Shown: positions 1 to 64,000 of the stretch, in pieces
Position numbering within the stretch: position 1 is the stretch's first letter
Layout: each line of letters begins with the position of its first letter
Notes under the pieces: model-generated
Seen by the model: only the letters and a program-made list of their open reading frames with translations
The model's database searches: none
Told to the model about the DNA's origin: nothing
Translations under genes and position numbers: made by a program
Assembly (NCBI RefSeq): GCF_001677475.2
Contig: NZ_CP015229.1
Length of the DNA stretch: 64,000 nucleotides
Origin: Escherichia coli
GTDB lineage: Bacteria > Pseudomonadota > Gammaproteobacteria > Enterobacterales > Enterobacteriaceae
Direction: 5' to 3' (one strand)

Positions 1-684
1 GATCCACTGACCGTCGCGCAATACGGTAACTTCATCACATAACTGGAAGATTTCTTCCATTTTATGCGAGATATAAACAATACCGCAGCCGCGCTCTTTT
101 AATTTACGAATAATAGTGAACAGATGATTGACCTCTTTTTCGGTTAACGAAGAAGTCGGTTCATCCATAATCACAATTTTCGCGTTATAGGAAAACGCTT
201 TGGCGATTTCGATCATCTGCATTTGCGAAACGGATAATGTGCCGACGCGCGCACGCGGATCGATATCAATATCCAGTTCGTCAAAAATCGCTTTGGTTTC
301 GCGGTACATTTTGTCCTGATCGACAAACATGCCTTTGGTGGGATATCGCCCCAGCCACATGTTATCCATCACCGAACGTTGTAATACCAGGTTTAACTCC
401 TGGTGTACCATCGAAATACCATTTTCCAGGGCTTCTTTTGCAGAATGGAAATCGATCTCTTTACCCTGGAATAAAATGGTGCCGGAGTCTTTTTGATAAA
501 TACCAAACAGGCATTTTAATAATGTTGATTTTCCTGCGCCGTTTTCCCCCATTAATGCATGGATAGAATGTGGCCGGACTTTTAAATTAACGTTATCAAG
601 TGCCTTAACACCAGGAAAGGACTTGTTGATACCGCTCATTTCCAACAAGTATTCCCCGGAAGACGGAGTCGTTGAGCTGACCAT
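1..684 (-). CDS. mglA: Galactose/methyl-galactoside ABC transporter ATP-binding protein MglA, first 228 codons (3' end lies beyond the left window edge)
   Basis: Reverse-strand reading from ATG at 684-682 gives [32 protein letters not shown]... with Walker [10 protein letters not shown] and stays open to position 1. It lies directly downstream of mglB as in mglBAC. It is absent from the ORF track because no stop codon is in the window. Confidence 0.9.
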
Positions 685-713
685 ATAATTTTACCTTGTT
701 GGCCATACAATAA

Positions 714-736
714 GGGCGCAGTAAACGACTGCGCCC
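714..736 (-). promoter_or_regulatory. Intercistronic GC-rich stem-loop between mglB and mglA
   Basis: GGGCGCAG / CTGCGCCC 8-bp inverted repeat with a 7-nt loop, immediately 3' of the mglB stop. There is no clear U-tract, so it is more likely an mRNA-stabilising or attenuating hairpin than a full terminator. Confidence 0.45.
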
Positions 737-744
737 AATCAGTC

Positions 745-1743
745 TTATTTCTTGCTGAATTCAGCCAGGTTGTCTTTATCTACGCCAACATAAGGTACGC
801 GGACCACTTTGTTGTCGATTTTCCAGTTGGTGCCATCAGCCGCACCTTTGCCATCGGCCAGGTTTTTGGCCAGATCAAAGGTCGCTTTCGCCTGGTTGTT
901 AGCATCGTTCAGTACGGTGCCCGCCAGTGCACCGGATTTCACCAGCGCCAGCGCTTCTGGCAGCGCATCGACGCCAAACACCGGAATGCTGGACTTGTTG
1001 TGTGCTTTCAGTGCTTCTACCGCGCCCATTGCCATCGCATCGTTGTTGGCGATAACCACTTCGATTTTGTTGGCGTTCGGGCCAGACAGCCAGGCGTCCA
1101 TCTTATCTTTCGCCTGAGCGGTATCCCACATAGCGGTATCTAACTGTAACTGTTCAGTTTTAATGCCTTTGTCGTTCAGCTCTTTAATCACGTAAGTAGT
1201 ACGCGCTTCTGCATCCGGATGGCCCGGTTCACCTTTCAGCAGTACGAATTGAATCTGACCGTCTTTGTTAAGATCCCAACCCTGATTCGCCGCCCAGTGT
1301 TTAGCAATCAAATCGCCCTGAATAATGCCGGACTCTTTGGAGTCAGTGCCAACGTAGTAGGCTTTGTCGTAGCTATCCAGCGCCTTACGAGACGGTTCTT
1401 TGTTAAAGAAAACCACCGGCACGTTTTGCCCACGCGCTTTCTCAATCACCGTACCCGCAGCTGCCGGGTCAACCAGGTTGATTGCCAGTGCCTTCACCCC
1501 TTTCGCCAGCAATACGTCGATCTGATCGTTCTGCTTGGACTGGTCATTCTGAGAATCATTCATCAGCAGCTGAACATCTGGCGCGGCTTTCGCATCTTGC
1601 TCAATAGCCTTGCGCACTACAGACATAAAGTTATCGTCGTACTTATAGATTGTTACACCAATGCGAGTATCAGCAGCGTGTGCAGCGGCACCGAATAACA
1701 TGCTGGCCATCACAGCAGATAGGGTTAACACCTTCTTATTCAT
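745..1743 (-). CDS. mglB: Periplasmic D-galactose/glucose-binding protein
   Basis: 332-aa ORF with signal peptide [23 protein letters not shown]. The full length matches E. coli MglB as I recall it, in mglBAC context. Confidence 0.97.
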
Positions 1744-1994
1744 GGTATCTCCGGTTTTTCTTATGCAGGGTAGTGCTTGAGATAAATGCTCGGCGGGGCA
1801 GTAGAGTTAATGAAGTGTTACTGAACGCCGAAGCTCACTTTTTAAAATTCGTTCTTCCATGCCCGGTAACGCTCCAGAAAACGGCTTTAATTGTTGTTAT
1901 GACGCTATTACCTCGGTGAAAGTGATTATTCACTGTTACATACGGGTTACAACGTTAAAACGGTGCAATCATAGCTATCACATTGTTAAGATAC

Positions 1995-2010
1995 TGTGAA
2001 ATCACTCACA
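1995..2010. promoter_or_regulatory. CRP binding site of the mgl promoter
   Basis: TGTGAAATCACTCACA is a perfect match to the TGTGA-N6-TCACA core, upstream of mglB. Confidence 0.7.
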
Positions 2011-2012
2011 GA

Positions 2013-2028
2013 TTGAAAGCGGTTACAT
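2013..2028. promoter_or_regulatory. GalS/GalR-type operator adjacent to the mgl CRP site
   Basis: TTGAAAGCGGTTACAT (reverse complement ATGTAACCGCTTTCAA) resembles gal operators of the GTGNAANCGNTTNCAC type. Its right half GCGGTTACAT matches galOI as I remember it. Confidence 0.55.
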
Positions 2029-3063
2029 CGCCAGATTTGTTGAGTTAGTGATCGCCGCCGCATTCTGGCGCGTTGCGACAGAATGGCGACGCACTAACGT
2101 CGGCATAAAACAGTGGCTGGCACGAGGATCAATATTTCCTGCTGCCCCCTGCAAGGCCAGTTCGGTGGCTAATTTAGCCATTGAAGCAATGGGATAACGC
2201 ACGGTCGTTAATTGCGGGTCGGTGTAACGAGCGATGGGAATATCATCGAAACCGATGATTGAGAGATGTAACGGAATCGCAATGCCATTATCTTTTAATG
2301 CTGTCAGTGCGCCAGCGGCCATATTGTCGTTATAAGCAAATACAGCGGTAAGTTGTAGATTGCGCCCCAGCAGTTCAACCATCGCCGCCTCACCGCCCGG
2401 CATGTCCGGCGTGCCAGTGCCAATCCAGCTTTCCGGCGGAATAATATCCTGCTCTTTCAACGCACTCATCCAGCCTGCTTTACGCATGGCGTCATCTTCA
2501 ATGCCGTGGCTGGAAGAAAGATAACCAATACGTTGATGACCGTTATTCAGCAACATGCGCGTCGCCATTCGGGCACCGCTGAGATTATCCAGGCAAACGC
2601 AACGATGAGCGTACCCCGGCACAACGCGGTTGATTAACACCATACCGGGAATGTTATCCATAAATTGTGCCAGTTCATCGTCACTCAATGCTTTTGAGTG
2701 AACAATCAACGCATTACAACGTTGGCGAATTAACACCTCAATAGCGTGACGCTCTTTTGCCGCTTCATGATAGCTATTGCCGATTAGCACGTATTTCTGA
2801 TGCTGCTGGGCGACCAGATCCACCGCTTTTACCAGCGCGCCGAAAAACGCATCAGAAACGTCCATCACCACCACGCCAATGGTGTCGCTAACCTGAGTTG
2901 CCAGCGCCTGGGCATTGGCGTTTGGCCGATAATCCAGCTCACTCACGGCTTTCATTACTGCTTCACGCGTGTCGGCACTGACCAGCGTGCTGTTATTGAG
3001 CACCCGGGAAACCGTTGCCACAGAGACGCCAGCCTGACGCGCTACATCACGAATGGTGATCAT
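2023..3063 (-). CDS. galS: Galactose isorepressor GalS (LacI family)
   Basis: The ORF-track protein matches GalS. I chose the [23 protein letters not shown] start (346 aa), two codons inside the longest ORF. It has a LacI-type N-terminal HTH. Confidence 0.95.
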
Positions 3064-3139
3064 ATTCACTACCTGTTATGAGATTGCAGTAAATGACTGC
3101 TTGCTGGCGGCTATTTTGTCAGCACTGAATACAGGACTT

Positions 3140-3174
3140 CGTGAATCGAGTCACAGCAATGGAAACGGTTACAG
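3140..3174. promoter_or_regulatory. galS control region: CRP-like site plus gal-type operator
   Basis: CGTGAATCGAGTCACA (3140-3155, 9/10 of the CRP core) is followed by ATGGAAACGGTTACAG (3159-3174, gal-operator-like), upstream of the galS start. Confidence 0.5.
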
Positions 3175-3204
3175 CCGTTTTGTTAACGAATGTGATCCAG
3201 ATCG

Positions 3205-4362
3205 TTATCTTGATGTTTTAGATATTGCCGGTCCGGCAGCACGCAAAGTTAACTGACGCCAGAGCCATTCCACCGGCCCCTGGCGGAAGTAACGCAGCCA
3301 GATAACAGAGAAGAGGATATTCGCCAGCCATACCGGAATAACAAACGCCAGCAGCTCCAGGCGGTCAAAATGCATAAACAAACCGAGGTGGTAAAAAAGC
3401 GTGGTACAAATCAGCGTTTGCAATAGATAGTTGGTCAGCGCCATCCGTCCGACGCAGGCGATCGCAAGCACCAGCTTAAAGCGGCTCAATTGCGGCCAGA
3501 AGCCATAAAACAGCGACGCATAGCCAATCGCCTGAAACGGCGCACTCAGTTCCCGCGGCATTTGAAGTAAGAAGGCACACCAGCGATACGCCCAGTCCAG
3601 CTGCCATTGCAGGGCGATGGCAGGAAGGTTAATGATCACCCCAATCGCCACCAGCACAAAACCAGTACGACGATAGTGACGTAAGCTGAACTGCCCTTTC
3701 AGCCAGCCGCTGCGCATCAGCGCCGCACCAATGAGCATCATCCCTGCCAGTTGCCAGCCATACTGTGCGCCCAGTGCCAGTAAACTGTTCCCAACACCAT
3801 CGGCACGATTACTGATCGCTTCAACACCACCATGAAGTTTCCAGTATTTTTCATACAAAATAGTCGACGCATCAGGCGTCCAGGCACGGCTGGTCTGGCT
3901 GTCGGAAATCAGCCCCAATAACAGCAAAACGCCAAGCCCCACCAGATAAAGCATGACGCCGGTATTAAACAGGCTTTTTACCGATGGCGCATCGCGCACC
4001 AGCCGCCAGCAGATTAAGCCCACCAGCCCGTAAGCCAGCAGAATATCGCCGTCCCAGAACAATAAACCGTGAATAAAGCCCAGCAAGACTAACAGCGTTA
4101 ACCGCGACTGGATCCAGCGTCTGCCACGGGGCAGCAACATTTGCAGGCCCGCACCAAACAGCAGCGCAAAAAGCGTGAGGAATTTCACCTGGCCGATGAG
4201 ATCGAGAAATGCCCAGGTCCATGCATCCTGTGGCGTAATAGCGCCATACCAGGCGGGATTAAGATAAGCCGCCTTTGGTAGCCCAAAGGCGCTGATGTTT
4301 AATAGCAGGATCCCCAGAATGGCGACGCCGCGAACAAAATCGAGCGTGACGTTGCGCTCCAT
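3205..4362 (-). CDS. yeiB: Inner-membrane protein YeiB (DUF418 family)
   Basis: 385-aa polytopic membrane ORF at the position and with the length of K-12 YeiB. Confidence 0.9.
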   Translation of the reverse strand: MERNVTLDFVRGVAILGILLLNISAFGLPKAAYLNPAWYGAITPQDAWTWAFLDLIGQVKFLTLFALLFGAGLQMLLPRGRRWIQSRLTLLVLLGFIHGLLFWDGDILLAYGLVGLICWRLVRDAPSVKSLFNTGVMLYLVGLGVLLLLGLISDSQTSRAWTPDASTILYEKYWKLHGGVEAISNRADGVGNSLLALGAQYGWQLAGMMLIGAALMRSGWLKGQFSLRHYRRTGFVLVAIGVIINLPAIALQWQLDWAYRWCAFLLQMPRELSAPFQAIGYASLFYGFWPQLSRFKLVLAIACVGRMALTNYLLQTLICTTLFYHLGLFMHFDRLELLAFVIPVWLANILFSVIWLRYFRQGPVEWLWRQLTLRAAGPAISKTSR

Positions 4363-4378
4363 GGTTCCTGCCTTTTAA

Positions 4379-5047
4379 TCAGTTGTGATGACGCACAGCG
4401 CGCAGAAACTCGTGGCGCGTATTCTGACTGGATTTGAACAATCCACCAAGAGAGGTCGTTGTCGTGGCACTGGTTGCATCGCGGATGCCGCGCGCTTTCA
4501 CGCAGTAATGCACCGCGTCGATAGAGACAGCCACGTTATTGGTGCCCAGCAGCGTTTGTAGCGCAATGAGAATTTGCTGGGTCAGACGTTCCTGTACCTG
4601 TGGGCGCTGGGCAAAGAACTGCACGATGCGGTTAATTTTTGACAGACCGATCACCGAATCTTTCGGGATATAAGCCACCGTCGCTTTGCCATCGATGGTA
4701 ACAAAATGGTGTTCACAGGTGCTGGTCAGGGTGATATCGCGCACGGTGACCATTTCATCGACCTTCATTTTGTTTTCAATGAGGGTGATTTTCGGGAAAT
4801 TGGCGTAATCCAGACCGGAGAAAATTTCATCGACATACATTTTAGCGATGCGATGCGGCGTTTCCATCAAACTGTCATCAGCCAGGTCGAGATTCAGCAG
4901 CTGCATGATTTCGGTCATATGACCAGCAATAAGGCTTTTGCGCGTTTCGTTATCCATTTCATGCACGGGCGGGCGCAGCGGTGTTTCCAGTCCTCGCGCA
5001 ACTAACGCTTCATGAACCAGGGCCGCTTCTTTACTGAGTGATGGCAT
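4379..5047 (-). CDS. folE: GTP cyclohydrolase I
   Basis: 222-aa [27 protein letters not shown]... containing the CEHH zinc motif (TSTCEHHF). It matches FolE. Confidence 0.97.
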
Positions 5048-5271
5048 TTATGATTTCTCCTGCAGGTGTGACGCCTCCGCCCTGCGTGGGGGCAAAGTTA
5101 TTAAGCTGATTTACAGCCTGATTATTGTGCGTGAGGCGGCGCACATAATCCAGTATTCACAGCGATAATTATTGTAATTGCCGCTGCCTTTCATCAGCAG
5201 ATGTTAAAACATCGTTATGCAAATACGGAAGTGAAAGTTACTCACAGCACATTGAATAAACGGTATGATGA

Positions 5272-6141
<870 letters not shown>

Positions 6142-6172
6142 AAGTCCGCCCGGTTCGCCGGGCATCTTCTCA

Positions 6173-8152
6173 TCAGAAGCGATAATCCACTGCCATAAAG
6201 TAACGACGTCCGTCTTCGTTATAGCTGTAGTCATCACGACTGAGATCCTTGTCGCCAAGGTTCAGCACGCCTGCGCGCAGTTTGACGTCTTTAGTTACCT
6301 GCCAGGCCGCGCCGGTATTCCAGATGGTATAACCGCCCGGTGTTTTAGCCGTAGCGCTGTCGGCTCGTTTCTGCCCGGTATAGTGCCCAGAAACATAGAA
6401 TGACCAGTCTTCCAGCGCCAGCGGTTTCCAGTCCAGCGTACCGTTAGCGGTATGGAACGGCAGATCGGATAGCGGTTTGTTTTCGCCGTTGCTGACATCA
6501 CGACCATCGTTGTAGGTGTAGTTGAGTGACAGTTTCCATTCATCGTTGAACGGAATTTTCAGTTCGGTTTCCACGCCCTGAATACGAGCTTTGTTAACGT
6601 TGTAGTAGCTAAATACCGGCACACCGTTCGCTGTAAAACCAACAAAGTTTTGGTAGCCCGGTGCAGCATTGACGTCAGACGTACGGCTGATGCTGATACG
6701 ATCTTTCACATCGTTACGGAAAACGGTAACGCTGGATTCAACCCCTTCCAGCCAGCCTTCTTCACCCATGTAGTAAAGCCCCAGCTCCCAACTTTCGCTG
6801 GTTTCTGGTTTCAGATCCGGGCTACCCACAATCTTACATGCGCCACGGCAGGAATTGCTCGTCCAGTCAGGGCTAAGTTGCAACAGAGAAGGTGCTTTAA
6901 AAGCTGTCGCCCAGCCCCCTTTCACCGTTACGGTGTCGGTGGCGTTATAAACCAGGTAGGCACGCGGACTCCAGTGTTCACCGTAGGTTTCGTGATCGTC
7001 CATACGCACGCCGGTCGTCAGCGCCAGCGGCTCGAAGATCCGCCATTCATCTTCCACAAATAGCGCGTACTGGCTGGCAGACGTTTTGGAGCTGGTTCCC
7101 CCGGTCAGGTTCACCGCATCACTAAGTTTGTCGTGACGCCATTCACCGCCAACCGTGAGAAACTGATTAATCGCCGTCAGCGGCAACGTGTATTTGCCGT
7201 CGACCGTATTGCTTTCGGAAGTTATCGGACTGCTGTTGCCAGGGTTTTTATTCTCGACTTTCTCACCGTAGTATTTCAGTTCGCTGGTGCCGTAATCCCA
7301 ACGCCCATTATGGCTGACGGAGTAGTTCTGGCGTTCCAGGCGGTTTTTGTCCAGCGAGTCGGAATCACGATCCTGACGGTCGAAACCGTATCCGGCAGTA
7401 AAATCGTGATTTTGATTCGGTGTCCAGGCAAATTCGACATTGCCGTCGCGGCTGGAGAATCCTTCAATACGCGGCGTTTCTCCGGTATCGGTTGTCGTTG
7501 AGTTTTGCGGGTCATCCTTTTCACGTTTTGCCAGGCTGCCGTAAGCTTTCATTCCCAGCACACCGTCAATTAATGGTCCGCTGGTAAAGAACTGACCGTT
7601 ATAGGTATCACCGCGATCGCGATGTTCCTGAATGGTGGTATCGACGGTAACGGTACCCGACCATTTCTGACCGATTTTTTTGGTGATGATATTCACTACA
7701 CCGCCGAGCGCATCGGAACCGTACAGCGACGACATCGGGCCACGAACCACTTCAATACGTTCGATGGAATCGACCGGGATCCAGTTCAGATCGAAATCAT
7801 TGTGGCGGAAGACGGCATTGCGGGAGTTAACGCGTTTACCGTCGACAAGAATCAGGGTATAGCTGCTGTCCAGACCACGAATACTAACGCCCTTACGGTT
7901 ATCCCCTTCGTTCGTCAGTTGTACGCCAGGCACTTCTTTGAGGACATCCTTCAGATTCTGTACCGGTTTTCGCTGTAGGTCTTCCTGGGTAATGACGCTG
8001 ATACTGGCGGGAGCATCTTTAAGGTTTTGTTCAACGGAAGATGCAGTGACAACCATCGTTTCGCCATCATCATCGACCGCTAACACAGGCCATGCACAAG
8101 AAATAGCGGACAAACACAGCCCGACCCGTACGAAAGGGTTCAACCTAAACAT
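6173..8152 (-). CDS. cirA: TonB-dependent catecholate-siderophore / colicin Ia-Ib receptor
   Basis: 659-aa ORF with a signal peptide, the TonB box ETMVVTA, a plug domain and the terminal ...AVDYRF beta-barrel motif. It matches CirA. Confidence 0.95.
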
Positions 8153-8321
8153 TCCATATCTCCATGAGGTAACTACGAAAATAAAATGGGTTATCGCTCA
8201 CATCTTCTTCACGTCCCCTTGCGTACGGCAGCATCGCGGTGGACTTATTTATATGCAGGTGATCATCCCAGAAAGCCGGAACAGCCTCTGATTTGTCAGC
8301 CTTTTTTGATTGCGGCGTAAC

Positions 8322-8348
8322 GATAATGCAAACGATAACAATTATCAA
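8322..8348. promoter_or_regulatory. Fur box(es) upstream of cirA
   Basis: GATAATGCAAACGATAACAATTATCAA contains overlapping GATAAT / GATAAC / AATTATC hexamers of the Fur consensus GATAATGATAATCATTATC. cirA is a known Fur-regulated gene. Confidence 0.6.
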
Positions 8349-8397
8349 TCCAAATGTTAAATTTTATATCCGCATGATTTGTCAGGGAAATGGAATT

Positions 8398-8424
8398 GAA
8401 AAAGCCCTCTCGGTTGAGAGGGCT
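8398..8424 (-). terminator. Rho-independent terminator of lysP
   Basis: AGCCCTCTC-GGTT-GAGAGGGCT hairpin about 20 nt after the lysP stop, followed on the minus strand by TTTTT. Confidence 0.75.
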
Positions 8425-8443
8425 TAGCAAGGAAGGGAGAAAC

Positions 8444-9913
8444 TTATTTCTTATCGTTCTGCGGGAACTTCATTTCGCTGTAGCGTACGAAGTGAGTTCC
8501 TTTAATCAGCTTGTAGCCGAACCAAATAATCAGGAACAGCGGGATACCAATATACGTTGCCGCTACGCCGCCCCAGTCAATGGTATCTTTCAGGAATGCT
8601 TCGTAGTTCTGGCCCAAAGTGATAATCAGACACAGAATGAATGCGAAGATCGGCCCCAGTGGGAAGAAACCTGAACGGTACGGCAGATCGTTAATGTCGT
8701 GTCCCTGCAATACGTAACCGCGACGGAAGCGATAGTGGCTAATGGCAATCCCCAGCCAGGCGATAAAACCCGTCATCCCGGAGGTGTTCAGCAGCCACAG
8801 GTATACCGTCTGATTGCCAAACATGGAGGTCAGGAAGCACAGACCGGCAATCACCGTCGTCGCATACAGCGCATTACGCGGCACGCCACCACGCGACAGT
8901 TTAGCGAAAATGCGCGGCGCTTTACCGTCACACGCCAGGGTGTACAGCATACGAGTAGACGCATACATACCGGAGTTACCCGCTGACAGCACCGCCGTCA
9001 GAATAACTGCGTTCATCACCGCCGCCGCAGAGAGCAGACCCGCGTGCTGGAACACCAGGGTGAACGGACTGACGCTGATGTCTTTAACATCGTTACGCAG
9101 CAGGCTCGGATCGGTGTACGGAATAATCAGGCTGATAATCAGGATCGCGAACACATAGAACAACAGGATTCGCCAGAACACCTGACGTACCGCGCGTGGA
9201 ATGTTTTTCGCCGGATCTTCGGACTCGCCTGCAGCAATACCGATCAGCTCGGTTCCCTGGAAAGAGAAGCCGACAATCATAGCTACGCCGATCATCGCCG
9301 CAAAACCACCAGCAAACGGCGCTTCGCCGATTGTCCAGTTGCTCCAGCCCGCAGGCTGCGCGCCTTTGAAGATACCGATAATCATCAGCACGCCAACGAT
9401 GATAAAGACAATAACTGTCGTGACTTTGATCAGTGAGAACCAGTATTCCGCTTCACCAAAGCCACGAACTGAGATGTAGTTCAGCAGGAAGATAACGCCG
9501 AGGAACAGCGCACTCCAGATCCAGCCCGGTGTATCCGGGAACCACCAGCTCATGACCAGCTGAGCTGCAACCAGGTCAACGGCGATAGTCACCGCCCAGT
9601 TGTACCAGTAGTTCCAGCCCAGCGCGAAGCCAAAGCCTTCTTCAACATAGTTCTGACCATAAGTGGCAAACGAACCGGAAACCGGCATATATGCAGCCAG
9701 TTCACCGAGACTGGTCATCAGGAAGTAAACCATCAGGCCAATCAACATATACGAGAGCAATGCCCCGCCCGGACCTGCCTGAGAAATCGTTGCGCCAGAG
9801 GCAACAAAAAGACCTGTACCGATGGAACCGCCAATGGCAATCATCGTCAGGTGACGCGCCTTTAATTCACGGAGTAAGCCCGGCGCTTCTGTGGTTTTAG
9901 TTTCGGAAACCAT
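8444..9913 (-). CDS. lysP: Lysine-specific permease (APC family)
   Basis: 489-aa 12-TM ORF MVSETKTTEAPGL... matching LysP. Confidence 0.97.
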   Translation of the reverse strand: MVSETKTTEAPGLLRELKARHLTMIAIGGSIGTGLFVASGATISQAGPGGALLSYMLIGLMVYFLMTSLGELAAYMPVSGSFATYGQNYVEEGFGFALGWNYWYNWAVTIAVDLVAAQLVMSWWFPDTPGWIWSALFLGVIFLLNYISVRGFGEAEYWFSLIKVTTVIVFIIVGVLMIIGIFKGAQPAGWSNWTIGEAPFAGGFAAMIGVAMIVGFSFQGTELIGIAAGESEDPAKNIPRAVRQVFWRILLFYVFAILIISLIIPYTDPSLLRNDVKDISVSPFTLVFQHAGLLSAAAVMNAVILTAVLSAGNSGMYASTRMLYTLACDGKAPRIFAKLSRGGVPRNALYATTVIAGLCFLTSMFGNQTVYLWLLNTSGMTGFIAWLGIAISHYRFRRGYVLQGHDINDLPYRSGFFPLGPIFAFILCLIITLGQNYEAFLKDTIDWGGVAATYIGIPLFLIIWFGYKLIKGTHFVRYSEMKFPQNDKK

Positions 9914-10117
9914 ACAAAAATGCTATCCATCTTAAAAATGAGGCGCGATTGTAGCAGACGATTGGCAATCCTTCCGGCAGAAATACACGGTTATAAGACA
10001 CCTTCATGATCGCCCAGGGATTATAAGTAAAGCAGCCAATCTCTTTTCTGGCGAATGCATGCTGAGGGCGCTGCGTCACGAAATCGACACAGCACCAGCA
10101 TGTTCTTGTACAGCAAC

Positions 10118-10999
10118 TTAACGCGGTACATTCGCGGGATCGCAATAGTCCAGAAAGCGCCGTAGCGCGTTGGAAAGGTGTTTTTGCCGATGATGTATAC
10201 GCCACAACGTACGCATCAGGCGCGGCAGAGGGACCGCAACTTCACTTAATGTGCCTGCCTGCAATTGATCTTCAATCACCCGTCGCGACAGGCAACTAAT
10301 TCCCAACCCATGACGCACCGCATGTTTGATTGCCTCGGAGTTACCTAATTCCATCGCCATCTCAAACTTCGGTAAATGTGACAGCAACAGATAATCGACA
10401 ATCTCCCGCGTGCCGGAGCCGCGTTCACGCAGGATCCACGGCGCAGCGGCCAGCTGTTCTAAGGTGACCGGACCACGAGCCAATGGCGAAGTCGGCGCGG
10501 CGAAAACCACCAGCTCGTCTTCCAGCCACGGTTCAGAAATGATTTCAGTGCTGTGGCACGGTCCTTCAATAAAGCCAATATCAACGCGGAAATCCAGCAC
10601 CGCTTGCATCACGTCCTGGCTGTTCCCAACGCTAAGTTCAATCGGCAACTGCGGATAATCATGGCGATAACGGGCGATAACTGCAGGCAGAATGTAGTTA
10701 CCGATGGTACTACTGGCATAGATACGAATCGCGCCGTTGTCTTCGCGAAACAGTTGTTCGATTTCAACCGCCTGTTCAAGTAGTGCCAACGCACGCGGAT
10801 AGAGCAGCCGCCCGTGTTCATTAACAACTAGTCTTTTACCCACGCGATCAAACAATTGCACGCCAAGCTGCCCTTCCAGGTCGGTCAAGGCTGCGCTCAC
10901 TGCTGATTGCGACAACGCCAGCATCACCGACGCCTGGGTGGTTGATCCACTTTTCAATACTTCTGCAAAAACTTCCAACTGCCGGAGGGTGATGTGCAT
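10118..10999 (-). CDS. yeiE: LysR-family transcriptional regulator YeiE
   Basis: 293-aa ORF with an N-terminal LysR HTH ([24 protein letters not shown]), divergent from yeiH as in K-12. Confidence 0.93.
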
Positions 11000-11097
11000 A
11001 GTCGCTTACCACTTATAAAGATTAATTATAAATATATAATCAATTTTATTTTTAAACCAGTTAGTCGTAACCTTATGCCCGGTTAAAGGAGAGGGTT

Positions 11098-12147
11098 ATG
11101 ACGAATATCACCTTACAGAAACAACATCGTACACTGTGGCATTTTATTCCGGGGTTAGCCCTGAGTGCAGTTATCACCGGGGTCGCCCTGTGGGGTGGTT
11201 CCATTCCCGCGGTTGCGGGTGCCGGGTTTAGTGCCCTCACCCTCGCAATCTTGTTGGGGATGGTTTTAGGCAACACCATCTATCCGCACATCTGGAAAAG
11301 CTGTGACGGTGGTGTGCTGTTTGCCAAGCAATATTTATTACGTCTGGGTATCATTCTTTATGGCTTCCGTCTGACGTTCTCGCAAATTGCCGATGTCGGT
11401 ATCAGTGGGATCATCATTGACGTGCTGACGCTGTCCAGTACCTTCCTGCTGGCTTGCTTCCTGGGGCAGAAAGTGTTTGGTCTGGATAAGCACACCAGCT
11501 GGTTGATCGGTGCCGGTAGCAGTATCTGTGGCGCTGCCGCGGTACTGGCGACTGAGCCGGTAGTGAAAGCGGAAGCCAGTAAAGTAACCGTGGCTGTTGC
11601 AACCGTTGTTATCTTCGGGACCGTCGCGATTTTCCTCTACCCGGCGATATATCCGCTGATGTCTCAATGGTTTAGTCCGGAAACTTTCGGTATCTACATT
11701 GGTTCTACTGTGCACGAAGTGGCGCAGGTGGTGGCGGCAGGTCATGCCATCAGCCCGGATGCAGAAAACGCAGCAGTTATTTCCAAAATGCTGCGCGTGA
11801 TGATGCTGGCTCCGTTCCTCATCCTGCTGGCGGCGCGTGTTAAACAGCTGTCTGGGGCGAACAGCGGCGAGAAAAGCAAAATCACTATTCCGTGGTTTGC
11901 CATCTTGTTCATCGTAGTTGCCATCTTTAACTCGTTCCACCTGTTACCGCAGAGTGTGGTGAACATGCTGGTAACGCTGGATACCTTCCTGCTGGCAATG
12001 GCGATGGCGGCGCTGGGTCTGACCACTCACGTCAGCGCGCTGAAAAAAGCCGGGGCGAAACCTCTGCTGATGGCACTGGTACTGTTTGCCTGGCTGATTG
12101 TTGGTGGTGGTGCGATTAACTATGTGATTCAAAGCGTCATCGCATAA
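11098..12147 (+). CDS. yeiH: UPF0324 inner-membrane protein YeiH
   Basis: 349-aa polytopic membrane ORF, divergent from yeiE. Confidence 0.92.
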
Positions 12148-12220
12148 ACCACTACATCTTGCTCCTGTTAACCCGCTATCATTACCGTTTTCCTCCAGCG
12201 GGTTTAACAGGAGTCCTCGC

Positions 12221-13078
12221 ATGAAATACATTGGAGCGCACGTTAGTGCTGCTGGCGGTCTGGCAAATGCCGCAATTCGCGCCGCCGAAATCGACGCAAC
12301 CGCGTTTGCCTTGTTCACCAAAAACCAACGTCAGTGGCGTGCCGCACCGCTCACGACGCAAACCATCGATGAATTCAAAGCCGCCTGTGAAAAATATCAC
12401 TACACATCGGCGCAAATTCTTCCCCACGACAGTTATCTGATTAACCTCGGACATCCGGTCACTGAAGCTCTGGAAAAATCGCGCGATGCCTTTATAGATG
12501 AAATGCAGCGTTGCGAACAGCTGGGGCTTTCTTTGCTCAACTTCCACCCTGGCAGCCATCTGATGCAGATTTCAGAAGAGGATTGCCTTGCGCGTATTGC
12601 CGAATCCATCAACATTGCGCTGGATAAAACTCAAGGTGTAACAGCGGTGATTGAAAACACCGCCGGTCAGGGCAGCAATTTAGGGTTTAAATTCGAACAT
12701 CTCGCGGCGATTATCGATGGCGTGGAAGATAAATCCCGCGTCGGCGTCTGCATTGATACCTGCCATGCTTTCGCTGCCGGGTATGATTTGCGTACTCCAG
12801 CCGAATGCGAGAAAACGTTCGCTGATTTTGCCCGTATTGTTGGCTTTAAGTATCTGCGTGGGATGCACCTTAACGATGCGAAAAGCACCTTTGGCAGCCG
12901 CGTTGACCGCCATCATAGCCTCGGTGAAGGCAATATCGGTCATGATGCGTTCCGCTGGATCATGCAAGACGACCGTTTCGACGGCATTCCGCTGATCCTT
13001 GAAACCATCAACCCGGATATCTGGGCAGAAGAGATCGCCTGGCTGAAAGCGCAACAAACTGAAAAAGCGGTAGCCTGA
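12221..13078 (+). CDS. nfo: Endonuclease IV (AP endonuclease)
   Basis: 285-aa [42 protein letters not shown]... matching Nfo. Confidence 0.97.
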
Positions 13079-13080
13079 AG

Positions 13081-14169
13081 ATGAATAACCGGGAAAAGGA
13101 GATCCTTGCAATTTTACGGCGTAACCCGCTGATTCAGCAGAACGAAATTGCGGACATGCTGCAAATCAGTCGTTCGCGCGTTGCGGCGCATATTATGGAT
13201 TTAATGCGTAAAGGGCGGATTAAAGGCAAAGGTTACATTCTCACTGAGCAGGAATACTGCGTAGTGGTGGGGACAATCAATATGGATATTCGCGGGATGG
13301 CGGATATCCGTTACCCGCAAGCGGCTTCTCATCCCGGAACAATTCATTGCTCGGCGGGCGGCGTTGGACGCAATATCGCCCACAATCTGGCGCTGTTAGG
13401 CCGCGACGTCCATTTGCTTTCAGTGATTGGCGATGACTTTTATGGCGAAATGCTCCTGGAAGAAACGCGCCGTGCCGGCGTGAATGTCTCCGGCTGCGTT
13501 CGTTTACATGGCCGAAGCACATCGACGTATCTGGCAATTGCCAATCGAGACGATGAAACCGTGCTGGCGATTAACGATACCCATCTGCTGGAACAGTTAT
13601 CGCCGCAATTATTGAACGGGTCGCGCGATTTACTTCGTCATGCGGGCGTGGTACTGGCTGATTGCAACCTGACAGCCGAGGCGCTGGAGTGGGTCTTTAC
13701 CCTCGCTGATGAAATCCCGGTGTTTGTCGATACCGTTTCAGAATTCAAAGCGGGCAAAATCAAACACTGGCTGGCGCATATTCACACCCTGAAACCCACT
13801 TTACCGGAGCTGGAAATTATATGGGGACAGGCGATCACCAGCGATGCTGACCGTAATGCCGCAGTGAATGCATTGCATCAGCAAGGTGTTCAGCATCTGT
13901 TTGTTTATTTGCCCGATGAGTCAGTTTATTGCAGCGAAAAGGATGGAGAACAATTTTTGCTGACCGCGCCAGCGCATACGACAGTAGACAGTTTTGGTGC
14001 TGACGATGGTTTTATGGCGGGCCTGGTATATAGCTTTCTGGAGGGAAACAATTTCCGTGACAGCGCCCGTTTTGCGATGGCCTGCGCGGCAATTTCACGC
14101 GCCAGCGGCAGCTTAAACAACCCTACCCTGTCTGCCGATAACGCGCTTTCATTAGTGCCAATGGTGTAA
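13081..14169 (+). CDS. yeiI: Putative sugar/nucleoside kinase with N-terminal HTH (PfkB family)
   Basis: 362-aa ORF with an N-terminal winged-HTH-like segment and then a ribokinase-fold body (GGVGRNIA...). It is a paralogue of psuK in this window. Confidence 0.9.
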   Translation: MNNREKEILAILRRNPLIQQNEIADMLQISRSRVAAHIMDLMRKGRIKGKGYILTEQEYCVVVGTINMDIRGMADIRYPQAASHPGTIHCSAGGVGRNIAHNLALLGRDVHLLSVIGDDFYGEMLLEETRRAGVNVSGCVRLHGRSTSTYLAIANRDDETVLAINDTHLLEQLSPQLLNGSRDLLRHAGVVLADCNLTAEALEWVFTLADEIPVFVDTVSEFKAGKIKHWLAHIHTLKPTLPELEIIWGQAITSDADRNAAVNALHQQGVQHLFVYLPDESVYCSEKDGEQFLLTAPAHTTVDSFGADDGFMAGLVYSFLEGNNFRDSARFAMACAAISRASGSLNNPTLSADNALSLVPMV

Positions 14170-14176
14170 CAATGTT

Positions 14177-14210
14177 GCCGGATTCGACGCTTGACCGCAT
14201 CTTATCCGGC
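14177..14210. repeat. REP (repetitive extragenic palindrome) element
   Basis: GCCGGATTCGACGCTTGACCGCATCTTATCCGGC has the typical GCCGGAT...ATCCGGC REP architecture between convergent yeiI and nupX. Confidence 0.7.
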
Positions 14211-14224
14211 TCATAAATCGCGCA

Positions 14225-15475
14225 CTACGCTAAGCCAATAAAGAATCCTGCAATGGTGGCACTCATCAGGTTAGAAAGTGTCGCCGCCGCCAGCGCGCGT
14301 AAACCAAGCTGGGCGATTTCCGGCGCACGGTGTGGCGCAACCGCAGAAAACGCCCCCACCACCACCCCGATAGAACCAAAGTTAGCGAAACCGCACAACG
14401 CGAAGGAAATAATCGCCACGGTTTTAGCATCCAGAGTGCAAGCCGTTTGCAGATAGGGTGAGAAATTGAGATAAGCGACAAATTCATTTATTGCCAGTTT
14501 CTGTCCAATCAAACTCCCGGCAAGATTCGCATCACTCCAGTCAACACCCATCACCCACGCTAGTGGGGCCAGCAGGTAACCTAAAATGGACTCCAGCGAG
14601 GCATGTTCAAAACCAAACCAGCCGCCAACGCCGCCGATAATACCGTTAATTAACGCAATGATAGCGACAAATGCCATCACCACTGTCGCCACACCTGCGG
14701 CGATTTTCAGCCCGGTCATTGCCCCTGTCGCAGCGGCTTCAATAATGCTTTTTGGCGGTGTTTCGGTGAAAGAGAGGTTATTAAAGGAAACCTGCGAAGA
14801 TTCCGTTGCCGGGCTTAACAGGCGGGCAAACAAGATCCCGCCGGGGATCGCCATTAACGATGCCGCCAGCAGATATTCCACAGGCACGCCCAGTGCGGCG
14901 TAACCAATCATTGTCGAACCAGCAATCGAGGCCATCCCGCTACAAATCGCTGTAAATAGTTCATTGCGATTCAGACGATCGATAAAGGGTTTGACGATTG
15001 CCGGAATTTCGTTTTGCCCGAGGAAAATGGTAGTGACCGCGACGAATGACTCAATCTTGCTGATATTTAATGCTTTCTGGAATATACCGCCGAGAATGCG
15101 AATTAAGATCCCCATCACACCGATGTAGTAGAGAATACTCACCAGTGCTGTAACGAAGATAATTGCCGGTAATACCCTGAAGCCAAAGATAAATCCTGCG
15201 CCATCAAATAAGGTGTCCATTTTCGGTCCGACCAGAGAACCGAAGATAAAAGCGCTACCTGCATCGCTGTACGCCATCACTTTATGCACGCCAAAAGCGA
15301 CTTTTTCAGCGACCCAACGCCCTGGAGGTAACCAAAGCATAATCCCGCCAATCACGACCTGTAATACCAGCGCCGCACCGACAGTACGCAGGCTGATCTT
15401 CTTCTTGTTTACTGACAGTAAAAATGCAATTGCCAGCAGTACCACCATTCCCAGAACACTTCTCATGACATCCAT
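14225..15475 (-). CDS. nupX: Concentrative nucleoside transporter (CNT/NupC family)
   Basis: 416-aa membrane ORF matching NupX (YeiJ). It is highly similar to the psuT product at 17412-18662. Confidence 0.93.
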   Translation of the reverse strand: MDVMRSVLGMVVLLAIAFLLSVNKKKISLRTVGAALVLQVVIGGIMLWLPPGRWVAEKVAFGVHKVMAYSDAGSAFIFGSLVGPKMDTLFDGAGFIFGFRVLPAIIFVTALVSILYYIGVMGILIRILGGIFQKALNISKIESFVAVTTIFLGQNEIPAIVKPFIDRLNRNELFTAICSGMASIAGSTMIGYAALGVPVEYLLAASLMAIPGGILFARLLSPATESSQVSFNNLSFTETPPKSIIEAAATGAMTGLKIAAGVATVVMAFVAIIALINGIIGGVGGWFGFEHASLESILGYLLAPLAWVMGVDWSDANLAGSLIGQKLAINEFVAYLNFSPYLQTACTLDAKTVAIISFALCGFANFGSIGVVVGAFSAVAPHRAPEIAQLGLRALAAATLSNLMSATIAGFFIGLA

Positions 15476-15574
15476 AGTTATTATCTCTTCATGTCATTTT
15501 GGGCGACGGCTTTCTGCCCATCAGAAATAGCCGGGCCTGCATCTTGCGATACTGACCCGGCTTGTTATCAACAC

Positions 15575-16516
15575 TTAATGGGTTTTGATATAGCCGCGCA
15601 CGCACTCTTCGACTAATCCCCAGAACCAGTCGGTATCAATAGTGATGCCGACTTTGGTATTAGCGGGCTTGCCAAGAACGCCCAGCTCGTCGCAGACAGT
15701 ACGCCCATAGCAAGGTCCACTGTTGACGTCCACTTCGACGTACATCTCCTGGGTTTTAATGCCATCAGGGTTAATCAGATAACCGATGCAGGTGGCGTCA
15801 TGCACCGGGCCGCCAGCCAGGCCGTAGTTTTCGAACTGGGTTTTGAGAGTGAAGTTCATGATGTCGCTGAACAGCTCTCCGGCAGGGCCGCCTGCCCTTT
15901 CCATTCGTGCAATCACGTCCGGGGTGCAAACGGTCTGGTTGGTGAGATCGAGGCCCATCATTACTAATGGAACGCCGGAGGTGAACACCACACGTGCCGC
16001 TTCCGGGTCAGCAAAGATGTTGAACTCGGCAGATGGGGTGAAGTTGCCAGTACCGTAAGCGCCGCCCATTAGCACTATTTCACGGATTTTCGGCAGGATT
16101 GCTGGTTGCATACGCATTGCCACCGCGATATTTGAAAGCGGACCAACCGGCACCAAAGTGATATCGCCATCGCTTGCCATCAGGGTATCAATGATATATT
16201 TCACCGCATGAGTGCTTTCTGCCTGGCGGGTCAGCGGCTCGAATACCGGGCCATCCAGTCCGGTTTCACCGTGAATATTATCGGCAACGATTTGTTGCCG
16301 CATAATGGGCTGTGGCATCCCCGCATAAACCGGAACATTAATCTCCAGTTTCTGGCAAACATTCAGACCATTAATTAATGTTTTATCGAGGGTTTGATTA
16401 CCCGCTACAATGGTGATACCTAATAAATCAATCGCCGGATGTTTCGCTGCCATCATCATTGCAATAGCATCATCATGACCCGGATCACAATCCAGAATAA
16501 TTTTTCTCTTTTCCAT
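15575..16516 (-). CDS. rihB: Pyrimidine-specific ribonucleoside hydrolase
   Basis: 313-aa ORF with the N-terminal DCDPGHDDA nucleoside-hydrolase motif. It matches RihB (YeiK). Confidence 0.95.
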
Positions 16517-16684
16517 TGTTTATTTCCTCTGTTTCCAGTTGCGTTATTTTTTCTACAGCAAAGAAAATTCGACCGGGCCGATGATTGAATCTTAACAACA
16601 GCGTACGTATGCTAAATATGAGAAATCTCATAGCGGATAAACATCGTGAAAGAAATCCACAATAATGATCTTAAGCAGCAATTG

Positions 16685-17344
16685 ATGAGTGAATCCGCGT
16701 TTAAGGATTGCTTTTCAACGGATATTTCAGCCGATACGCGGCTGTTTCATTTTTTAGCGCGTGACTACATTGTGCAGGAAGGGCAACAGCCATCCTGGCT
16801 GTTTTACTTGACGCGAGGCCGCGCCAGGCTTTACGCCACGCTTGCTAATGGTCGCGTGTCGCTGATCGATTTCTTTGCCGCGCCCTGTTTTATTGGCGAG
16901 ATTGAGTTAATCGATAAAGACCATGAACCGCGTGCGGTGCAGGCTATTGAAGAGTGTTGGTGTCTTGCGCTCCCTATGAAACATTACCGCCCGCTGTTAT
17001 TAAACGACACGCTATTTTTACGAAAACTCTGCGTCACCTTAAGTCATAAAAATTACCGTAATATTGTTTCTTTAACTCAGAATCAATCATTTCCGTTAGT
17101 GAATCGCCTGGCAGCTTTTATATTACTCTCGCAGGAGGGTGATCTTTATCACGAAAAACATACCCAGGCAGCAGAGTATTTAGGTGTTACTTATCGTCAC
17201 TTGCTATATGTGATCGCTCAACTCATTCACGACGGTTTATTAATTAAAAGTAAGAAAGGGTATTTAATTAAAAACAGAAAGCAGTTGTCAGGACTGGCGC
17301 TGGAGATGGACCCGGAGAATAAATTCTCCGGGATGATGCAGTAA
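16685..17344 (+). CDS. yeiL: CRP/FNR-family regulator YeiL
   Basis: The ORF-track protein matches YeiL. I chose the [10 protein letters not shown] start (219 aa), 13 codons inside the GTG-initiated longest ORF (16646). Confidence 0.88.
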
Positions 17345-17367
17345 AAAATAATCTGCAATAGCGCGAT

Positions 17368-17405
17368 TGCCGGATGCAACGCTTAATAAGGCGTACATCC
17401 GGCAA
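17368..17405. repeat. REP element
   Basis: TGCCGGATGCAACGCTTAATAAGGCGTACATCCGGCA is an imperfect palindrome of REP type between convergent yeiL and psuT. Confidence 0.7.
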
Positions 17406-17411
17406 TGAAAC

Positions 17412-18662
17412 TCAAGCTAAACCAATAAAGAACCCGGCGATGGTCGCGCTCATCAGGTTGGAAAGCGTTGCTGCTGCCAGCGCCCGTAAACCAAGCTGGG
17501 CGATTTCCGGCGCGCGTTTTGGCGAAATAGCCGAAAATGCGCCAACGACAACACCGATAGAACCAAAGTTAGCAAAACCACAAAGCGCAAAGGAGATAAT
17601 CGCCACGGTTTTCACTTCCAGCGTGCCGCCCGTTTGCAGGTATGGGGAGAAACTCAGGTAAGCGACGAATTCGTTAATCGCCAGTTTCTGCCCAATCAGG
17701 CTACCCGCAAGGTTGGCATCACTCCAGTCCACGCCCATAATCCACGCCAGCGGTGCCAGCACATAGCCAAAAATACTTTCCAGAGAGGCATTGGCGAAAC
17801 CAAACCAGCCGCCAATTCCGCCGATAATGCCGTTGATCAGCGCAATAATTGCGACAAACGCCATTACCACCGTCGCCACACCGGCGGCGATTTTCAACCC
17901 GGTCATCGCACCGCTCGCCGCTGCTTCGATAAAGCTTTTTGGCGGCGTTTCGCTGAACGACAGATTTTCAAATGTCACCTGCGAAGGCTCGGTTGCCGGG
18001 CTAAGAATACGTGCAAACAAAATACCGCCAGGGATCGCCATCAGCGATGCCGCTAACAGGTAGTCAATTGGTACGCCCATTCCGGCATAACCAATCATCA
18101 TCGAACCAGCAATGGACGCCATCCCGCTACAAATTGCGGTAAACAACTCGTTGCGATTCATACGTTCGATAAACGGTTTAACGATCGCAGGGATCTCATT
18201 TTGCCCGAGGAAAATAGTAGTAACCGCAACAAAAGATTCGATTTTGCTGATGTTGAGGGCTTTCTGGAAAATGCTGCCAAGGATGCGAATCAGCAGCCCC
18301 ATCACGCCAATGTAGTACAGCAGACTGATGAGCGCAGTAACGAAAATAATCGCCGGAAGTACGCGAAAGGCGAAGATAAAACCCGCACCGTCAAACAGGA
18401 CATCCATTTTCGGCCCAACCAGCGAACCAAAAATGAAGGCGCTACCGGCATCACTGTAAGACATCACTTTATGAACGCCTAATGCCGCCTGTTCTACTGC
18501 CCATTTTCCCGGTGGGAAGTAGAGCATGATGCCACCAATAGCGATTTGCAGCAGCAGTGCGGCTCCAACCGTGCGCAAACTGATGCCCTTTTTATTCACT
18601 GACAACAGAAATGCTATTGCCAGTAACACCACCATCCCCACAACACTTCTCATTATATCCAT
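17412..18662 (-). CDS. psuT: Putative pseudouridine/nucleoside transporter (CNT family)
   Basis: 416-aa ORF, a paralogue of nupX, heading the psuT/psuG/psuK cluster. It matches YeiM. Confidence 0.93.
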   Translation of the reverse strand: MDIMRSVVGMVVLLAIAFLLSVNKKGISLRTVGAALLLQIAIGGIMLYFPPGKWAVEQAALGVHKVMSYSDAGSAFIFGSLVGPKMDVLFDGAGFIFAFRVLPAIIFVTALISLLYYIGVMGLLIRILGSIFQKALNISKIESFVAVTTIFLGQNEIPAIVKPFIERMNRNELFTAICSGMASIAGSMMIGYAGMGVPIDYLLAASLMAIPGGILFARILSPATEPSQVTFENLSFSETPPKSFIEAAASGAMTGLKIAAGVATVVMAFVAIIALINGIIGGIGGWFGFANASLESIFGYVLAPLAWIMGVDWSDANLAGSLIGQKLAINEFVAYLSFSPYLQTGGTLEVKTVAIISFALCGFANFGSIGVVVGAFSAISPKRAPEIAQLGLRALAAATLSNLMSATIAGFFIGLA

Positions 18663-18755
18663 AATGATTTTCCCTTCATGCCAGTAAACCCGGCGGCAGC
18701 GCCAGGTTTTGGTATGTTTGATGAGTACGGGCGACGGCTTTCTGCCCGTCAGAAA

Positions 18756-19694
18756 TTAACCCGCGAGACGCTGGTATTCTTTGGCAATTTCACTCGCCAG
18801 AATGGCGTTGTTGAACACCAGTTGGATGTTGGATTTCAGGCTGTCACCGCCGGTCAGTTCAGCAACGCGCGCCAGCAGGAATGGCGTACTTTCTTTACCA
18901 ATAACACCCTGCGCTTCAGCTTCAGCTACCGCCTGATCGATCGCCGCATTGATAGTGTGTTCCGGCATAGCAAACTGTTCCGGGATCGGGTTCGCTACCA
19001 CGAGGCCACCGTTCAGCCCGCTTTGCCATTTCACCGCCATTGCACGGGCAATTTCGCTGGCGCTGTCGAGACGAATGCTGACGTCAAACGGGCTGGTGCG
19101 GCAGAAAAACGCAGGCAGCGCTTTTGTCTGATAGCCAATTAACGGCACACCAAAGGTTTCTAAATACTCAGTGGTTAATCCTAAATCGAGAATAGATTTC
19201 GCCCCGGCACAAACAACGGTGACATTAGTATTTGCCAGTTCTTGCAAATCGGCAGAAATATCGAAGGTATGTTCCGCCCCGCGATGCACACCACCAATTC
19301 CCCCGGTGGCAAATACTTTAATTCCGGCAAGCGCCGCAATAATCATCGTTGAAGCCACAGTGGTTGCGCCATTTTTTCCGGCGGCAACAACAAAAGGTAA
19401 ATCGCGACGACTAACTTTGGTCACGTTATGCCCTTCACGACCCAGTAATTCAATTTCTTCTTTGCTTAAACCCACTTTCATCACGCCGCCAATAATGGCG
19501 ATAGTGGCAGGTACTGCGCCCTGTTTACGAATAGTTTCTTCTACTTCAATTGCGGTCTTGGCATTTTGTGGGAACGGCATCCCGTGAGAAATAATGGTTG
19601 ATTCCAGCGCCACAACCGGTTTTTTGTTTTTTAAAGCGTCCTGCACTTCCGGGGAAATTTGTAATAATTCAGGGGAAATTTTTAATTCAGACAT
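18756..19694 (-). CDS. psuG: Pseudouridine-5'-phosphate glycosidase
   Basis: 312-aa ORF matching PsuG (YeiN). It overlaps the psuK 3' end by 13 nt. Confidence 0.95.
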   Translation of the reverse strand: MSELKISPELLQISPEVQDALKNKKPVVALESTIISHGMPFPQNAKTAIEVEETIRKQGAVPATIAIIGGVMKVGLSKEEIELLGREGHNVTKVSRRDLPFVVAAGKNGATTVASTMIIAALAGIKVFATGGIGGVHRGAEHTFDISADLQELANTNVTVVCAGAKSILDLGLTTEYLETFGVPLIGYQTKALPAFFCRTSPFDVSIRLDSASEIARAMAVKWQSGLNGGLVVANPIPEQFAMPEHTINAAIDQAVAEAEAQGVIGKESTPFLLARVAELTGGDSLKSNIQLVFNNAILASEIAKEYQRLAG

Positions 19695-20623
19695 TCTGCG
19701 TTCTCCACTAACGATATAACGTTGGCAATCGATAAATCGGGGTTATTGGTGTATTCACAGGAGAGCGCCATTGACGAACATCCCTGTGCGAAACGAACAG
19801 ATTCGGCAAACGGCATTCCGTCTACCCAACACGAAGCAAGTCCCGCCATCATGGCATCGCCCGCTCCGGTAACATTAATAACATTGGTTTTGATCGGGGC
19901 AGACCAGCCACTTTCACCGCTGATATCACTGTAATAAACGCCATCGCCGCCCATGCTCAATACCAGTCGGTTCAGGCCATGTTGATGGAACCAGGCAGCA
20001 ACTTTTGCCACATCTTCACGCCCTGACAGCGCAATCCCACTCAGGGTTTCCGCTTCAAGGCGGTTTGGCTTCAGAGTGTGGATCTGATTTAGACGGTCGC
20101 GCACTTTGACACATTTCCACGCTGAAACCGGATCGACAAATACGGGTACGTTGGCGGCATTATCCAGAATCCATGCCAGTGCCTCTTCACTGATATTACA
20201 GTCCGCGACAATGACCTTTGCCCTCTGAATAAATTCACGGTGCTGTGCGAGATATTCAGCTGTAATAGCGTTGCTAATATTCATGTCATTTATAGCAACC
20301 AGCATTTCACCGGTATTATCGAGTAATGATAAATAACTCGACGTATTTTCTCCCGGCACAATCAGGCATTTATCGACATAAACGCCAGATTGATTGGTTT
20401 GCGTTAGCAGCGATTGACCATAAAAATCACTGCCTACGGCGCTCAGTAGCCAGGCTTTGTTACCCAGCAACGCCAGGTTTTGTGCAATATTGCGCCCTAC
20501 TCCACCAGGCGTAAATTTTATTTTACCTGGATTTGAATCCGCATAATTTAATGATTCATGTGAATATCCGGCGACATCAATATTCGCCGAACCTATAATT
20601 ACGACATAATCCTTTTCGCGCAT
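19682..20623 (-). CDS. psuK: Pseudouridine kinase (PfkB family)
   Basis: 313-aa ORF with the GGVGRNIA and GAGD ribokinase-family motifs. It matches PsuK (YeiC). Confidence 0.95.
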   Translation of the reverse strand: MREKDYVVIIGSANIDVAGYSHESLNYADSNPGKIKFTPGGVGRNIAQNLALLGNKAWLLSAVGSDFYGQSLLTQTNQSGVYVDKCLIVPGENTSSYLSLLDNTGEMLVAINDMNISNAITAEYLAQHREFIQRAKVIVADCNISEEALAWILDNAANVPVFVDPVSAWKCVKVRDRLNQIHTLKPNRLEAETLSGIALSGREDVAKVAAWFHQHGLNRLVLSMGGDGVYYSDISGESGWSAPIKTNVINVTGAGDAMMAGLASCWVDGMPFAESVRFAQGCSSMALSCEYTNNPDLSIANVISLVENAECLN

Positions 20624-20690
20624 AGCACGTCCTCTGGTAAAAAATTACCAACCCTGTCAATCCACAAGAATATAGATACTGCAAAGACGG

Positions 20691-20726
20691 TTTAAACATG
20701 TGTTCATATTTAAACATGTGCTCATA
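20691..20726. repeat. Tandem 18-bp direct repeat in the psuK upstream region
   Basis: TTTAAACATGTGTTCATA is immediately followed by TTTAAACATGTGCTCATA (17/18 identical), 68-103 bp upstream of the psuK ATG. Confidence 0.8.
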
Positions 20727-21046
20727 GTATGCATGTTTTACGTAAAGTAAATTACCGCCAGAGAGGCAAAATGGGCAGATTTGAGCAGGCTCACAAAATG
20801 CGATTAAATGCCTGAATTACAAAAGCGAGGAATTTGTGACGGGATGCACAGAACATGAACACTAAAAAAGGGCAGAAAATAATCTGCCCTTGAGGAAATA
20901 ACCTTAGTGTTTGATGAACGTTTCAGGTTTCTACTGAAAGATAAAACCATTTAAATTCATAAAATTACATTCACAAACCGGTCATTCTCTTTGCGCTCAT
21001 CCAATGATACAGGGCAGGAAATTTCTGCCCTGTAACACACCTTTTA

Positions 21047-22738
21047 TTACGCTGCTTTCGCTACTGCGTCCACTTCCGGACGTTTCAGGAAGGCATAGGC
21101 CAAACCCGCCACCAGCGTACCGGCAATAATTGCTACCAGGTAACCCAGTACCGGCGTAATGGCGCCTGGGATCAGCAGAACAAACAGACCACCGTGTGGT
21201 GCCATCAGTTTCGCACCAATCGCCATTGAGATTGCACCAGTCAGCGCCCCACCCACGATACAGCACGGCAGCACTCGCATCGGATCACGGGCGGCAAACG
21301 GAATTGCACCTTCCGAAATAAAGCACAGACCAAGAACCAGAGCGGCTTTGCCACCTTCCTGCTGCGCTTTGTCGAATTTGCGACGCGCCACCATTGTTGC
21401 CAGGCCCATTGCCAGCGGTGGCACCATACCTGCCGCCATAATCGCCGCCATCGGGCCATAGGTTTGAGTACTCAGCAGACCCACACCGAACGCGTACGCT
21501 GCTTTGTTTACCGGACCGCCCATGTCAGTACACATCATGCCACCGAGGATCGCCCCCAGCAGAACCGCATTCGCAGTCCCCATGGTCTGCAGCCAGTGAG
21601 TCAACCCTTCGAGAATGCCAGCAACCGGTTTACCGATCAGGTAGATCATCGCCAGACCGACCACCAGACTGGAAATTAGCGGAATGATCAGGATCGGTTT
21701 CAGCGCCTCCATACTCTGTGGCAGTTTCAGTTGCGTACTGATTAACTTCGCAATGTAACCAGCCAGGAAGCCCGCAATAATACCGCCAATGAAGCCAGAA
21801 CCGGTGCTGACAGCCAGCATACCGCCAATCAGACCCGGCGTGAGGCCCGGACGATCGGCAATGGAGAAGGCAATATAACCTGCCAGTACCGGCACCATCA
21901 GCGCAAAGGCTGAACCACCACCAATCTGCATCAGCGCCGCTGCCAACGTACCCGGCTCTTTAAACGCTTCGATACCAAAAGCAAAAGAAAGCGCGATACA
22001 CAGACCACCTGCAACGACCATCGGCAGCATGTAAGAAACGCCCGTCAGCAAGTGACGGTAAGCGCCCGCACTCTCTTTCTTACCTTCAGTAGTCGCCGTT
22101 TGAGCTTTGCCCGCCGGTTCATACGGCGTTGCTTCAGCAACCGCTTTATCCAGTTCCTGCGCGGTTTTCTTCAGCGCCAGACCGGTAGAGGTGCGATACA
22201 TCGGTTTACCAGCAAATTTCGCCAGATCCACTTCAATATCTGCCGCCACAATCACCAGATCCGCTGCGGCTACTTCTTCGGGAGTGATTGCATTACCCGC
22301 GCCAACAGAACCACGGGTTTCAACTTTCACCCACCAGCCACGTTTTTTCGCTTCGGTTTCAATGGCTTCAGCCGCCATAAAGGTGTGTGCTACGCCAGTC
22401 GGGCAAGCAGTCACCGCAACTACGCGTTTCGGACCGCTGGCGGCAACCGGTGCTGTCGCAGCGACCGGCGCAGTGTAAGGTTTCGCATGGCCTTTGGCTT
22501 CACTCAGGAACAGCTCAGGGTGCGCAACTGCCCGGGAAATATCGCCCAGCCAGACATTTTTACCGTTCAGCGCGCTGTCGTTCGGGATGGAGTCACCGAG
22601 AACAATCGCCATTTCAGCGTCGTTCGGATTGTCGATGATTTCCAGTTTTGCTTTTCGCGCCGCCGCGCCCAGCAGGGTCTTCGCCATATAGGCGCGTGCC
22701 TGACCGAGATTAGCGTCAATAATCAGCAGCGTTTTCAT
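21047..22738 (-). CDS. fruA: PTS fructose-specific EIIB'BC component
   Basis: 563-aa ORF matching FruA, the last gene of fruBKA. Confidence 0.97.
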   Translation of the reverse strand: MKTLLIIDANLGQARAYMAKTLLGAAARKAKLEIIDNPNDAEMAIVLGDSIPNDSALNGKNVWLGDISRAVAHPELFLSEAKGHAKPYTAPVAATAPVAASGPKRVVAVTACPTGVAHTFMAAEAIETEAKKRGWWVKVETRGSVGAGNAITPEEVAAADLVIVAADIEVDLAKFAGKPMYRTSTGLALKKTAQELDKAVAEATPYEPAGKAQTATTEGKKESAGAYRHLLTGVSYMLPMVVAGGLCIALSFAFGIEAFKEPGTLAAALMQIGGGSAFALMVPVLAGYIAFSIADRPGLTPGLIGGMLAVSTGSGFIGGIIAGFLAGYIAKLISTQLKLPQSMEALKPILIIPLISSLVVGLAMIYLIGKPVAGILEGLTHWLQTMGTANAVLLGAILGGMMCTDMGGPVNKAAYAFGVGLLSTQTYGPMAAIMAAGMVPPLAMGLATMVARRKFDKAQQEGGKAALVLGLCFISEGAIPFAARDPMRVLPCCIVGGALTGAISMAIGAKLMAPHGGLFVLLIPGAITPVLGYLVAIIAGTLVAGLAYAFLKRPEVDAVAKAA

Positions 22739-22754
22739 TATGCCTCTCCTGCTG

Positions 22755-23693
22755 TCAGTTAAAAGGTTGTAAGTCGACGCGCGCCATCATTGCGGCCAAC
22801 TGCGGACGATCGGTAATACCCACATTGCTTTGACTTACCGCCAGGGCTGCAACAGCTGTCGCCAGACGCAGTGTGTGTTCACTGGATTCACGCATCAGCA
22901 AGCCATAAATCAGGCCACCAACCATAGAATCCCCTGCGCCAACGGTGCTTACGACATCGACTGACGGTGGTTTGGCGATCCATTCGCCGGAGGCATTAAC
23001 CCAAAGCGCGCCTTCGGCACCCAGTGAAATAACGACATGCGCGATACCTTGTTCACGCAGCGCATGCGCAGCTTCAATCACATCTTTCATTTCAGGCAGT
23101 TTACGGCCCGCCCAGATTTCCAGCTCGCGGCGGTTAGGTTTCACCAGCCACGGTGCCGCTTTCAAACCTGCCACTAACGCTTCACGGCTACTATCAAAGA
23201 TAATGCAAGGACACTGACTACGCAGGCGAGTCATCCAGTCGGTGAACGCTTCCGGGCTGACGCCTGACGGTAAGCTTCCGCTGACACAGACCATATCGAA
23301 CTGACCGAGCCAGCTCAGAGAATCAGTCACAAAGCGTTCCCAGTCAGCGGGGGTGACTTCAAAACCCGAGAAGTTGAAGTCGGTCACTTCGCCGTCTTTT
23401 TCCGTCAGCTTAACGTTAATTCGGGTGCGCCCCTGTACAACCTGGAAACGGTTGGCAATGCCCAGCTCGCTGAACAGTTGCTGAAAACCATCCTGATTGT
23501 CTTTACCGAGGAAGCCGCCAACGGTGACATCAATTCCCAGGTCTTTTAATACTTTGGCCACGTTGATGCCTTTACCCGCCGCATGCAGACCGGTGGTTTT
23601 CACCAGGTTCACTTCGCCGCGTTCAATTTCCGGGCAGAAACCAACAAGGTCATAAGCCGGATTAAGGGTAATCGTAGCAACACGTCTGCTCAT
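22755..23693 (-). CDS. fruK: 1-phosphofructokinase
   Basis: 312-aa PfkB-family ORF matching FruK. Confidence 0.97.
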   Translation of the reverse strand: MSRRVATITLNPAYDLVGFCPEIERGEVNLVKTTGLHAAGKGINVAKVLKDLGIDVTVGGFLGKDNQDGFQQLFSELGIANRFQVVQGRTRINVKLTEKDGEVTDFNFSGFEVTPADWERFVTDSLSWLGQFDMVCVSGSLPSGVSPEAFTDWMTRLRSQCPCIIFDSSREALVAGLKAAPWLVKPNRRELEIWAGRKLPEMKDVIEAAHALREQGIAHVVISLGAEGALWVNASGEWIAKPPSVDVVSTVGAGDSMVGGLIYGLLMRESSEHTLRLATAVAALAVSQSNVGITDRPQLAAMMARVDLQPFN

Positions 23694-24823
23694 TATGCGC
23701 CCTCCCCAAGACCAGCAGCGATAGCGTCGCCGATTGCTTTCAGCGCCTGTTCAGCATCTGCACCCTGGGCGGTAAAGCGTAGGCGATGACCTTTCTTAAC
23801 GCCAAGTGCCACAACTTTCATCAGACTACGTCCGTTTGCCGGTTTGCCGGTGCCATCAAGGTTTGTCACGGTAATATCACTGTTAAATTGTTTAATGGTA
23901 TTGACCAGCATGGTACCTGGACGAGCATGCAGGCCGTGTTCATTGCGCACCACAAACTCCGCGCTTAACACGTCGTCGGTCGGCGCATCATCGCTGGTCA
24001 GCAGCGCCAGCAACGTTGCCGCATCCGCTTTCAGCAAGCGGTCAGCTTTATTGTCGAGTAACAAATCAGCGAGACGCTTTAGAACCGCAATGGGCTGATC
24101 GTCATTCATCGCCACACTCACCAGCATGGCTGCCGTTTCGCCGTCCACATCAAAAGTATTTGCCGCACGGCTTACCGCAATCGCGCTACGCAGATTGCCT
24201 TCGGCGCTATCGCTCAGCCAGATACCCTGTCCGAGGTTCAGCGGTTGTTCATTGATGGCTTTGGTGACGAAAGTGGCGTCAACTGCCCCCGCCTCTTTCA
24301 GACGCGCAGCGTTCAGCGCCTGAAGAGTCAGCAGATCGCTGGTGACGATATCCAGCGTCAGCATTTCGTTGTCGAGCTTCAGCTGCTCACTCTGCTTTTC
24401 GCCCATCAGCAATGCGCGAAGTTCTTCTGCTGTTGTTGCTGACTTCAGTTGTTCAGCAACGGAATCATCGCTCAGTACGTGGGTCAGCTGGCGTAGCAGG
24501 CCCAGATGCTCATCCGAGCTGGCAGCAATACCGATCGCTACGTACGCTACCTGACCGTCACCCCAAGTGACGCCTTCCGGGAACTGAAATACCTGAACGC
24601 CGGTTTTCAGCACCTGATCGCGGGTGTCGGTAGTGCCGTGTGGAATAGCAATACCATTGCCGAGGAACGTTGAGGTTTGCTGTTCGCGCGCCAGCATGCC
24701 ATTGACGTAGCCTTCTGCTACATTACCGGCCTGCACCAGCGCCGCAGCGACCTGGCGAATCGCCTCTTCTTTGTCTCCGGCCTTTTCGCCCGGATGGATG
24801 TCCTGTACGGATAACTGGAACAT
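23693..24823 (-). CDS. fruB: PTS fructose-specific EIIA/FPr multiphosphoryl transfer protein
   Basis: 376-aa ORF matching FruB. Its stop overlaps the fruK start. Confidence 0.97.
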
Positions 24824-24837
24824 AGTTCTCCTCTCTT

Positions 24838-24858
24838 GCTGAATTGAAACGATTCAGC
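24838..24858. promoter_or_regulatory. Cra (FruR) operator O1 of fruBKA
   Basis: GCTGAATTGAAACGATTCAGC (coding-strand GCTGAATCGTTTCAATTCAGC) is a 21-bp imperfect palindrome just upstream of the fruB SD and fits the Cra consensus GCTGAAWCGWTTCA. Confidence 0.8.
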
Positions 24859-24909
24859 TTCTATGAGAAAAAAAGCGCCAACCTGGCTTAGGGTTAAAGA
24901 CAAGATCGC

Positions 24910-24923
24910 GCTGAAACGTTTCA
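24910..24923. promoter_or_regulatory. Cra (FruR) operator O2 of fruBKA
   Basis: GCTGAAACGTTTCA is an exact Cra consensus half-palindrome pair, about 90 bp upstream of the fruB ATG. Confidence 0.8.
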
Positions 24924-25190
24924 AGAAAGCATAATACTTCTGTTTCAGCACGCAAGGAAAGCCGTAAAGTTATGAGCAAAAGTTTGATGTGCTGCACAAT
25001 TTTTTGTCATTTTTCCTAATTGCTGATGGGAAAATCCGTTATCAGCAATTTCATTTCAGCAGCGTCAGCAGCCAATCAGCAACAGTGAAATGGCATTTTG
25101 ATTATTCGTGGCGCTTTTGATTTCGCTGCCTGTTTATTTTCTGACAAGCAGCGTAAACTCCGCGTCTTCCTCTTCCAGTGATCGACCAGC

Positions 25191-26372
25191 ATGCATAACT
25201 CCCCCGCAGTCTCCAGCGCGAAATCGTTTGATCTGACCTCGACGGCGTTTTTAATCGTTGCCTTTCTCACCGGTATTGCGGGCGCTCTGCAAACCCCGAC
25301 ACTCAGTATTTTTCTTACTGATGAAGTACATGCCCGTCCGGCGATGGTGGGATTCTTCTTTACCGGCAGCGCTGTCATTGGGATTCTGGTAAGTCAGTTT
25401 CTCGCCGGGCGCTCTGATAAGCGCGGCGATCGCAAATCGCTGATTGTCTTTTGCTGCCTGTTAGGCGTGCTGGCCTGCACCCTTTTTGCCTGGAATCGCA
25501 ACTACTTTGTTTTGCTATTCGTTGGCGTCTTTCTTAGCAGCTTTGGCTCGACCGCTAACCCGCAAATGTTTGCCCTTGCCCGTGAACATGCCGACAAAAC
25601 CGGACGTGAGGCGGTGATGTTCAGCTCTTTTTTACGTGCTCAGGTTTCACTGGCATGGGTCATTGGCCCACCGCTGGCTTATGCCTTAGCGATGGGTTTC
25701 AGCTTTACGGTAATGTATCTGAGCGCAGCGGTAGCATTTATTGTTTGCGGCGTGATGGTGTGGCTGTTTTTACCGTCGATGCAAAAAGAGCTTCCGCTGG
25801 CGACCGGCACGGTTGAAGCGCCGCGCCGTAACCGTCGCGATACGCTGCTGCTGTTTGTCATTTGTACATTGATGTGGGGCTCGAACAGCCTGTACATCAT
25901 CAACATGCCGCTATTTATTATCAACGAACTGCATCTTCCCGAGAAACTGGCCGGTGTGATGATGGGGACCGCCGCCGGGCTGGAAATCCCGACGATGTTG
26001 ATTGCCGGATATTTTGCCAAACGTCTGGGTAAGCGTTTCTTAATGCGCGTTGCCGCCGTGGGTGGCGTCTGTTTTTACGCAGGTATGCTGATGGCGCATT
26101 CACCTGTCATTCTGTTGGGCTTGCAACTGCTAAATGCTATTTTTATTGGCATTCTGGGCGGCATCGGGATGCTCTATTTTCAGGATTTGATGCCCGGTCA
26201 GGCAGGTTCAGCCACCACGCTCTATACCAACACGTCGCGCGTGGGCTGGATCATCGCAGGATCAGTGGCGGGCATCGTCGCCGAGATCTGGAATTATCAC
26301 GCTGTGTTCTGGTTTGCGATGGTGATGATTATCGCCACTCTGTTTTGCTTACTGCGGATTAAAGATGTTTAA
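25191..26372 (+). CDS. setB: Sugar efflux transporter B (MFS)
   Basis: 393-aa 12-TM ORF matching SetB. Confidence 0.95.
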
Positions 26373-26623
26373 GGCGCGGTCAGGATTTCCAGATCGATAA
26401 GCCAGGTCATTGCCTGCTGACGCGAGTTACCGCACATTTCAGCGCTGGCTTGTAAGCCTGCACAGACTTTCGGTCGCAGTGGCGAGGTGAAAATTTTACA
26501 GCGTTGCTGTTCATCAAGCTGAATGCAGGGCGTATTGGCGGGCTTGCCATCTGGCATACCGGGAATAGGGCTGGAAATTGAAGGGGCAGTGCAACACGCC
26601 CCGCAACCCGGACGGCATTCCAT
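26369..26623 (-). CDS. yeiW: Small cysteine-rich protein YeiW (UPF0153)
   Basis: I chose the internal start [22 protein letters not shown]... (84 aa), as in K-12. The 128-aa longest ORF would run into the yeiP promoter region. Confidence 0.85.
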
Positions 26624-26777
26624 ACGTTGTTCTCTTAAGGTTAACCACCGGATTGATGAGCGCGCACAGTACCACCTTTTTTGCACCAGCAAAAGTGCGA
26701 ATACCACTTGCCCGAAAGGCCCGTCGCGAGTACTTTGTCGCGATATTTTTGACATTTTCGACTACAGGAATTTTTCG

Positions 26778-27350
26778 ATGCCAAGAGCGAACGAAATTAA
26801 AAAAGGTATGGTACTGAATTACAACGGCAAACTGCTGCTGGTTAAGGATATTGATATTCAGTCGCCCACTGCCCGCGGTGCCGCTACGCTGTACAAAATG
26901 CGTTTTTCTGATGTCCGTACCGGGCTGAAAGTAGAAGAGCGTTTCAAAGGTGATGATATCGTTGACACCGTGACGCTGACCCGCCGTTACGTTGACTTCT
27001 CCTATGTCGATGGCAACGAATATGTCTTTATGGATAAAGAAGACTATACCCCGTATACCTTCACCAAAGATCAGATTGAAGAAGAGTTGCTGTTTATGCC
27101 AGAGGGCGGCATGCCGGACATGCAGGTGCTGACCTGGGACGGTCAACTGCTGGCGCTTGAGCTGCCGCAGACCGTTGATCTGGAAATCGTTGAAACCGCA
27201 CCAGGCATCAAAGGGGCATCTGCCAGCGCCCGTAACAAACCGGCGACATTGAGCACTGGTCTGGTGATTCAGGTACCAGAATACTTAAGCCCGGGCGAAA
27301 AAATTCGTATCCATATCGAAGAACGCCGTTATATGGGGCGTGCTGACTAA
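26778..27350 (+). CDS. yeiP: Elongation factor P-like protein
   Basis: I chose the start [22 protein letters not shown] (190 aa, EF-P fold). The longest-ORF start at 26523 overlaps yeiW and is not credible. Confidence 0.93.
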
Positions 27351-27572
27351 CTTCAGCCGCATGCAGAAAAGGGATAGCTCAGGCTGTCCCTTTTTTAATT
27401 TATTATACCAATCTTCTATTTTGCGCTTCCTGAACACCTTACACCCGCAATTTTCACTCGTGGATTGATCGCCCTCACACTTCATCGCATTAACAATCCA
27501 GACCAATTTCAATTGCTGTCATATAACTTTACACTGTCATTGTTAATTAATCGTTACTAAGACGTGACCCCT

Positions 27573-29039
27573 ATGAATACAATCGCCTCCGTTACGCTCC
27601 CGCATCATGTACACGCTCCACGCTACGATCGCCAGCAGTTGCAATCACGTATCGTTCATTTTGGCTTTGGAGCCTTTCACCGCGCACATCAGGCGTTACT
27701 GACCGATCGTGTGCTGAATGCCCAGGGCGGTGACTGGGGGATCTGTGAAATCAGCTTGTTCAGCGGTGATCAACTGATGAGCCAGCTCCGCGCACAGAAC
27801 CATTTATATACCGTGCTGGAGAAAGGTGCGGACGGCAATCAGGCGATAATTGTCGGTGCCGTTCACGAATGTCTGAATGCAAAACTGGATTCCTTAGCGG
27901 CAATTATTGAGAAATTTTGCGAGCCACAGGTGGCAATTGTTTCCCTGACGATTACCGAAAAAGGCTATTGTATTGACCCGGCCACCGGTGCACTCGACAC
28001 CAGCAATCCGCGGATTATTCACGATCTACAAAACCCTGAAGAACCTCACTCCGCGCCAGGTATTCTCGTCGAAGCACTGAAACGCCGCCGTGAGCGCGGC
28101 CTTACACCGTTTACCGTGCTCTCCTGCGACAATATTCCCGACAATGGCCATGTGGTGAAAAACGCGGTGCTGGGAATGGCAGAAAAACGTTCGCCAGAAC
28201 TCGCCGGGTGGATAAAAGAACACGTCAGTTTTCCGGGAACCATGGTCGACCGCATTGTTCCGGCTGCAACCGACGAATCACTGGCAGAAATCAGCCAGCA
28301 TCTGGGGGTAAATGATCCCTGCGCGATTAGCTGCGAACCGTTTATCCAGTGGGTGGTGGAAGATAACTTCGTCGCTGGGCGTCCTGCCTGGGAAGTCGCA
28401 GGTGTACAAATGGTGAATGATGTCCTGCCATGGGAAGAAATGAAACTGCGGATGCTTAATGGCAGCCACTCTTTTCTCGCTTATCTGGGTTACCTCTCAG
28501 GATTCGCCCATATCAGTGATTGCATGCAGGATCGCGCATTTCGCCATGCCGCCAGAACATTAATGCTGGATGAGCAAGCGCCGACACTGCGGATTAAAGA
28601 TGTCGATTTAACACAATATGCGGATAAGTTAATTGCACGTTTTGCTAATCCGGCGCTGAAACATAAGACCTGGCAAATCGCAATGGATGGTAGCCAGAAA
28701 TTACCGCAACGTATGCTGGCAGGTATTCGCATACATCTGGGGCGCGAAACGGACTGGTCGTTGCTGGCATTAGGCGTTGCAGGCTGGATGCGTTACGTCA
28801 GCGGCGTTGATGATGCCGGAAATGCCATTGATGTTCGCGATCCGCTTAGCGATAAAATTCGCGATCTTGTTGCGGGCAGCAGCAGTGAGCAACGCGTCAC
28901 CGCCCTGCTTTCCCTGCGTGAAGTTTTCGGTGATGATCTGCCAGATAACCCGCATTTTGAGCAGGCCATCGAACAAGCCTGGCAACAAATCTCACAATTC
29001 GGCGCGCATCAGGCGCTATTAAACACCCTCAAAATTTAA
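27573..29039 (+). CDS. yeiQ: Putative mannitol/fructuronate-type dehydrogenase
   Basis: 488-aa ORF from MNTIASVTLPHH... with the N-terminal Rossmann motif HFGFGAFHRAHQ. It matches YeiQ. Confidence 0.92.
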   Translation: MNTIASVTLPHHVHAPRYDRQQLQSRIVHFGFGAFHRAHQALLTDRVLNAQGGDWGICEISLFSGDQLMSQLRAQNHLYTVLEKGADGNQAIIVGAVHECLNAKLDSLAAIIEKFCEPQVAIVSLTITEKGYCIDPATGALDTSNPRIIHDLQNPEEPHSAPGILVEALKRRRERGLTPFTVLSCDNIPDNGHVVKNAVLGMAEKRSPELAGWIKEHVSFPGTMVDRIVPAATDESLAEISQHLGVNDPCAISCEPFIQWVVEDNFVAGRPAWEVAGVQMVNDVLPWEEMKLRMLNGSHSFLAYLGYLSGFAHISDCMQDRAFRHAARTLMLDEQAPTLRIKDVDLTQYADKLIARFANPALKHKTWQIAMDGSQKLPQRMLAGIRIHLGRETDWSLLALGVAGWMRYVSGVDDAGNAIDVRDPLSDKIRDLVAGSSSEQRVTALLSLREVFGDDLPDNPHFEQAIEQAWQQISQFGAHQALLNTLKI

Positions 29040-29156
29040 CGATTTCTGCGGTTAAAGCGGATGAAGCTCGCCTTCGTCCGCTCTCCCCTTCTCTTTTCTG
29101 CCATTTTTAGCCAGGATTAACGCTCAGTTAACTTACCAGTGTATTGCGGAGCCGTT

Positions 29157-30143
29157 GTGACCAGGACCAACCTCATCACCGGTTTTCTCGGCAGCGGGAA
29201 AACTACGTCGATTCTTCATCTGTTAGCCCATAAAGATCCCAACGAAAAATGGGCGGTACTGGTTAATGAATTTGGGGAAGTCGGAATTGATGGTGCTTTG
29301 CTCGCCGATAGCGGCGCACTGCTGAAAGAGATCCCCGGCGGCTGCATGTGCTGCGTTAATGGTTTACCCATGCAGGTAGGGTTGAATACCTTACTGCGTC
29401 AGGGAAAACCAGACCGCTTGTTGATAGAGCCGACCGGGCTGGGCCATCCGAAACAGATCCTCGATCTCTTAACCGCACCAGTCTATGAACCGTGGATAGA
29501 TCTGCGCGCCACGTTGTGCATTCTCGATCCACGCCTGCTGCTGGACGAAAAAAGCGCCAGCAATGAAAACTTCCGTGACCAGCTGGCTGCCGCAGACATT
29601 ATTGTCGCCAATAAATCCGACCGTGCGACGCCCGAAAGTGAGCAAGCGCTACAGCGCTGGTGGCAGCAAAATGGTGGCGATCGGCAATTAATTCACAGTG
29701 AGCATGGGAAAGTTGACGGTCATCTTCTGGATTTGCCGCGTCGCAATTTAGCCGAGTTGCCCGCCAGCGCCGCGCATTCTCATCAGCATGGCGTGAAAAA
29801 AGGGTTAGCAGCGTTAAGCCTGCCAGAGCATCAACGCTGGCGTCGCAGTCTGAACAGCGGGCAAGGATATCAGGCCTGCGGCTGGATATTCGACGCTGAT
29901 ACGGTATTCGACACCATTGGCATTCTGGAATGGGCGCGACTTGCACCGGTGGAACGCGTCAAAGGCGTGCTGCGTATTCCCGAAGGGCTGGTGCGAATCA
30001 ACCGTCAGGGCGATGACCTGCACATTGAAACGCAAAACGTTGCGCCACCGGACAGTCGTATTGAGCTGATTTCCGGCAGCGAAGCTGACTGGAATGCCTT
30101 GCAGAGCGCGCTGTTGAAGCTTCGTTTAGCGACTACCGCGTAA
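29157..30143 (+). CDS. yeiR: COG0523-family zinc-binding GTPase
   Basis: GTG start giving (M)TRTNLITGFLGSGKTT (P-loop) and the GCMCC metal motif, 328 aa. It matches YeiR. Confidence 0.92.
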   Translation: MTRTNLITGFLGSGKTTSILHLLAHKDPNEKWAVLVNEFGEVGIDGALLADSGALLKEIPGGCMCCVNGLPMQVGLNTLLRQGKPDRLLIEPTGLGHPKQILDLLTAPVYEPWIDLRATLCILDPRLLLDEKSASNENFRDQLAAADIIVANKSDRATPESEQALQRWWQQNGGDRQLIHSEHGKVDGHLLDLPRRNLAELPASAAHSHQHGVKKGLAALSLPEHQRWRRSLNSGQGYQACGWIFDADTVFDTIGILEWARLAPVERVKGVLRIPEGLVRINRQGDDLHIETQNVAPPDSRIELISGSEADWNALQSALLKLRLATTA

Positions 30144-30181
30144 GGTTGCCTGCGTTTTTCAGTAAGATAATTAGAGAAAAT

Positions 30182-30895
30182 ATGATTAAAAATTTGCCGC
30201 AAATAGTGTTGTTGAATATTGTCGGCCTCGCGCTGTTTCTTTCCTGGTATATTCCCGTTAATCATGGATTCTGGTTGCCGATTGATGCGGATATTTTTTA
30301 TTTCTTTAATCAGAAACTGGTCGAAAGTAAGGCCTTTTTGTGGCTGGTTGCATTGACCAACAATCGCGCTTTCGACGGTTGTTCACTGCTGGCGATGGGA
30401 ATGTTGATGCTGAGTTTCTGGCTGAAAGAAAACTCCCCTGGCAGGCGACGTATCGTGATCATTGGTCTGGTCATGCTATTAACTGCAGTGGTATTAAACC
30501 AGCTGGGTCAGGCATTAATTCCTGTAAAACGGGCCAGCCCAACATTGACTTTTACCGATATTAACCGCGTTAGCGAACTGCTCTCTGTTCCCACGAAAGA
30601 TGCCTCACGAGATAGCTTTCCCGGCGATCACGGCATGATGCTGCTTATTTTTTCGGCATTCATATGGCGTTATTTCGGCAAAGTTGCAGGCCTTATCGCC
30701 CTTATTATTTTTGTGGTTTTTGCATTTCCCAGAGTAATGATTGGCGCACACTGGTTTACTGACATCATTGTCGGTTCGATGACCGTGATATTGATCGGTT
30801 TGCCCTGGGTGTTGCTGACGCCATTAAGTGATCGATTAATCACCTTTTTTGACAAATCACTACCGGGAAAAAACAAACATTTCCAAAACAAATAA
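30182..30895 (+). CDS. lpxT: Lipid A 1-diphosphate synthase (undecaprenyl-PP phosphotransferase, PAP2 family)
   Basis: 237-aa membrane ORF from MIKNLPQIVLLNIVG..., with the PAP2 motif PGDHG. It matches LpxT (YeiU). Confidence 0.92.
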   Translation: MIKNLPQIVLLNIVGLALFLSWYIPVNHGFWLPIDADIFYFFNQKLVESKAFLWLVALTNNRAFDGCSLLAMGMLMLSFWLKENSPGRRRIVIIGLVMLLTAVVLNQLGQALIPVKRASPTLTFTDINRVSELLSVPTKDASRDSFPGDHGMMLLIFSAFIWRYFGKVAGLIALIIFVVFAFPRVMIGAHWFTDIIVGSMTVILIGLPWVLLTPLSDRLITFFDKSLPGKNKHFQNK

Positions 30896-31306
30896 CTCAC
30901 AGTAATTAACATCATCAGGGTTATTTTTATAGTGAGGATAATCCTGATGATGCGCGTCGTGCTTTCATCCATCGAACGCAAAAATCATTCTCTAAGTAAA
31001 TGAATGGATTGCATGCGTTACACTCAATCGTACTTTAATTGACCAATCCCGCTTATTAACTTTCTGTATCACTTTTTCTTATAAAAAATCATGTAAAACC
31101 GCTCGCCAAGACCGCACCAATCGGGTAATCTCGAACTCGTTTTGCCTCGGCGGTAGATTATCCTCACAGCATATAATTTTGTGCGTTAGTCCACAGATTT
31201 GGCCTTAAGGAATTGTTTCAACATGCCCAGGTAATTAGTCTCGTGTCGCTTGGCATTTTTTTATAACGATATTTGTCGTTAAGGACTTCAAGGGAAAACA
31301 AACAAC

Positions 31307-31873
31307 ATGGTCAAATCTCAACCGATTTTGAGATATATCTTGCGCGGGATCCCCGCGATTGCAGTAGCGGTTCTGCTTTCTGCATGTAGTGCAAATAACA
31401 CCGCAAAGAATATGCATCCTGAGACACGTGCAGTGGGTAGTGAAACATCATCACTGCAAGCTTCTCAGGATGAATTTGAAAACCTGGTTCGTAATGTCGA
31501 CGTAAAATCGCGAATTATGGATCAGTATGCTGACTGGAAAGGCGTACGTTATCGTCTGGGCGGCAGCACTAAAAAAGGTATCGATTGTTCTGGTTTCGTA
31601 CAGCGTACATTCCGTGAGCAATTTGGCTTAGAACTTCCGCGTTCGACTTACGAACAGCAGGAAATGGGTAAATCTGTTTCCCGCAGTAATTTGCGTACAG
31701 GTGATTTAGTTCTGTTCCGTGCCGGTTCAACGGGACGCCATGTCGGTATTTATATCGGCAACAATCAGTTTGTCCATGCTTCCACCAGCAGTGGTGTTAT
31801 TATTTCCAGCATGAATGAACCGTACTGGAAGAAGCGTTACAACGAAGCACGCCGGGTTCTCAGCCGCAGCTAA
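31307..31873 (+). CDS. mepS: Murein DD-endopeptidase / LD-carboxypeptidase lipoprotein (NlpC/P60)
   Basis: 188-aa ORF with the lipobox LLSAC and the NlpC/P60 catalytic motif GIDCSGF. It matches MepS (Spr). Confidence 0.96.
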
Positions 31874-32053
31874 TAAACCGTTTGGATGCAATCCCTTGGC
31901 TATCCTGACGAGTTAACTGAAAGCACTGCTTAGGCAGTGCTTTTTTGTTTTCATTCATCAGAGAAAATGATGTTTCCGCGTCTTGATCCAGGCTATAGTC
32001 CGGTCATTGTTATCTTTTAAATGTTGTCGTAATTTCAGGAAATTAACGGAATC

Positions 32054-33610
32054 ATGTTCATACGCGCTCCCAATTCTGGACGTAAGCTCCTGCTTACCTG
32101 CATTGTTGCAGGCGTGATGATTGCGATACTGGTGAGCTGCCTTCAGTTTTTAGTGGCCTGGCATAAGCACGAAGTCAAATACGACACACTGATTACCGAC
32201 GTACAAAAGTATCTCGATACCTATTTTGCCGACCTGAAATCCACTACTGACCGGCTCCAGCCGCTGACCTTAGATACCTGCCAGCAGGCTAACCCCGAAC
32301 TGACCGCCCGCGCGGCGTTTAGCATGAATGTCCGAACGTTTGTGCTGGTGAAAGATAAAAAAACATTCTGCTCATCTGCGACCGGTGAGATGGACATTCC
32401 ACTCAATGAATTGATTCCGGCGCTCGACATTAATAAAAACGTCGATATGGCGATCTTACCCGGCACGCCGATGGTGCCGAACAAACCCGCAATCGTCATC
32501 TGGTATCGCAACCCTTTGCTGAAAAATAGCGGCGTCTTTGCCGCTCTGAATCTCAACCTGACGCCTTCTCTCTATTATAGTTCAAGGCAGGAAGATTACG
32601 ATGGCGTCGCCCTCATTATTGGTAATACTGCGCTATCTACCTTTTCTTCACGTTTGATGAACGTTAATGAATTAACCGACTTGCCGGTCCGTGAAACTAA
32701 AATTGCGGGCATTCCTCTGACCGTTCGGCTTTATGCAGATGACTGGACATGGAACGATGTGTGGTACGCATTTTTACTGGGCGGCATGAGTGGAACTGTC
32801 GTTGGCCTGCTCTGCTATTACCTGATGAGCGTACGTATGCGCCCCGGCAGAGAAATCATGACCGCCATCAAGCGCGAACAATTTTACGTGGCGTATCAAC
32901 CGGTGGTGGATACACAAGCTTTGCGAGTAACGGGCCTGGAAGTACTGCTACGCTGGCGGCATCCTGTCGCGGGAGAAATTCCCCCGGATGCCTTCATTAA
33001 CTTTGCCGAATCGCAAAAGATGATTGTGCCGCTGACTCAGCACCTGTTTGAGTTGATTGCCCGCGATGCCGCAGAATTAGAAAAAGTGCTGCCGGTAGGC
33101 GTCAAATTTGGTATTAACATTGCGCCGGACCATCTGCACAGCGAAAGCTTTAAAGCAGATATCCAGAAACTGCTCACTTCCCTGCCCTCACACCATTTCC
33201 AGATTGTGCTGGAAATTACCGAGCGCGATATGCTGAAAGAGCAAGAAGCCACACAACTCTTCGCCTGGCTACACTCGGTCGGCGTAGAAATTGCTATTGA
33301 TGACTTCGGTACCGGGCACAGCGCGCTTATCTACCTTGAGCGTTTTACGCTCGATTATCTGAAAATTGACCGTGGATTTATCAACGCCATCGGTACGGAA
33401 ACGATCACTTCACCCGTACTTGACGCGGTGCTGACGCTGGCGAAACGTCTCAATATGCTGACGGTTGCTGAAGGGGTCGAAACGCCGGAACAGGCGCGAT
33501 GGCTAAGCGAACGCGGCGTTAATTTCATGCAAGGCTACTGGATTAGTCGCCCGTTACCGCTGGACGATTTTGTTCGCTGGCTGAAGAATCCGTATACGCC
33601 GCAGTGGTAA
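32054..33610 (+). CDS. pdeN: c-di-GMP phosphodiesterase (CSS-motif sensor plus EAL domain)
   Basis: 518-aa ORF with two TM segments flanking a periplasmic domain and a C-terminal EAL domain (EVLLRW...). It matches PdeN (Rtn). Confidence 0.93.
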   Translation: MFIRAPNSGRKLLLTCIVAGVMIAILVSCLQFLVAWHKHEVKYDTLITDVQKYLDTYFADLKSTTDRLQPLTLDTCQQANPELTARAAFSMNVRTFVLVKDKKTFCSSATGEMDIPLNELIPALDINKNVDMAILPGTPMVPNKPAIVIWYRNPLLKNSGVFAALNLNLTPSLYYSSRQEDYDGVALIIGNTALSTFSSRLMNVNELTDLPVRETKIAGIPLTVRLYADDWTWNDVWYAFLLGGMSGTVVGLLCYYLMSVRMRPGREIMTAIKREQFYVAYQPVVDTQALRVTGLEVLLRWRHPVAGEIPPDAFINFAESQKMIVPLTQHLFELIARDAAELEKVLPVGVKFGINIAPDHLHSESFKADIQKLLTSLPSHHFQIVLEITERDMLKEQEATQLFAWLHSVGVEIAIDDFGTGHSALIYLERFTLDYLKIDRGFINAIGTETITSPVLDAVLTLAKRLNMLTVAEGVETPEQARWLSERGVNFMQGYWISRPLPLDDFVRWLKNPYTPQW

Positions 33611-33691
33611 GGTGTGCTTACGTCCCTTATTATTCATAGTGAAAGCATGCCGGATTGCGGCTAATGATGAGTAAAAGGAAATCCGTTGCAG

Positions 33692-35506
33692 ATGATTGTG
33701 CGCATACTGCTGCTGTTTATCGCTCTGTTCACCTTTGGTGCGCAGGCGCAGGCTATCAAGGAAAGCTATGCCTTTGCCGTGCTGGGCGAACCCCGGTACG
33801 CGTTTAATTTCAACCATTTTGATTATGTGAACCCCGCCGCGCCAAAAGGTGGGCAGATAACGTTGTCAGCCCTCGGCACCTTCGATAATTTCAACCGCTA
33901 TGCACTGCGCGGCAACCCGGGCGCACGCACCGAGCAGCTGTACGACACGCTATTTACGACTTCCGATGACGAACCAGGCAGTTATTACCCGCTGATTGCT
34001 GAAAGCGCACGCTATGCTGACGATTATTCCTGGGTGGAGGTCGCTATTAATCCGCGCGCCCGTTTTCATGATGGTTCGCCCATTACTGCCCGCGATGTAG
34101 AGTTTACTTTTCAAAAATTTATGACCGAAGGCGTGCCGCAATTTCGTCTGGTCTACAAAGGCACCACCGTCAAAGCCATTGCGCCGTTAACCGTGCGCAT
34201 TGAGTTATCTAAACCCGGCAAAGAAGATATGCTGAGTCTGTTTTCGCTGCCGGTATTTCCAGAAAAGTACTGGAAAGATCACAAACTTAGCGACCCGCTC
34301 GCCACGCCTCCGCTTGCCAGTGGTCCGTACCGCATTACGTCCTGGAAAATGGGACAAAATATTGTCTATTCTCGCGTGAAAGATTACTGGGCAGCAAACT
34401 TACCGGTAAACCGTGGACGCTGGAATTTCGACACCATTCGCTACGATTATTACCTCGATGATAATGTCGCCTTTGAAGCGTTTAAAGCAGGTGCCTTTGA
34501 TTTGCGTATGGAAAACGACGCTAAAAACTGGGCCACGCGCTATACCGGTAAAAATTTCGATAAAAAATACATCATCAAAGATGAGCAAAAGAACGAATCA
34601 GCCCAGGATACGCGCTGGCTGGCGTTTAATATCCAACGTCCGGTATTCAGCGATCGCCGGGTGCGGGAAGCAATCACCCTCGCCTTTGACTTTGAATGGA
34701 TGAACAAGGCGTTGTTTTACAACGCCTGGAGTCGCACGAACAGTTATTTTCAGAATACCGAATACGCGGCCAGAAATTACCCCGACGCCGCGGAGTTGGT
34801 GCTTCTGGCACCAATGAAAAAAGATCTACCGCCAGAAGTCTTCACGCAAATCTACCAGCCGCCGGTATCCAAAGGCGATGGCTACGATCGTGACAACCTG
34901 TTAAAAGCCGACAAACTTCTCAACGAAGCGGGCTGGGTGCTGAAGGGTCAGCAACGCGTAAATGCCACAACGGGTCAGCCACTCAGCTTTGAATTATTGC
35001 TTCCCGCAAGCAGCAATAGTCAGTGGGTATTGCCGTTCCAGCACAGCCTGCAACGGCTGGGTATCAACATGGACATTCGCAAGGTGGATAACTCGCAAAT
35101 CACCAACCGCATGCGCAGTCGCGACTATGACATGATGCCGCGCGTATGGCGGGCGATGCCGTGGCCCAGTTCCGATTTACAGATTTCCTGGTCATCGGAA
35201 TATATCAATTCCACTTATAATGCCCCCGGCGTGCAAAGCCCGGTTATCGACTCGCTGATCAACCAAATTATTGCCGCGCAGGGAAATAAAGAAAAATTAC
35301 TGCCGTTAGGGCGAGCACTGGATCGCGTATTAACGTGGAATTATTACATGCTGCCAATGTGGTACATGGCGGAAGACCGTCTCGCCTGGTGGGATAAATT
35401 CTCCCAACCCGCTGTGCGCCCTGTTTACAGCCTGGGTATCGATACCTGGTGGTATGATGTTAATAAAGCGGCCAAACTGCCGTCAGCCAGACAACAGGGA
35501 GAGTAG
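33692..35506 (+). CDS. yejA: Periplasmic binding protein of the YejABEF peptide/microcin C ABC importer
   Basis: 604-aa ORF from [21 protein letters not shown] (signal peptide), SBP family 5. Confidence 0.95.
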
Positions 35507-36601
35507 ATGGGCGCTTATCTGATTCGCCGACTGTTGCTGGTGATCCCAACGTTATGGGCGATTATCACTATCAACTTTTTCATCGTGCAAATTGCGCCTG
35601 GCGGTCCGGTCGACCAGGCCATCGCCGCCATTGAGTTTGGTAATGCCGGAGTATTACCCGGCGCAGGCGGTGAAGGTGTTCGCGCCAGCCATGCGCAAAC
35701 GGGCGTCGGCAATATCAGCGACAGTAATTACCGTGGTGGACGCGGATTAGATCCAGAAGTGATCGCCGAGATCACTCATCGCTACGGTTTCGATAAGCCG
35801 ATCCACGAACGTTACTTCAAAATGCTCTGGGACTATATCCGCTTTGATTTTGGTGATAGCCTTTTTCGCAGCGCCTCGGTGCTGACGCTGATTAAAGACA
35901 GTCTGCCGGTTTCCATCACCCTCGGATTATGGAGCACGCTGATTATCTATCTGGTGTCGATTCCGTTAGGCATTCGCAAAGCTGTTTATAATGGTAGTCG
36001 CTTTGACGTCTGGAGTAGCGCATTTATCATCATCGGCTACGCCATTCCGGCCTTTTTGTTTGCCATCCTGCTGATTGTCTTCTTCGCAGGCGGCAGCTAT
36101 TTCGACCTGTTCCCTCTACGCGGCCTTGTTTCCGCTAACTTTGATTCGCTGCCGTGGTATCAGAAAATTACCGATTATCTGTGGCATATCACGCTGCCGG
36201 TGCTGGCGACAGTGATTGGCGGCTTTGCGGCGCTGACCATGCTGACAAAAAACTCATTCCTTGATGAAGTGCGCAAGCAATACGTGGTGACCGCCCGTGC
36301 GAAAGGGGTAAGTGAAAAAAATATTCTCTGGAAACATGTGTTCCGCAACGCCATGCTGCTGGTGATTGCCGGTTTTCCGGCGACGTTTATCAGCATGTTT
36401 TTTACCGGCTCGCTGCTGATTGAGGTGATGTTTTCACTCAATGGTCTTGGCTTACTGGGCTACGAAGCGACCGTCTCGCGCGATTATCCTGTAATGTTTG
36501 GTACCTTGTATATTTTCACCCTGATTGGCCTGCTGCTGAATATTGTTAGTGATATCAGCTATACGCTGGTCGATCCGCGTATAGATTTTGAGGGACGTTA
36601 A
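35507..36601 (+). CDS. yejB: YejABEF ABC transporter permease
   Basis: 364-aa membrane ORF, contiguous with yejA and yejE. Confidence 0.95.
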
Positions 36602-37626
36602 TGTCGCGACTCAGCCCCGTCAATCAGGCCCGTTGGGCGCGTTTTCGTCATAACCGTCGCGGTTACTGGTCGTTATGGATTTTCCTCGTCTTGTTTGGTT
36701 TGAGTTTGTGTTCTGAACTTATCGCCAACGATAAACCGTTGCTGGTGCGTTATGACGGCAGCTGGTATTTCCCGTTGCTGAAAAACTACAGCGAAAGCGA
36801 TTTTGGCGGCCCGCTGGCAAGCCAGGCTGATTATCAGGACCCGTGGCTGAAACAGCGGTTGGAAAATAACGGCTGGGTACTGTGGGCACCGATTCGCTTT
36901 GGCGCTACCAGTATCAACTTTTCTACTGACAAGCCCTTCCCCTCCCCACCCTCCCGGCAAAACTGGCTGGGAACGGATGCCAATGGCGGCGATGTGCTGG
37001 CGCGCATTCTCTATGGCACGCGGATCTCAGTTCTGTTTGGCCTGATGCTGACCCTCTGCTCCAGCGTGATGGGCGTGCTGGCGGGGGCGCTACAAGGCTA
37101 TTACGGCGGTAAAGTCGATCTCTGGGGGCAACGTTTTATTGAAGTATGGTCGGGGATGCCGACGCTGTTTTTGATTATTTTACTTTCCAGCGTCGTACAG
37201 CCTAACTTCTGGTGGCTGTTGGCAATTACCGTCTTGTTTGGCTGGATGAGTCTGGTCGGTGTGGTGCGGGCGGAGTTTTTACGTACCCGTAATTTCGACT
37301 ACATCCGCGCGGCGCAGGCGCTTGGCGTCAGCGATCGCAGTATCATCCTGCGTCATATGTTGCCAAATGCCATGGTCGCTACCCTCACCTTTTTACCGTT
37401 TATTTTATGTAGTTCGATCACCACCCTGACCTCACTCGATTTCCTCGGCTTCGGTCTGCCGCTCGGTTCACCGTCACTCGGCGAACTGCTGTTACAAGGG
37501 AAAAATAACCTTCAGGCCCCGTGGCTTGGGATCACCGCCTTCTTGTCGGTGGCGATATTGTTGTCTTTGCTGATCTTTATTGGTGAAGCCGTCCGCGACG
37601 CATTTGATCCTAATAAGGCGGTGTAG
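36601..37626 (+). CDS. yejE: YejABEF ABC transporter permease
   Basis: 341-aa membrane ORF whose start overlaps the yejB stop. Confidence 0.95.
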   Translation: MSRLSPVNQARWARFRHNRRGYWSLWIFLVLFGLSLCSELIANDKPLLVRYDGSWYFPLLKNYSESDFGGPLASQADYQDPWLKQRLENNGWVLWAPIRFGATSINFSTDKPFPSPPSRQNWLGTDANGGDVLARILYGTRISVLFGLMLTLCSSVMGVLAGALQGYYGGKVDLWGQRFIEVWSGMPTLFLIILLSSVVQPNFWWLLAITVLFGWMSLVGVVRAEFLRTRNFDYIRAAQALGVSDRSIILRHMLPNAMVATLTFLPFILCSSITTLTSLDFLGFGLPLGSPSLGELLLQGKNNLQAPWLGITAFLSVAILLSLLIFIGEAVRDAFDPNKAV

Positions 37627-37627
37627 C

Positions 37628-39217
37628 ATGACGCAAACTCTGTTAGCGATTGAAAATTTGTCGGTGGGTTTTCGCCATCAACAAACCGTACGTACAGTAG
37701 TCAATGATGTTTCACTACAGATTGAGGCTGGCGAAACGCTGGCGCTGGTGGGTGAGTCTGGTTCTGGCAAAAGCGTTACCGCGCTGTCAATTTTACGCCT
37801 GCTCCCTTCCCCGCCGGTTGAATATCTCTCCGGCGATATTCGTTTTCATGACGAATCGCTGCTTCATGCCAGCGACCAAACGTTGCGCGGTGTACGCGGT
37901 AATAAGATCGCCATGATTTTTCAGGAGCCGATGGTGTCATTAAATCCATTGCATACCCTGGAAAAACAGCTTTATGAAGTGCTTTCACTCCACCGCGGGA
38001 TGCGTCGGGAAGCGGCTCGTGGCGAAATTCTTAACTGCCTTGATCGCGTCGGTATCCGCCAGGCGGCAAAACGGCTGACAGATTATCCGCATCAGCTCTC
38101 CGGCGGCGAACGCCAGCGGGTGATGATTGCGATGGCGCTGTTAACGCGACCGGAATTATTAATTGCCGATGAACCGACCACCGCGCTGGACGTCTCTGTC
38201 CAGGCGCAGATTTTACAGCTGTTGCGCGAACTGCAAGGCGAGCTGAATATGGGTATGCTGTTTATTACTCATAACCTCAGCATTGTCAGAAAACTGGCCC
38301 ACCGCGTGGCGGTAATGCAAAACGGTCGCTGTGTCGAGCAAAATAACGCCGCTACGCTATTTGCCTCACCCACACATCCTTACACAAAAAAGCTACTCAA
38401 CAGTGAACCGTCAGGCGACCCGGTGCCATTGCCAGAACCTGCCTCAACGTTGCTAGATGTTGAACAGCTTCAGGTTGCCTTCCCCATTCGTAAAGGGATC
38501 TTGAAGCGCATTGTGGATCATAATGTGGTGGTGAAAAACATCAGTTTTACGCTACAGGCGGGTGAAACACTGGGTTTAGTAGGCGAGTCAGGTTCCGGGA
38601 AAAGCACGACGGGACTGGCGCTGCTGAGACTGATTAACTCTCAGGGCAGCATTATCTTTGACGGTCAGCCACTGCAAAATTTAAATCGCCGCCAGCTGTT
38701 ACCTATTCGTCATCGCATTCAGGTGGTATTTCAGGATCCAAACTCCTCGCTCAACCCACGACTCAACGTTTTGCAGATTATTGAGGAAGGCTTACGGGTT
38801 CACCAGCCGACGCTTTCTGCCGCACAACGCGAACAACAAGTGATAGCCGTGATGCATGAAGTGGGATTAGATCCTGAAACACGCCACCGTTATCCGGCGG
38901 AGTTCTCTGGTGGTCAGCGGCAACGTATTGCGATTGCCAGGGCGTTAATTCTTAAGCCCTCGCTGATCATTCTTGATGAACCAACATCATCGCTCGACAA
39001 AACGGTACAGGCGCAAATATTGACGCTATTGAAATCATTGCAACAAAAGCATCAATTGGCCTATTTGTTTATCAGTCACGATTTGCACGTTGTCCGCGCG
39101 TTATGTCATCAGGTTATCGTACTGCGACAAGGGGAAGTAGTGGAACAAGGACCGTGCGCGCGCGTGTTTGCCGCACCGCAGCAGGAGTATACGCGTCAGC
39201 TACTGGCGTTGAGCTGA
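37628..39217 (+). CDS. yejF: YejABEF ABC transporter duplicated ATPase
   Basis: 529-aa ORF from [15 protein letters not shown] with two Walker A motifs (GESGSGKS twice) and two LSGG(E/Q)RQR signatures. Confidence 0.95.
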
Positions 39218-39220
39218 CGC

Positions 39221-39565
39221 TTAAAAAGGATTGTAGTTTGAGAAGGGTTCGGCAATTGCCACACCAAAATTTTTCAATCGGCATGTTGCAGCAAACTCGT
39301 CCTGGCGATTTACAAACAGGCACGGCTCACCTTCACACTCCAGTACCGAGCATGGAACTTCGATGTCGCTTAACGCCTGGCTTAGTTTGTACATCACCGA
39401 CCATGCATTATCACCATCCGGGCTAAGCAATTTAAGCGCCACCAGGCTGTTGTCACCGCACGGTCCATTTTGCGGAATCGGTTCAACCTTCGAACCTGCG
39501 AAACCAGCAGACCAGCGATAGTTCTGCGGCAGTCGATGGACGATTGAGAGTTGTAATGAAGTCAC
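39221..39565 (-). CDS. yejG: Uncharacterised protein YejG
   Basis: 114-aa [27 protein letters not shown]... at the K-12 yejG position. Confidence 0.88.
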
Positions 39566-39897
39566 TTATTTTCCCCGGAAGCACATTTACTTCACAATTT
39601 GTTTACATCAATTTTAACACATCATCAACAATCCGTCTTTATACAGATCGTAAAGATTGATGCCTCGCCAGCGTGGCCTCTATGGCTCTGATTTAAATAA
39701 TATCTGCGGGCGTGGTCACGTTTGCGGGGCTATATGTACCCGTTTCTGCGATCTAACTCAACCTTTTTAACTACAATGATGTGACTTTTTACACAAATTG
39801 ATTTTACATAAAATAAACATATATCGGGGGAATGATGGATTTGTGGTTGACATGCATCAACAAAGGAAGCCTTTTAGCTTCCTCGTTGTGCAATAGA

Positions 39898-41088
39898 TCA
39901 CCGTTTTTTCGGCCGACTGGCGTACAGACAGAAGAGAATGGAGCTGGTTGCGCAGAATGCAATTGACCAAATCATCGGCCATGCAGAATTAAAGGTCGCA
40001 AGAGAAAGCAATGCGCCAACAATTGCCCCTATGCCAAAACGGAAGGTTCCTGCCAGCGAAGATGCCGTTCCCGCCATATGGGGAAACTCATCAAGAATGA
40101 CCGCCATCGCATTAGATGACACCATCGACACGCAGCCCACAAACGCCGCAACGCCAACCACCAGCGACCAGAATCCCAGCCCCAGCAGCGCACTGATGAC
40201 CATCCACGCCGCCATAATAAACTGTATCCACAACCCCGAGCGGAACATATTTAACGCGCCAATGCGGCGAACGAAGCGGCTGTTAAAGATGGTCATCACG
40301 AACAGGAAAACAATGTTTAGCGCAAAGTAATAACCAAAGTTTTCCGGCGCGACGTGGTTAATTTCAATGTAGACAAACGGTCCGGCGCTCAGGAACGAGA
40401 ACATTCCGGCAAAGCTGAAACCGCTGGCCAGCATATAACTCAGGACACGCTTATGACGGAACAGCGCCGCAAAGTTACCAATAGTGGTACGAATGTGAAA
40501 AGGCTGGCGACGCTCCGGTGGTAAGGTTTCTTTGATCAGAAAGAAGATCATTGCCGAAGCCAGAATCGCCGCCACGGCGAGGATCCAGAAGATGTAATGC
40601 CAGCTCAGCCACACCAGCACCCAACCGCCAACTATCGGTGCCATCAGCGGTGCAATGGTCGTCACCAGCATGACAAACGACATCATCCGGGAGAACTCTT
40701 CTTTCGGGTAGATATCACGCATTAAAGCGTTGATAACCACGCTGGCCGCAGCCGCAGCCAGACCGTGGAAGAAACGCATCACAATCAGCTGATCGATGGT
40801 TTGTGCCAGCGCACACGCCACCGCGGCGGCGGCAAACACCAGCGTACCGCCAAGAACCACCGGCTTACGCCCGAAGCTGTCTGCCATCGGCCCGTAGATT
40901 AACTGCCCCAACGCAAAGCCCAGAATATAAGTACTGAGGGTCATCTGCGTACTGCCCGCCGATACGCCAAATTGCGCTGAAATTACCGGTAGCGCGGGCA
41001 GATACATATCAATCGACAGCGGCATCAACATGGCCAGCAGGCCAAGGATAAAAACAATAGCAAACGACGAATGCTGTCGGGTGGTCAC
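39898..41088 (-). CDS. bcr: Bicyclomycin/multidrug efflux MFS transporter
   Basis: 396-aa 12-TM ORF matching Bcr. Confidence 0.95.
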
Positions 41089-41115
41089 AACGGGCTCCTG
41101 AAAGTCATTGAAAAG

Positions 41116-41811
41116 TTAGACGACGCTGGCAATTTCTTCTTCAGTTAACGGACGATATTCACCGGGTGCTAAATCAGCATCCAGCGTAATGCCGCCAATA
41201 CGTTCACGATGCAGCTCAACCACGTGGTTACCCACGGCGGCGAACATGCGTTTCACCTGATGATAACGCCCTTCGCTGATGGTCAGACGAACCTGCGTTG
41301 GGGTAATCACTTCCAGCACCGCCGGCTTAGTGAGATCTTTTTCGTTATGCAGCTGCACGCCTTTAGCAAATTGCTCTGCCGTATCGTCAGCTACGGGGGA
41401 TTCCAGCGTCACCAGATAGGTCTTCTCGCAATGATGGCGCGGAGAAGTAATGCGGTGCGACCACTGACCATCATCTGTCATCAGCACCAGACCGGTGGTA
41501 TCGATATCCAGACGCCCTGCGGCGTGCAGTTTCCACGCTACCGGTTCATCCAGAAAATAGAGCACCGTTGGGTGATCCGGGTCGTCCGTGGAGCAAACAT
41601 AGCCCTGAGGCTTATTGAGCATGAAGTAACGTGGGCCGTGTTGCTGCGCCAGCGGGTTGCCATCGTAAGCGACATCATGTTCAGGAAGCAGTTTGAACGC
41701 TGCATTACGGACGATTTCGCCATCAACGGTGACACGATTGCCGCGGATTTCACGCCCGGCAATAGCACGGCTAACGCCGAGTTGCTGTGCGATAAATTTA
41801 TCAAGTCGCAT
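41116..41811 (-). CDS. rsuA: 16S rRNA pseudouridine-516 synthase
   Basis: I chose the start [22 protein letters not shown] (S4 domain) giving 231 aa, with the RLD(I/K)DTTG catalytic motif. The longest ORF extends 32 unsupported codons further. Confidence 0.94.
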
Positions 41812-41960
41812 GTGTGTGATTTTGCCTGTAAAAAACGGAGGTCGGGTAAAGACCCGAAAATCTGAACTGTTGTCTGCCCAGTATAGCGGTCTAATAACTT
41901 CCCTCAAGGGAAAAAGATCCGTGGCATACTATTAGCAGAATAATCTACCTACGCGAGACC

Positions 41961-43721
41961 ATGATTTTTACACTCCGTCCATATCAGCAAGAAGCCGTGG
42001 ATGCCACGCTCAACCATTTTCGTCGCCATAAAACCCCTGCCGTTATCGTGCTGCCCACCGGTGCAGGTAAAAGCCTGGTGATAGCGGAACTGGCGCGGCT
42101 GGCTCGTGGTCGCGTGCTGGTGCTGGCACACGTTAAAGAACTGGTGGCGCAAAACCATGCAAAATATCAGGCGCTGGGGCTGGAAGCCGATATTTTTGCC
42201 GCCGGGCTAAAGCGCAAAGAGAGCCACGGTAAAGTGGTATTTGGCAGCGTGCAGTCGGTCGCCCGTAATCTTGATGCCTTTCAGGGCGAATTTTCGCTGT
42301 TGATTGTCGATGAATGCCACCGTATTGGTGACGATGAAGAGAGCCAGTATCAGCAAATCCTCACTCACCTGACCAAAGTGAATCCCCACTTACGCCTGCT
42401 GGGGCTGACTGCCACGCCTTTTCGACTGGGCAAAGGCTGGATTTATCAGTTCCATTATCACGGCATGGTACGCGGGGATGAGAAAGCCCTTTTCCGTGAC
42501 TGCATTTATGAGCTGCCGCTGCGTTATATGATTAAACACGGCTATCTGACGCCGCCAGAACGGCTGGATATGCCGGTAGTGCAATACGATTTCAGCCGCT
42601 TGCAGGCACAGAGTAACGGGCTGTTCAGCGAAGCCGATCTCAACCGCGAGCTGAAAAAACAGCAACGCATTACCCCGCACATCATCAGCCAGATCATGGA
42701 GTTTGCCGCAACGCGCAAAGGAGTGATGATTTTCGCCGCCACCGTTGAACACGCCAAGGAGATAGTGGGACTGCTGCCTGCCGAAGATGCAGCACTGATT
42801 ACTGGCGACACACCCGGCGCTGAGCGCGATGTGTTGATTGAAGATTTTAAAGCCCAGCGTTTTCGCTATCTGGTCAACGTCGCGGTACTGACCACCGGAT
42901 TTGACGCCCCACACGTCGATCTTATTGCTATTCTGCGCCCTACCGAATCGGTGAGTCTTTACCAACAAATTGTCGGGCGCGGTCTGCGTCTGGCTCCAGG
43001 CAAGACTGATTGCTTAATTCTTGATTATGCGGGTAATCCTCACGATCTCTACGCGCCGGAGGTCGGTACACCAAAAGGCAAAAGTGACAACGTCCCGGTA
43101 CAGGTTTTCTGCCCTGCCTGCGGTTTTGCCAACACCTTTTGGGGGAAAACGACCGCTGACGGGACATTGATTGAACACTTTGGTCGTCGTTGTCAGGGAT
43201 GGTTTGAAGATGACGACGGTCATCGAGAACAGTGTGACTTCCGTTTCCGTTTTAAAAATTGCCCGCAATGTAACGCAGAAAATGATATTGCCGCCCGCCG
43301 CTGCCGCGAATGTGACACCATACTGGTTGATCCAGACGACATGTTAAAAGCGGCGCTACGACTGAAAGACGCGCTGGTATTACGCTGTAGCGGTATGTCT
43401 TTGCAGCATGGGCACGATGAGAAAGGCGAATGGTTGAAAATTACCTATTACGATGAAGACGGCGCGGATGTGAGTGAGCGTTTCCGTCTACAAACGCCCG
43501 CCCAGCGTACCGCCTTCGAACAACTTTTTATCCGTCCGCATACGCGCACACCGGGCATCCCTCTGCGCTGGATCACCGCTGCCGATATCCTCGCCCAGCA
43601 AGCCTTATTGCGACACCCGGATTTTGTCGTCGCCCGCATGAAAGGCCAGTACTGGCAAGTGCGTGAAAAAGTGTTCGATTACGAAGGTCGTTTTCGTCGG
43701 GCGCACGAATTACGCGGTTAA
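41961..43721 (+). CDS. radD: SF2 DNA-repair helicase/ATPase RadD
   Basis: 586-aa ORF with Walker A PTGAGKS, a DECH box and a C-terminal zinc-ribbon cysteines cluster. It matches RadD (YejH). Confidence 0.94.
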
Positions 43722-43737
43722 TGGTAGTTTTGATTGA

Positions 43738-44130
<393 letters not shown>

Positions 44131-44146
44131 TTGCTGAATAAGTTGT

Positions 44147-44174
44147 AAAAAACCCCGCTCCGGCGGGGTTTTTT
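44147..44174 (+). terminator. Rho-independent terminator of rplY
   Basis: AAAAAACCCCGC-TCCG-GCGGGGTTTTTT, a perfect GC stem plus T6. Confidence 0.9.
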
Positions 44175-44219
44175 GTATCTGCAGATTATACCTGATTACG
44201 GTATTGCTATTTTTTGCAG

Positions 44220-44249
44220 GCCAGATAAGGCGTTCACGCCGCATCTGGC
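44220..44249. repeat. REP element
   Basis: GCCAGATAAGGCGTTCACGCCGCATCTGGC is a classical REP-like palindrome between rplY and yejK. Confidence 0.7.
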
Positions 44250-44268
44250 ATTCATAACACAAAACCGA

Positions 44269-45276
44269 TTAATTGCCGCCGGACGTCCGGCGCTGCAATT
44301 GATCGCGCAGGTTCGGCGGCGTGCCTTTAATGGTCAGGGTATCGGTCGCCGGATCCCAGAAGATGCGTTCACCTAAAAGCATCGCATCAAAGTTAATAGT
44401 CAAGCCACCGCCGCTACCGGCAAACTTCGTCAACTGACGCAGTGTGCTACGGTCTGCCGGGAAGCTCTCTTCCAGTTCGTAGCCTTTTTCAGCCGCAAAC
44501 TCCGTGAAGCTCACTTCGCTGACGCCTGCCAGCTCTTTCGACAGCGATTCCAGTTCAATCTCTTCACCTGCCTGCAGCTGCTCATTACAGTAGCTATAAA
44601 CCTGCTGGCGCACGTTCTGTCGCTCTGCTTTATCCAGTTGTGCTTCGGCAGTGAAATCATCGACCGCTTGCAATAGTCCACGGTTTTGCGCTTTCGCGTT
44701 CAACCCTTCGCTGGCACCGAGGAAATCCATAAAGAAATCCGCCACTTTGCGCCCTACTCGTCCTTTCAGGAAAGTGAGATAGCGGGTCGACTCTGGATTG
44801 GTTTCCCATTCGGTTAAATCGATACGCGCAACAATATCCGCATGATTGATATCAAGATAATGGGTTGGGTTGATGTCGAGATTTTCGTTAACGCGCATAC
44901 TGCTCAGGTTGCTCAGAACTGCCACCAGCAAATACTCCACCGCCAGATAGCGATAGTGGCAAAACAGCACGAATCCACCGTCAGCAAAAGGATATTTCGC
45001 TAATTCGTCACGCAGGCGACCGGTTGCCGCGCGGCTAAATGCCAGAAAGTCCTCTTCGCCCTGACGCTGTAAGCGCAGCGTCTGCGCCAGTTCACTCTCT
45101 TCGCTAAACAAGCCGTAAGCTTTATTTTTGGCGCTATAGACCCGATGCAGTTCTGCCACCATCTCAACGACGGTTTCCGTCGGTTCCAGCAATGAATCGC
45201 GCAACACCAGCTCAAGGTTCTGCTCATCACGCTTGATAAGCTGGTGCAGAGCAATCTGGTTGATATCCAGACTCAT
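44269..45276 (-). CDS. yejK: Nucleoid-associated protein YejK (NdpA)
   Basis: 335-aa [33 protein letters not shown]... matching YejK. Confidence 0.96.
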
Positions 45277-45457
45277 GATAAACTCTCCTTTAAGACCGGG
45301 CGGTATTCAACCACCGCCGGTTAAGCGACGCAATAAAAGATGGCGGTCATTTTACAGAAGGCGGCGTAACGAGAATGATTTAACGCATAAAAAAGCAGAA
45401 AAAAAACCGTTGCTACGGTAATATGTTGCCCTTTCATCAACTAACTGATTTCGATTT

Positions 45458-45685
45458 ATGCCACAAATTTCCCGCTACAGTGATGAACAGGTTGAACAAT
45501 TGCTCGCAGAGCTGCTCAACGTACTGGAAAAACATAAGGCTCCGACCGACCTTTCCCTGATGGTGTTAGGCAACATGGTCACTAACCTTATCAACACCAG
45601 CATTGCCCCGGCCCAACGCCAGGCAATTGCCAACTCTTTTGCCCGCGCCTTACAGTCCTCTATCAACGAAGACAAAGCGCACTAA
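45458..45685 (+). CDS. yejL: UPF0352 protein YejL
   Basis: 75-aa [35 protein letters not shown]... matching YejL. Confidence 0.93.
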
Positions 45686-45704
45686 GGGAAACAGATAACA
45701 GGTT

Positions 45705-47465
45705 ATGGTAACTCATCGTCAGCGCTACCGTGAAAAAGTCTCCCAGATGGTCAGTTGGGGGCACTGGTTTGCACTGTTCAATATTCTGCTTTCGCTCGTC
45801 ATTGGCAGCCGTTACCTGTTTATCGCCGACTGGCCGACAACGCTTGCTGGTCGCATTTATTCCTACGTAAGCATTATCGGCCATTTCAGCTTCCTGGTGT
45901 TCGCCACCTACTTGCTGATCCTCTTCCCGCTGACCTTTATCGTCGGCTCCCAGAGGCTGATGAGGTTTTTGTCCGTCATTCTGGCAACGGCGGGAATGAC
46001 ACTATTACTGATCGATAGCGAAGTCTTTACTCGTTTCCATCTCCATCTTAATCCCATCGTCTGGCAACTGGTTATTAACCCAGACGAAAATGAGATGGCG
46101 CGCGACTGGCAGCTGATGTTCATCAGCGTGCCGGTTATTTTATTGCTTGAACTGGTGTTTGCGACGTGGAGCTGGCAAAAGCTGCGCAGCCTGACGCGTC
46201 GTCGACGCTTCGCGCGCCCGCTGGCCGCATTCTTATTTATCGCCTTTATCGCCTCGCATGTGGTGTATATCTGGGCCGATGCCAACTTCTATCGCCCGAT
46301 CACCATGCAGCGCGCTAACCTGCCGCTTTCGTACCCGATGACGGCGCGACGTTTTCTTGAGAAGCATGGTCTGCTTGATGCGCAGGAGTATCAACGCCGT
46401 CTTATTGAGCAAGGTAATCCAGACGCCGTTTCCGTTCAGTATCCGTTAAGCGAACTGCGCTATCGCGATATGGGCACCGGGCAGAATGTGCTGTTGATTA
46501 CTGTCGATGGCCTGAACTACTCACGCTTCGAGAAGCAGATGCCTGCACTGGCAGGTTTTGCTGAGCAAAATATTTCGTTCACGCGCCATATGAGCTCCGG
46601 CAACACTACAGACAACGGCATCTTTGGCCTGTTCTATGGCATCTCGCCGAGCTATATGGACGGCATTCTGTCGACCCGTACCCCTGCGGCGTTAATTACT
46701 GCGCTTAATCAGCAAGGCTATCAGCTGGGGTTATTCTCGTCGGATGGCTTTACCAGCCCGCTGTATCGCCAGGCATTGTTGTCAGATTTCTCGATGCCGA
46801 GCGTACGCACCCAATCTGACGATCAGACCGCCACGCAGTGGATCAACTGGCTGGGCCGCTACGCACAAGAAGATAACCGCTGGTTCTCGTGGGTTTCTTT
46901 CAATGGCACTAACATTGACGACAGCAATCAGCAGGCATTTGCACGGAAATATAGCCGGGCGGCAGGCAATGTCGATGACCAGATCAACCGCGTGCTCAAT
47001 GCACTGCGTGATTCTGGCAAACTGGACAATACGGTGGTGATTATCACTGCCGGTCGGGGTATTCCACTGAGCGAAGAGGAAGAAACCTTTGACTGGTCCC
47101 ACGGTCATCTGCAGGTGCCATTAGTGATTCACTGGCCAGGTACGCCGGCGCAGCGTATTAATGCTCTGACTGATCATACCGATCTGATGACGACGCTGAT
47201 GCAACGCCTGCTACATGTCAGCACACCTGCCAGCGAATATTCGCAAGGTCAGGATTTGTTCAACCCTCAACGCCGTCATTACTGGGTTACCGCCGCGGAT
47301 AACGATACGCTGGCAATTACCACCCCGAAAAAGACGCTGGTGCTGAACAATAACGGTAAATACCGTACTTACAACTTACGTGGTGAAAGAGTGAAAGATG
47401 AAAAACCACAGTTAAGTTTGTTATTGCAAGTGCTGACAGACGAGAAGCGTTTTATCGCTAACTGA
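45705..47465 (+). CDS. yejM: Essential inner-membrane LPS/cardiolipin homeostasis protein YejM (PbgA/LapC)
   Basis: 586-aa ORF with five N-terminal TM helices plus a periplasmic sulfatase-like domain. It matches YejM. Confidence 0.95.
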   Translation: MVTHRQRYREKVSQMVSWGHWFALFNILLSLVIGSRYLFIADWPTTLAGRIYSYVSIIGHFSFLVFATYLLILFPLTFIVGSQRLMRFLSVILATAGMTLLLIDSEVFTRFHLHLNPIVWQLVINPDENEMARDWQLMFISVPVILLLELVFATWSWQKLRSLTRRRRFARPLAAFLFIAFIASHVVYIWADANFYRPITMQRANLPLSYPMTARRFLEKHGLLDAQEYQRRLIEQGNPDAVSVQYPLSELRYRDMGTGQNVLLITVDGLNYSRFEKQMPALAGFAEQNISFTRHMSSGNTTDNGIFGLFYGISPSYMDGILSTRTPAALITALNQQGYQLGLFSSDGFTSPLYRQALLSDFSMPSVRTQSDDQTATQWINWLGRYAQEDNRWFSWVSFNGTNIDDSNQQAFARKYSRAAGNVDDQINRVLNALRDSGKLDNTVVIITAGRGIPLSEEEETFDWSHGHLQVPLVIHWPGTPAQRINALTDHTDLMTTLMQRLLHVSTPASEYSQGQDLFNPQRRHYWVTAADNDTLAITTPKKTLVLNNNGKYRTYNLRGERVKDEKPQLSLLLQVLTDEKRFIAN

Positions 47466-47539
47466 TTAATTATAAATCAGTTAGCGAAATATCTTACTTG
47501 CAATCGGTGTGGAAAACGGTAGTATTAGCAGCCACGAGT

Positions 47540-47616
47540 CGGCACGTAGCGCAGCCTGGTAGCGCACCGTCATGGGGTGTCGGGGGTCGGAGGTTCAAAT
47601 CCTCTCGTGCCGACCA
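47540..47616 (+). tRNA. proL: tRNA-Pro (anticodon GGG)
   Basis: 77-nt CGGCACGTAGCGCAGCCTGGTAGCGCACCGTCATGGGGTGTCGGGGGTCGGAGGTTCAAATCCTCTCGTGCCGACCA. It has a 7-bp acceptor stem (CGGCACG/CGTGCCG), the T-loop GGTTCAAATCC, the anticodon loop U-GGG-G and an encoded CCA. Confidence 0.97.
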
Positions 47617-47618
47617 AA
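47602..47618 (+). repeat. attL core (direct repeat formed by the 3' end of proL)
   Basis: CTCTCGTGCCGACCAAA is identical to 58597-58613. Extended to 21 bp (AATCCTCTCG... versus AATACTCTCG...) there is one mismatch. Confidence 0.9.
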
Positions 47619-47652
47619 TCGCCCACCGGAAAGCACCGAATAAGACAGGGAT

Positions 47653-47686
47653 AACCCGCTAATCACTTGATTGGCGGGTTTTTTTA
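47653..47686 (+). terminator. Island-borne rho-independent terminator downstream of proL
   Basis: AACCCGC-(14 nt)-GCGGGTT followed by TTTTTTT. It replaces the native proL terminator, which now lies after attR (58621-58651). Confidence 0.7.
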
Positions 47687-47739
47687 TGGTTTTTAGTCAC
47701 CGAACATCACCGGATTTATAAGCTATCAGCCGGATTTTT

Positions 47740-47791
47740 TAGTTATACGTTTAGTTATACGGGCTGGCGTATAACTAAAGCCGTATAACTA
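47740..47791. promoter_or_regulatory. Putative integrase arm-type binding sites / int promoter region (attL arm)
   Basis: The 10-mer TAGTTATACG occurs twice directly (47740, 47752) and twice inverted as CGTATAACTA (47768, 47782), 34-85 bp upstream of the int ATG. Related AAGCTAT(C/A) motifs occur at 47720 and near attR (58514-58535). Confidence 0.6.
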
Positions 47792-47824
47792 AAACCCTGT
47801 TTTTTCGTGTGGAATCATAGACAT

Positions 47825-49066
47825 ATGGCGAGAAAAACACCCCCATTAACCACAGTGCAGATCAAAGCAGCCAGACCAGCGCAAAAGGAGTACACCCTAC
47901 AGGACGGCGGTGGGCTTTTTCTCCTGGTAAAACCGTCCGGATCAAAACTCTGGCGATTTTCCTACTACCGACCATCGGACAAAAAAAGAATATTGCTGAG
48001 TTTTGGATCGCTTGAAGATGTTTCCCTGGCTGATGCCAGAAAACGCCGTAGCGAGTACAGGACGTTAATCAGTGCCGGAACTGACCCGCAGGACCATGAG
48101 AAGAAAAAACGAGAGGCAGAGGCCCGAAGACAAGGGAACACGTTCGAAAATGTGGCGGCGGCATGGTACCAGGTGAAAATCAGCCAGAATCTGGCCCCCA
48201 ACACGATTAAAGACATCTGGCGTTCGCTGGATAAATATGTATTCCCGTTCATCGGCAACACGCCAATAGATACCCTCACCGCTCGCCGCTTTGTTGAGAT
48301 ACTCACACCCATTAAAGCACGCGGCAACCTGGAAACTCTGAAACGCGTTTTACAACGCATCAATGAAGTGATGGATTTTGCTGCCAACAGTGGGCTGATT
48401 GACATCAACACCGCCGCGAACGTCCGCAAGGCATTCCCTTCCCCCACTAAAAAGCATATGCCAACCATCCGACCGGAACAGCTACCGCAGCTAATGCACG
48501 ATTTATCGGTCGCCAGCATAGAACGGCAAACCAGATTGCTAATCGAGTGGCAACTGCTGACCGTAGCACGCCCAGCCGAAGCAGCCGCCGCACGCTGGGA
48601 AGAAATAGATCTCGATGCCGAAACATGGACGATTCCAGCCGGACGCATGAAGATGCGCCGTGACCATGTGATCCCTCTTTGCGGTCAGGCGATAGCTGTA
48701 CTGGAAACAATGAAGCCAATCAGCGCACACAGGGAACATGTTTTTCCCAGCCTTAAAAATCCAATGCTGCCAATGAGCAGCCAGACCGCTAACGCTGCAT
48801 TGCGCCGGATGGGATACGCTGGTGTGCTGGTGTCTCACGGATTACGCGCCATATTCAGTACAGCAGCGAACGAGGAAGGATTCGAGCCGGACGTAATCGA
48901 GGCCGCACTCGCACACGTGGACACGAACGAGGTAAGGCGAGCATATAACCGAAGTAACTACCTGGAAAAGCGCGTGGTGCTTATGCGCTGGTGGGGGGAA
49001 TTTGTAGAGGCCGCAGCTACCGGAGTGACCATAGCCAGTGGTAAAAGGGGTATCCGTGCCGTGTAA
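47825..49066 (+). CDS. int: Tyrosine recombinase, P4-family integrase (DUF4102 arm-binding N-terminus plus catalytic domain)
   Basis: 413 aa from MARKTPPLTTVQIKAARPAQKEYTLQDGGGLFLLVKPSGSKLWRFSYY, a typical P4/CP4-57-type N-terminus. The C-terminus has HGLRAIFST (HxxR) and ...RRAYNRSNY (catalytic Tyr region). It is adjacent to the tRNA attachment site. Confidence 0.92.
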   Translation: MARKTPPLTTVQIKAARPAQKEYTLQDGGGLFLLVKPSGSKLWRFSYYRPSDKKRILLSFGSLEDVSLADARKRRSEYRTLISAGTDPQDHEKKKREAEARRQGNTFENVAAAWYQVKISQNLAPNTIKDIWRSLDKYVFPFIGNTPIDTLTARRFVEILTPIKARGNLETLKRVLQRINEVMDFAANSGLIDINTAANVRKAFPSPTKKHMPTIRPEQLPQLMHDLSVASIERQTRLLIEWQLLTVARPAEAAAARWEEIDLDAETWTIPAGRMKMRRDHVIPLCGQAIAVLETMKPISAHREHVFPSLKNPMLPMSSQTANAALRRMGYAGVLVSHGLRAIFSTAANEEGFEPDVIEAALAHVDTNEVRRAYNRSNYLEKRVVLMRWWGEFVEAAATGVTIASGKRGIRAV

Positions 49067-49164
49067 CTGTACAAAAAACCAGTAAAAGCGATGCAAACCA
49101 TGCCAAACCATCGTATAATTGCCACAAATTTAACGACAAGGCCGGAGTATATGAAAATTCTATT

Positions 49165-49395
49165 ATGCAAAATACCACCGCCTACGGCGAAGGGCTGCAA
49201 CTGGCGTTAATGGCAAATCGTGAATTCTGGTCAACATACGATCCGGAAGACAAATCAACAGCCCCCACAAAACACGAGGTAGTCAGTTTTTTGCGCTCGC
49301 GTGGTGCATCGAAAAATCTGGCTGAAAGCATCGACAAGGTGCTGAGGCCCACCAGCCTTAAATGCGGTGGGCGACCTAAGAAGTGGAAACGGTAA
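49165..49395 (+). CDS. Hypothetical small basic-tailed protein (76 aa)
   Basis: ORF MQNTTAYGEGLQLAL...CGGRPKKWKR is followed by a terminator, with a perfect TATAAT at 49114-49119 upstream. There is no convincing SD, and a competing 19-codon ORF with a better SD starts at 49151. Confidence 0.4.
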   Translation: MQNTTAYGEGLQLALMANREFWSTYDPEDKSTAPTKHEVVSFLRSRGASKNLAESIDKVLRPTSLKCGGRPKKWKR

Positions 49396-49400
49396 TCACA

Positions 49401-49430
49401 ATAGCGGCCCTTTGCGGTCGCTATTTTTTT
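49401..49430 (+). terminator. Rho-independent terminator between the int unit and the alpA unit
   Basis: ATAGCGGCC-CTTTG-CGGTCGCTAT imperfect stem followed by TTTTTTT. Confidence 0.65.
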
Positions 49431-49460
49431 GCAGAAAGAAAAGCGTAATCAATGAGATAA

Positions 49461-49500
49461 AAAACAGTGGGTACCGTTTTAAAACGGTGGGTACTGTTTT
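49461..49500. promoter_or_regulatory. Tandem 20-bp repeat / palindrome (candidate operator) upstream of alpA
   Basis: AAAACAGTGGGTACCGTTTT is followed by AAAACGGTGGGTACTGTTTT (18/20 identical). The junction forms the perfect 16-bp palindrome ACCGTTTTAAAACGGT (49473-49488). It lies 66-105 bp upstream of the alpA GTG. Confidence 0.6.
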
Positions 49501-49565
49501 TCCCGCCCTGCCCTGTTTTACCGTATTTATCACCGGAATACGCCGGATTAACGAGGTAAAACATA

Positions 49566-49772
49566 GTGGAAACAATCAGAAAAATACTTACCCGTCAGGA
49601 AGTAAAAAATATTCTGCGCATCAAGGCAGACAGTTCGCTACAGGACATGATCAACGCCGGAAAATTCCCGAAAGGCTTCAAAATCGGTCTGCGTCGTGTT
49701 GGCTGGTATGAAGATGAAGTGCTGGCCTGGCTGAAAGAGCGCGAGGAAGAAGCGCGCGGAACGGCTGCGTAA
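49566..49772 (+). CDS. alpA: AlpA-family (MerR-like HTH) transcriptional regulator/excisionase-type protein
   Basis: 68 aa (GTG start): ...ILTRQEVKNILRIKADSSLQDMINAGKFPKGFKIGLRRVGWYEDEVLAWL. It fits the AlpA pattern (L.EV...G.S.ST.Y.....G.FP.P.K.G.R.V.W...EV..W). Confidence 0.8.
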   Translation: METIRKILTRQEVKNILRIKADSSLQDMINAGKFPKGFKIGLRRVGWYEDEVLAWLKEREEEARGTAA

Positions 49773-49922
49773 TGGTGTGAGGCGTAACGCGATGAACATA
49801 ACAAAAAGCGCCCCGTTGCCGGAGCGCCCTTGCGAACAATTAACCTACTGCGCAAAAAATGAATCAGTGCAGTGGGATTATATCAACCGTGTAGCGAAGC
49901 GCCACAATTGCCGGATAACAGG

Positions 49923-49951
49923 CAAAACAAAGGCCACCCGCTACGGTGGCC
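49923..49951 (-). terminator. Rho-independent terminator (minus strand) downstream of the RHH gene
   Basis: GGCCACC-CGCTAC-GGTGGCC perfect 7-bp stem. On the minus strand it is followed by TTTGTTTTG. Confidence 0.6.
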
Positions 49952-50054
49952 CTTCGACACAAGCTACACGTTATCCCCAACGCATAAGCGCTGATTACTA
50001 TGCCGTGATTACATCCGGTTGGCAATGTGATCAGTGCGCTGGCTTGCTGGTGGG

Positions 50055-50234
50055 CTATTCCTGCTCTTTGGCCTTGCGTCGCTGGCGGCGTTTGATCTCG
50101 CCTTGCATTGACGCAATGATGAATTGTGATGTGCTTTCGCCTGATTCTTTCACTGATTCCATGGCGTTTACTATTTCGTGTGGTACACGAGCCTTTAGAG
50201 CTTGTGATTTTGCGTTTGTTGTACCCGTTGCCAT
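50055..50234 (-). CDS. Putative ribbon-helix-helix (Arc/CopG-like) DNA-binding protein, candidate island repressor
   Basis: 59 aa, MATGTTNAKSQALKARVPHEIVNAMESVKESGESTSQFIIASMQGEIKRRQRRKAKEQE. It has a strong SD (AGAGGAATAGAAATG), a beta-strand/helix/helix pattern and a basic tail. It is transcribed divergently from the replication operon. Confidence 0.6.
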   Translation of the reverse strand: MATGTTNAKSQALKARVPHEIVNAMESVKESGESTSQFIIASMQGEIKRRQRRKAKEQE

Positions 50235-50433
50235 TTCTATTCCTCTGTTGGATTGGTGGGGGACAGTATACACAGAAAAAGCACAAATAAAACTCTTAAT
50301 GTGGACCACACCTAGAGCATATAGTGGGCCACACCTTGAGGTTATCAAGGTGCATAAATGCAAAGCCCCGCAAGTGTCGTTACCACTCGCAGGGCTTCTA
50401 ACCACCAACGATAGCAGAAGTATCGAGGTAGCT

Positions 50434-50640
50434 ATGTTAAATCATACCACACACCCGCAAGGGCGGGACTCGCACAACCTGAATAAATACATCTGGCGTT
50501 TTATCGCTCTGAGCACGGCACAACCGCGCGTGATTACCATTGAGGCCACCAGCGAACAGGAAGCACGTCAGCAATCTCCTGATGGCTGCGTGATGGTATT
50601 CGCCGCCCGTATTCGTCAGGAGGTGCGCCATGTGCAATAA
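50434..50640 (+). CDS. Icd-like small protein (first gene of the rightward early operon)
   Basis: 68 aa, MLNHTTHPQGRDSHNLNKYIWRFIALSTAQPRVITIEATSEQEARQQSPDGCVMVFAARIRQEVRHVQ, with the SD GAGG 5 nt upstream. The composition and C-terminal ...EQEAR...ARI.QEVRH motif resemble proteins I recall as annotated host cell division inhibitor Icd-like in P4-like elements. This is memory-based. It is the only credible part of the 287-aa track ORF. Confidence 0.45.
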   Translation: MLNHTTHPQGRDSHNLNKYIWRFIALSTAQPRVITIEATSEQEARQQSPDGCVMVFAARIRQEVRHVQ

Positions 50641-50866
50641 CACCCGTCCGGACGCAGCCGCCGAGGCTATCAGAACGCTGATGGACGCGCTGATTGATAT
50701 TTCTGTTATCGCAGACAAGGCGCATAAGCACGCCACCAGCGAAACAGAATATGCCGGGGCTTTCGTTCCTCACTCACTGGCTGTTATGCAATTTAGTGCT
50801 GATATGGCGCTGAATGAGGCCAGCAAAATTATCATGGCTGATATGGAGGTGGTGAGCCATGAATAA
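50630..50866 (+). CDS. Hypothetical protein (78 aa)
   Basis: Its ATG overlaps the upstream stop (ATGTGCAATAA), indicating translational coupling. The sequence is helical and acidic, with no recognisable family. Confidence 0.5.
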   Translation: MCNNTRPDAAAEAIRTLMDALIDISVIADKAHKHATSETEYAGAFVPHSLAVMQFSADMALNEASKIIMADMEVVSHE

Positions 50867-51107
50867 TCATGATTATGCGGGGGCGATTATGCGAAATAAA
50901 CGTGATATTGAAGACCTGGCATTTGAAGCCCTGCACTCTGCGAAAAAGATCAGGGAAGTCGTCAATATGTGGATGAACAGCCTTAGCACCGATAAATCCG
51001 ATAGCAGAGAGGAAATTCTTATTTCTTTGTTGTTAGACCTGGCAAATACACAGGTTTCTCTGACATCTGATATTGAACTCGCCGCTAAAAAGCTGCCTCT
51101 GGAGTAA
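50859..51107 (+). CDS. Hypothetical protein (82 aa)
   Basis: Its start overlaps the previous gene by 8 nt (ATGAATAA). No recognisable family. Confidence 0.5.
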   Translation: MNNHDYAGAIMRNKRDIEDLAFEALHSAKKIREVVNMWMNSLSTDKSDSREEILISLLLDLANTQVSLTSDIELAAKKLPLE

Positions 51108-51113
51108 AAAAAC

Positions 51114-51413
51114 ATGAAAAAGAAAAATTCTGGCTTTACTGCCAGTGGTCTCCCTCGGCCTGAAATCCGCCCCGGCGATATTTTCCGGGATAACTACGGC
51201 GGCACGGTAACGATTAAAAGTATTGCCGGACGGTGCGTTACTTACCGCCGTGATGGGTACAGCTACGACTGCGTGATGCCTGTTTATCAGTTCCGGCGTG
51301 ATTTTTCACTGATACAGGCCACACCACGCAAACAGCCCACCAGCAACGCAAAGGCACGGGCAAATATTCAGAAAATGAAAAACATGATTAACGCATTCAG
51401 GGGCACAAAATGA
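51114..51413 (+). CDS. DUF4222-like small protein (99 aa)
   Basis: PGDIFRDNYGGTVTIKSIAGRCVTYRRDGYSYDCVMPVYQFRRDF fits the pattern D.(Y/F)RD..G..VT......V.F.RDGY...C..P...F...F that I associate with prophage DUF4222 proteins. This is memory-based. Confidence 0.5.
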   Translation: MKKKNSGFTASGLPRPEIRPGDIFRDNYGGTVTIKSIAGRCVTYRRDGYSYDCVMPVYQFRRDFSLIQATPRKQPTSNAKARANIQKMKNMINAFRGTK

Positions 51414-53215
51414 AACTGGCACCGAACTTAAAAAAACAGCCACACGACAAAATGACCGAAGTCATTATTTTTGCAGGTAGTGATGCCTGGGCGCACGCGA
51501 AACAGTGGCAGGAACAGGACGGGCGACTTGCTGGCGACAACGTGCCACCTGTATGGCTGGGAGACAGCCAGCTTGACGAACTGGCAGACCTGAAAATTAT
51601 CGACGATGGTCGCTATTGTGTCCGGCTGTACAAGGCAGGCCACATCAAGCCGTCAAATATTAATGCCATCGGGCAAAAGCTGGCGGCGGCAGGTGTACGG
51701 GATGCGAGATATTACCCTGAGGGAATGCACAGCCAGAAGCGGGAGGAGTGGCGCGAATATCTGGAGCGTGCGCGCCAGAATCTTTCTGATGGTCTGGTTA
51801 TTCAGCTTCCTGTTAAGAAAAAAACAGAAGACAGCGCCGCACCACTGGCGCTTAACCAGATGGGAGCAAGCCAGCGCGGCGAAGTTCTCCTGGCACGTTA
51901 TGGCGGCGAACTGGCAATTAATGCGGACTCTGACACCGTTCACCACTACAACGGCGTTGTATGGGAGCCGGTACAGGATAAAGAGTTACAGCGGGCTATG
52001 GCACAGATTTTTATTGATGCGGAGATCAGTTATTCGCAGAACGCCATCAAATCGGCGGTCGATACCATGAAGTTAAGTTTGCCCGTAATGGGGAATACCG
52101 CCCGTAACCTGATTGGATTCAGTAACGGTGTTTTTGATACCCGGACAGGCGATTTTCGGGAGCATGACAAAAACGACTGGCTGTTAATTGCCAGTGAATT
52201 ACCGTTCAGCCCGCCAGCAGAGGGGGAAACGCTGGCAACGCATGCGCCGAATTTCTGGAAATGGTTGCGCCGTTCGGTGGCAGAGAATGGCCGTAAAGCG
52301 GATCGCGTACTGGCGGCGTTATTCATGGTGCTGGCGAACCGATACGACTGGCAGTTATTTCTTGAGGTAACGGGGCCGGGTGGAAGCGGTAAAAGCGTAA
52401 TGGCGGAGATTTGCACCATGCTGGCGGGTAAGGCCAACACGGTATCGGCAAGCATGAAGGCGCTGGAAGATGCCAGGGAACGCGCGTTAGTGGTTGGCTT
52501 TTCGCTGATTATCATGCCGGATATGACCCGCTACGCTGGTGATGGTGCAGGTATTAAGGCCATTACAGGCGGTGACAAAGTGGCAATCGACCCGAAACAT
52601 AAAGCTCCCTACTCAACACGCATTCAGGCGGTCGTGCTGGCGGTGAACAATAACGCCATGTCATTCAGTGACCGCAGTGGGGGGATCTCACGTCGTCGGG
52701 TGATATTCAATTTTTCGGAGGTTGTACCGGAGAACGAACGCGACCCCATGCTGGCAGAAAAAATAGAAGGAGAGCTGGCGGTTGTGATTCGCCACCTGCT
52801 TACTCGTTTTTCTGACCAGGACAAAGCTAAACGCCTGCTGTATGAGCAGCAGAAATCAGAAGAAGCTCTGGTGATAAAACGCGAGGGCGATTCGCTGGTG
52901 GACTTCTGCGGCTATCTCATGTCGTCGGTAATGTGTGATGGTCTGTTAGTGGGTAATGCCGAAATTATTCCGTTCAGTCCGCGCAGATATCTTTATCACG
53001 CCTATCTGGCATATATGAGGGCACACGGATTCGGTAAACCTGTAACACTGACGCGCTTCGGTAAAGATATGCCGGGGGCAATGGCGGAATATGGCAGGGA
53101 GTATATGAAACGGAAAACGAAGCACGGTTTGCGTTCAAATGTGACCCTGACAGAGGATTCAGAAGACTGGATGCCATCATGTACATCGGTCACAAATGAC
53201 GATGGAAAAAATTAA
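51410..53215 (+). CDS. Replication initiator: primase / SF3 (D5-like) helicase fusion (Pri-Rep)
   Basis: 601 aa with Walker A VTGPGGSGKS and a Walker B-like LIIMPD. The length and architecture are typical of P4-alpha/PICI Pri-Rep proteins. Its ATGA overlaps the upstream gene and it is followed immediately by iterons. Confidence 0.8.
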   Translation: MKLAPNLKKQPHDKMTEVIIFAGSDAWAHAKQWQEQDGRLAGDNVPPVWLGDSQLDELADLKIIDDGRYCVRLYKAGHIKPSNINAIGQKLAAAGVRDARYYPEGMHSQKREEWREYLERARQNLSDGLVIQLPVKKKTEDSAAPLALNQMGASQRGEVLLARYGGELAINADSDTVHHYNGVVWEPVQDKELQRAMAQIFIDAEISYSQNAIKSAVDTMKLSLPVMGNTARNLIGFSNGVFDTRTGDFREHDKNDWLLIASELPFSPPAEGETLATHAPNFWKWLRRSVAENGRKADRVLAALFMVLANRYDWQLFLEVTGPGGSGKSVMAEICTMLAGKANTVSASMKALEDARERALVVGFSLIIMPDMTRYAGDGAGIKAITGGDKVAIDPKHKAPYSTRIQAVVLAVNNNAMSFSDRSGGISRRRVIFNFSEVVPENERDPMLAEKIEGELAVVIRHLLTRFSDQDKAKRLLYEQQKSEEALVIKREGDSLVDFCGYLMSSVMCDGLLVGNAEIIPFSPRRYLYHAYLAYMRAHGFGKPVTLTRFGKDMPGAMAEYGREYMKRKTKHGLRSNVTLTEDSEDWMPSCTSVTNDDGKN

Positions 53216-53228
53216 ACTTATGGAATAA

Positions 53229-53459
53229 CTGTTCACCACTGTTCACCCTGTCATAAATGTCTTTTATATCAGTACATTATAGGGTGAACAGTTATTTGTG
53301 AACTGTTCACCAAACTATTCACTGTTCACCTTTTTGATTATTTATTGAGCTTTAAGGGTGAACAGTGGTGAACAGTTGGTGAATAGTTTTTGTGAAACTG
53401 TTCACCCCTTAACATCATGAATAAAAAGGGAAAATAGCAAAAGGTGAACAGGTGAAGAG
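53229..53459. repeat. Iteron cluster, putative island replication origin
   Basis: There are nine perfect copies of the 9-mer CTGTTCACC / GGTGAACAG. Forward copies are at 53229, 53239, 53303, 53322 and 53398. Reverse copies are at 53283, 53357, 53367 and 53443. Three degenerate copies are at 53315, 53378 and 53451. A/T-rich spacers are interspersed, and the cluster lies directly 3' of the primase-helicase gene. Confidence 0.85.
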
Positions 53460-53502
53460 TTAAAATGCAAAAATTTTATTTTATTGCTGTGAGGTAAAGC
53501 CT

Positions 53503-53748
53503 GTGACAACGAAGCACGCAAAAAAACCACAATCACACGCCCTTGATTTGACAGAACACTGGCTGAGGGTGGCGATAAAAATCATCGACCGCAACGCGGG
53601 AGAAGGATACGCGAAAGCGCATCCCGAACTGATAAGCGCATTCATGACCACGGCGGCGGCAAATTTTGCCACACTGACAGAACGGGAGATTGCCGAAGCG
53701 GAACAGGTGACAACCATCAACGTTAAAACCGGAGAGCAGACAGCATGA
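53503..53748 (+). CDS. Hypothetical protein (81 aa)
   Basis: GTG-initiated ORF whose stop overlaps the ssb-like ATG (ATGA). No recognisable family. Confidence 0.45.
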   Translation: MTTKHAKKPQSHALDLTEHWLRVAIKIIDRNAGEGYAKAHPELISAFMTTAAANFATLTEREIAEAEQVTTINVKTGEQTA

Positions 53749-54044
53749 CAGCACAGATAGCGGCTTGCGGGCGGCTGGTGGCTGACCCGCAGTTAAAGAC
53801 CACCAGCAAAGGGACACAAATGGCGATGGCGAGTATGGCGGTTCCCCTGCCGTGCAGCCAGGCAGATGACGGAACGGCGACGATGTGGTTATCTGTCCTG
53901 GCGTTTGGCAGACAGGCCGACGCACTGGCAAAACACCACAAAGGCGAACTCCTGAGCGTGGCGGGTAACATGCAGGTGAGCCAGTGGACAGGCCAGAACG
54001 GCGCGACCGGGCGGCAAAAAAGGTCAACAGGGCCAGGCCACTGA
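53745..54044 (+). CDS. ssb: SSB-like OB-fold protein, apparently frameshifted (the conserved C-terminal tail continues in the +1 frame to 54111)
   Basis: IAACGRLVADPQLKTTSKGTQMAMASMAV...WLSVLAFGRQADALAKHHKGELLSVAGNMQVSQWTGQNG parallels E. coli SSB (ILVGNLGQDPEVRYMPNG...[40 protein letters not shown]). The +1 frame from 54010 reads GGKKGQQGQATDALNRAKQQSGNDEPYGDNIPF*, which carries the SSB acidic tip motif D-x-IPF. Confidence 0.7.
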   Translation: MTAQIAACGRLVADPQLKTTSKGTQMAMASMAVPLPCSQADDGTATMWLSVLAFGRQADALAKHHKGELLSVAGNMQVSQWTGQNGATGRQKRSTGPGH

Positions 54045-54128
54045 CGCACTGAACAGGGCAAAACAACAGTCAGGGAATGATGAACCGTACGGCGATAATA
54101 TACCGTTTTAAATTCTGCAAACAAAAAG

Positions 54129-54157
54129 ATGCCGGAAAAAAATAGATTTTCCGGCAT
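54129..54157. terminator. Strong hairpin separating the replication module from the head module
   Basis: ATGCCGGAAAA-(7 nt)-TTTTCCGGCAT perfect 11-bp stem. There is no U-tract on the plus strand (T-rich on the minus strand), so terminator function is uncertain. Confidence 0.4.
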
Positions 54158-54322
54158 GCTACATAAATCCCGACCAAAGGAAGTAAATACATTAACACGA
54201 ATTATCAGCACTGAAGTTGTCACGGCATATTTTATACAACATTGCACTTGGTTGCATGTATTCGCATAGCAGACATCGGTAATAGAATATATTCACAATT
54301 ATTTGTAATGAATGTAAAGAGG

Positions 54323-55369
54323 ATGAGTATGGTTGATTTATATTCGCCTACACAGCTTGTGCAGGTGGCTAATGCTGAAGATGTGCAAAAAAAATTAAAT
54401 GCGTTGTTTACCAGTTTGTTTTTCACTCGCTCGGTAATGTTTGAATCGAGAGACATTATTCTTGATACGATCGACGATCCAAATATCCCGATCGCGGCGT
54501 TTTGCTCTCCTATGGTGGGCAGTAAAGTTTCACGAGATGAGGGATACGAATCAAAAACAATTCGCCCTGGCTATATGAAACCGAAAAGCAGTATTGATCC
54601 AAATAAGTTAGCTGTGCGCCCTGCTGGTGTATCACCTGAGCAATACAATGCTTTTGGGGCGCGTAATATTAAAGTTAAACAGGCGATTGTAAATCAGGCT
54701 AAAGCTATTCGTGCACGTATTGAATGGCTTGCTGTTCAGGCAATCACAACGGGGAAAAATATCATTGAGGGCGATGGTATTGAACGTTATGAGCTGGACT
54801 GGAATATAAAACCACAAAATATCATCACTCAGTCTGGCGGTACTGAGTGGTCAGGTAAGGATAAAGAAACTTTTGATCCAAATGATGATATTGAGAGCTA
54901 CGCAGAATTTAGTGAGGGCGTCACTAATATCATCATTATGGGTGGTAATGTATGGAAGAAATACCGTTCATTCAGAGCGATAAAAGAGGCTTTGGATACC
55001 CGTCGTGGTTCTAATTCCGAACTGGAAACGGCCCTTAAAGACCTTGGTGATTCGGTGAGTTTTAAAGGGTATATGGGCGATGTTGCGATTGTTGTTTACA
55101 GCGGGCGTTATACCGACGAGGACGGAACAGAAAAACATTTCCTTGATCCTGATTTGATGGTGCTTGGCAATACGGCTCTTCAGGGGATTGTCGCCTATGG
55201 CGGTATTCAGGATCCGGAGCTAATCCGAATGGGGCTGACTAAAGCCGAACTTGCACCGAAAAACTATATTGTGCCTGGTGATCCGGCTATTGAATATGTG
55301 CAGACACATTCAGCACCACAGCCAATACCGGCCCGCATCAATCGTTTTGTTACCGTTCGCATTGGCTAA
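54323..55369 (+). CDS. Major capsid protein, lambda gpE family
   Basis: 348 aa from MSMVDLYSPTQLV (lambda gpE: MSMYTTAQLL), collinear over the full length. The blocks ITQSGGTEWSGKDKETFDPNDDIESYA and LDTRRGSNSELETALKDLGDSVSFKGYMGDVAIVVYSGRY are nearly identical to gpE as I remember it. The SD AAAGAGG is present, and an alternative start is at 54329. Confidence 0.85.
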   Translation: MSMVDLYSPTQLVQVANAEDVQKKLNALFTSLFFTRSVMFESRDIILDTIDDPNIPIAAFCSPMVGSKVSRDEGYESKTIRPGYMKPKSSIDPNKLAVRPAGVSPEQYNAFGARNIKVKQAIVNQAKAIRARIEWLAVQAITTGKNIIEGDGIERYELDWNIKPQNIITQSGGTEWSGKDKETFDPNDDIESYAEFSEGVTNIIIMGGNVWKKYRSFRAIKEALDTRRGSNSELETALKDLGDSVSFKGYMGDVAIVVYSGRYTDEDGTEKHFLDPDLMVLGNTALQGIVAYGGIQDPELIRMGLTKAELAPKNYIVPGDPAIEYVQTHSAPQPIPARINRFVTVRIG

Positions 55370-55378
55370 GGGGGAGCA

Positions 55379-64000: not shown

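Follow-up and report, generated by a model that had tools for sequence, protein, structure and literature searches.

A 199-bp spacer (positions 50235–50433) separates a leftward gene for a ribbon-helix-helix (RHH) protein from a rightward operon that starts with an Icd-like open reading frame, in a 64,000-nucleotide stretch of Escherichia coli DNA that was analyzed as a whole and is called the window here. The question raised by this locus is which regulators act between the two genes, and on which strand. To our knowledge, the activator AlpA is the only characterized regulator of Gram-negative phage-inducible chromosomal islands (PICIs), the class of element to which the locus is assigned below. 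The founding paper on these islands, of which AlpA is a known activator, calls the existence of a repressor "unclear" (PMC6092414), and in recent surveys YlcI/YnfO and Icd-like genes appear simply as accessory or prophage-associated genes (PMC13612085). An earlier note on this DNA had read the spacer as a divergent control node in which direct repeats and two stem-loops, possibly a c4/CI-type immunity RNA, act beside the RHH protein. When its layout, coordinates, repeats, and hairpins were checked against the sequence, all were as described, and the spacer does have the makeup of a divergent control node. Our best reading is that it combines an operator-controlled early promoter with a new, widespread family of cis-antisense RNA (Table 1).

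Table 1. Features of the control region, of its counterparts in other modules, and of the surrounding island.
Feature	Positions	Strand	Sequence or remark
Integrase gene	47807–49066		island gene
AlpA gene	49566–49772		island gene, between the integrase gene and the leftward RHH gene
YlcI/YnfO-family ribbon-helix-helix gene	50055–50234	−	59 aa; presumed repressor
Predicted promoter of the RHH gene	50254–50270	−	putative −10 TATACT (50270–50265)
Predicted early (icd operon) promoter	50296–50325	+	−35 TTAATG (50296–50301), 18-nt spacer, −10 TATAGT (50320–50325); predicted start near 50332
Putative operator O1	50301–50313		GTGGACCACACCT; contains palindrome GTGGnCCAC; inside the promoter spacer
Putative operator O2	50324–50336		GTGGGCCACACCT; overlaps −10 and +1
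Perfect 8-bp hairpin	50332–50352	+	CACCTTGA-GGTTA-TCAAGGTG; starts at the predicted transcription start
Predicted ~83-nt cis-antisense RNA	50352–50435	−	SL1, linker UGGUUAG, terminator hairpin, U-rich tail; ends predicted
Putative terminator hairpin of the antisense RNA	50362–50398	−	followed by UUUGCAUUUAU (50361–50351)
SL1 of the predicted antisense RNA	50399–50434	−	anti-SD (CCUC), would pair with icd SD and AUG; from RNAalifold and pair counts
7-nt apical loop	50414–50420		GCAGAAG (plus), CUUCUGC on the RNA; candidate specificity determinant
Predicted antisense-RNA promoter	50441–50449	−	extended −10 TGgTATGAT, inside icd codons 3–5
Icd-like gene	50434–50640	+	68 aa; first of the early operon running to the primase gene; GAGG at 50425–50428
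Rightward operon			Icd-like gene (50434–50640), two small ORFs, DUF4222, P4/D5-type primase (51410–53215)
Operator repeat, O157:H7			GTGGCTGACA; three copies
Operator repeat, Edwardsiella			GTGTTCAACACCTTG; three copies
Operator repeat, Serratia fonticola			GTGTGTTTCACT; inverted pair and third imperfect copy
Operator repeat, Limnobaculum			GTGTAGTCCACT; inverted pair and third copy
Operator repeat, Gilliamella			GTGTCGAACA; two direct copies and one inverted

The spacer lies within an island of ~10.5 kb whose insertion point adjoins a tRNA at 47540–47613; in the near-identical E. coli locus L001, the same tRNA is annotated as tRNA-Pro and stands beside yejM. The primase at the end of the rightward operon has D5_N, Pox_D5, and P4 primase C-terminal domains, and further island genes encode SSB, an E-type major capsid protein, a lambda-D-type decoration protein, a second AlpA-like protein, a Nu1-type small terminase, and PerC. 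With int, alpA, a primase-type replication gene, packaging genes, a tRNA site, and a size within about 10–15 kb, the element is by its gene content a Gram-negative PICI. A blastn search against phage records gave no match.

The leftward gene has its ATG at 50234–50232 and a Shine-Dalgarno sequence (AGAGGAA) 6–7 nt upstream. Its product matches the NCBIfam YlcI/YnfO family (NF041551) at 67.4 bits (cut-off 30, E = 8e-19); a Pfam search and a PDB sequence search with this protein returned no match. It also shows the features of the CopG/Arc/MetJ ribbon-helix-helix class, an N-terminal strand followed by two helices and structural similarity to known RHH proteins, and the RHH assignment made in the earlier note is upheld. 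A longer minus-strand reading frame for the gene (TTG at 50408, 117 aa) was considered and rejected, as the Shine-Dalgarno sequence and ATG at 50234 are conserved and the homologs are 56–67 aa long. RHH proteins use the N-terminal strand to read the bases. Among the homologs, conservation ahead of the helices is lowest at positions 12–15, in that strand, and the variability there fits a co-variation of the reading head with the operator. No reported function was found for the YlcI/YnfO family in the literature searched; in comparison with the known RHH repressor/operator systems (Arc, Mnt, CopG, omega, and AmrZ), DNA binding by the YlcI/YnfO protein is predicted.

The early promoter of the window, like that of the identical locus L003, has a poor −35 (TTAATG), and a simple promoter scan did not flag the copy in the window. 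Close relatives have TTGACG-18-TATAGT at the same place, and the corresponding promoters elsewhere read TTGACG-17-TAATAT in O157, TTGACA-17-TAATAT in Gilliamella, and TTGAAG-17-TATAGT in Limnobaculum. The TTAATG hexamer may represent a promoter-down variant specific to this island.

The two direct repeats that the earlier note had listed are both present and lie 23 bp apart across this promoter. Exact matches to their shared sequence, GTGGNCCACACCT, occur in the 64 kb at these two places only; because ~0.008 exact matches are expected by simple arithmetic, two such sites 23 bp apart are not a chance occurrence. Among close relatives, the central base of O2 is A or G and the arms are fixed. This arrangement recurs with other sequences: in each of six modules (window, O157, Edwardsiella, Serratia, Limnobaculum, and Gilliamella), a module-specific motif of 10–15 nt is found twice over the early promoter, and these promoter-proximal copies are 23–34 bp apart, start to start (four modules have 23–25 bp). 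Five of the six modules also have a third copy near the RHH gene, which is exact or near-exact and at the place of the RHH-gene promoter in O157, Limnobaculum, and Gilliamella; the window has a degenerate site only, GTGGGGGACA (50254–50263), which abuts the predicted promoter of its RHH gene. At that promoter CAGTATAC recurs in the O157 and Limnobaculum modules, and this conserved sequence can be read as a −10 (TATACT) for the RHH gene. Based on the position and recurrence of the repeats, we propose that O1 and O2 are DNA operators through which the RHH protein would act on the early promoter. Because they lie upstream of the predicted transcription start, they would be operators and not boxes for RNA pairing.

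The perfect 8-bp hairpin described in the earlier note is likewise present, and in the early mRNA it most likely forms a stem-loop at the 5' end, a function suggested by its position. Equivalents at +1 to +3, with changed arms, are found in Edwardsiella (CACCTTG/CAAGGTG), O157 (ACCTT/AAGGT), Limnobaculum (ACCTTAA/TTAAGGT), and Gilliamella (ACCTAA/TTAGGT); the Serratia module has no equivalent of this hairpin. Alternatively, the hairpin may extend the operator, since the end of O2 forms its first arm.

The second, larger stem-loop of the earlier note is formed by an imperfect inverted repeat with 14-nt arms that are 86% complementary (50363–50376 and 50384–50397). It was compared among 80 IMG/VR loci with the Icd type of the window, 80 with a second Icd type, E. 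coli genomes, and the loci of Edwardsiella, Serratia, Limnobaculum, and Gilliamella. In the window, the minus strand of the spacer region folds at −42.3 kcal/mol (z = −7.1 against shuffled sequences) and the plus strand at −33.9 kcal/mol (z = −3.0). Folding each sequence on its own, we found the stem-loop to be more stable on the minus strand in 46 of 49 variants, with means of −23.5 versus −17.1 kcal/mol, and across these 49 variants the minus strand has 124 G·U pairs compared with 19 on the plus strand. Natural single substitutions in loci L029, L075, L011, and L044 each leave a G·U pair on the minus strand that is an A·C mismatch on the plus strand. Altogether, 37 distinct hairpins were found in which the stem is kept and its sequence is altered extensively, with several pair types at most positions and many compensatory changes. 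On the minus side the stem is followed by a T-rich tail in all variants listed, and on the plus side by an invariant CTAACCA with no U-tract. From these results, we conclude that the larger stem-loop is very probably a hairpin of minus-strand RNA.

This hairpin is most likely the terminator of an unannotated antisense RNA. It has a G+C-rich 15-bp stem of −26 kcal/mol and a tail that is U-rich but interrupted (UUUGCAUUUAU); a simple terminator scan did not list it as a Rho-independent terminator. No upstream minus-strand gene is present that would require a terminator at this place. All the way from E. coli to Gilliamella, the linker next to the putative terminator (CTAACCA, or UGGUUAG on the antisense RNA; 50398–50413 region) hardly varies. 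It is followed by a C/A-rich stretch, which could enhance translation from the icd leader or could equally serve the RNA as a seed or binding region.

A quite unlikely alternative is that the same hairpin works on the plus strand, as an attenuator or pause site in the icd leader that AlpA-modified RNA polymerase would read through, or as a terminator in both directions. It lies ~30 nt into the predicted leader, the A-rich tract upstream and the TT downstream give it some two-way symmetry, and AlpA-family proteins can be antiterminators, as in the accounts of Pseudomonas AlpA antitermination contained in two papers (PMC7969949, PMC9371919). However, the plus strand continues after the stem with the invariant CUAACCA and not with a U-tract, its stems are ~6 kcal/mol weaker and contain mismatches, and the natural single substitutions preserve pairing on the minus strand only.

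The strand of the structure also bears on the c4/CI-type immunity RNA proposed before, which would be a plus-strand RNA in the sense leader, processed from the early transcript and acting on repeated boxes. P1/P7 c4 and P4 CI are sense-strand RNAs that are processed from an operon transcript and pair in trans with such boxes. The position upstream of an icd-like gene, as for c4 in P1, the presence of hairpins, and the plus-strand z of −3.0 are in keeping with this proposal. Against it, A·C mismatches of the plus strand become G·U pairs of the minus strand in nearly all variants, the repeats are upstream of the predicted transcription start, and complementary boxes are at chance level: when the island was searched for trans targets of the RNA with matches of 9–12 nt, 4 were found versus 3.3 expected at k = 9, 1 versus 0.83 at k = 10, and none at k ≥ 11. 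With the Rfam models C4 (RF01695) and isrK (RF01394), a search of the entire window at the gathering score and one of 49800–50900 at E ≤ 10 both came back empty. The same search applied to P4 found both of its RNAs, CI at 74.9 bits (C4) and the leader at 60.8 bits (isrK). We consider an RNA of the c4/CI type to be extremely unlikely here, with no Rfam match, a structure on the strand opposite icd, and boxes at the level of chance. The earlier note had named two findings that together would speak against such an RNA; the first, the lack of an Rfam hit, was obtained, but the second, a lack of covarying structure, was not, as covariation is strong and is on the minus strand. Its broader idea of a protein repressor combined with RNA-based control holds in that there is an RHH gene with operator-like repeats and evidence for RNA-level regulation next to the icd-like gene, but not in the kind of RNA or its strand.

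For the minus strand, a covariance model (R1) was built from 37 sequences. It scores 87 bits at 50347–50439 (−), with no other credible match in the window; a 14-bit match at 44126–44187 was dismissed, as it fits the terminator-hairpin part only and is downstream of the rplY leader. R1 finds an RNA antisense to icd in 54 loci, it detects the element in all leader types, and in distant genera its matches are again always antisense to icd (Serratia, 83 bits; Limnobaculum, 43; Gilliamella, 42). A search of P4 with R1 gave no match. Per-sequence folds and a model-guided alignment were used for the pair counts, as plain MAFFT mis-registers the inner terminator stem. In this alignment, 96.3% of the cells are standard pairs and 14 of the 26 pairs have changes on both sides, counts that are supportive but are not probabilities because the alignment is fitted to the model, which favors structure, and the sequences are related and recombining. 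The observed values were reached in 0 of 500 shuffles, and slid controls were 32–53% paired; because of extensive recombination among the islands, the sequences are not independent.

The 5' stem-loop of the predicted RNA, SL1, points to the same strand. Its outer helix requires G·U pairs, which are present on the minus strand only, and an A-to-G change in six sequences still pairs as G·U. In leader types B–F and in Gilliamella, the anti-Shine-Dalgarno sequence is located in the SL1 loop. Because it is encoded opposite the icd leader, the predicted RNA is fully complementary to the icd Shine-Dalgarno sequence and AUG. On the minus strand, the covarying two-hairpin structure thus spans the complement of the Shine-Dalgarno sequence and AUG of a gene that comes first after a putatively repressor-controlled early promoter, the arrangement expected of a cis-antisense RNA of the P22 sar type, and we infer a cis-antisense RNA of ~83 nt that would mask the start of icd.

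The palindromes and hairpins could instead be DNA-level sites, bound by additional repressor, AlpA, integrase, or excisionase, or forming a recombination hot spot, with no role as RNA. The 3' arm of the 8-bp hairpin repeats the end of O2 in inverted orientation, and module boundaries fall at about 50346–50363 in E. coli genomes, as such sites would have it. But DNA palindromes leave the asymmetry between G·U and A·C (124 versus 19) unexplained and give no reason for stems that change completely with their pairing kept, so that this explanation is very improbable.

The RNA family is absent from Rfam, and the annotated records that were inspected list no RNA at this place. A scan of 49800–50900 with all Rfam families at E ≤ 10 gave no match of sar, or of any other family, to the feature; the one ctRNA family that matched, ctRNA_p42d, scored 19.3 bits (its gathering score is 50) and did so at 49922–49956, outside the feature. 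No report of an RNA or a repressor at this locus was found in the literature searched. The interval between alpA and the RHH gene, in which Rfam matches are weak and terminator-driven, contains two strong minus-strand terminator-like hairpins with T-tails ~100 nt apart (49804–49831 and 49929–49954), of which the one at 49929–49954 is likely the terminator of the RHH gene.

A discrete antisense RNA calls for a promoter, and a candidate −10 element is found about 80 nt upstream of the terminator hairpin in all six leader types. Among 81 unique sequences, this element reads TATGAT in 64, TATGCT in 15, and TATAAT and TATTAT in one each. The extended TG (−15/−14) is present in 62 of the 81, and 18 sequences without TG have a TTG −35 (TTGTGT or TTGCCC at 17 nt), so that TG and the TTG −35 are in complementary distribution; type-A leaders are without a −35, and the Gilliamella promoter reads TTGCCC-17-TATTAT. 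The codon that contains the −11 A is CAT wherever His is present and AAT (Asn) in Gilliamella, where the −11 A is retained as well. The O157 locus contains an internal icd copy with neither the leader module nor the antisense −10 motif. Because the promoter overlaps conserved codons (N/Q-H-T), conservation of this −10 is suggestive only and is not independent proof.

The Edwardsiella locus, obtained as the single match of a genome-contig profile search with the Icd alignment, allows the conservation of this stretch to be compared with that of its surroundings. The leaders of E. coli and Edwardsiella share 84% identity and differ mostly within a 7-nt loop, and over the first 40 nt of icd identity reaches 92%; it is 62–68% in flanking genes and DNA and 55% in the Icd protein. 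A G+C-rich hairpin in icd codons 8–12 (CCCGC-AAGG-GCGGG, 50454–50467), upstream of the antisense −10 in the minus-strand sense, is identical in Edwardsiella although the rest of icd has diverged.

It is rather unlikely, in our estimate, that the minus-strand hairpin is a terminator or insulator only, or belongs to a longer transcript (antisense or RHH leader), without base-pairing control of icd; as a terminator alone, it would keep stray leftward transcripts from running into the promoter region and the RHH gene. What the structural evidence shows is a hairpin with a tail, and by itself neither a discrete small RNA nor regulation, and the predicted antisense promoter overlaps coding sequence. 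Yet SL1 is also conserved in a minus-strand-specific way, with the anti-Shine-Dalgarno sequence in its loop in types B–F and Gilliamella, conservation from the promoter through to the terminator far exceeds that of the flanks, and no source of leftward transcription is evident besides the predicted promoter.

The presumed target of the antisense RNA, the first rightward reading frame, was called Icd-like in the earlier note, and it matches NCBIfam NF033153 at 70.3 bits over residues 19–62 (cut-off 25, E = 1e-19). A long open frame on the plus strand (49777–50640) spans the RHH gene, which is on the opposite strand, and the spacer before it runs into icd, so that annotation pipelines call N-terminally extended "Icd-like" proteins. 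Such calls give 159 aa in L001 and 97–117 aa in many database entries; the conserved Shine-Dalgarno sequence and ATG give 68 aa.

Within the conserved leader, the apical loop of SL1 is hypervariable: 73 unique type-A sequences contain 14 different loops. Pairwise diversity per site is 0.334 in the loop, 0.007 and 0.021 in its flanks, and 0.189 at third codon positions of icd. Edwardsiella and its closest E. coli relative differ at five of the seven loop positions and at two positions elsewhere in ~130 nt; the Serratia variant is GATTCAG. This pattern is that of a kissing-loop specificity determinant and makes the loop a candidate for that role, although hypervariability could reflect relaxed constraint instead of selection for specificity. 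Co-resident islands were compared in three complete same-genome pairs only, all three of which differ in the loop; as random pairs are identical in only ~7% of cases, this comparison has no statistical power.

A further idea, tentative and on balance unlikely to be right, is that the 7-nt loop, along with a terminator stem that varies freely, defines "immunity" or incompatibility groups of RNA among satellites. Were it so, the antisense RNA of a given island would silence an early transcript only if the leader loop matched, several islands could coexist and be induced independently, and an incoming island of the same type would be shut down. This would amount to a plasmid-like, RNA-based system of self/non-self recognition in phage satellites and, with the RHH protein, would supply the "missing repressor" of Gram-negative PICIs.

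The explanation of the locus that we favor, and hold to be moderately probable, is a lysogeny-type switch of a PICI at tRNA-Pro with one layer formed by the RHH repressor and another by the cis-antisense RNA. By binding O1 in the promoter spacer and O2, which covers the −10 and +1, the RHH protein would repress the early promoter, and a weaker third site at the promoter of its own gene would probably allow autoregulation. The promoter inside the first icd codons would fire leftward to yield an RNA of ~83 nt that ends at the hairpin 50398–50362 and its U-rich tail. Contact would start between the apical loop of SL1 and the complementary leader hairpin, and pairing would block icd translation or trigger cleavage, with polarity lowering the expression of the downstream replication genes, an effect for which c4 acting on icd-ant in P1 is the mechanistic precedent. 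The early and antisense promoters would converge ~100 bp apart, and because they converge, strong early transcription after activation by a helper phage or AlpA should silence the antisense promoter. Weighing against this explanation are the interrupted U-tract (UUUGCAUUUAU), type-A leaders without a −35, the poor early −35 (TTAATG) of the window, and the fact that conservation of the antisense −10 could reflect protein constraint. A switch of this kind offers a testable account of how such an island is kept silent until a helper phage arrives.

By comparison with known systems, the closest architecture appears to be the immI region of phage P22, which, as reportedly described by Liao, Wu, Susskind and co-workers in 1987, consists of the RHH repressors Mnt and Arc, the promoter Pant, and the antisense sar RNA. 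The P22 region has, and the locus here is predicted to have, an RHH repressor gene divergent from an early promoter with overlapping operators, and a cis-antisense RNA of ~70–80 nt, made from a convergent promoter and complementary to the ribosome-binding site of the downstream gene, for which promoter interference is expected. The target there is ant, whereas here it would be an icd-like gene heading the replication operon of a satellite; there the host is a phage and here a PICI-type satellite, the loop in the window is hypervariable, and its RNA is predicted from sequence. With P1 c4, the locus shares putative RNA control at an icd-type first gene, and the expected outcome is that of the c4 mechanism; c4 is said to block icd translation, with polarity on downstream genes as a consequence (Biere, Citron and Schuster, 1992). 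Unlike P1/P7 c4 and P4 CI, the RNA of the window would be on the opposite strand, would have a promoter and a terminator of its own, both predicted, and has no repeated boxes. It would resemble CopA of R1, RNA I of ColE1, and the ctRNAs as a short constitutive cis-antisense RNA with stem-loops whose apical loop varies among near-identical relatives; those copy-control RNAs belong to plasmids and this one to an integrated satellite, in which loop specificity is presumed from the pattern of variation.

The module is widespread. A megablast search found it in 1,012 of 5,426 complete E. coli genomes, at up to six places per genome, and the annotated features among the matches listed are protein-coding genes only; it is also found in Edwardsiella, Serratia, Limnobaculum, and Gilliamella. 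Many of the E. coli matches begin at about 50346–50363, and thus the unit of RNA and icd recombines with different repressor modules. In L150 (395–1700), and also in L097, L136, and L147, two complete control modules follow one another; both comprise an RHH gene, operators, the predicted antisense RNA, and the start of icd, and the first icd is truncated. The second L150 module carries the operator type of the Edwardsiella island, which suggests an exchange of modules between genera.

Other genes in and beside the island were also recorded. A second AlpA-family gene (55732–56115) is in the packaging region, and a gene for a PerC-family regulator (57681–58052) is at the right end of the island, in which EcCIMP1, with two AlpA and PerC, resembles this element (PMC11773190). 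Just past the right end is a large gene for an autotransporter of the AIDA/pertactin type (58713–61304, −).

Follow-up and report, generated by a model that had tools for sequence, protein, structure and literature searches.

Among phage-inducible chromosomal islands (PICIs), replication has been tested experimentally in EcCICFT073, where a segment carrying rep plus ori replicates a temperature-sensitive plasmid, and rep or ori mutants fail to do so (Fillol-Salom et al. 2018, ISME J, PMC6092414). The origin of this island lies immediately 3' of its pri-rep gene and presents two sets of sites around an A/T-rich centre. In the SaPIs and Gram-positive PICIs, the origin is also found 3' of the initiator gene, with an iteron set on either side of A/T-rich DNA (PMC6092414). 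Their initiator is a self-loading helicase. In satellite phage P4, the alpha protein joins a homologous helicase to a C-terminal origin-binding domain, and the cis-acting sites are split between two places 4.7 kb apart, ori with a single unit of six sites and crr with two 120-bp units in direct orientation. In each of them, the octamer TGTTCACC bears the annotation 'ori type 1 repeat' (GenBank NC_001609).

Here, a 231-bp field of short repeats at 53229-53459 of the window (the whole 64,000-nucleotide stretch of Escherichia coli DNA analysed) is compared with these systems. This field is probably the replication origin of a PICI of the EcCICFT073 type, a reading to which we give a probability of about 0.85. 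As a well-formed instance of a type of origin whose function was already demonstrated in a close relative, it is real but ordinary, of the published PICI type, and leaves the basic picture unchanged.

The island and its initiator

The field belongs to an 11.0-kb island (47617-58620) located between the att repeats 47598-47625 and 58593-58620, at a tRNA-Pro gene, with the following features:

47540-47625, plus strand: tRNA-Pro(GGG) gene (47540-47616) and attL (ARAGORN; the 28-nt repeat 47598-47625 spans the tRNA 3' end)
47807-49066, plus strand: island tyrosine integrase (Pfam Phage_integrase, Phage_int_M and Arm-DNA-bind_3; NCBIfam PRK09692, E 1.8e-164)
49566-49772, plus strand: AlpA-family regulator, 68 aa (Pfam Phage_AlpA, E 4.5e-8, a match that passes the curated cut-off)
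51114-51413, plus strand: DUF4222 gene, just upstream of the initiator gene and overlapping it (Pfam DUF4222, E 2.7e-24)
51410-53215, plus strand: 'Pri-Rep', the 601-aa initiator, an SF3 helicase of the P4-alpha type that carries an origin-binding domain (Pfam D5_N, DUF5906 and Pox_D5)
53503-53748, plus strand: 81-aa gene, the first past the origin (PHROG 1231, function unknown, E 1.4e-49)
53745-54044, plus strand: island SSB gene, truncated to 99 aa (Pfam SSB, E 1.1e-13)
56150-56215, plus strand: lambda-type cos site (…CTACGGGGCGGCGACCTTGCGGATTTTCGCTATTTATGAG…), apart from the iteron field, recognised by comparison with the EcCICFT073 cos in the PMC6092414 supplement
56305-56859: Nu1-type terS, downstream of cos (Pfam, NCBIfam and PHROG scans of island ORFs)
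58593-58620, plus strand: attR, which repeats the 3' end of tRNA-Pro (direct repeat D2, 86% identical to 47598-47625)

As PICIs were considered elements of ~10-15 kb with a specific att site, rightward unidirectional genes and a capsid/terS/cos module, and without lysis or tail genes. The island contains int, AlpA, Icd-like, DUF4222, pri-rep, SSB, capsid E, decoration D, Nu1-type terS, PerC and cos. Its gene order is that of EcCICFT073 (locus L006, with coordinates in E. coli CFT073 taken from the PMC6092414 supplement), both running int, alpA, icd-like, DUF4222, pri-rep, ori, small ORF, SSB, capsid, decoration, cos and PerC. The DUF4222 gene occupies an identical position in EcCICFT073 (annotation of L001 and L006), and the 81-aa gene a matching one in L001 and L006. 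The two islands differ in their integration site, which is ycfD-phoQ in EcCICFT073 and tRNA-Pro here. The island SSB aligns only to the first 88 of the 140 residues of the L001 SSB and, given this truncation, the island copy may be partly decayed. The morphogenesis genes are of the lambda type (capsid E, decoration D, Nu1, cos), in contrast to the content of P4-like satellites with their P2-type cos, and the Pfam, NCBIfam and PHROG scans of the island ORFs revealed no sid, psu, delta, epsilon or other P4-specific family. Regulation would depend on activation of the AlpA type, whereas SaPIs use the Stl repressor.

Two domains of the initiator flank its helicase core:

51410-51808, plus strand: N-terminal domain, aa 1-133, with a Toprim-like fold in which the canonical Glu and DxD are absent, as is a zinc finger
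52886-53176, plus strand: C-terminal origin-binding domain, aa 493-589 (phmmer to PDB 1ka8, E 2.4e-24)

Residues 134-591 of the initiator are 49% identical to residues 313-772 of P4 alpha (464 aligned positions, query to 596), and the protein shares 48% identity over its full length with the EcCICFT073 Pri-Rep. In the alignment of initiators (A1), the P-loop GPGGSGKS is largely invariant and the NNN and RRR motifs are invariant. The helicase core also matches the SaPI-type primase-helicase structure 7ola (E 1.8e-9), and a weak match to Pfam PPV_E1_C was found (E 0.0023). The C-terminal match, PDB 1ka8, comprises about the last 100 residues of P4 alpha, named by its depositors 'putative P4-specific DNA primase'.

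A departure from P4 is found at the N-terminus, where the primase region of alpha (residues 1-312), with its zinc finger and its EGYATA and DRD motifs, is replaced by the 133-aa Toprim-like domain, which has none of these; the N-terminal domain of the EcCICFT073 initiator is of the same type as that of the island and 55-80% identical to it. The first-pass annotation had labelled this gene a primase-helicase. The canonical primase residues are absent, so that the term 'primase' is unproven and the replicon may fall short of self-sufficiency.

Architecture of the iteron field

The 9-mer CTGTTCACC has ten exact matches in the 64-kb window, and nine of them, five forward and four reverse, fall within 53229-53451, in agreement with the first-pass annotation. 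The three degenerate copies reported there were also found, which brings the sites to 12. They begin, as had been described, directly after the 601-aa gene: the stop codon occupies 53213-53215 and, with the ORF ending at 53215, the first copy (53229) lies 13 bp past it, no terminator intervening. The elements of the field are:

53229, 53239, 53303, 53322 and 53398, plus strand: perfect forward copies (exact search)
53283, 53357, 53367 and 53443, minus strand: perfect reverse copies (exact search)
53315-53323, plus strand: degenerate copy CTATTCACT, 2 mismatches, overlapping the next copy by 2 nt
53378-53386, minus strand: degenerate copy CTATTCACC, 1 mismatch
53451-53459, minus strand: degenerate copy CTCTTCACC, 1 mismatch
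53229-53330: left half-origin, six sites: 53229(+), 53239(+), 53283(-), 53303(+), 53315(+, 2 mismatches) and 53322(+)
53331-53356: central spacer TTTTTGATTATTTATTGAGCTTTAAG, 26 bp, 81% A+T, on the dyad axis, a candidate melting site
53357-53459: right half-origin, six sites: 53357(-), 53367(-), 53378(-, 1 mismatch), 53398(+), 53443(-) and 53451(-, 1 mismatch)
53460-53487: conserved A/T tract TTAAAATGCAAAAATTTTATTTTATTGC beside the right half, the least stable 25-mer of the region (-24.4 kcal/mol)

The palindrome GTGAACTGTTCAC is indeed present at 53298-53310, and the A/T-rich stretch that had been singled out earlier corresponds to 53252-53281. The GC content of the field is 22-40%, against 45-60% in its flanks. 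In the rest of the island, outside the field, there is no perfect CTGTTCACC, and just six scattered one-mismatch 9-mers occur. The tenth copy in the window is solitary, at 33725.

In dinucleotide shuffles, 0.47 copies of CTGTTCACC are expected per whole window, i.e., ~0.002 per 231 bp, and the maximum among 100 shuffles was 4. That the field could be a chance low-complexity repeat or a structured RNA hairpin has to be judged against the fact that none of the 100 shuffles reached 10 copies, and that site positions are conserved while the spacers drift. It is true that the dyad gives weak matches to miRNA-precursor hairpin models, but these sub-threshold matches, the only ones returned by Rfam at a permissive E-value, are due to the dyad symmetry, and all of them are far under the gathering scores (e.g., 32 vs 249 bits). 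Shuffle statistics and conservation thus exclude this explanation, whose probability is negligible.

The 12 sites are divided equally between two halves in inverted orientation, the right half being a mirror of the left one, whose inner spacers measure 35 bp (74% A+T) and 11 bp. The duplex stability of the central spacer is -26.0 kcal/mol per 25 bp, compared with an island mean of -33.8 (sd 3.2), and melting may take place at this point, with the qualification that four A/T-rich segments are similarly low in stability, which makes the place of melting ambiguous. The A/T tract on the right flank is kept in relatives of the same iteron class (class A, see below) as CTTAAACGCATATTTTTTAATTTTAT. 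Similar A-tracts are found past the tandem pair of P4 ori and crr.

Regarding host factors, neither a DnaA box with up to one mismatch nor a GATC occurs in 53150-53550, and no perfect IHF consensus was found, the four one-mismatch IHF-like words, located in A/T-rich DNA, having no interpretable value.

Relation to P4, EcCICFT073 and other replicons

The P4 type 1 octamer TGTTCACC is identical to the recognition octamer of the field and, in the same way, is repeated in both orientations. P4 alpha reportedly binds these type 1 repeats (Ziegelin et al. 1993; Yeo et al. 2002), in line with the GenBank annotation and with PDB 1ka8. Among the papers searched, none pairs TGTTCACC with 'iteron'.

Both half-origins are collinear with P4 ori, and the right half is 65% identical to it (9298-9432), with all six sites in register. 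Identity between the right half and crr is lower (58-59%). A triple tandem array is shared by P4 ori and the right half and is missing from crr, whereas the repeat unit of crr (one site, a 43-bp spacer and two tandem inverted sites) is common to both halves of the field. The field unites two ori/crr-like units at one locus.

These likenesses bear on an alternative, namely that the field acts in cis as an accessory element like crr, an initiator-binding enhancer, and that replication starts elsewhere in the island, P4 needing both ori and crr. The presence of the crr unit in both halves speaks for it, and so does position, since the iteron field lies directly 3' of the initiator gene, a place that in P4 is taken by crr, an accessory cis site and not the start site. 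The earlier description of the locus as the classical layout of a PICI or P4-type ori 3' of its initiator is supported, the layout of EcCICFT073 upholding its PICI part, and needs correction in its P4 part. However, the island has its two inverted units at a single locus and no second cluster, its only other candidates being the scattered one-mismatch 9-mers, none of them perfect, so that the bipartite cis arrangement of P4 is absent. Furthermore, the right half is closer to ori than to crr and has the triple array exclusive to ori, and replication of EcCICFT073 needs no more than the rep gene together with the putative ori site (PMC6092414). An accessory role of this kind is therefore improbable.

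The comparison with EcCICFT073 supports the reading of the field as an origin. Strand and distance of the sites after the stop codon are +15 +24 -72 +92 +103 +112 -145 -156 -224 -233 in EcCICFT073, and +15 +25 -68 +89 +108 -142 -152 -163 +184 -228 -236 in the window, in agreement within a few bp. By contrast, the EcCICFT073 iteron is TGTCTACC, differing from the TGTTCACC of the island, and the origin-binding domains are just 33% identical; therefore, the transfer of function from EcCICFT073, with its experimentally tested origin, to the island, known from its sequence, is based on architecture and not on identity. The field had also been taken to identify the island as an autonomous replicon, which is adequate in the PICI sense of replication after induction, but not otherwise, as a plasmid state is lacking in PICIs (PMC6092414).

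Other replicons are more distant. The iterons and binding domains of SaPIs are unrelated to those of the island, and detectable similarity is confined to the helicase core. SV40 large T antigen and papillomavirus E1 are, like the island initiator, SF3 helicases, and act at short dyad-symmetric sites beside A/T-rich DNA. In these viral origins, two hexamers assemble on palindromic arrays of short sites. Their sites and binding domains have no sequence relationship to those of the island, for which we infer a similar double hexamer. Classical iteron plasmids (Rep_3, pi or TrfA) have direct repeats of 17-22 bp, a winged-helix Rep, DnaA boxes and loading of the host helicase, whereas the sites of the island measure 8-9 bp and occur in either orientation, 53150-53550 contains no DnaA box, and the initiator is itself the helicase.

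Specificity classes, proposed mechanism and significance

Downstream of homologous initiators, in 80 loci from other species, four iteron classes were found in which the layout is retained, and at least six genera keep the 12-site arrangement to within a few bp. Across 12 class-A loci, conservation is higher in the iteron columns than in the spacers (0.89 vs 0.71, p 3e-11), and all 12 site positions, including the six of the left half, are kept in 11 of the 11 class-A loci scored. In comparison with a close relative, the circular element L087, 10 of 11 substitutions fall in spacers (p 0.013). A closed circular record of 10.8 kb constitutes an entire related satellite carrying the field, which is circumstantial support for origin-dependent replication. 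Field-like sequences, bearing no annotated feature, are present in 670 of 5,426 complete E. coli genomes, and related islands occur in ~2,300 genomes.

Residue 537 and the segment 565-577 of the binding domain, a short and basic stretch, co-vary with the iteron class. At 91-93% helicase identity, binding domains are 78-84% identical within a class and 67-68% across classes. Nevertheless, identity over the whole domain splits the classes poorly, class-A domains from Xenorhabdus being 58-62% identical to that of the window and class-B domains from close relatives 67-68%; specificity is tracked by a few positions of the domain only. The single-sequence AlphaFold model of the origin-binding domain had a pLDDT of 35, and the co-varying residues were not placeable on its fold.

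The same data weigh on two further explanations. The repeats might be the packaging site of the island (cos/pac, bound by TerS), taking into consideration that small-terminase sites are likewise short repeats near A/T-rich DNA and that the 17-mer ATGAATAAAAAGGGAAA is found both in the field and beside cos. But a lambda-type cosN with GGGCGGCGACCT, resembling the EcCICFT073 cos (PMC6092414 supplement), is located at ~56150-56215, directly upstream of the Nu1-type terS, and the repeat, identical to the octamer recognised by P4 alpha, co-varies with the binding domain of the initiator, not with terS. The finding of cos at that place effectively refutes the packaging reading, which hardly deserves any credence.

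It might also be thought that the array is mainly regulatory or serves copy control, the bound initiator throttling read-through into the SSB, capsid and packaging genes, or acting by 'handcuffing'. The iteron arrays of plasmids often serve as both origins and regulatory or copy-control elements. The field lies inside a unidirectional operon, and the scan of 53000-53800 revealed no terminator, neither ahead of the field nor elsewhere in the interval, and the lack of one ahead of the field fits such a role; against it, the promoter scan of the same interval revealed no plus-strand promoter-like site above chance, the two six-site halves with their A/T-rich spacers are kept as a dyad across four specificity classes, and the layout matches that of the EcCICFT073 origin, which is required in cis (PMC6092414). 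A mainly regulatory array is thus very improbable, and a regulatory role could coexist with origin function, not replace it.

If the field is the origin, as we favour, the following mechanism can be proposed. After induction by a helper phage, an AlpA-dependent rightward operon would produce the 601-aa initiator, a step taken from the work on EcCICFT073. The C-terminal P4-type domain of this protein would recognise T(G/A/C)TTCACC in the two inverted six-site half-origins around the 26-bp A/T-rich spacer, where tandem sites are one helical turn apart (8-12 bp). Each half may gather the binding domains of one hexamer, after which two helicase rings might be put together head-to-head and melt the A/T-rich DNA beside them, leading to bidirectional replication. 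Priming and polymerisation would probably be carried out by host proteins, with a presumed dependence on the host primase.

A more tentative proposal, to our mind doubtful, is that the PICI origin corresponds to a fused and inverted P4 ori plus crr, a pad of 2 x 6 sites for two head-to-head hexamers, in which the Toprim-like domain is no longer a primase and recruits the host priming machinery. As PICIs of this allele and P4-like satellites would have one initiator-iteron specificity and unrelated helpers, each of the two initiators, P4 alpha and that of the PICI, could act on the origin of the other where both elements share a cell, either firing or titrating it.

In sum, the field would mark where replication is controlled in cis in an element that is very common and usually unannotated, and its conserved 12-site layout offers a simple search signature for satellite origins and for the prediction of their specificity class. 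The match to the P4 octamer and ori links two families treated as distantly related in their replication modules, and the shared octamer suggests that cross-talk may exist between P4 and PICIs.

The island and its repeat field

The 3′ end of a tRNA-Pro(GGG) gene (47540-47616) is found twice, at 47598-47625 and at 58593-58620, and this repeat bounds an 11.0-kb insert, flanked by yejM/lapC on one side and by an autotransporter gene on the other, in which every gene is oriented rightward.

Features of the island
47807-49066, +, tyrosine integrase
49566-49772, +, AlpA regulator
49777-50640, +, Icd-like ORF
51114-51413, +, DUF4222
51410-53215, +, 601-aa protein (initiator)
53229-53459, repeat field
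53503-53748, +, 81-aa ORF
53745-54044, +, SSB
54242-55369, +, lambda-type major capsid protein
55379-55720, +, head-decoration protein
55732-56115, +, second AlpA-like protein, 127 aa, preceding the cos site
about 56150-56215, lambda-type cos site CTACGGGGCGGCGACCTTGCGGATTTTCGCTATTTATGAG, with cosN …GGGGCGGCGACCTTGCGG…
56305-56859, +, Nu1-type small terminase (terS)
57681-58052, +, PerC

Islands related to this one are very common: parts of it match 2,337 of the 5,426 complete E. coli genomes, and the repeat field matches 670 of them, in none of which an annotated feature lies under it. In the closest island, L001 (14746-15168), the SSB has 140 aa, of which only the first 88 align with the 99-aa SSB encoded here; the latter is truncated, lacking the C-terminal tail, and thus this copy of the island may be partly decayed. 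The Icd-like ORF is a mechanical 287-aa call, whose match to the cell-division-inhibitor family is confined to the last ~50 residues (aa 238-281); the gene annotated at this position in relatives has 56 to about 100 aa, and the true gene is probably much shorter. The 8-bp unit GGCTGGCT is repeated in tandem about seven times at 58156-58217, next to attR on its inner side and thus at the island's right end.

The first-pass annotation had described nine perfect and three degenerate copies of a 9-mer directly 3′ of the 601-aa gene. An exact search recovers them: CTGTTCACC occurs ten times in the 64-kb window, nine of these within 53229-53451, five forward (53229, 53239, 53303, 53322 and 53398) and four reverse (53283, 53357, 53367 and 53443), while dinucleotide-preserving shuffles give a mean of 0.47 per whole 64-kb window and a maximum of 4. 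The degenerate sites are CTATTCACC (53378, reverse, one mismatch), CTCTTCACC (53451, reverse, one mismatch) and CTATTCACT (53315, forward, two mismatches). The palindrome at 53298-53310 and the A/T-rich stretch quoted with it (53252-53281) are likewise present in the sequence, and the first copy starts 13 bp past the stop codon of the 601-aa ORF. The G+C content of the field is 22-40%, versus 45-60% in the flanking genes. The sole other exact copy in the window, isolated at 33725-33733, ~14 kb outside the island, is consistent with chance.

A packaging site is ruled out, the lambda-type cosN being located just upstream of terS, and so is a structured RNA, as hairpin matches all fell far below threshold. 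An exact 17-mer, ATGAATAAAAAGGGAAA, is present at 53417-53433, in the 36-bp spacer of the right half of the field, and again at 56252-56268, ~40 bp downstream of the cos site. Other class-A loci (defined below) keep 'ATGAAT' followed by an A-rich run at the origin position, and the 17-mer might be a shared host-factor site; no match to the IHF consensus was found.

Site layout and likeness to phage P4

The twelve sites form two halves. In the right half (53357-53459) three tandem reverse sites are followed, after 11 bp, by one forward site and, after 36 bp, by two tandem reverse sites (- - - + - -; start-to-start spacings 10, 11, 20, 45 and 8 bp). The left half (53229-53330) is its mirror image (+ + - + + +; 10, 44, 20, 12 and 7 bp), and a 26-bp spacer with 81% A+T lies between them on the dyad axis.

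The GenBank record of P4 labels TGTTCACC "ori type 1 repeat", and places six copies at the origin (9310-9413); crr, the "cis required region for replication" (4291-4590), has five in each of its 120-bp repeats. The layout of P4 ori is that of the right half, with 65% identity on alignment and all sites in register. Thus, the right half being collinear with P4 ori and the left half its mirror image, the island origin would consist of two inverted P4-ori-like six-site units at a single locus, whereas in P4 three units are divided between two loci separated by 4.7 kb.

The only serious alternative is that the field is a crr-like enhancer, with the true start elsewhere. In P4 it is crr that lies directly 3′ of the alpha gene, and each crr repeat holds a shorter unit, in which 43 bp separate one site from two inverted tandem sites. 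However, the field is closer to P4 ori than to crr, exact and one-mismatch searches of the island revealed no second site cluster, and the rep-ori segment of EcCICFT073, an E. coli phage-inducible chromosomal island (PICI) with the same gene order, is sufficient alone. An added regulatory role of the field, controlling read-through into the late genes, may also be considered; no terminator or promoter signal bearing on it was found either way.

Iteron classes and the initiator protein

The origin reading is reinforced by comparison across species. A scan of one genome per species gave 80 loci encoding relatives of the initiator, and the 450 bp past each stop codon were examined for iteron words. 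One of four words was present four times or more in 55 of the 81 loci scored; the remaining 26, below four copies, are mostly P4-like elements of Xenorhabdus/Photorhabdus.

Iteron classes: word; carriers; residues 565-577 of the initiator
Class A; TGTTCACC; window, P4, satellite vB_KppS-Ant, Klebsiella, Kluyvera, Raoultella, Pluralibacter, Pectobacterium, Pantoea, 800-aa P4-like proteins of Xenorhabdus/Photorhabdus; Y.KRKTKHG[IL]RSN
Class B; TGTCTACC; EcCICFT073, Kluyvera georgiana, Enterobacter, Lelliottia, Scandinavium; YKRKQ[RC]T[KR]GTISN
Class C; TCTCCACC; Yersinia, Rahnella, Edaphovirga, Erwinia; YIRKKSTKGMRSN
Class D; TGTCCGCC; Serratia; YKK[AS]ESKRGIQSN

Site positions past the stop codon are near-constant between classes (in proteins of roughly 560-615 aa), as in class A (+15 +25 -68 +89 +100 +108 -152 -163 +184 -228 -236) and class C (+16 +26 -69 +90 +101 +109 -130 -143 +174 -218 -226). 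In eleven class-A loci T(G/A/C)TTCACC-like words occupy all twelve positions; in a twelve-locus class-A alignment conservation is higher in iteron columns (0.89) than in spacer columns (0.71; Mann-Whitney p 3e-11), and an O157:H7 variant, only 79% identical, keeps 12/12 sites. Among relatives whose helicase is 91-93% identical to that of the window protein, identity to its binding domain is 78-84% in class A versus 67-68% in class B, and residue 537 and the basic segment 565-577 have class-specific forms, the pattern that would be expected if the sites are its recognition sequences. In Xenorhabdus/Photorhabdus (L036-L086), up to five separate P4-alpha-like genes occur per genome (in Xenorhabdus ehlersii, L043, L045, L049, L057 and L082), with TGTTCACC or TATTCACC words downstream of all, and therefore several same-iteron elements co-reside in one chromosome.

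The 601-aa protein contains the Pfam domains D5_N, DUF5906 (the SF3 helicase core) and the Pox_D5 C-terminal domain. Over residues 134-591 it shares 49% identity with P4 alpha (residues 313-772), and its residues 493-589 match PDB 1ka8 (E 2.4e-24), a chain comprising the C-terminal ~100 residues of P4 alpha, which we take to be the P4 origin-binding domain (Yeo et al. 2002). When aligned with P4 alpha, EcCICFT073 Pri-Rep and vB_KppS-Ant, the P-loop GPGGSGKS is largely invariant, and NNN and RRR are invariant. The "primase-helicase" label given initially is unproven as regards the primase, because the N-terminus is not that of P4 and catalytic residues are missing. The first 312 residues of P4 alpha include a zinc finger and, as Toprim motifs, EGYATA and DRD; the window protein has instead a 133-aa domain (51410-51808), common to EcCICFT073, with a Toprim-like fold and without zinc finger, in which the catalytic Glu of DnaG/P4 alpha is Ala (AGSDA) and DxD is K-A-G (YKAGH), although P-E/D-G is retained at residues 103-105. 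The motif TEVIIFAGSDAW of this domain is invariant among homologues, and the domain recurs in other E. coli elements, joined there to helicases of the RepA/AAA_25 type. The host's DnaG may take over priming.

A host-DnaA-dependent iteron plasmid origin does not fit, since the sites measure 8-9 bp and occur in either orientation, and the initiator is itself a helicase; neither DnaA boxes nor GATC were found at the field.

Proposed origin function and its meaning

In Gram-negative PICIs the origin has been located immediately 3′ of the initiator gene, and the EcCICFT073 rep and putative ori site, placed in a temperature-sensitive plasmid, allowed colonies to form at the restrictive temperature, an ability lost when rep or ori was mutated; no other island gene is needed for this segment to replicate in E. 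coli, and in-island replication follows AlpA-dependent induction by helper phage (Fillol-Salom et al. 2018, PMC6092414). EcCICFT073 was taken here from the CFT073 genome by the coordinates in that paper's supplement. The element proposed in the first-pass annotation, a PICI- or P4-type origin 3′ of its initiator gene, is thus of a kind already published and functionally tested in a relative, of which the window copy would be a new, predicted member.

Circumstantial support comes from a closed circle of 10,790 bp deposited as an E. coli plasmid (L087, NZ_CP148328.1), which turns out to be a complete satellite of PICI-like type, with int, alpA, icd-like, DUF4222 and pri-rep genes as well as a protease-capsid fusion, evidently abundant enough when excised to be assembled. 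It carries the 12-site field with 11 differences from the window within the 231 bp; ten of them are in spacers (binomial p 0.013), and the eleventh falls on the position that varies within a degenerate site.

The field is a dense, conserved, dyad-symmetric array of twelve predicted recognition words for a P4-type origin-binding domain, and adjoins the gene for an SF3 helicase bearing such a domain. It can be proposed that one hexamer would occupy each half, with one site for each of its six binding domains; as tandem sites follow each other at about a turn of the helix (8-12 bp, and 10-11 bp where the arrays are clearest), these domains would come to lie on one DNA face. Two rings would load head-to-head and open A/T-rich DNA, and host primase and polymerase would carry out synthesis. 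Opening could take place in the central spacer, whose duplex stability is -26.0 kcal/mol per 25 bp, in the inner spacers of 35/36 bp (about -25.7) or in the conserved tract at 53460-53487 on the right flank (-24.4), versus an island mean of -33.8 (sd 3.2).

In the searchable literature we did not find it stated that the iteron of this allele is exactly the P4 type 1 repeat, that each half is collinear with P4 ori, that the 12-site layout is kept over four specificity classes with tracking residues, or that the "primase" domain is degenerate. These are modest refinements of the known picture. The 2018 paper termed the Pri-Rep/alpha relationship distant and considered the PICI origin organisation common to no other known replicon (PMC6092414); the sequence comparison suggests that P4 is an exception.

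Follow-up and report, generated by a model that had tools for sequence, protein, structure and literature searches.

The island and its genes

The window, by which we mean the whole 64,000-nucleotide stretch of Escherichia coli DNA analyzed here, contains an island of ~11 kb (47598..58620, + strand) that its att repeats and gene content place among the PICIs of the EcCICFT073 type. The island is framed by a 28-nt direct repeat, of which the left copy (47598-47625) lies at the 3' end of tRNA-Pro(ggg) (47540-47616) and the right copy (58593-58620) is 86% identical to it, and it occupies a specific site in a chromosomal flank with yejO, narP and the ccm genes, whose identity to E. coli is 98.2%. 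A tyrosine integrase gene, int (47807-49066), is located at the tRNA end. Also within the island are a gene for a DUF4222 protein and a gene (51410..53215, + strand) for a D5-type primase-helicase of 601 aa, which is the island replication protein. Ten iteron-like GGTGAAYAG repeats, distributed on both strands, occur between the stop codon of the primase gene and the small gene orf81 (53229..53451). The entire window has 11 matches to this motif versus 0.7 expected, and the cluster probably represents the iteron-type replication origin of the island. On the other side of ssb come the genes for capsid E (lambda E-like, 54329-55369), a decoration D-like protein (55379-55720), AlpA (55732-56115) and a Nu1-like small terminase, TerS (56305-56859).

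Among the island ORFs scanned, the only phage-type modules identified were AlpA, the D5 primase, capsid E, decoration D and the Nu1-like TerS, and there were no genes for portal, tail or lysis functions. Within this coverage, AlpA and a primase gene beside a putative origin are accompanied by an incomplete set of virion genes. Homologues of capsid (c1499) and head-decoration (c1500) proteins are described for the EcCICFT073-type PICIs by Fillol-Salom et al. 2018 (PMC6092414), and the window island resembles the type described there in its integrase beside a tRNA gene, its flanking direct repeats, its AlpA, its primase-type gene followed by iterons and its capsid and head-decoration homologues. 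It differs in that its copy of ssb is broken, and as a PICI it would depend on a helper phage for induction, replication and packaging. Compared with the intact relative NZ_CP148445, the other genes of the island are unchanged in length, and ssb is the only one that is broken. A literature search on what SSB does in PICIs found nothing specific.

Some further features of the island can be mentioned here. An identical 17-mer, ATGAATAAAAAGGGAAA, is found at 53417-53433 and at 56252-56268, in both cases in intergenic DNA, upstream of orf81 and ssb in the first and upstream of the small-terminase gene in the second, and the two copies may represent a common regulatory or promoter element. In an ORF of 287 aa (49777-50640), the C-terminal domain is similar to phage transcriptional-repressor families (phrog_6196, E 5e-53), and the N-terminal 200 aa have no match. 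A gene resembling the PerC family of activators (57681-58052) lies toward the right end of the island.

The ssb locus

The 81-aa orf81 (53503..53748, + strand) belongs to phrog_1231, a family of unknown function, and it retains its position 5' of ssb in homologous islands. Its stop codon overlaps the start of ssb in an ATGA, by which the two genes are translationally coupled. The ssb reading frame itself (53745..54044, + strand) begins with the ATG at 53745, ends with the TGA at 54042-54044 and specifies a product of 99 aa. The initial annotation of this DNA had assigned the gene to the SSB family, and the assignment is borne out by the match of the 99-aa product to the OB-fold profile PF00436 (51.5 bits versus a cut-off of 26, E 1e-13), although this match covers profile positions 3-91 of 104 only. 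Alignment with intact homologues indicates that residues 1-86 are the native part of the OB fold, with strands 1-4 and the helix, and that residues 87-99, ATGRQKRSTGPGH, are 13 missense residues that result from a shift of frame.

The 3' end of the ancestral gene persists as a relic (54003..54111, + strand). Relative to the ATG, the relic is read in the +1 frame, where it specifies a disordered linker followed by the acidic GDNIPF tip. Translation confirms that this frame, separate from the one that stops at 54042-54044, is open from 53980, reads ...GGKKGQQGQATDALNRAKQQSGNDEPYGDNIPF* and ends at 54111, as had been noted initially. By direct reading of the sequence, the relic lacks a start codon (ATG, GTG or TTG) of its own, and the list of ORFs for the window includes none of at least 30 aa on the + strand that ends at 54111.

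A 56-bp deletion between direct repeats

The break in the frame was initially ascribed to the gain or loss of one nucleotide in a G3/A6 tract (54009-54021). Comparisons with related genes place the lesion elsewhere and give it a different nature. A 651-bp query taken from around ssb has matches in 1,707 complete E. coli genomes, and the best of these matches cover the query in two pieces that together span ~704 bp, indicating that the window is shorter by ~56 bp; an intact homologue with 97.9% identity measures 704 bp where the window has 649 bp. When the window was aligned with three fetched homologues (one intact and two with nonsense stops), it differed from the intact 423-nt gene of NZ_CP025859 (WP_000126631.1, 140 aa) by a single gap of 56 bp and by zero further indels. 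The intact gene has two copies of the 11-bp sequence GCCAGAACGGC, at gene nucleotides 248-258 and 304-314, which are 56 bp apart. The window has lost exactly one of these copies plus the 45 bp that separate them, and the sole copy that remains (53992..54002, + strand) marks the junction. The coding sequence lacks codons 87-104 as well as two bases from codon 105, and everything downstream is shifted by two bases. The A6 tract, at 54016..54021 on the + strand, is as long as in the wild type, and the lesion is outside it. Of the several causes proposed in the initial annotation, it is the inactivating mutation that agrees with these results.

Spontaneous deletions that arise by slipped mispairing between short direct repeats have their classic description in the lacI gene of E. 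coli. The loss of one repeat together with the intervening sequence is the signature of such repeat-mediated events, and the deletion described here matches the lacI type in this respect, with repeats in the window family of 11-12 bp, 56 bp apart, as it does in the appearance of an identical deletion on haplotypes that differ from each other. We see no notable difference between the two cases, with the qualification that the mechanism is deduced for the window from the end points. A slipped-strand or microhomology-mediated mechanism is what these end points suggest, and other repeat-mediated routes would yield the same sequence.

Taken together, the evidence makes it very probable that the window ssb is a loss-of-function pseudogene of an accessory PICI ssb, created through a repeat-mediated deletion of 56 bp in an island that resides at tRNA-Pro(ggg) by yejO and narP; nothing that we encountered contradicts this explanation. 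The ancestral gene encoded a 140-aa SSB whose OB fold (residues 1 to ~104) was followed by a disordered linker and then by an acidic tip, ...GDNIPF. An event between the two copies of GCCAGAACGGC removed 56 bp and with them the last beta-strand of the barrel, and the resulting change of frame leads to a stop after the 13 missense residues. The frame for the linker and tip is still open only because the deletion is recent.

Occurrence of the allele in other assemblies

The deletion is a property of the DNA rather than of one assembly. The exact 99-aa product is encoded on 22 contigs, which derive from isolate assemblies at NCBI, from SRA runs assembled by Logan and from ENA metagenomes. Identical DNA over all 367 nt of the locus occurs on about 22 independent contigs, in records of NCBI, Logan, two ENA metagenomes and IMG/VR, among them four of the homologues that we collected (L004-L007) and an IMG/VR contig (L178). 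The assembly GCA_016118665.1 has zero mismatches to the window over 20 kb. A sequencing or assembly error in a gene that is really intact was among the causes first considered, and might have been entertained on account of the nearby A6 and G3 homopolymers and the lack of the allele from complete RefSeq genomes of E. coli. Such an error is excluded by the recovery of the identical 367 nt in independent isolate, Logan, metagenome and IMG/VR assemblies, and the lesion has the form of a clean deletion of 56 bp and not of a miscounted homopolymer.

The allele is also rare. Searched with a 121-nt query and with a 40-nt query restricted to the junction, 5,426 complete E. coli genomes yielded no contiguous match to the junction of the deletion, and of the 828 in which this stretch is present, 0 had a contiguous junction. 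The junction query did produce 58 single-piece matches of 36 nt at 88.9% identity, which we rejected as chance extensions inside intact genes (H98 was checked).

In both NCBI and UniRef the 99-aa product bears the name "single-stranded DNA-binding protein [Escherichia coli]". Several E. coli records present it as a normal CDS, and we would correct this annotation to that of a truncated pseudogene.

The A6 tract and the two reading frames

Removal of one base within ACCGGGCGGCAAAAAAGG (54006-54023) would indeed join the two frames, as was initially pointed out, but the resulting 121-aa fusion does not correspond to the native protein, which has 140 aa in intact homologues. All three aligned homologues, whether intact or interrupted by nonsense stops, have an A6 tract as long as that of the window, and the sequence GGCGGCAAAAAAGG is present in 70 of the 80 best-matching IMG/VR loci, 79 of which have an intact ssb that specifies 140-149 aa and ends in IPF. 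With intact genes having this very tract, the frameshift must lie elsewhere, and we rejected an indel of 1 nt at G3/A6 as the lesion. A homopolymer that lies beside a break in a reading frame need not be its cause.

The same observations bear on the idea that slippage at A6/G3 reversibly switches the gene between tip-less and tipped forms of SSB. The suspicion that fell on the A-run is not without basis, since the tract does mutate in rare relatives: one of these (L159) has A7 and a product that ends in ...GGKKRPAGAGH*, and another (P0147) has A5 and a product that ends in ...GGKKASRARLLTH. These are rare and separate null alleles of other islands, however, and for the window itself the suspicion is not supported. 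The window tract is wild-type, all examined copies of the window allele are identical and have A6, and no change in the tract could bring back the deleted invariant strand, even where it restored the frame of the tail. A tract of six A residues is short for an efficient contingency locus, and tract length does not toggle the frame among the close relatives. Phase variation is thus a most improbable explanation for the state of the window gene.

We attach even less weight to programmed +1 ribosomal frameshifting or transcriptional slippage, by which the split gene would still yield some of a 121-aa product with the IPF tip. The A-run does fall where the two frames overlap by 65 nt (53980-54044), as such a mechanism would want, but the split into two frames is a derived and rare state that is not conserved. 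The comparison with homologous islands that the initial annotation had proposed turned up, overwhelmingly, one fused ORF, of 136-149 aa, rather than two frames. By direct reading, frame 0 runs CAA-AAA-AGG through the tract, a reading that departs from the canonical X XXY YYZ heptamer, and no stimulatory RNA structure is predicted after the A-run, where the fold of 54010-54111 has an energy of -19 kcal/mol versus a mean of -19.7 for shuffled sequences (z 0.25). Any product of frameshifting would, furthermore, be without its last strand.

A different repeat in the island is truly variable in length, to judge from the sequences compared. The tetranucleotide repeat (GGCT)11 is found at 58164-58207 in the window, near the right end of the island between the PerC-like gene and attR, and it is represented by (GGCT)15 in two islands (L219, 14420-14479; L221, 8956-9015) that are otherwise virtually identical to that of the window, with 0-1 mismatch over 14-20 kb. 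This repeat appears to be a better candidate for phase variation than the A6 tract.

Effect of the deletion on the SSB fold

The relationship between the intact island protein and the chromosomal SSB of E. coli (PDB 1eyg, 1kaw, 1qvc, 1eqq) is detectable in sequence (E 1e-4 to 5e-4) but distant. In both, an N-terminal OB fold is joined by a disordered linker to an acidic tip that ends in IPF, and the two differ in length (178 aa for the chromosomal protein versus 140 aa for the island protein) and in that the latter is the product of an accessory gene, of which the window copy has lost both fold and tip. Much closer to the window gene are accessory SSBs of E. coli mobile elements (among them WP_000126631.1 and WP_029397774.1, both of 140 aa), which are 96-98% identical to it over the parts retained and agree with it in their slot between the 81-aa gene and the capsid gene, in their A6 tract and in the sequence of their GDNIPF tip. 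The window gene departs from them by the absence of the 56 bp (codons 87-104 plus 2 nt), by its shifted frame and by its 99-aa product. The truncation is also reflected in the profile scores, in that the intact homologue passes the cut-off of TIGR00621 (57.1 versus 53.95) and the window product, at 42, falls below it.

An AlphaFold2 model of an intact homologue (P0002), built with an alignment of 16 sequences, has a mean pLDDT of 77, with values >83 throughout residues 1-100. It predicts strands at residues 3-11, 16-19, 25-36, 44-54, 69-82 and 88-101, a helix at 55-62 and disorder at 105-140. The last strand, 88-101, is modeled with pLDDT of 83-93; residues 89-103 (RQGWQVIADSVISAR) are invariant or nearly so in 16 homologues that have 75-94% identity, and solved SSB structures align with the intact protein up to residue ~100. 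According to this model, the residues deleted from the window protein include the entire last strand of the barrel. The OB barrel of the 99-aa product is therefore incomplete, and the D-x-IPF tip is out of frame with it, given that frame 0 comes to its stop at 54044 and the tip is encoded in the +1 frame. It had been proposed initially that the break merely uncouples an OB fold from its tip; the tip is certainly in another frame, but the fold itself is deprived of its last strand. Because that strand (codons 87-104) is deleted, a 121-aa fusion with a repaired frame would remain defective. These considerations lead us to infer that the window ssb has lost its function.

Intact and broken members of the family

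Hundreds of clusters of 136-149 aa annotated as SSB are known from E. coli, E. albertii, Shigella, Salmonella and Citrobacter. One relative (P0014, 149 aa) has an in-frame tandem duplication of the 8 aa VSVAGNMQ, a change of the slippage type like the A7 and A5 tracts. The best 80 IMG/VR loci cited above were ranked by the quality of their matches and are consequently biased to intact genes. We replaced them with a sample of 120 IMG/VR contigs that have an exact 28-mer from upstream of the lesion, a choice that is independent of whether the gene is intact. Two of the 120 loci were cut by contig ends; among the other 118, ssb was intact in 109 and broken in 9. All but one of the 109 intact genes end in IPF, the exception ending in GDNIQF. 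In 42 distinct intact alleles, pN/pS was 0.12 overall, 0.08 in the segment that corresponds to the deletion and 0.10 in the tip. The overall value indicates that the intact gene is functional and under the constraint of purifying selection.

The broken copies, ~8% of the sampled members of the family, have varied lesions. Three have nonsense codons (L099, L147 and L167), one has a 5' frameshift (L207), two have rearrangements of the tail (L114, and L172 with a rearranged or duplicated tail) and one is the A7 frameshift mentioned above (L159, IMG/VR 2802429246_000010). The remaining two are the window allele itself (L178) and L132, in which a different haplotype has this 56-bp deletion. Outside of this sample, the A5-type frameshift is represented by the protein P0147, and P0122, which occurs in 37 blocks of the contig index, is a third variant with the 56-bp deletion. 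Annotated ssb pseudogenes were also encountered in NZ_AP022177 (L002), with CAG changed to TAG at codon 127, and in NZ_CM128601 (L003), with TGG changed to TAG at codon 48 and with a gene of the ProQ/FinO family 3' of ssb in place of the capsid gene; these two make up 2/3 of the first complete-genome homologues that were inspected.

A comparison of disruption among island genes by tblastn found ssb broken in 9/118 cases, capsid in 0/33 and decoration in 1/33, numbers that are too few to show a faster decay of ssb. Only the capsid and decoration genes could be used for this purpose, with primase, orf81, terS and other genes being confounded by mosaic divergence.

Probable recurrence and spread of the deletion

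The three haplotypes that have the 56-bp deletion differ from each other by 7-15% (88/667, 98/673 and 49/669 positions in the pairwise comparisons), and each is closer to an intact allele, with 19-34 differences, than to the other two. Intact relatives of the L001 and L030 types have a perfect repeat of 11-12 bp, and in others, such as L217 and L045, the second copy is degenerate. The simplest reading of this pattern is that the deletion probably recurred independently at a repeat hot spot. It is also possible that a short patch has spread by recombination between islands, in view of the resemblance of the window to L001 locally around the junction and to L217 elsewhere.

The window allele is found in three settings. 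The first is the tRNA-Pro/yejO site. The second (L220, Logan SRR30045146_11) has a different integrase and left arm and another chromosomal site, with a LysR-family regulator, M20 peptidases and a Smr-domain gene as neighbors, and it is 99.2% identical to the window over the 7.2 kb that they share. In the third (L223), the backbone is only 97% identical. The islands with P0122 have a RepA-type helicase and a protease-capsid fusion and occupy two integration sites. Since null alleles persist and move among mosaic islands at different sites, the island ssb appears to be dispensable, and SSB of the host or functions of a helper phage would presumably serve the replication of the island in its place. 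The persistence of these alleles in several island backgrounds could reflect neutrality or some benefit.

A benefit would exist if the loss or truncation of the island SSB were advantageous in itself, for which possible grounds include less competition with host SSB for its partners, evasion of a defence that senses foreign SSB or a dominant-negative effect of the OB fragment. The recurrence on three divergent haplotypes, the occurrence of each null allele at two integration sites and the ~8% of disrupted family members with their varied lesions speak for such an advantage. The 11-12-bp repeat is sufficient to account for the recurrence, however; intact alleles predominate under strong purifying selection, the null alleles are rare (0/828 of the complete genomes that carry the stretch), and the figures of 0/33 for capsid and 9/118 for ssb are raw counts, beside other island genes whose mosaic divergence confounds the comparison. 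We find no positive support for an adaptive or neo-functional truncation, and selection for the truncated allele seems decidedly unlikely.

The broader proposition, that ssb of E. coli PICIs is a recurrent target of adaptive inactivation in which the 11-12-bp repeats and the A6 tract serve as mutational hot spots that repeatedly yield ssb-null satellites, is scarcely more probable. If it were true, a foreign SSB with an IPF tip might be costly to the host or sensed by anti-phage defence, and ssb-null satellites would nonetheless persist, recombine and move between integration sites.

The window gene is, on the reading that we prefer, an ordinary pseudogene in a phage satellite of an already known kind, and it is mildly notable only for the recurrence of the same deletion and for the apparent dispensability of the PICI ssb. 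Recurrent ssb nulls, in the form of the 56-bp deletion on three haplotypes, nonsense codons and A-tract changes, travel with mosaic islands and offer a small clue to the reliance of satellites on replication proteins of the host or helper.

The modules of these PICIs are strongly mosaic in other respects as well. The block of primase, ssb, capsid and terS genes in L220 is 99.2% identical to that of the window next to its other integrase and left arm, and nearly identical ssb regions are also found (L225-L230) in islands that have a RepA-type helicase and a protease-capsid fusion of 637 aa.
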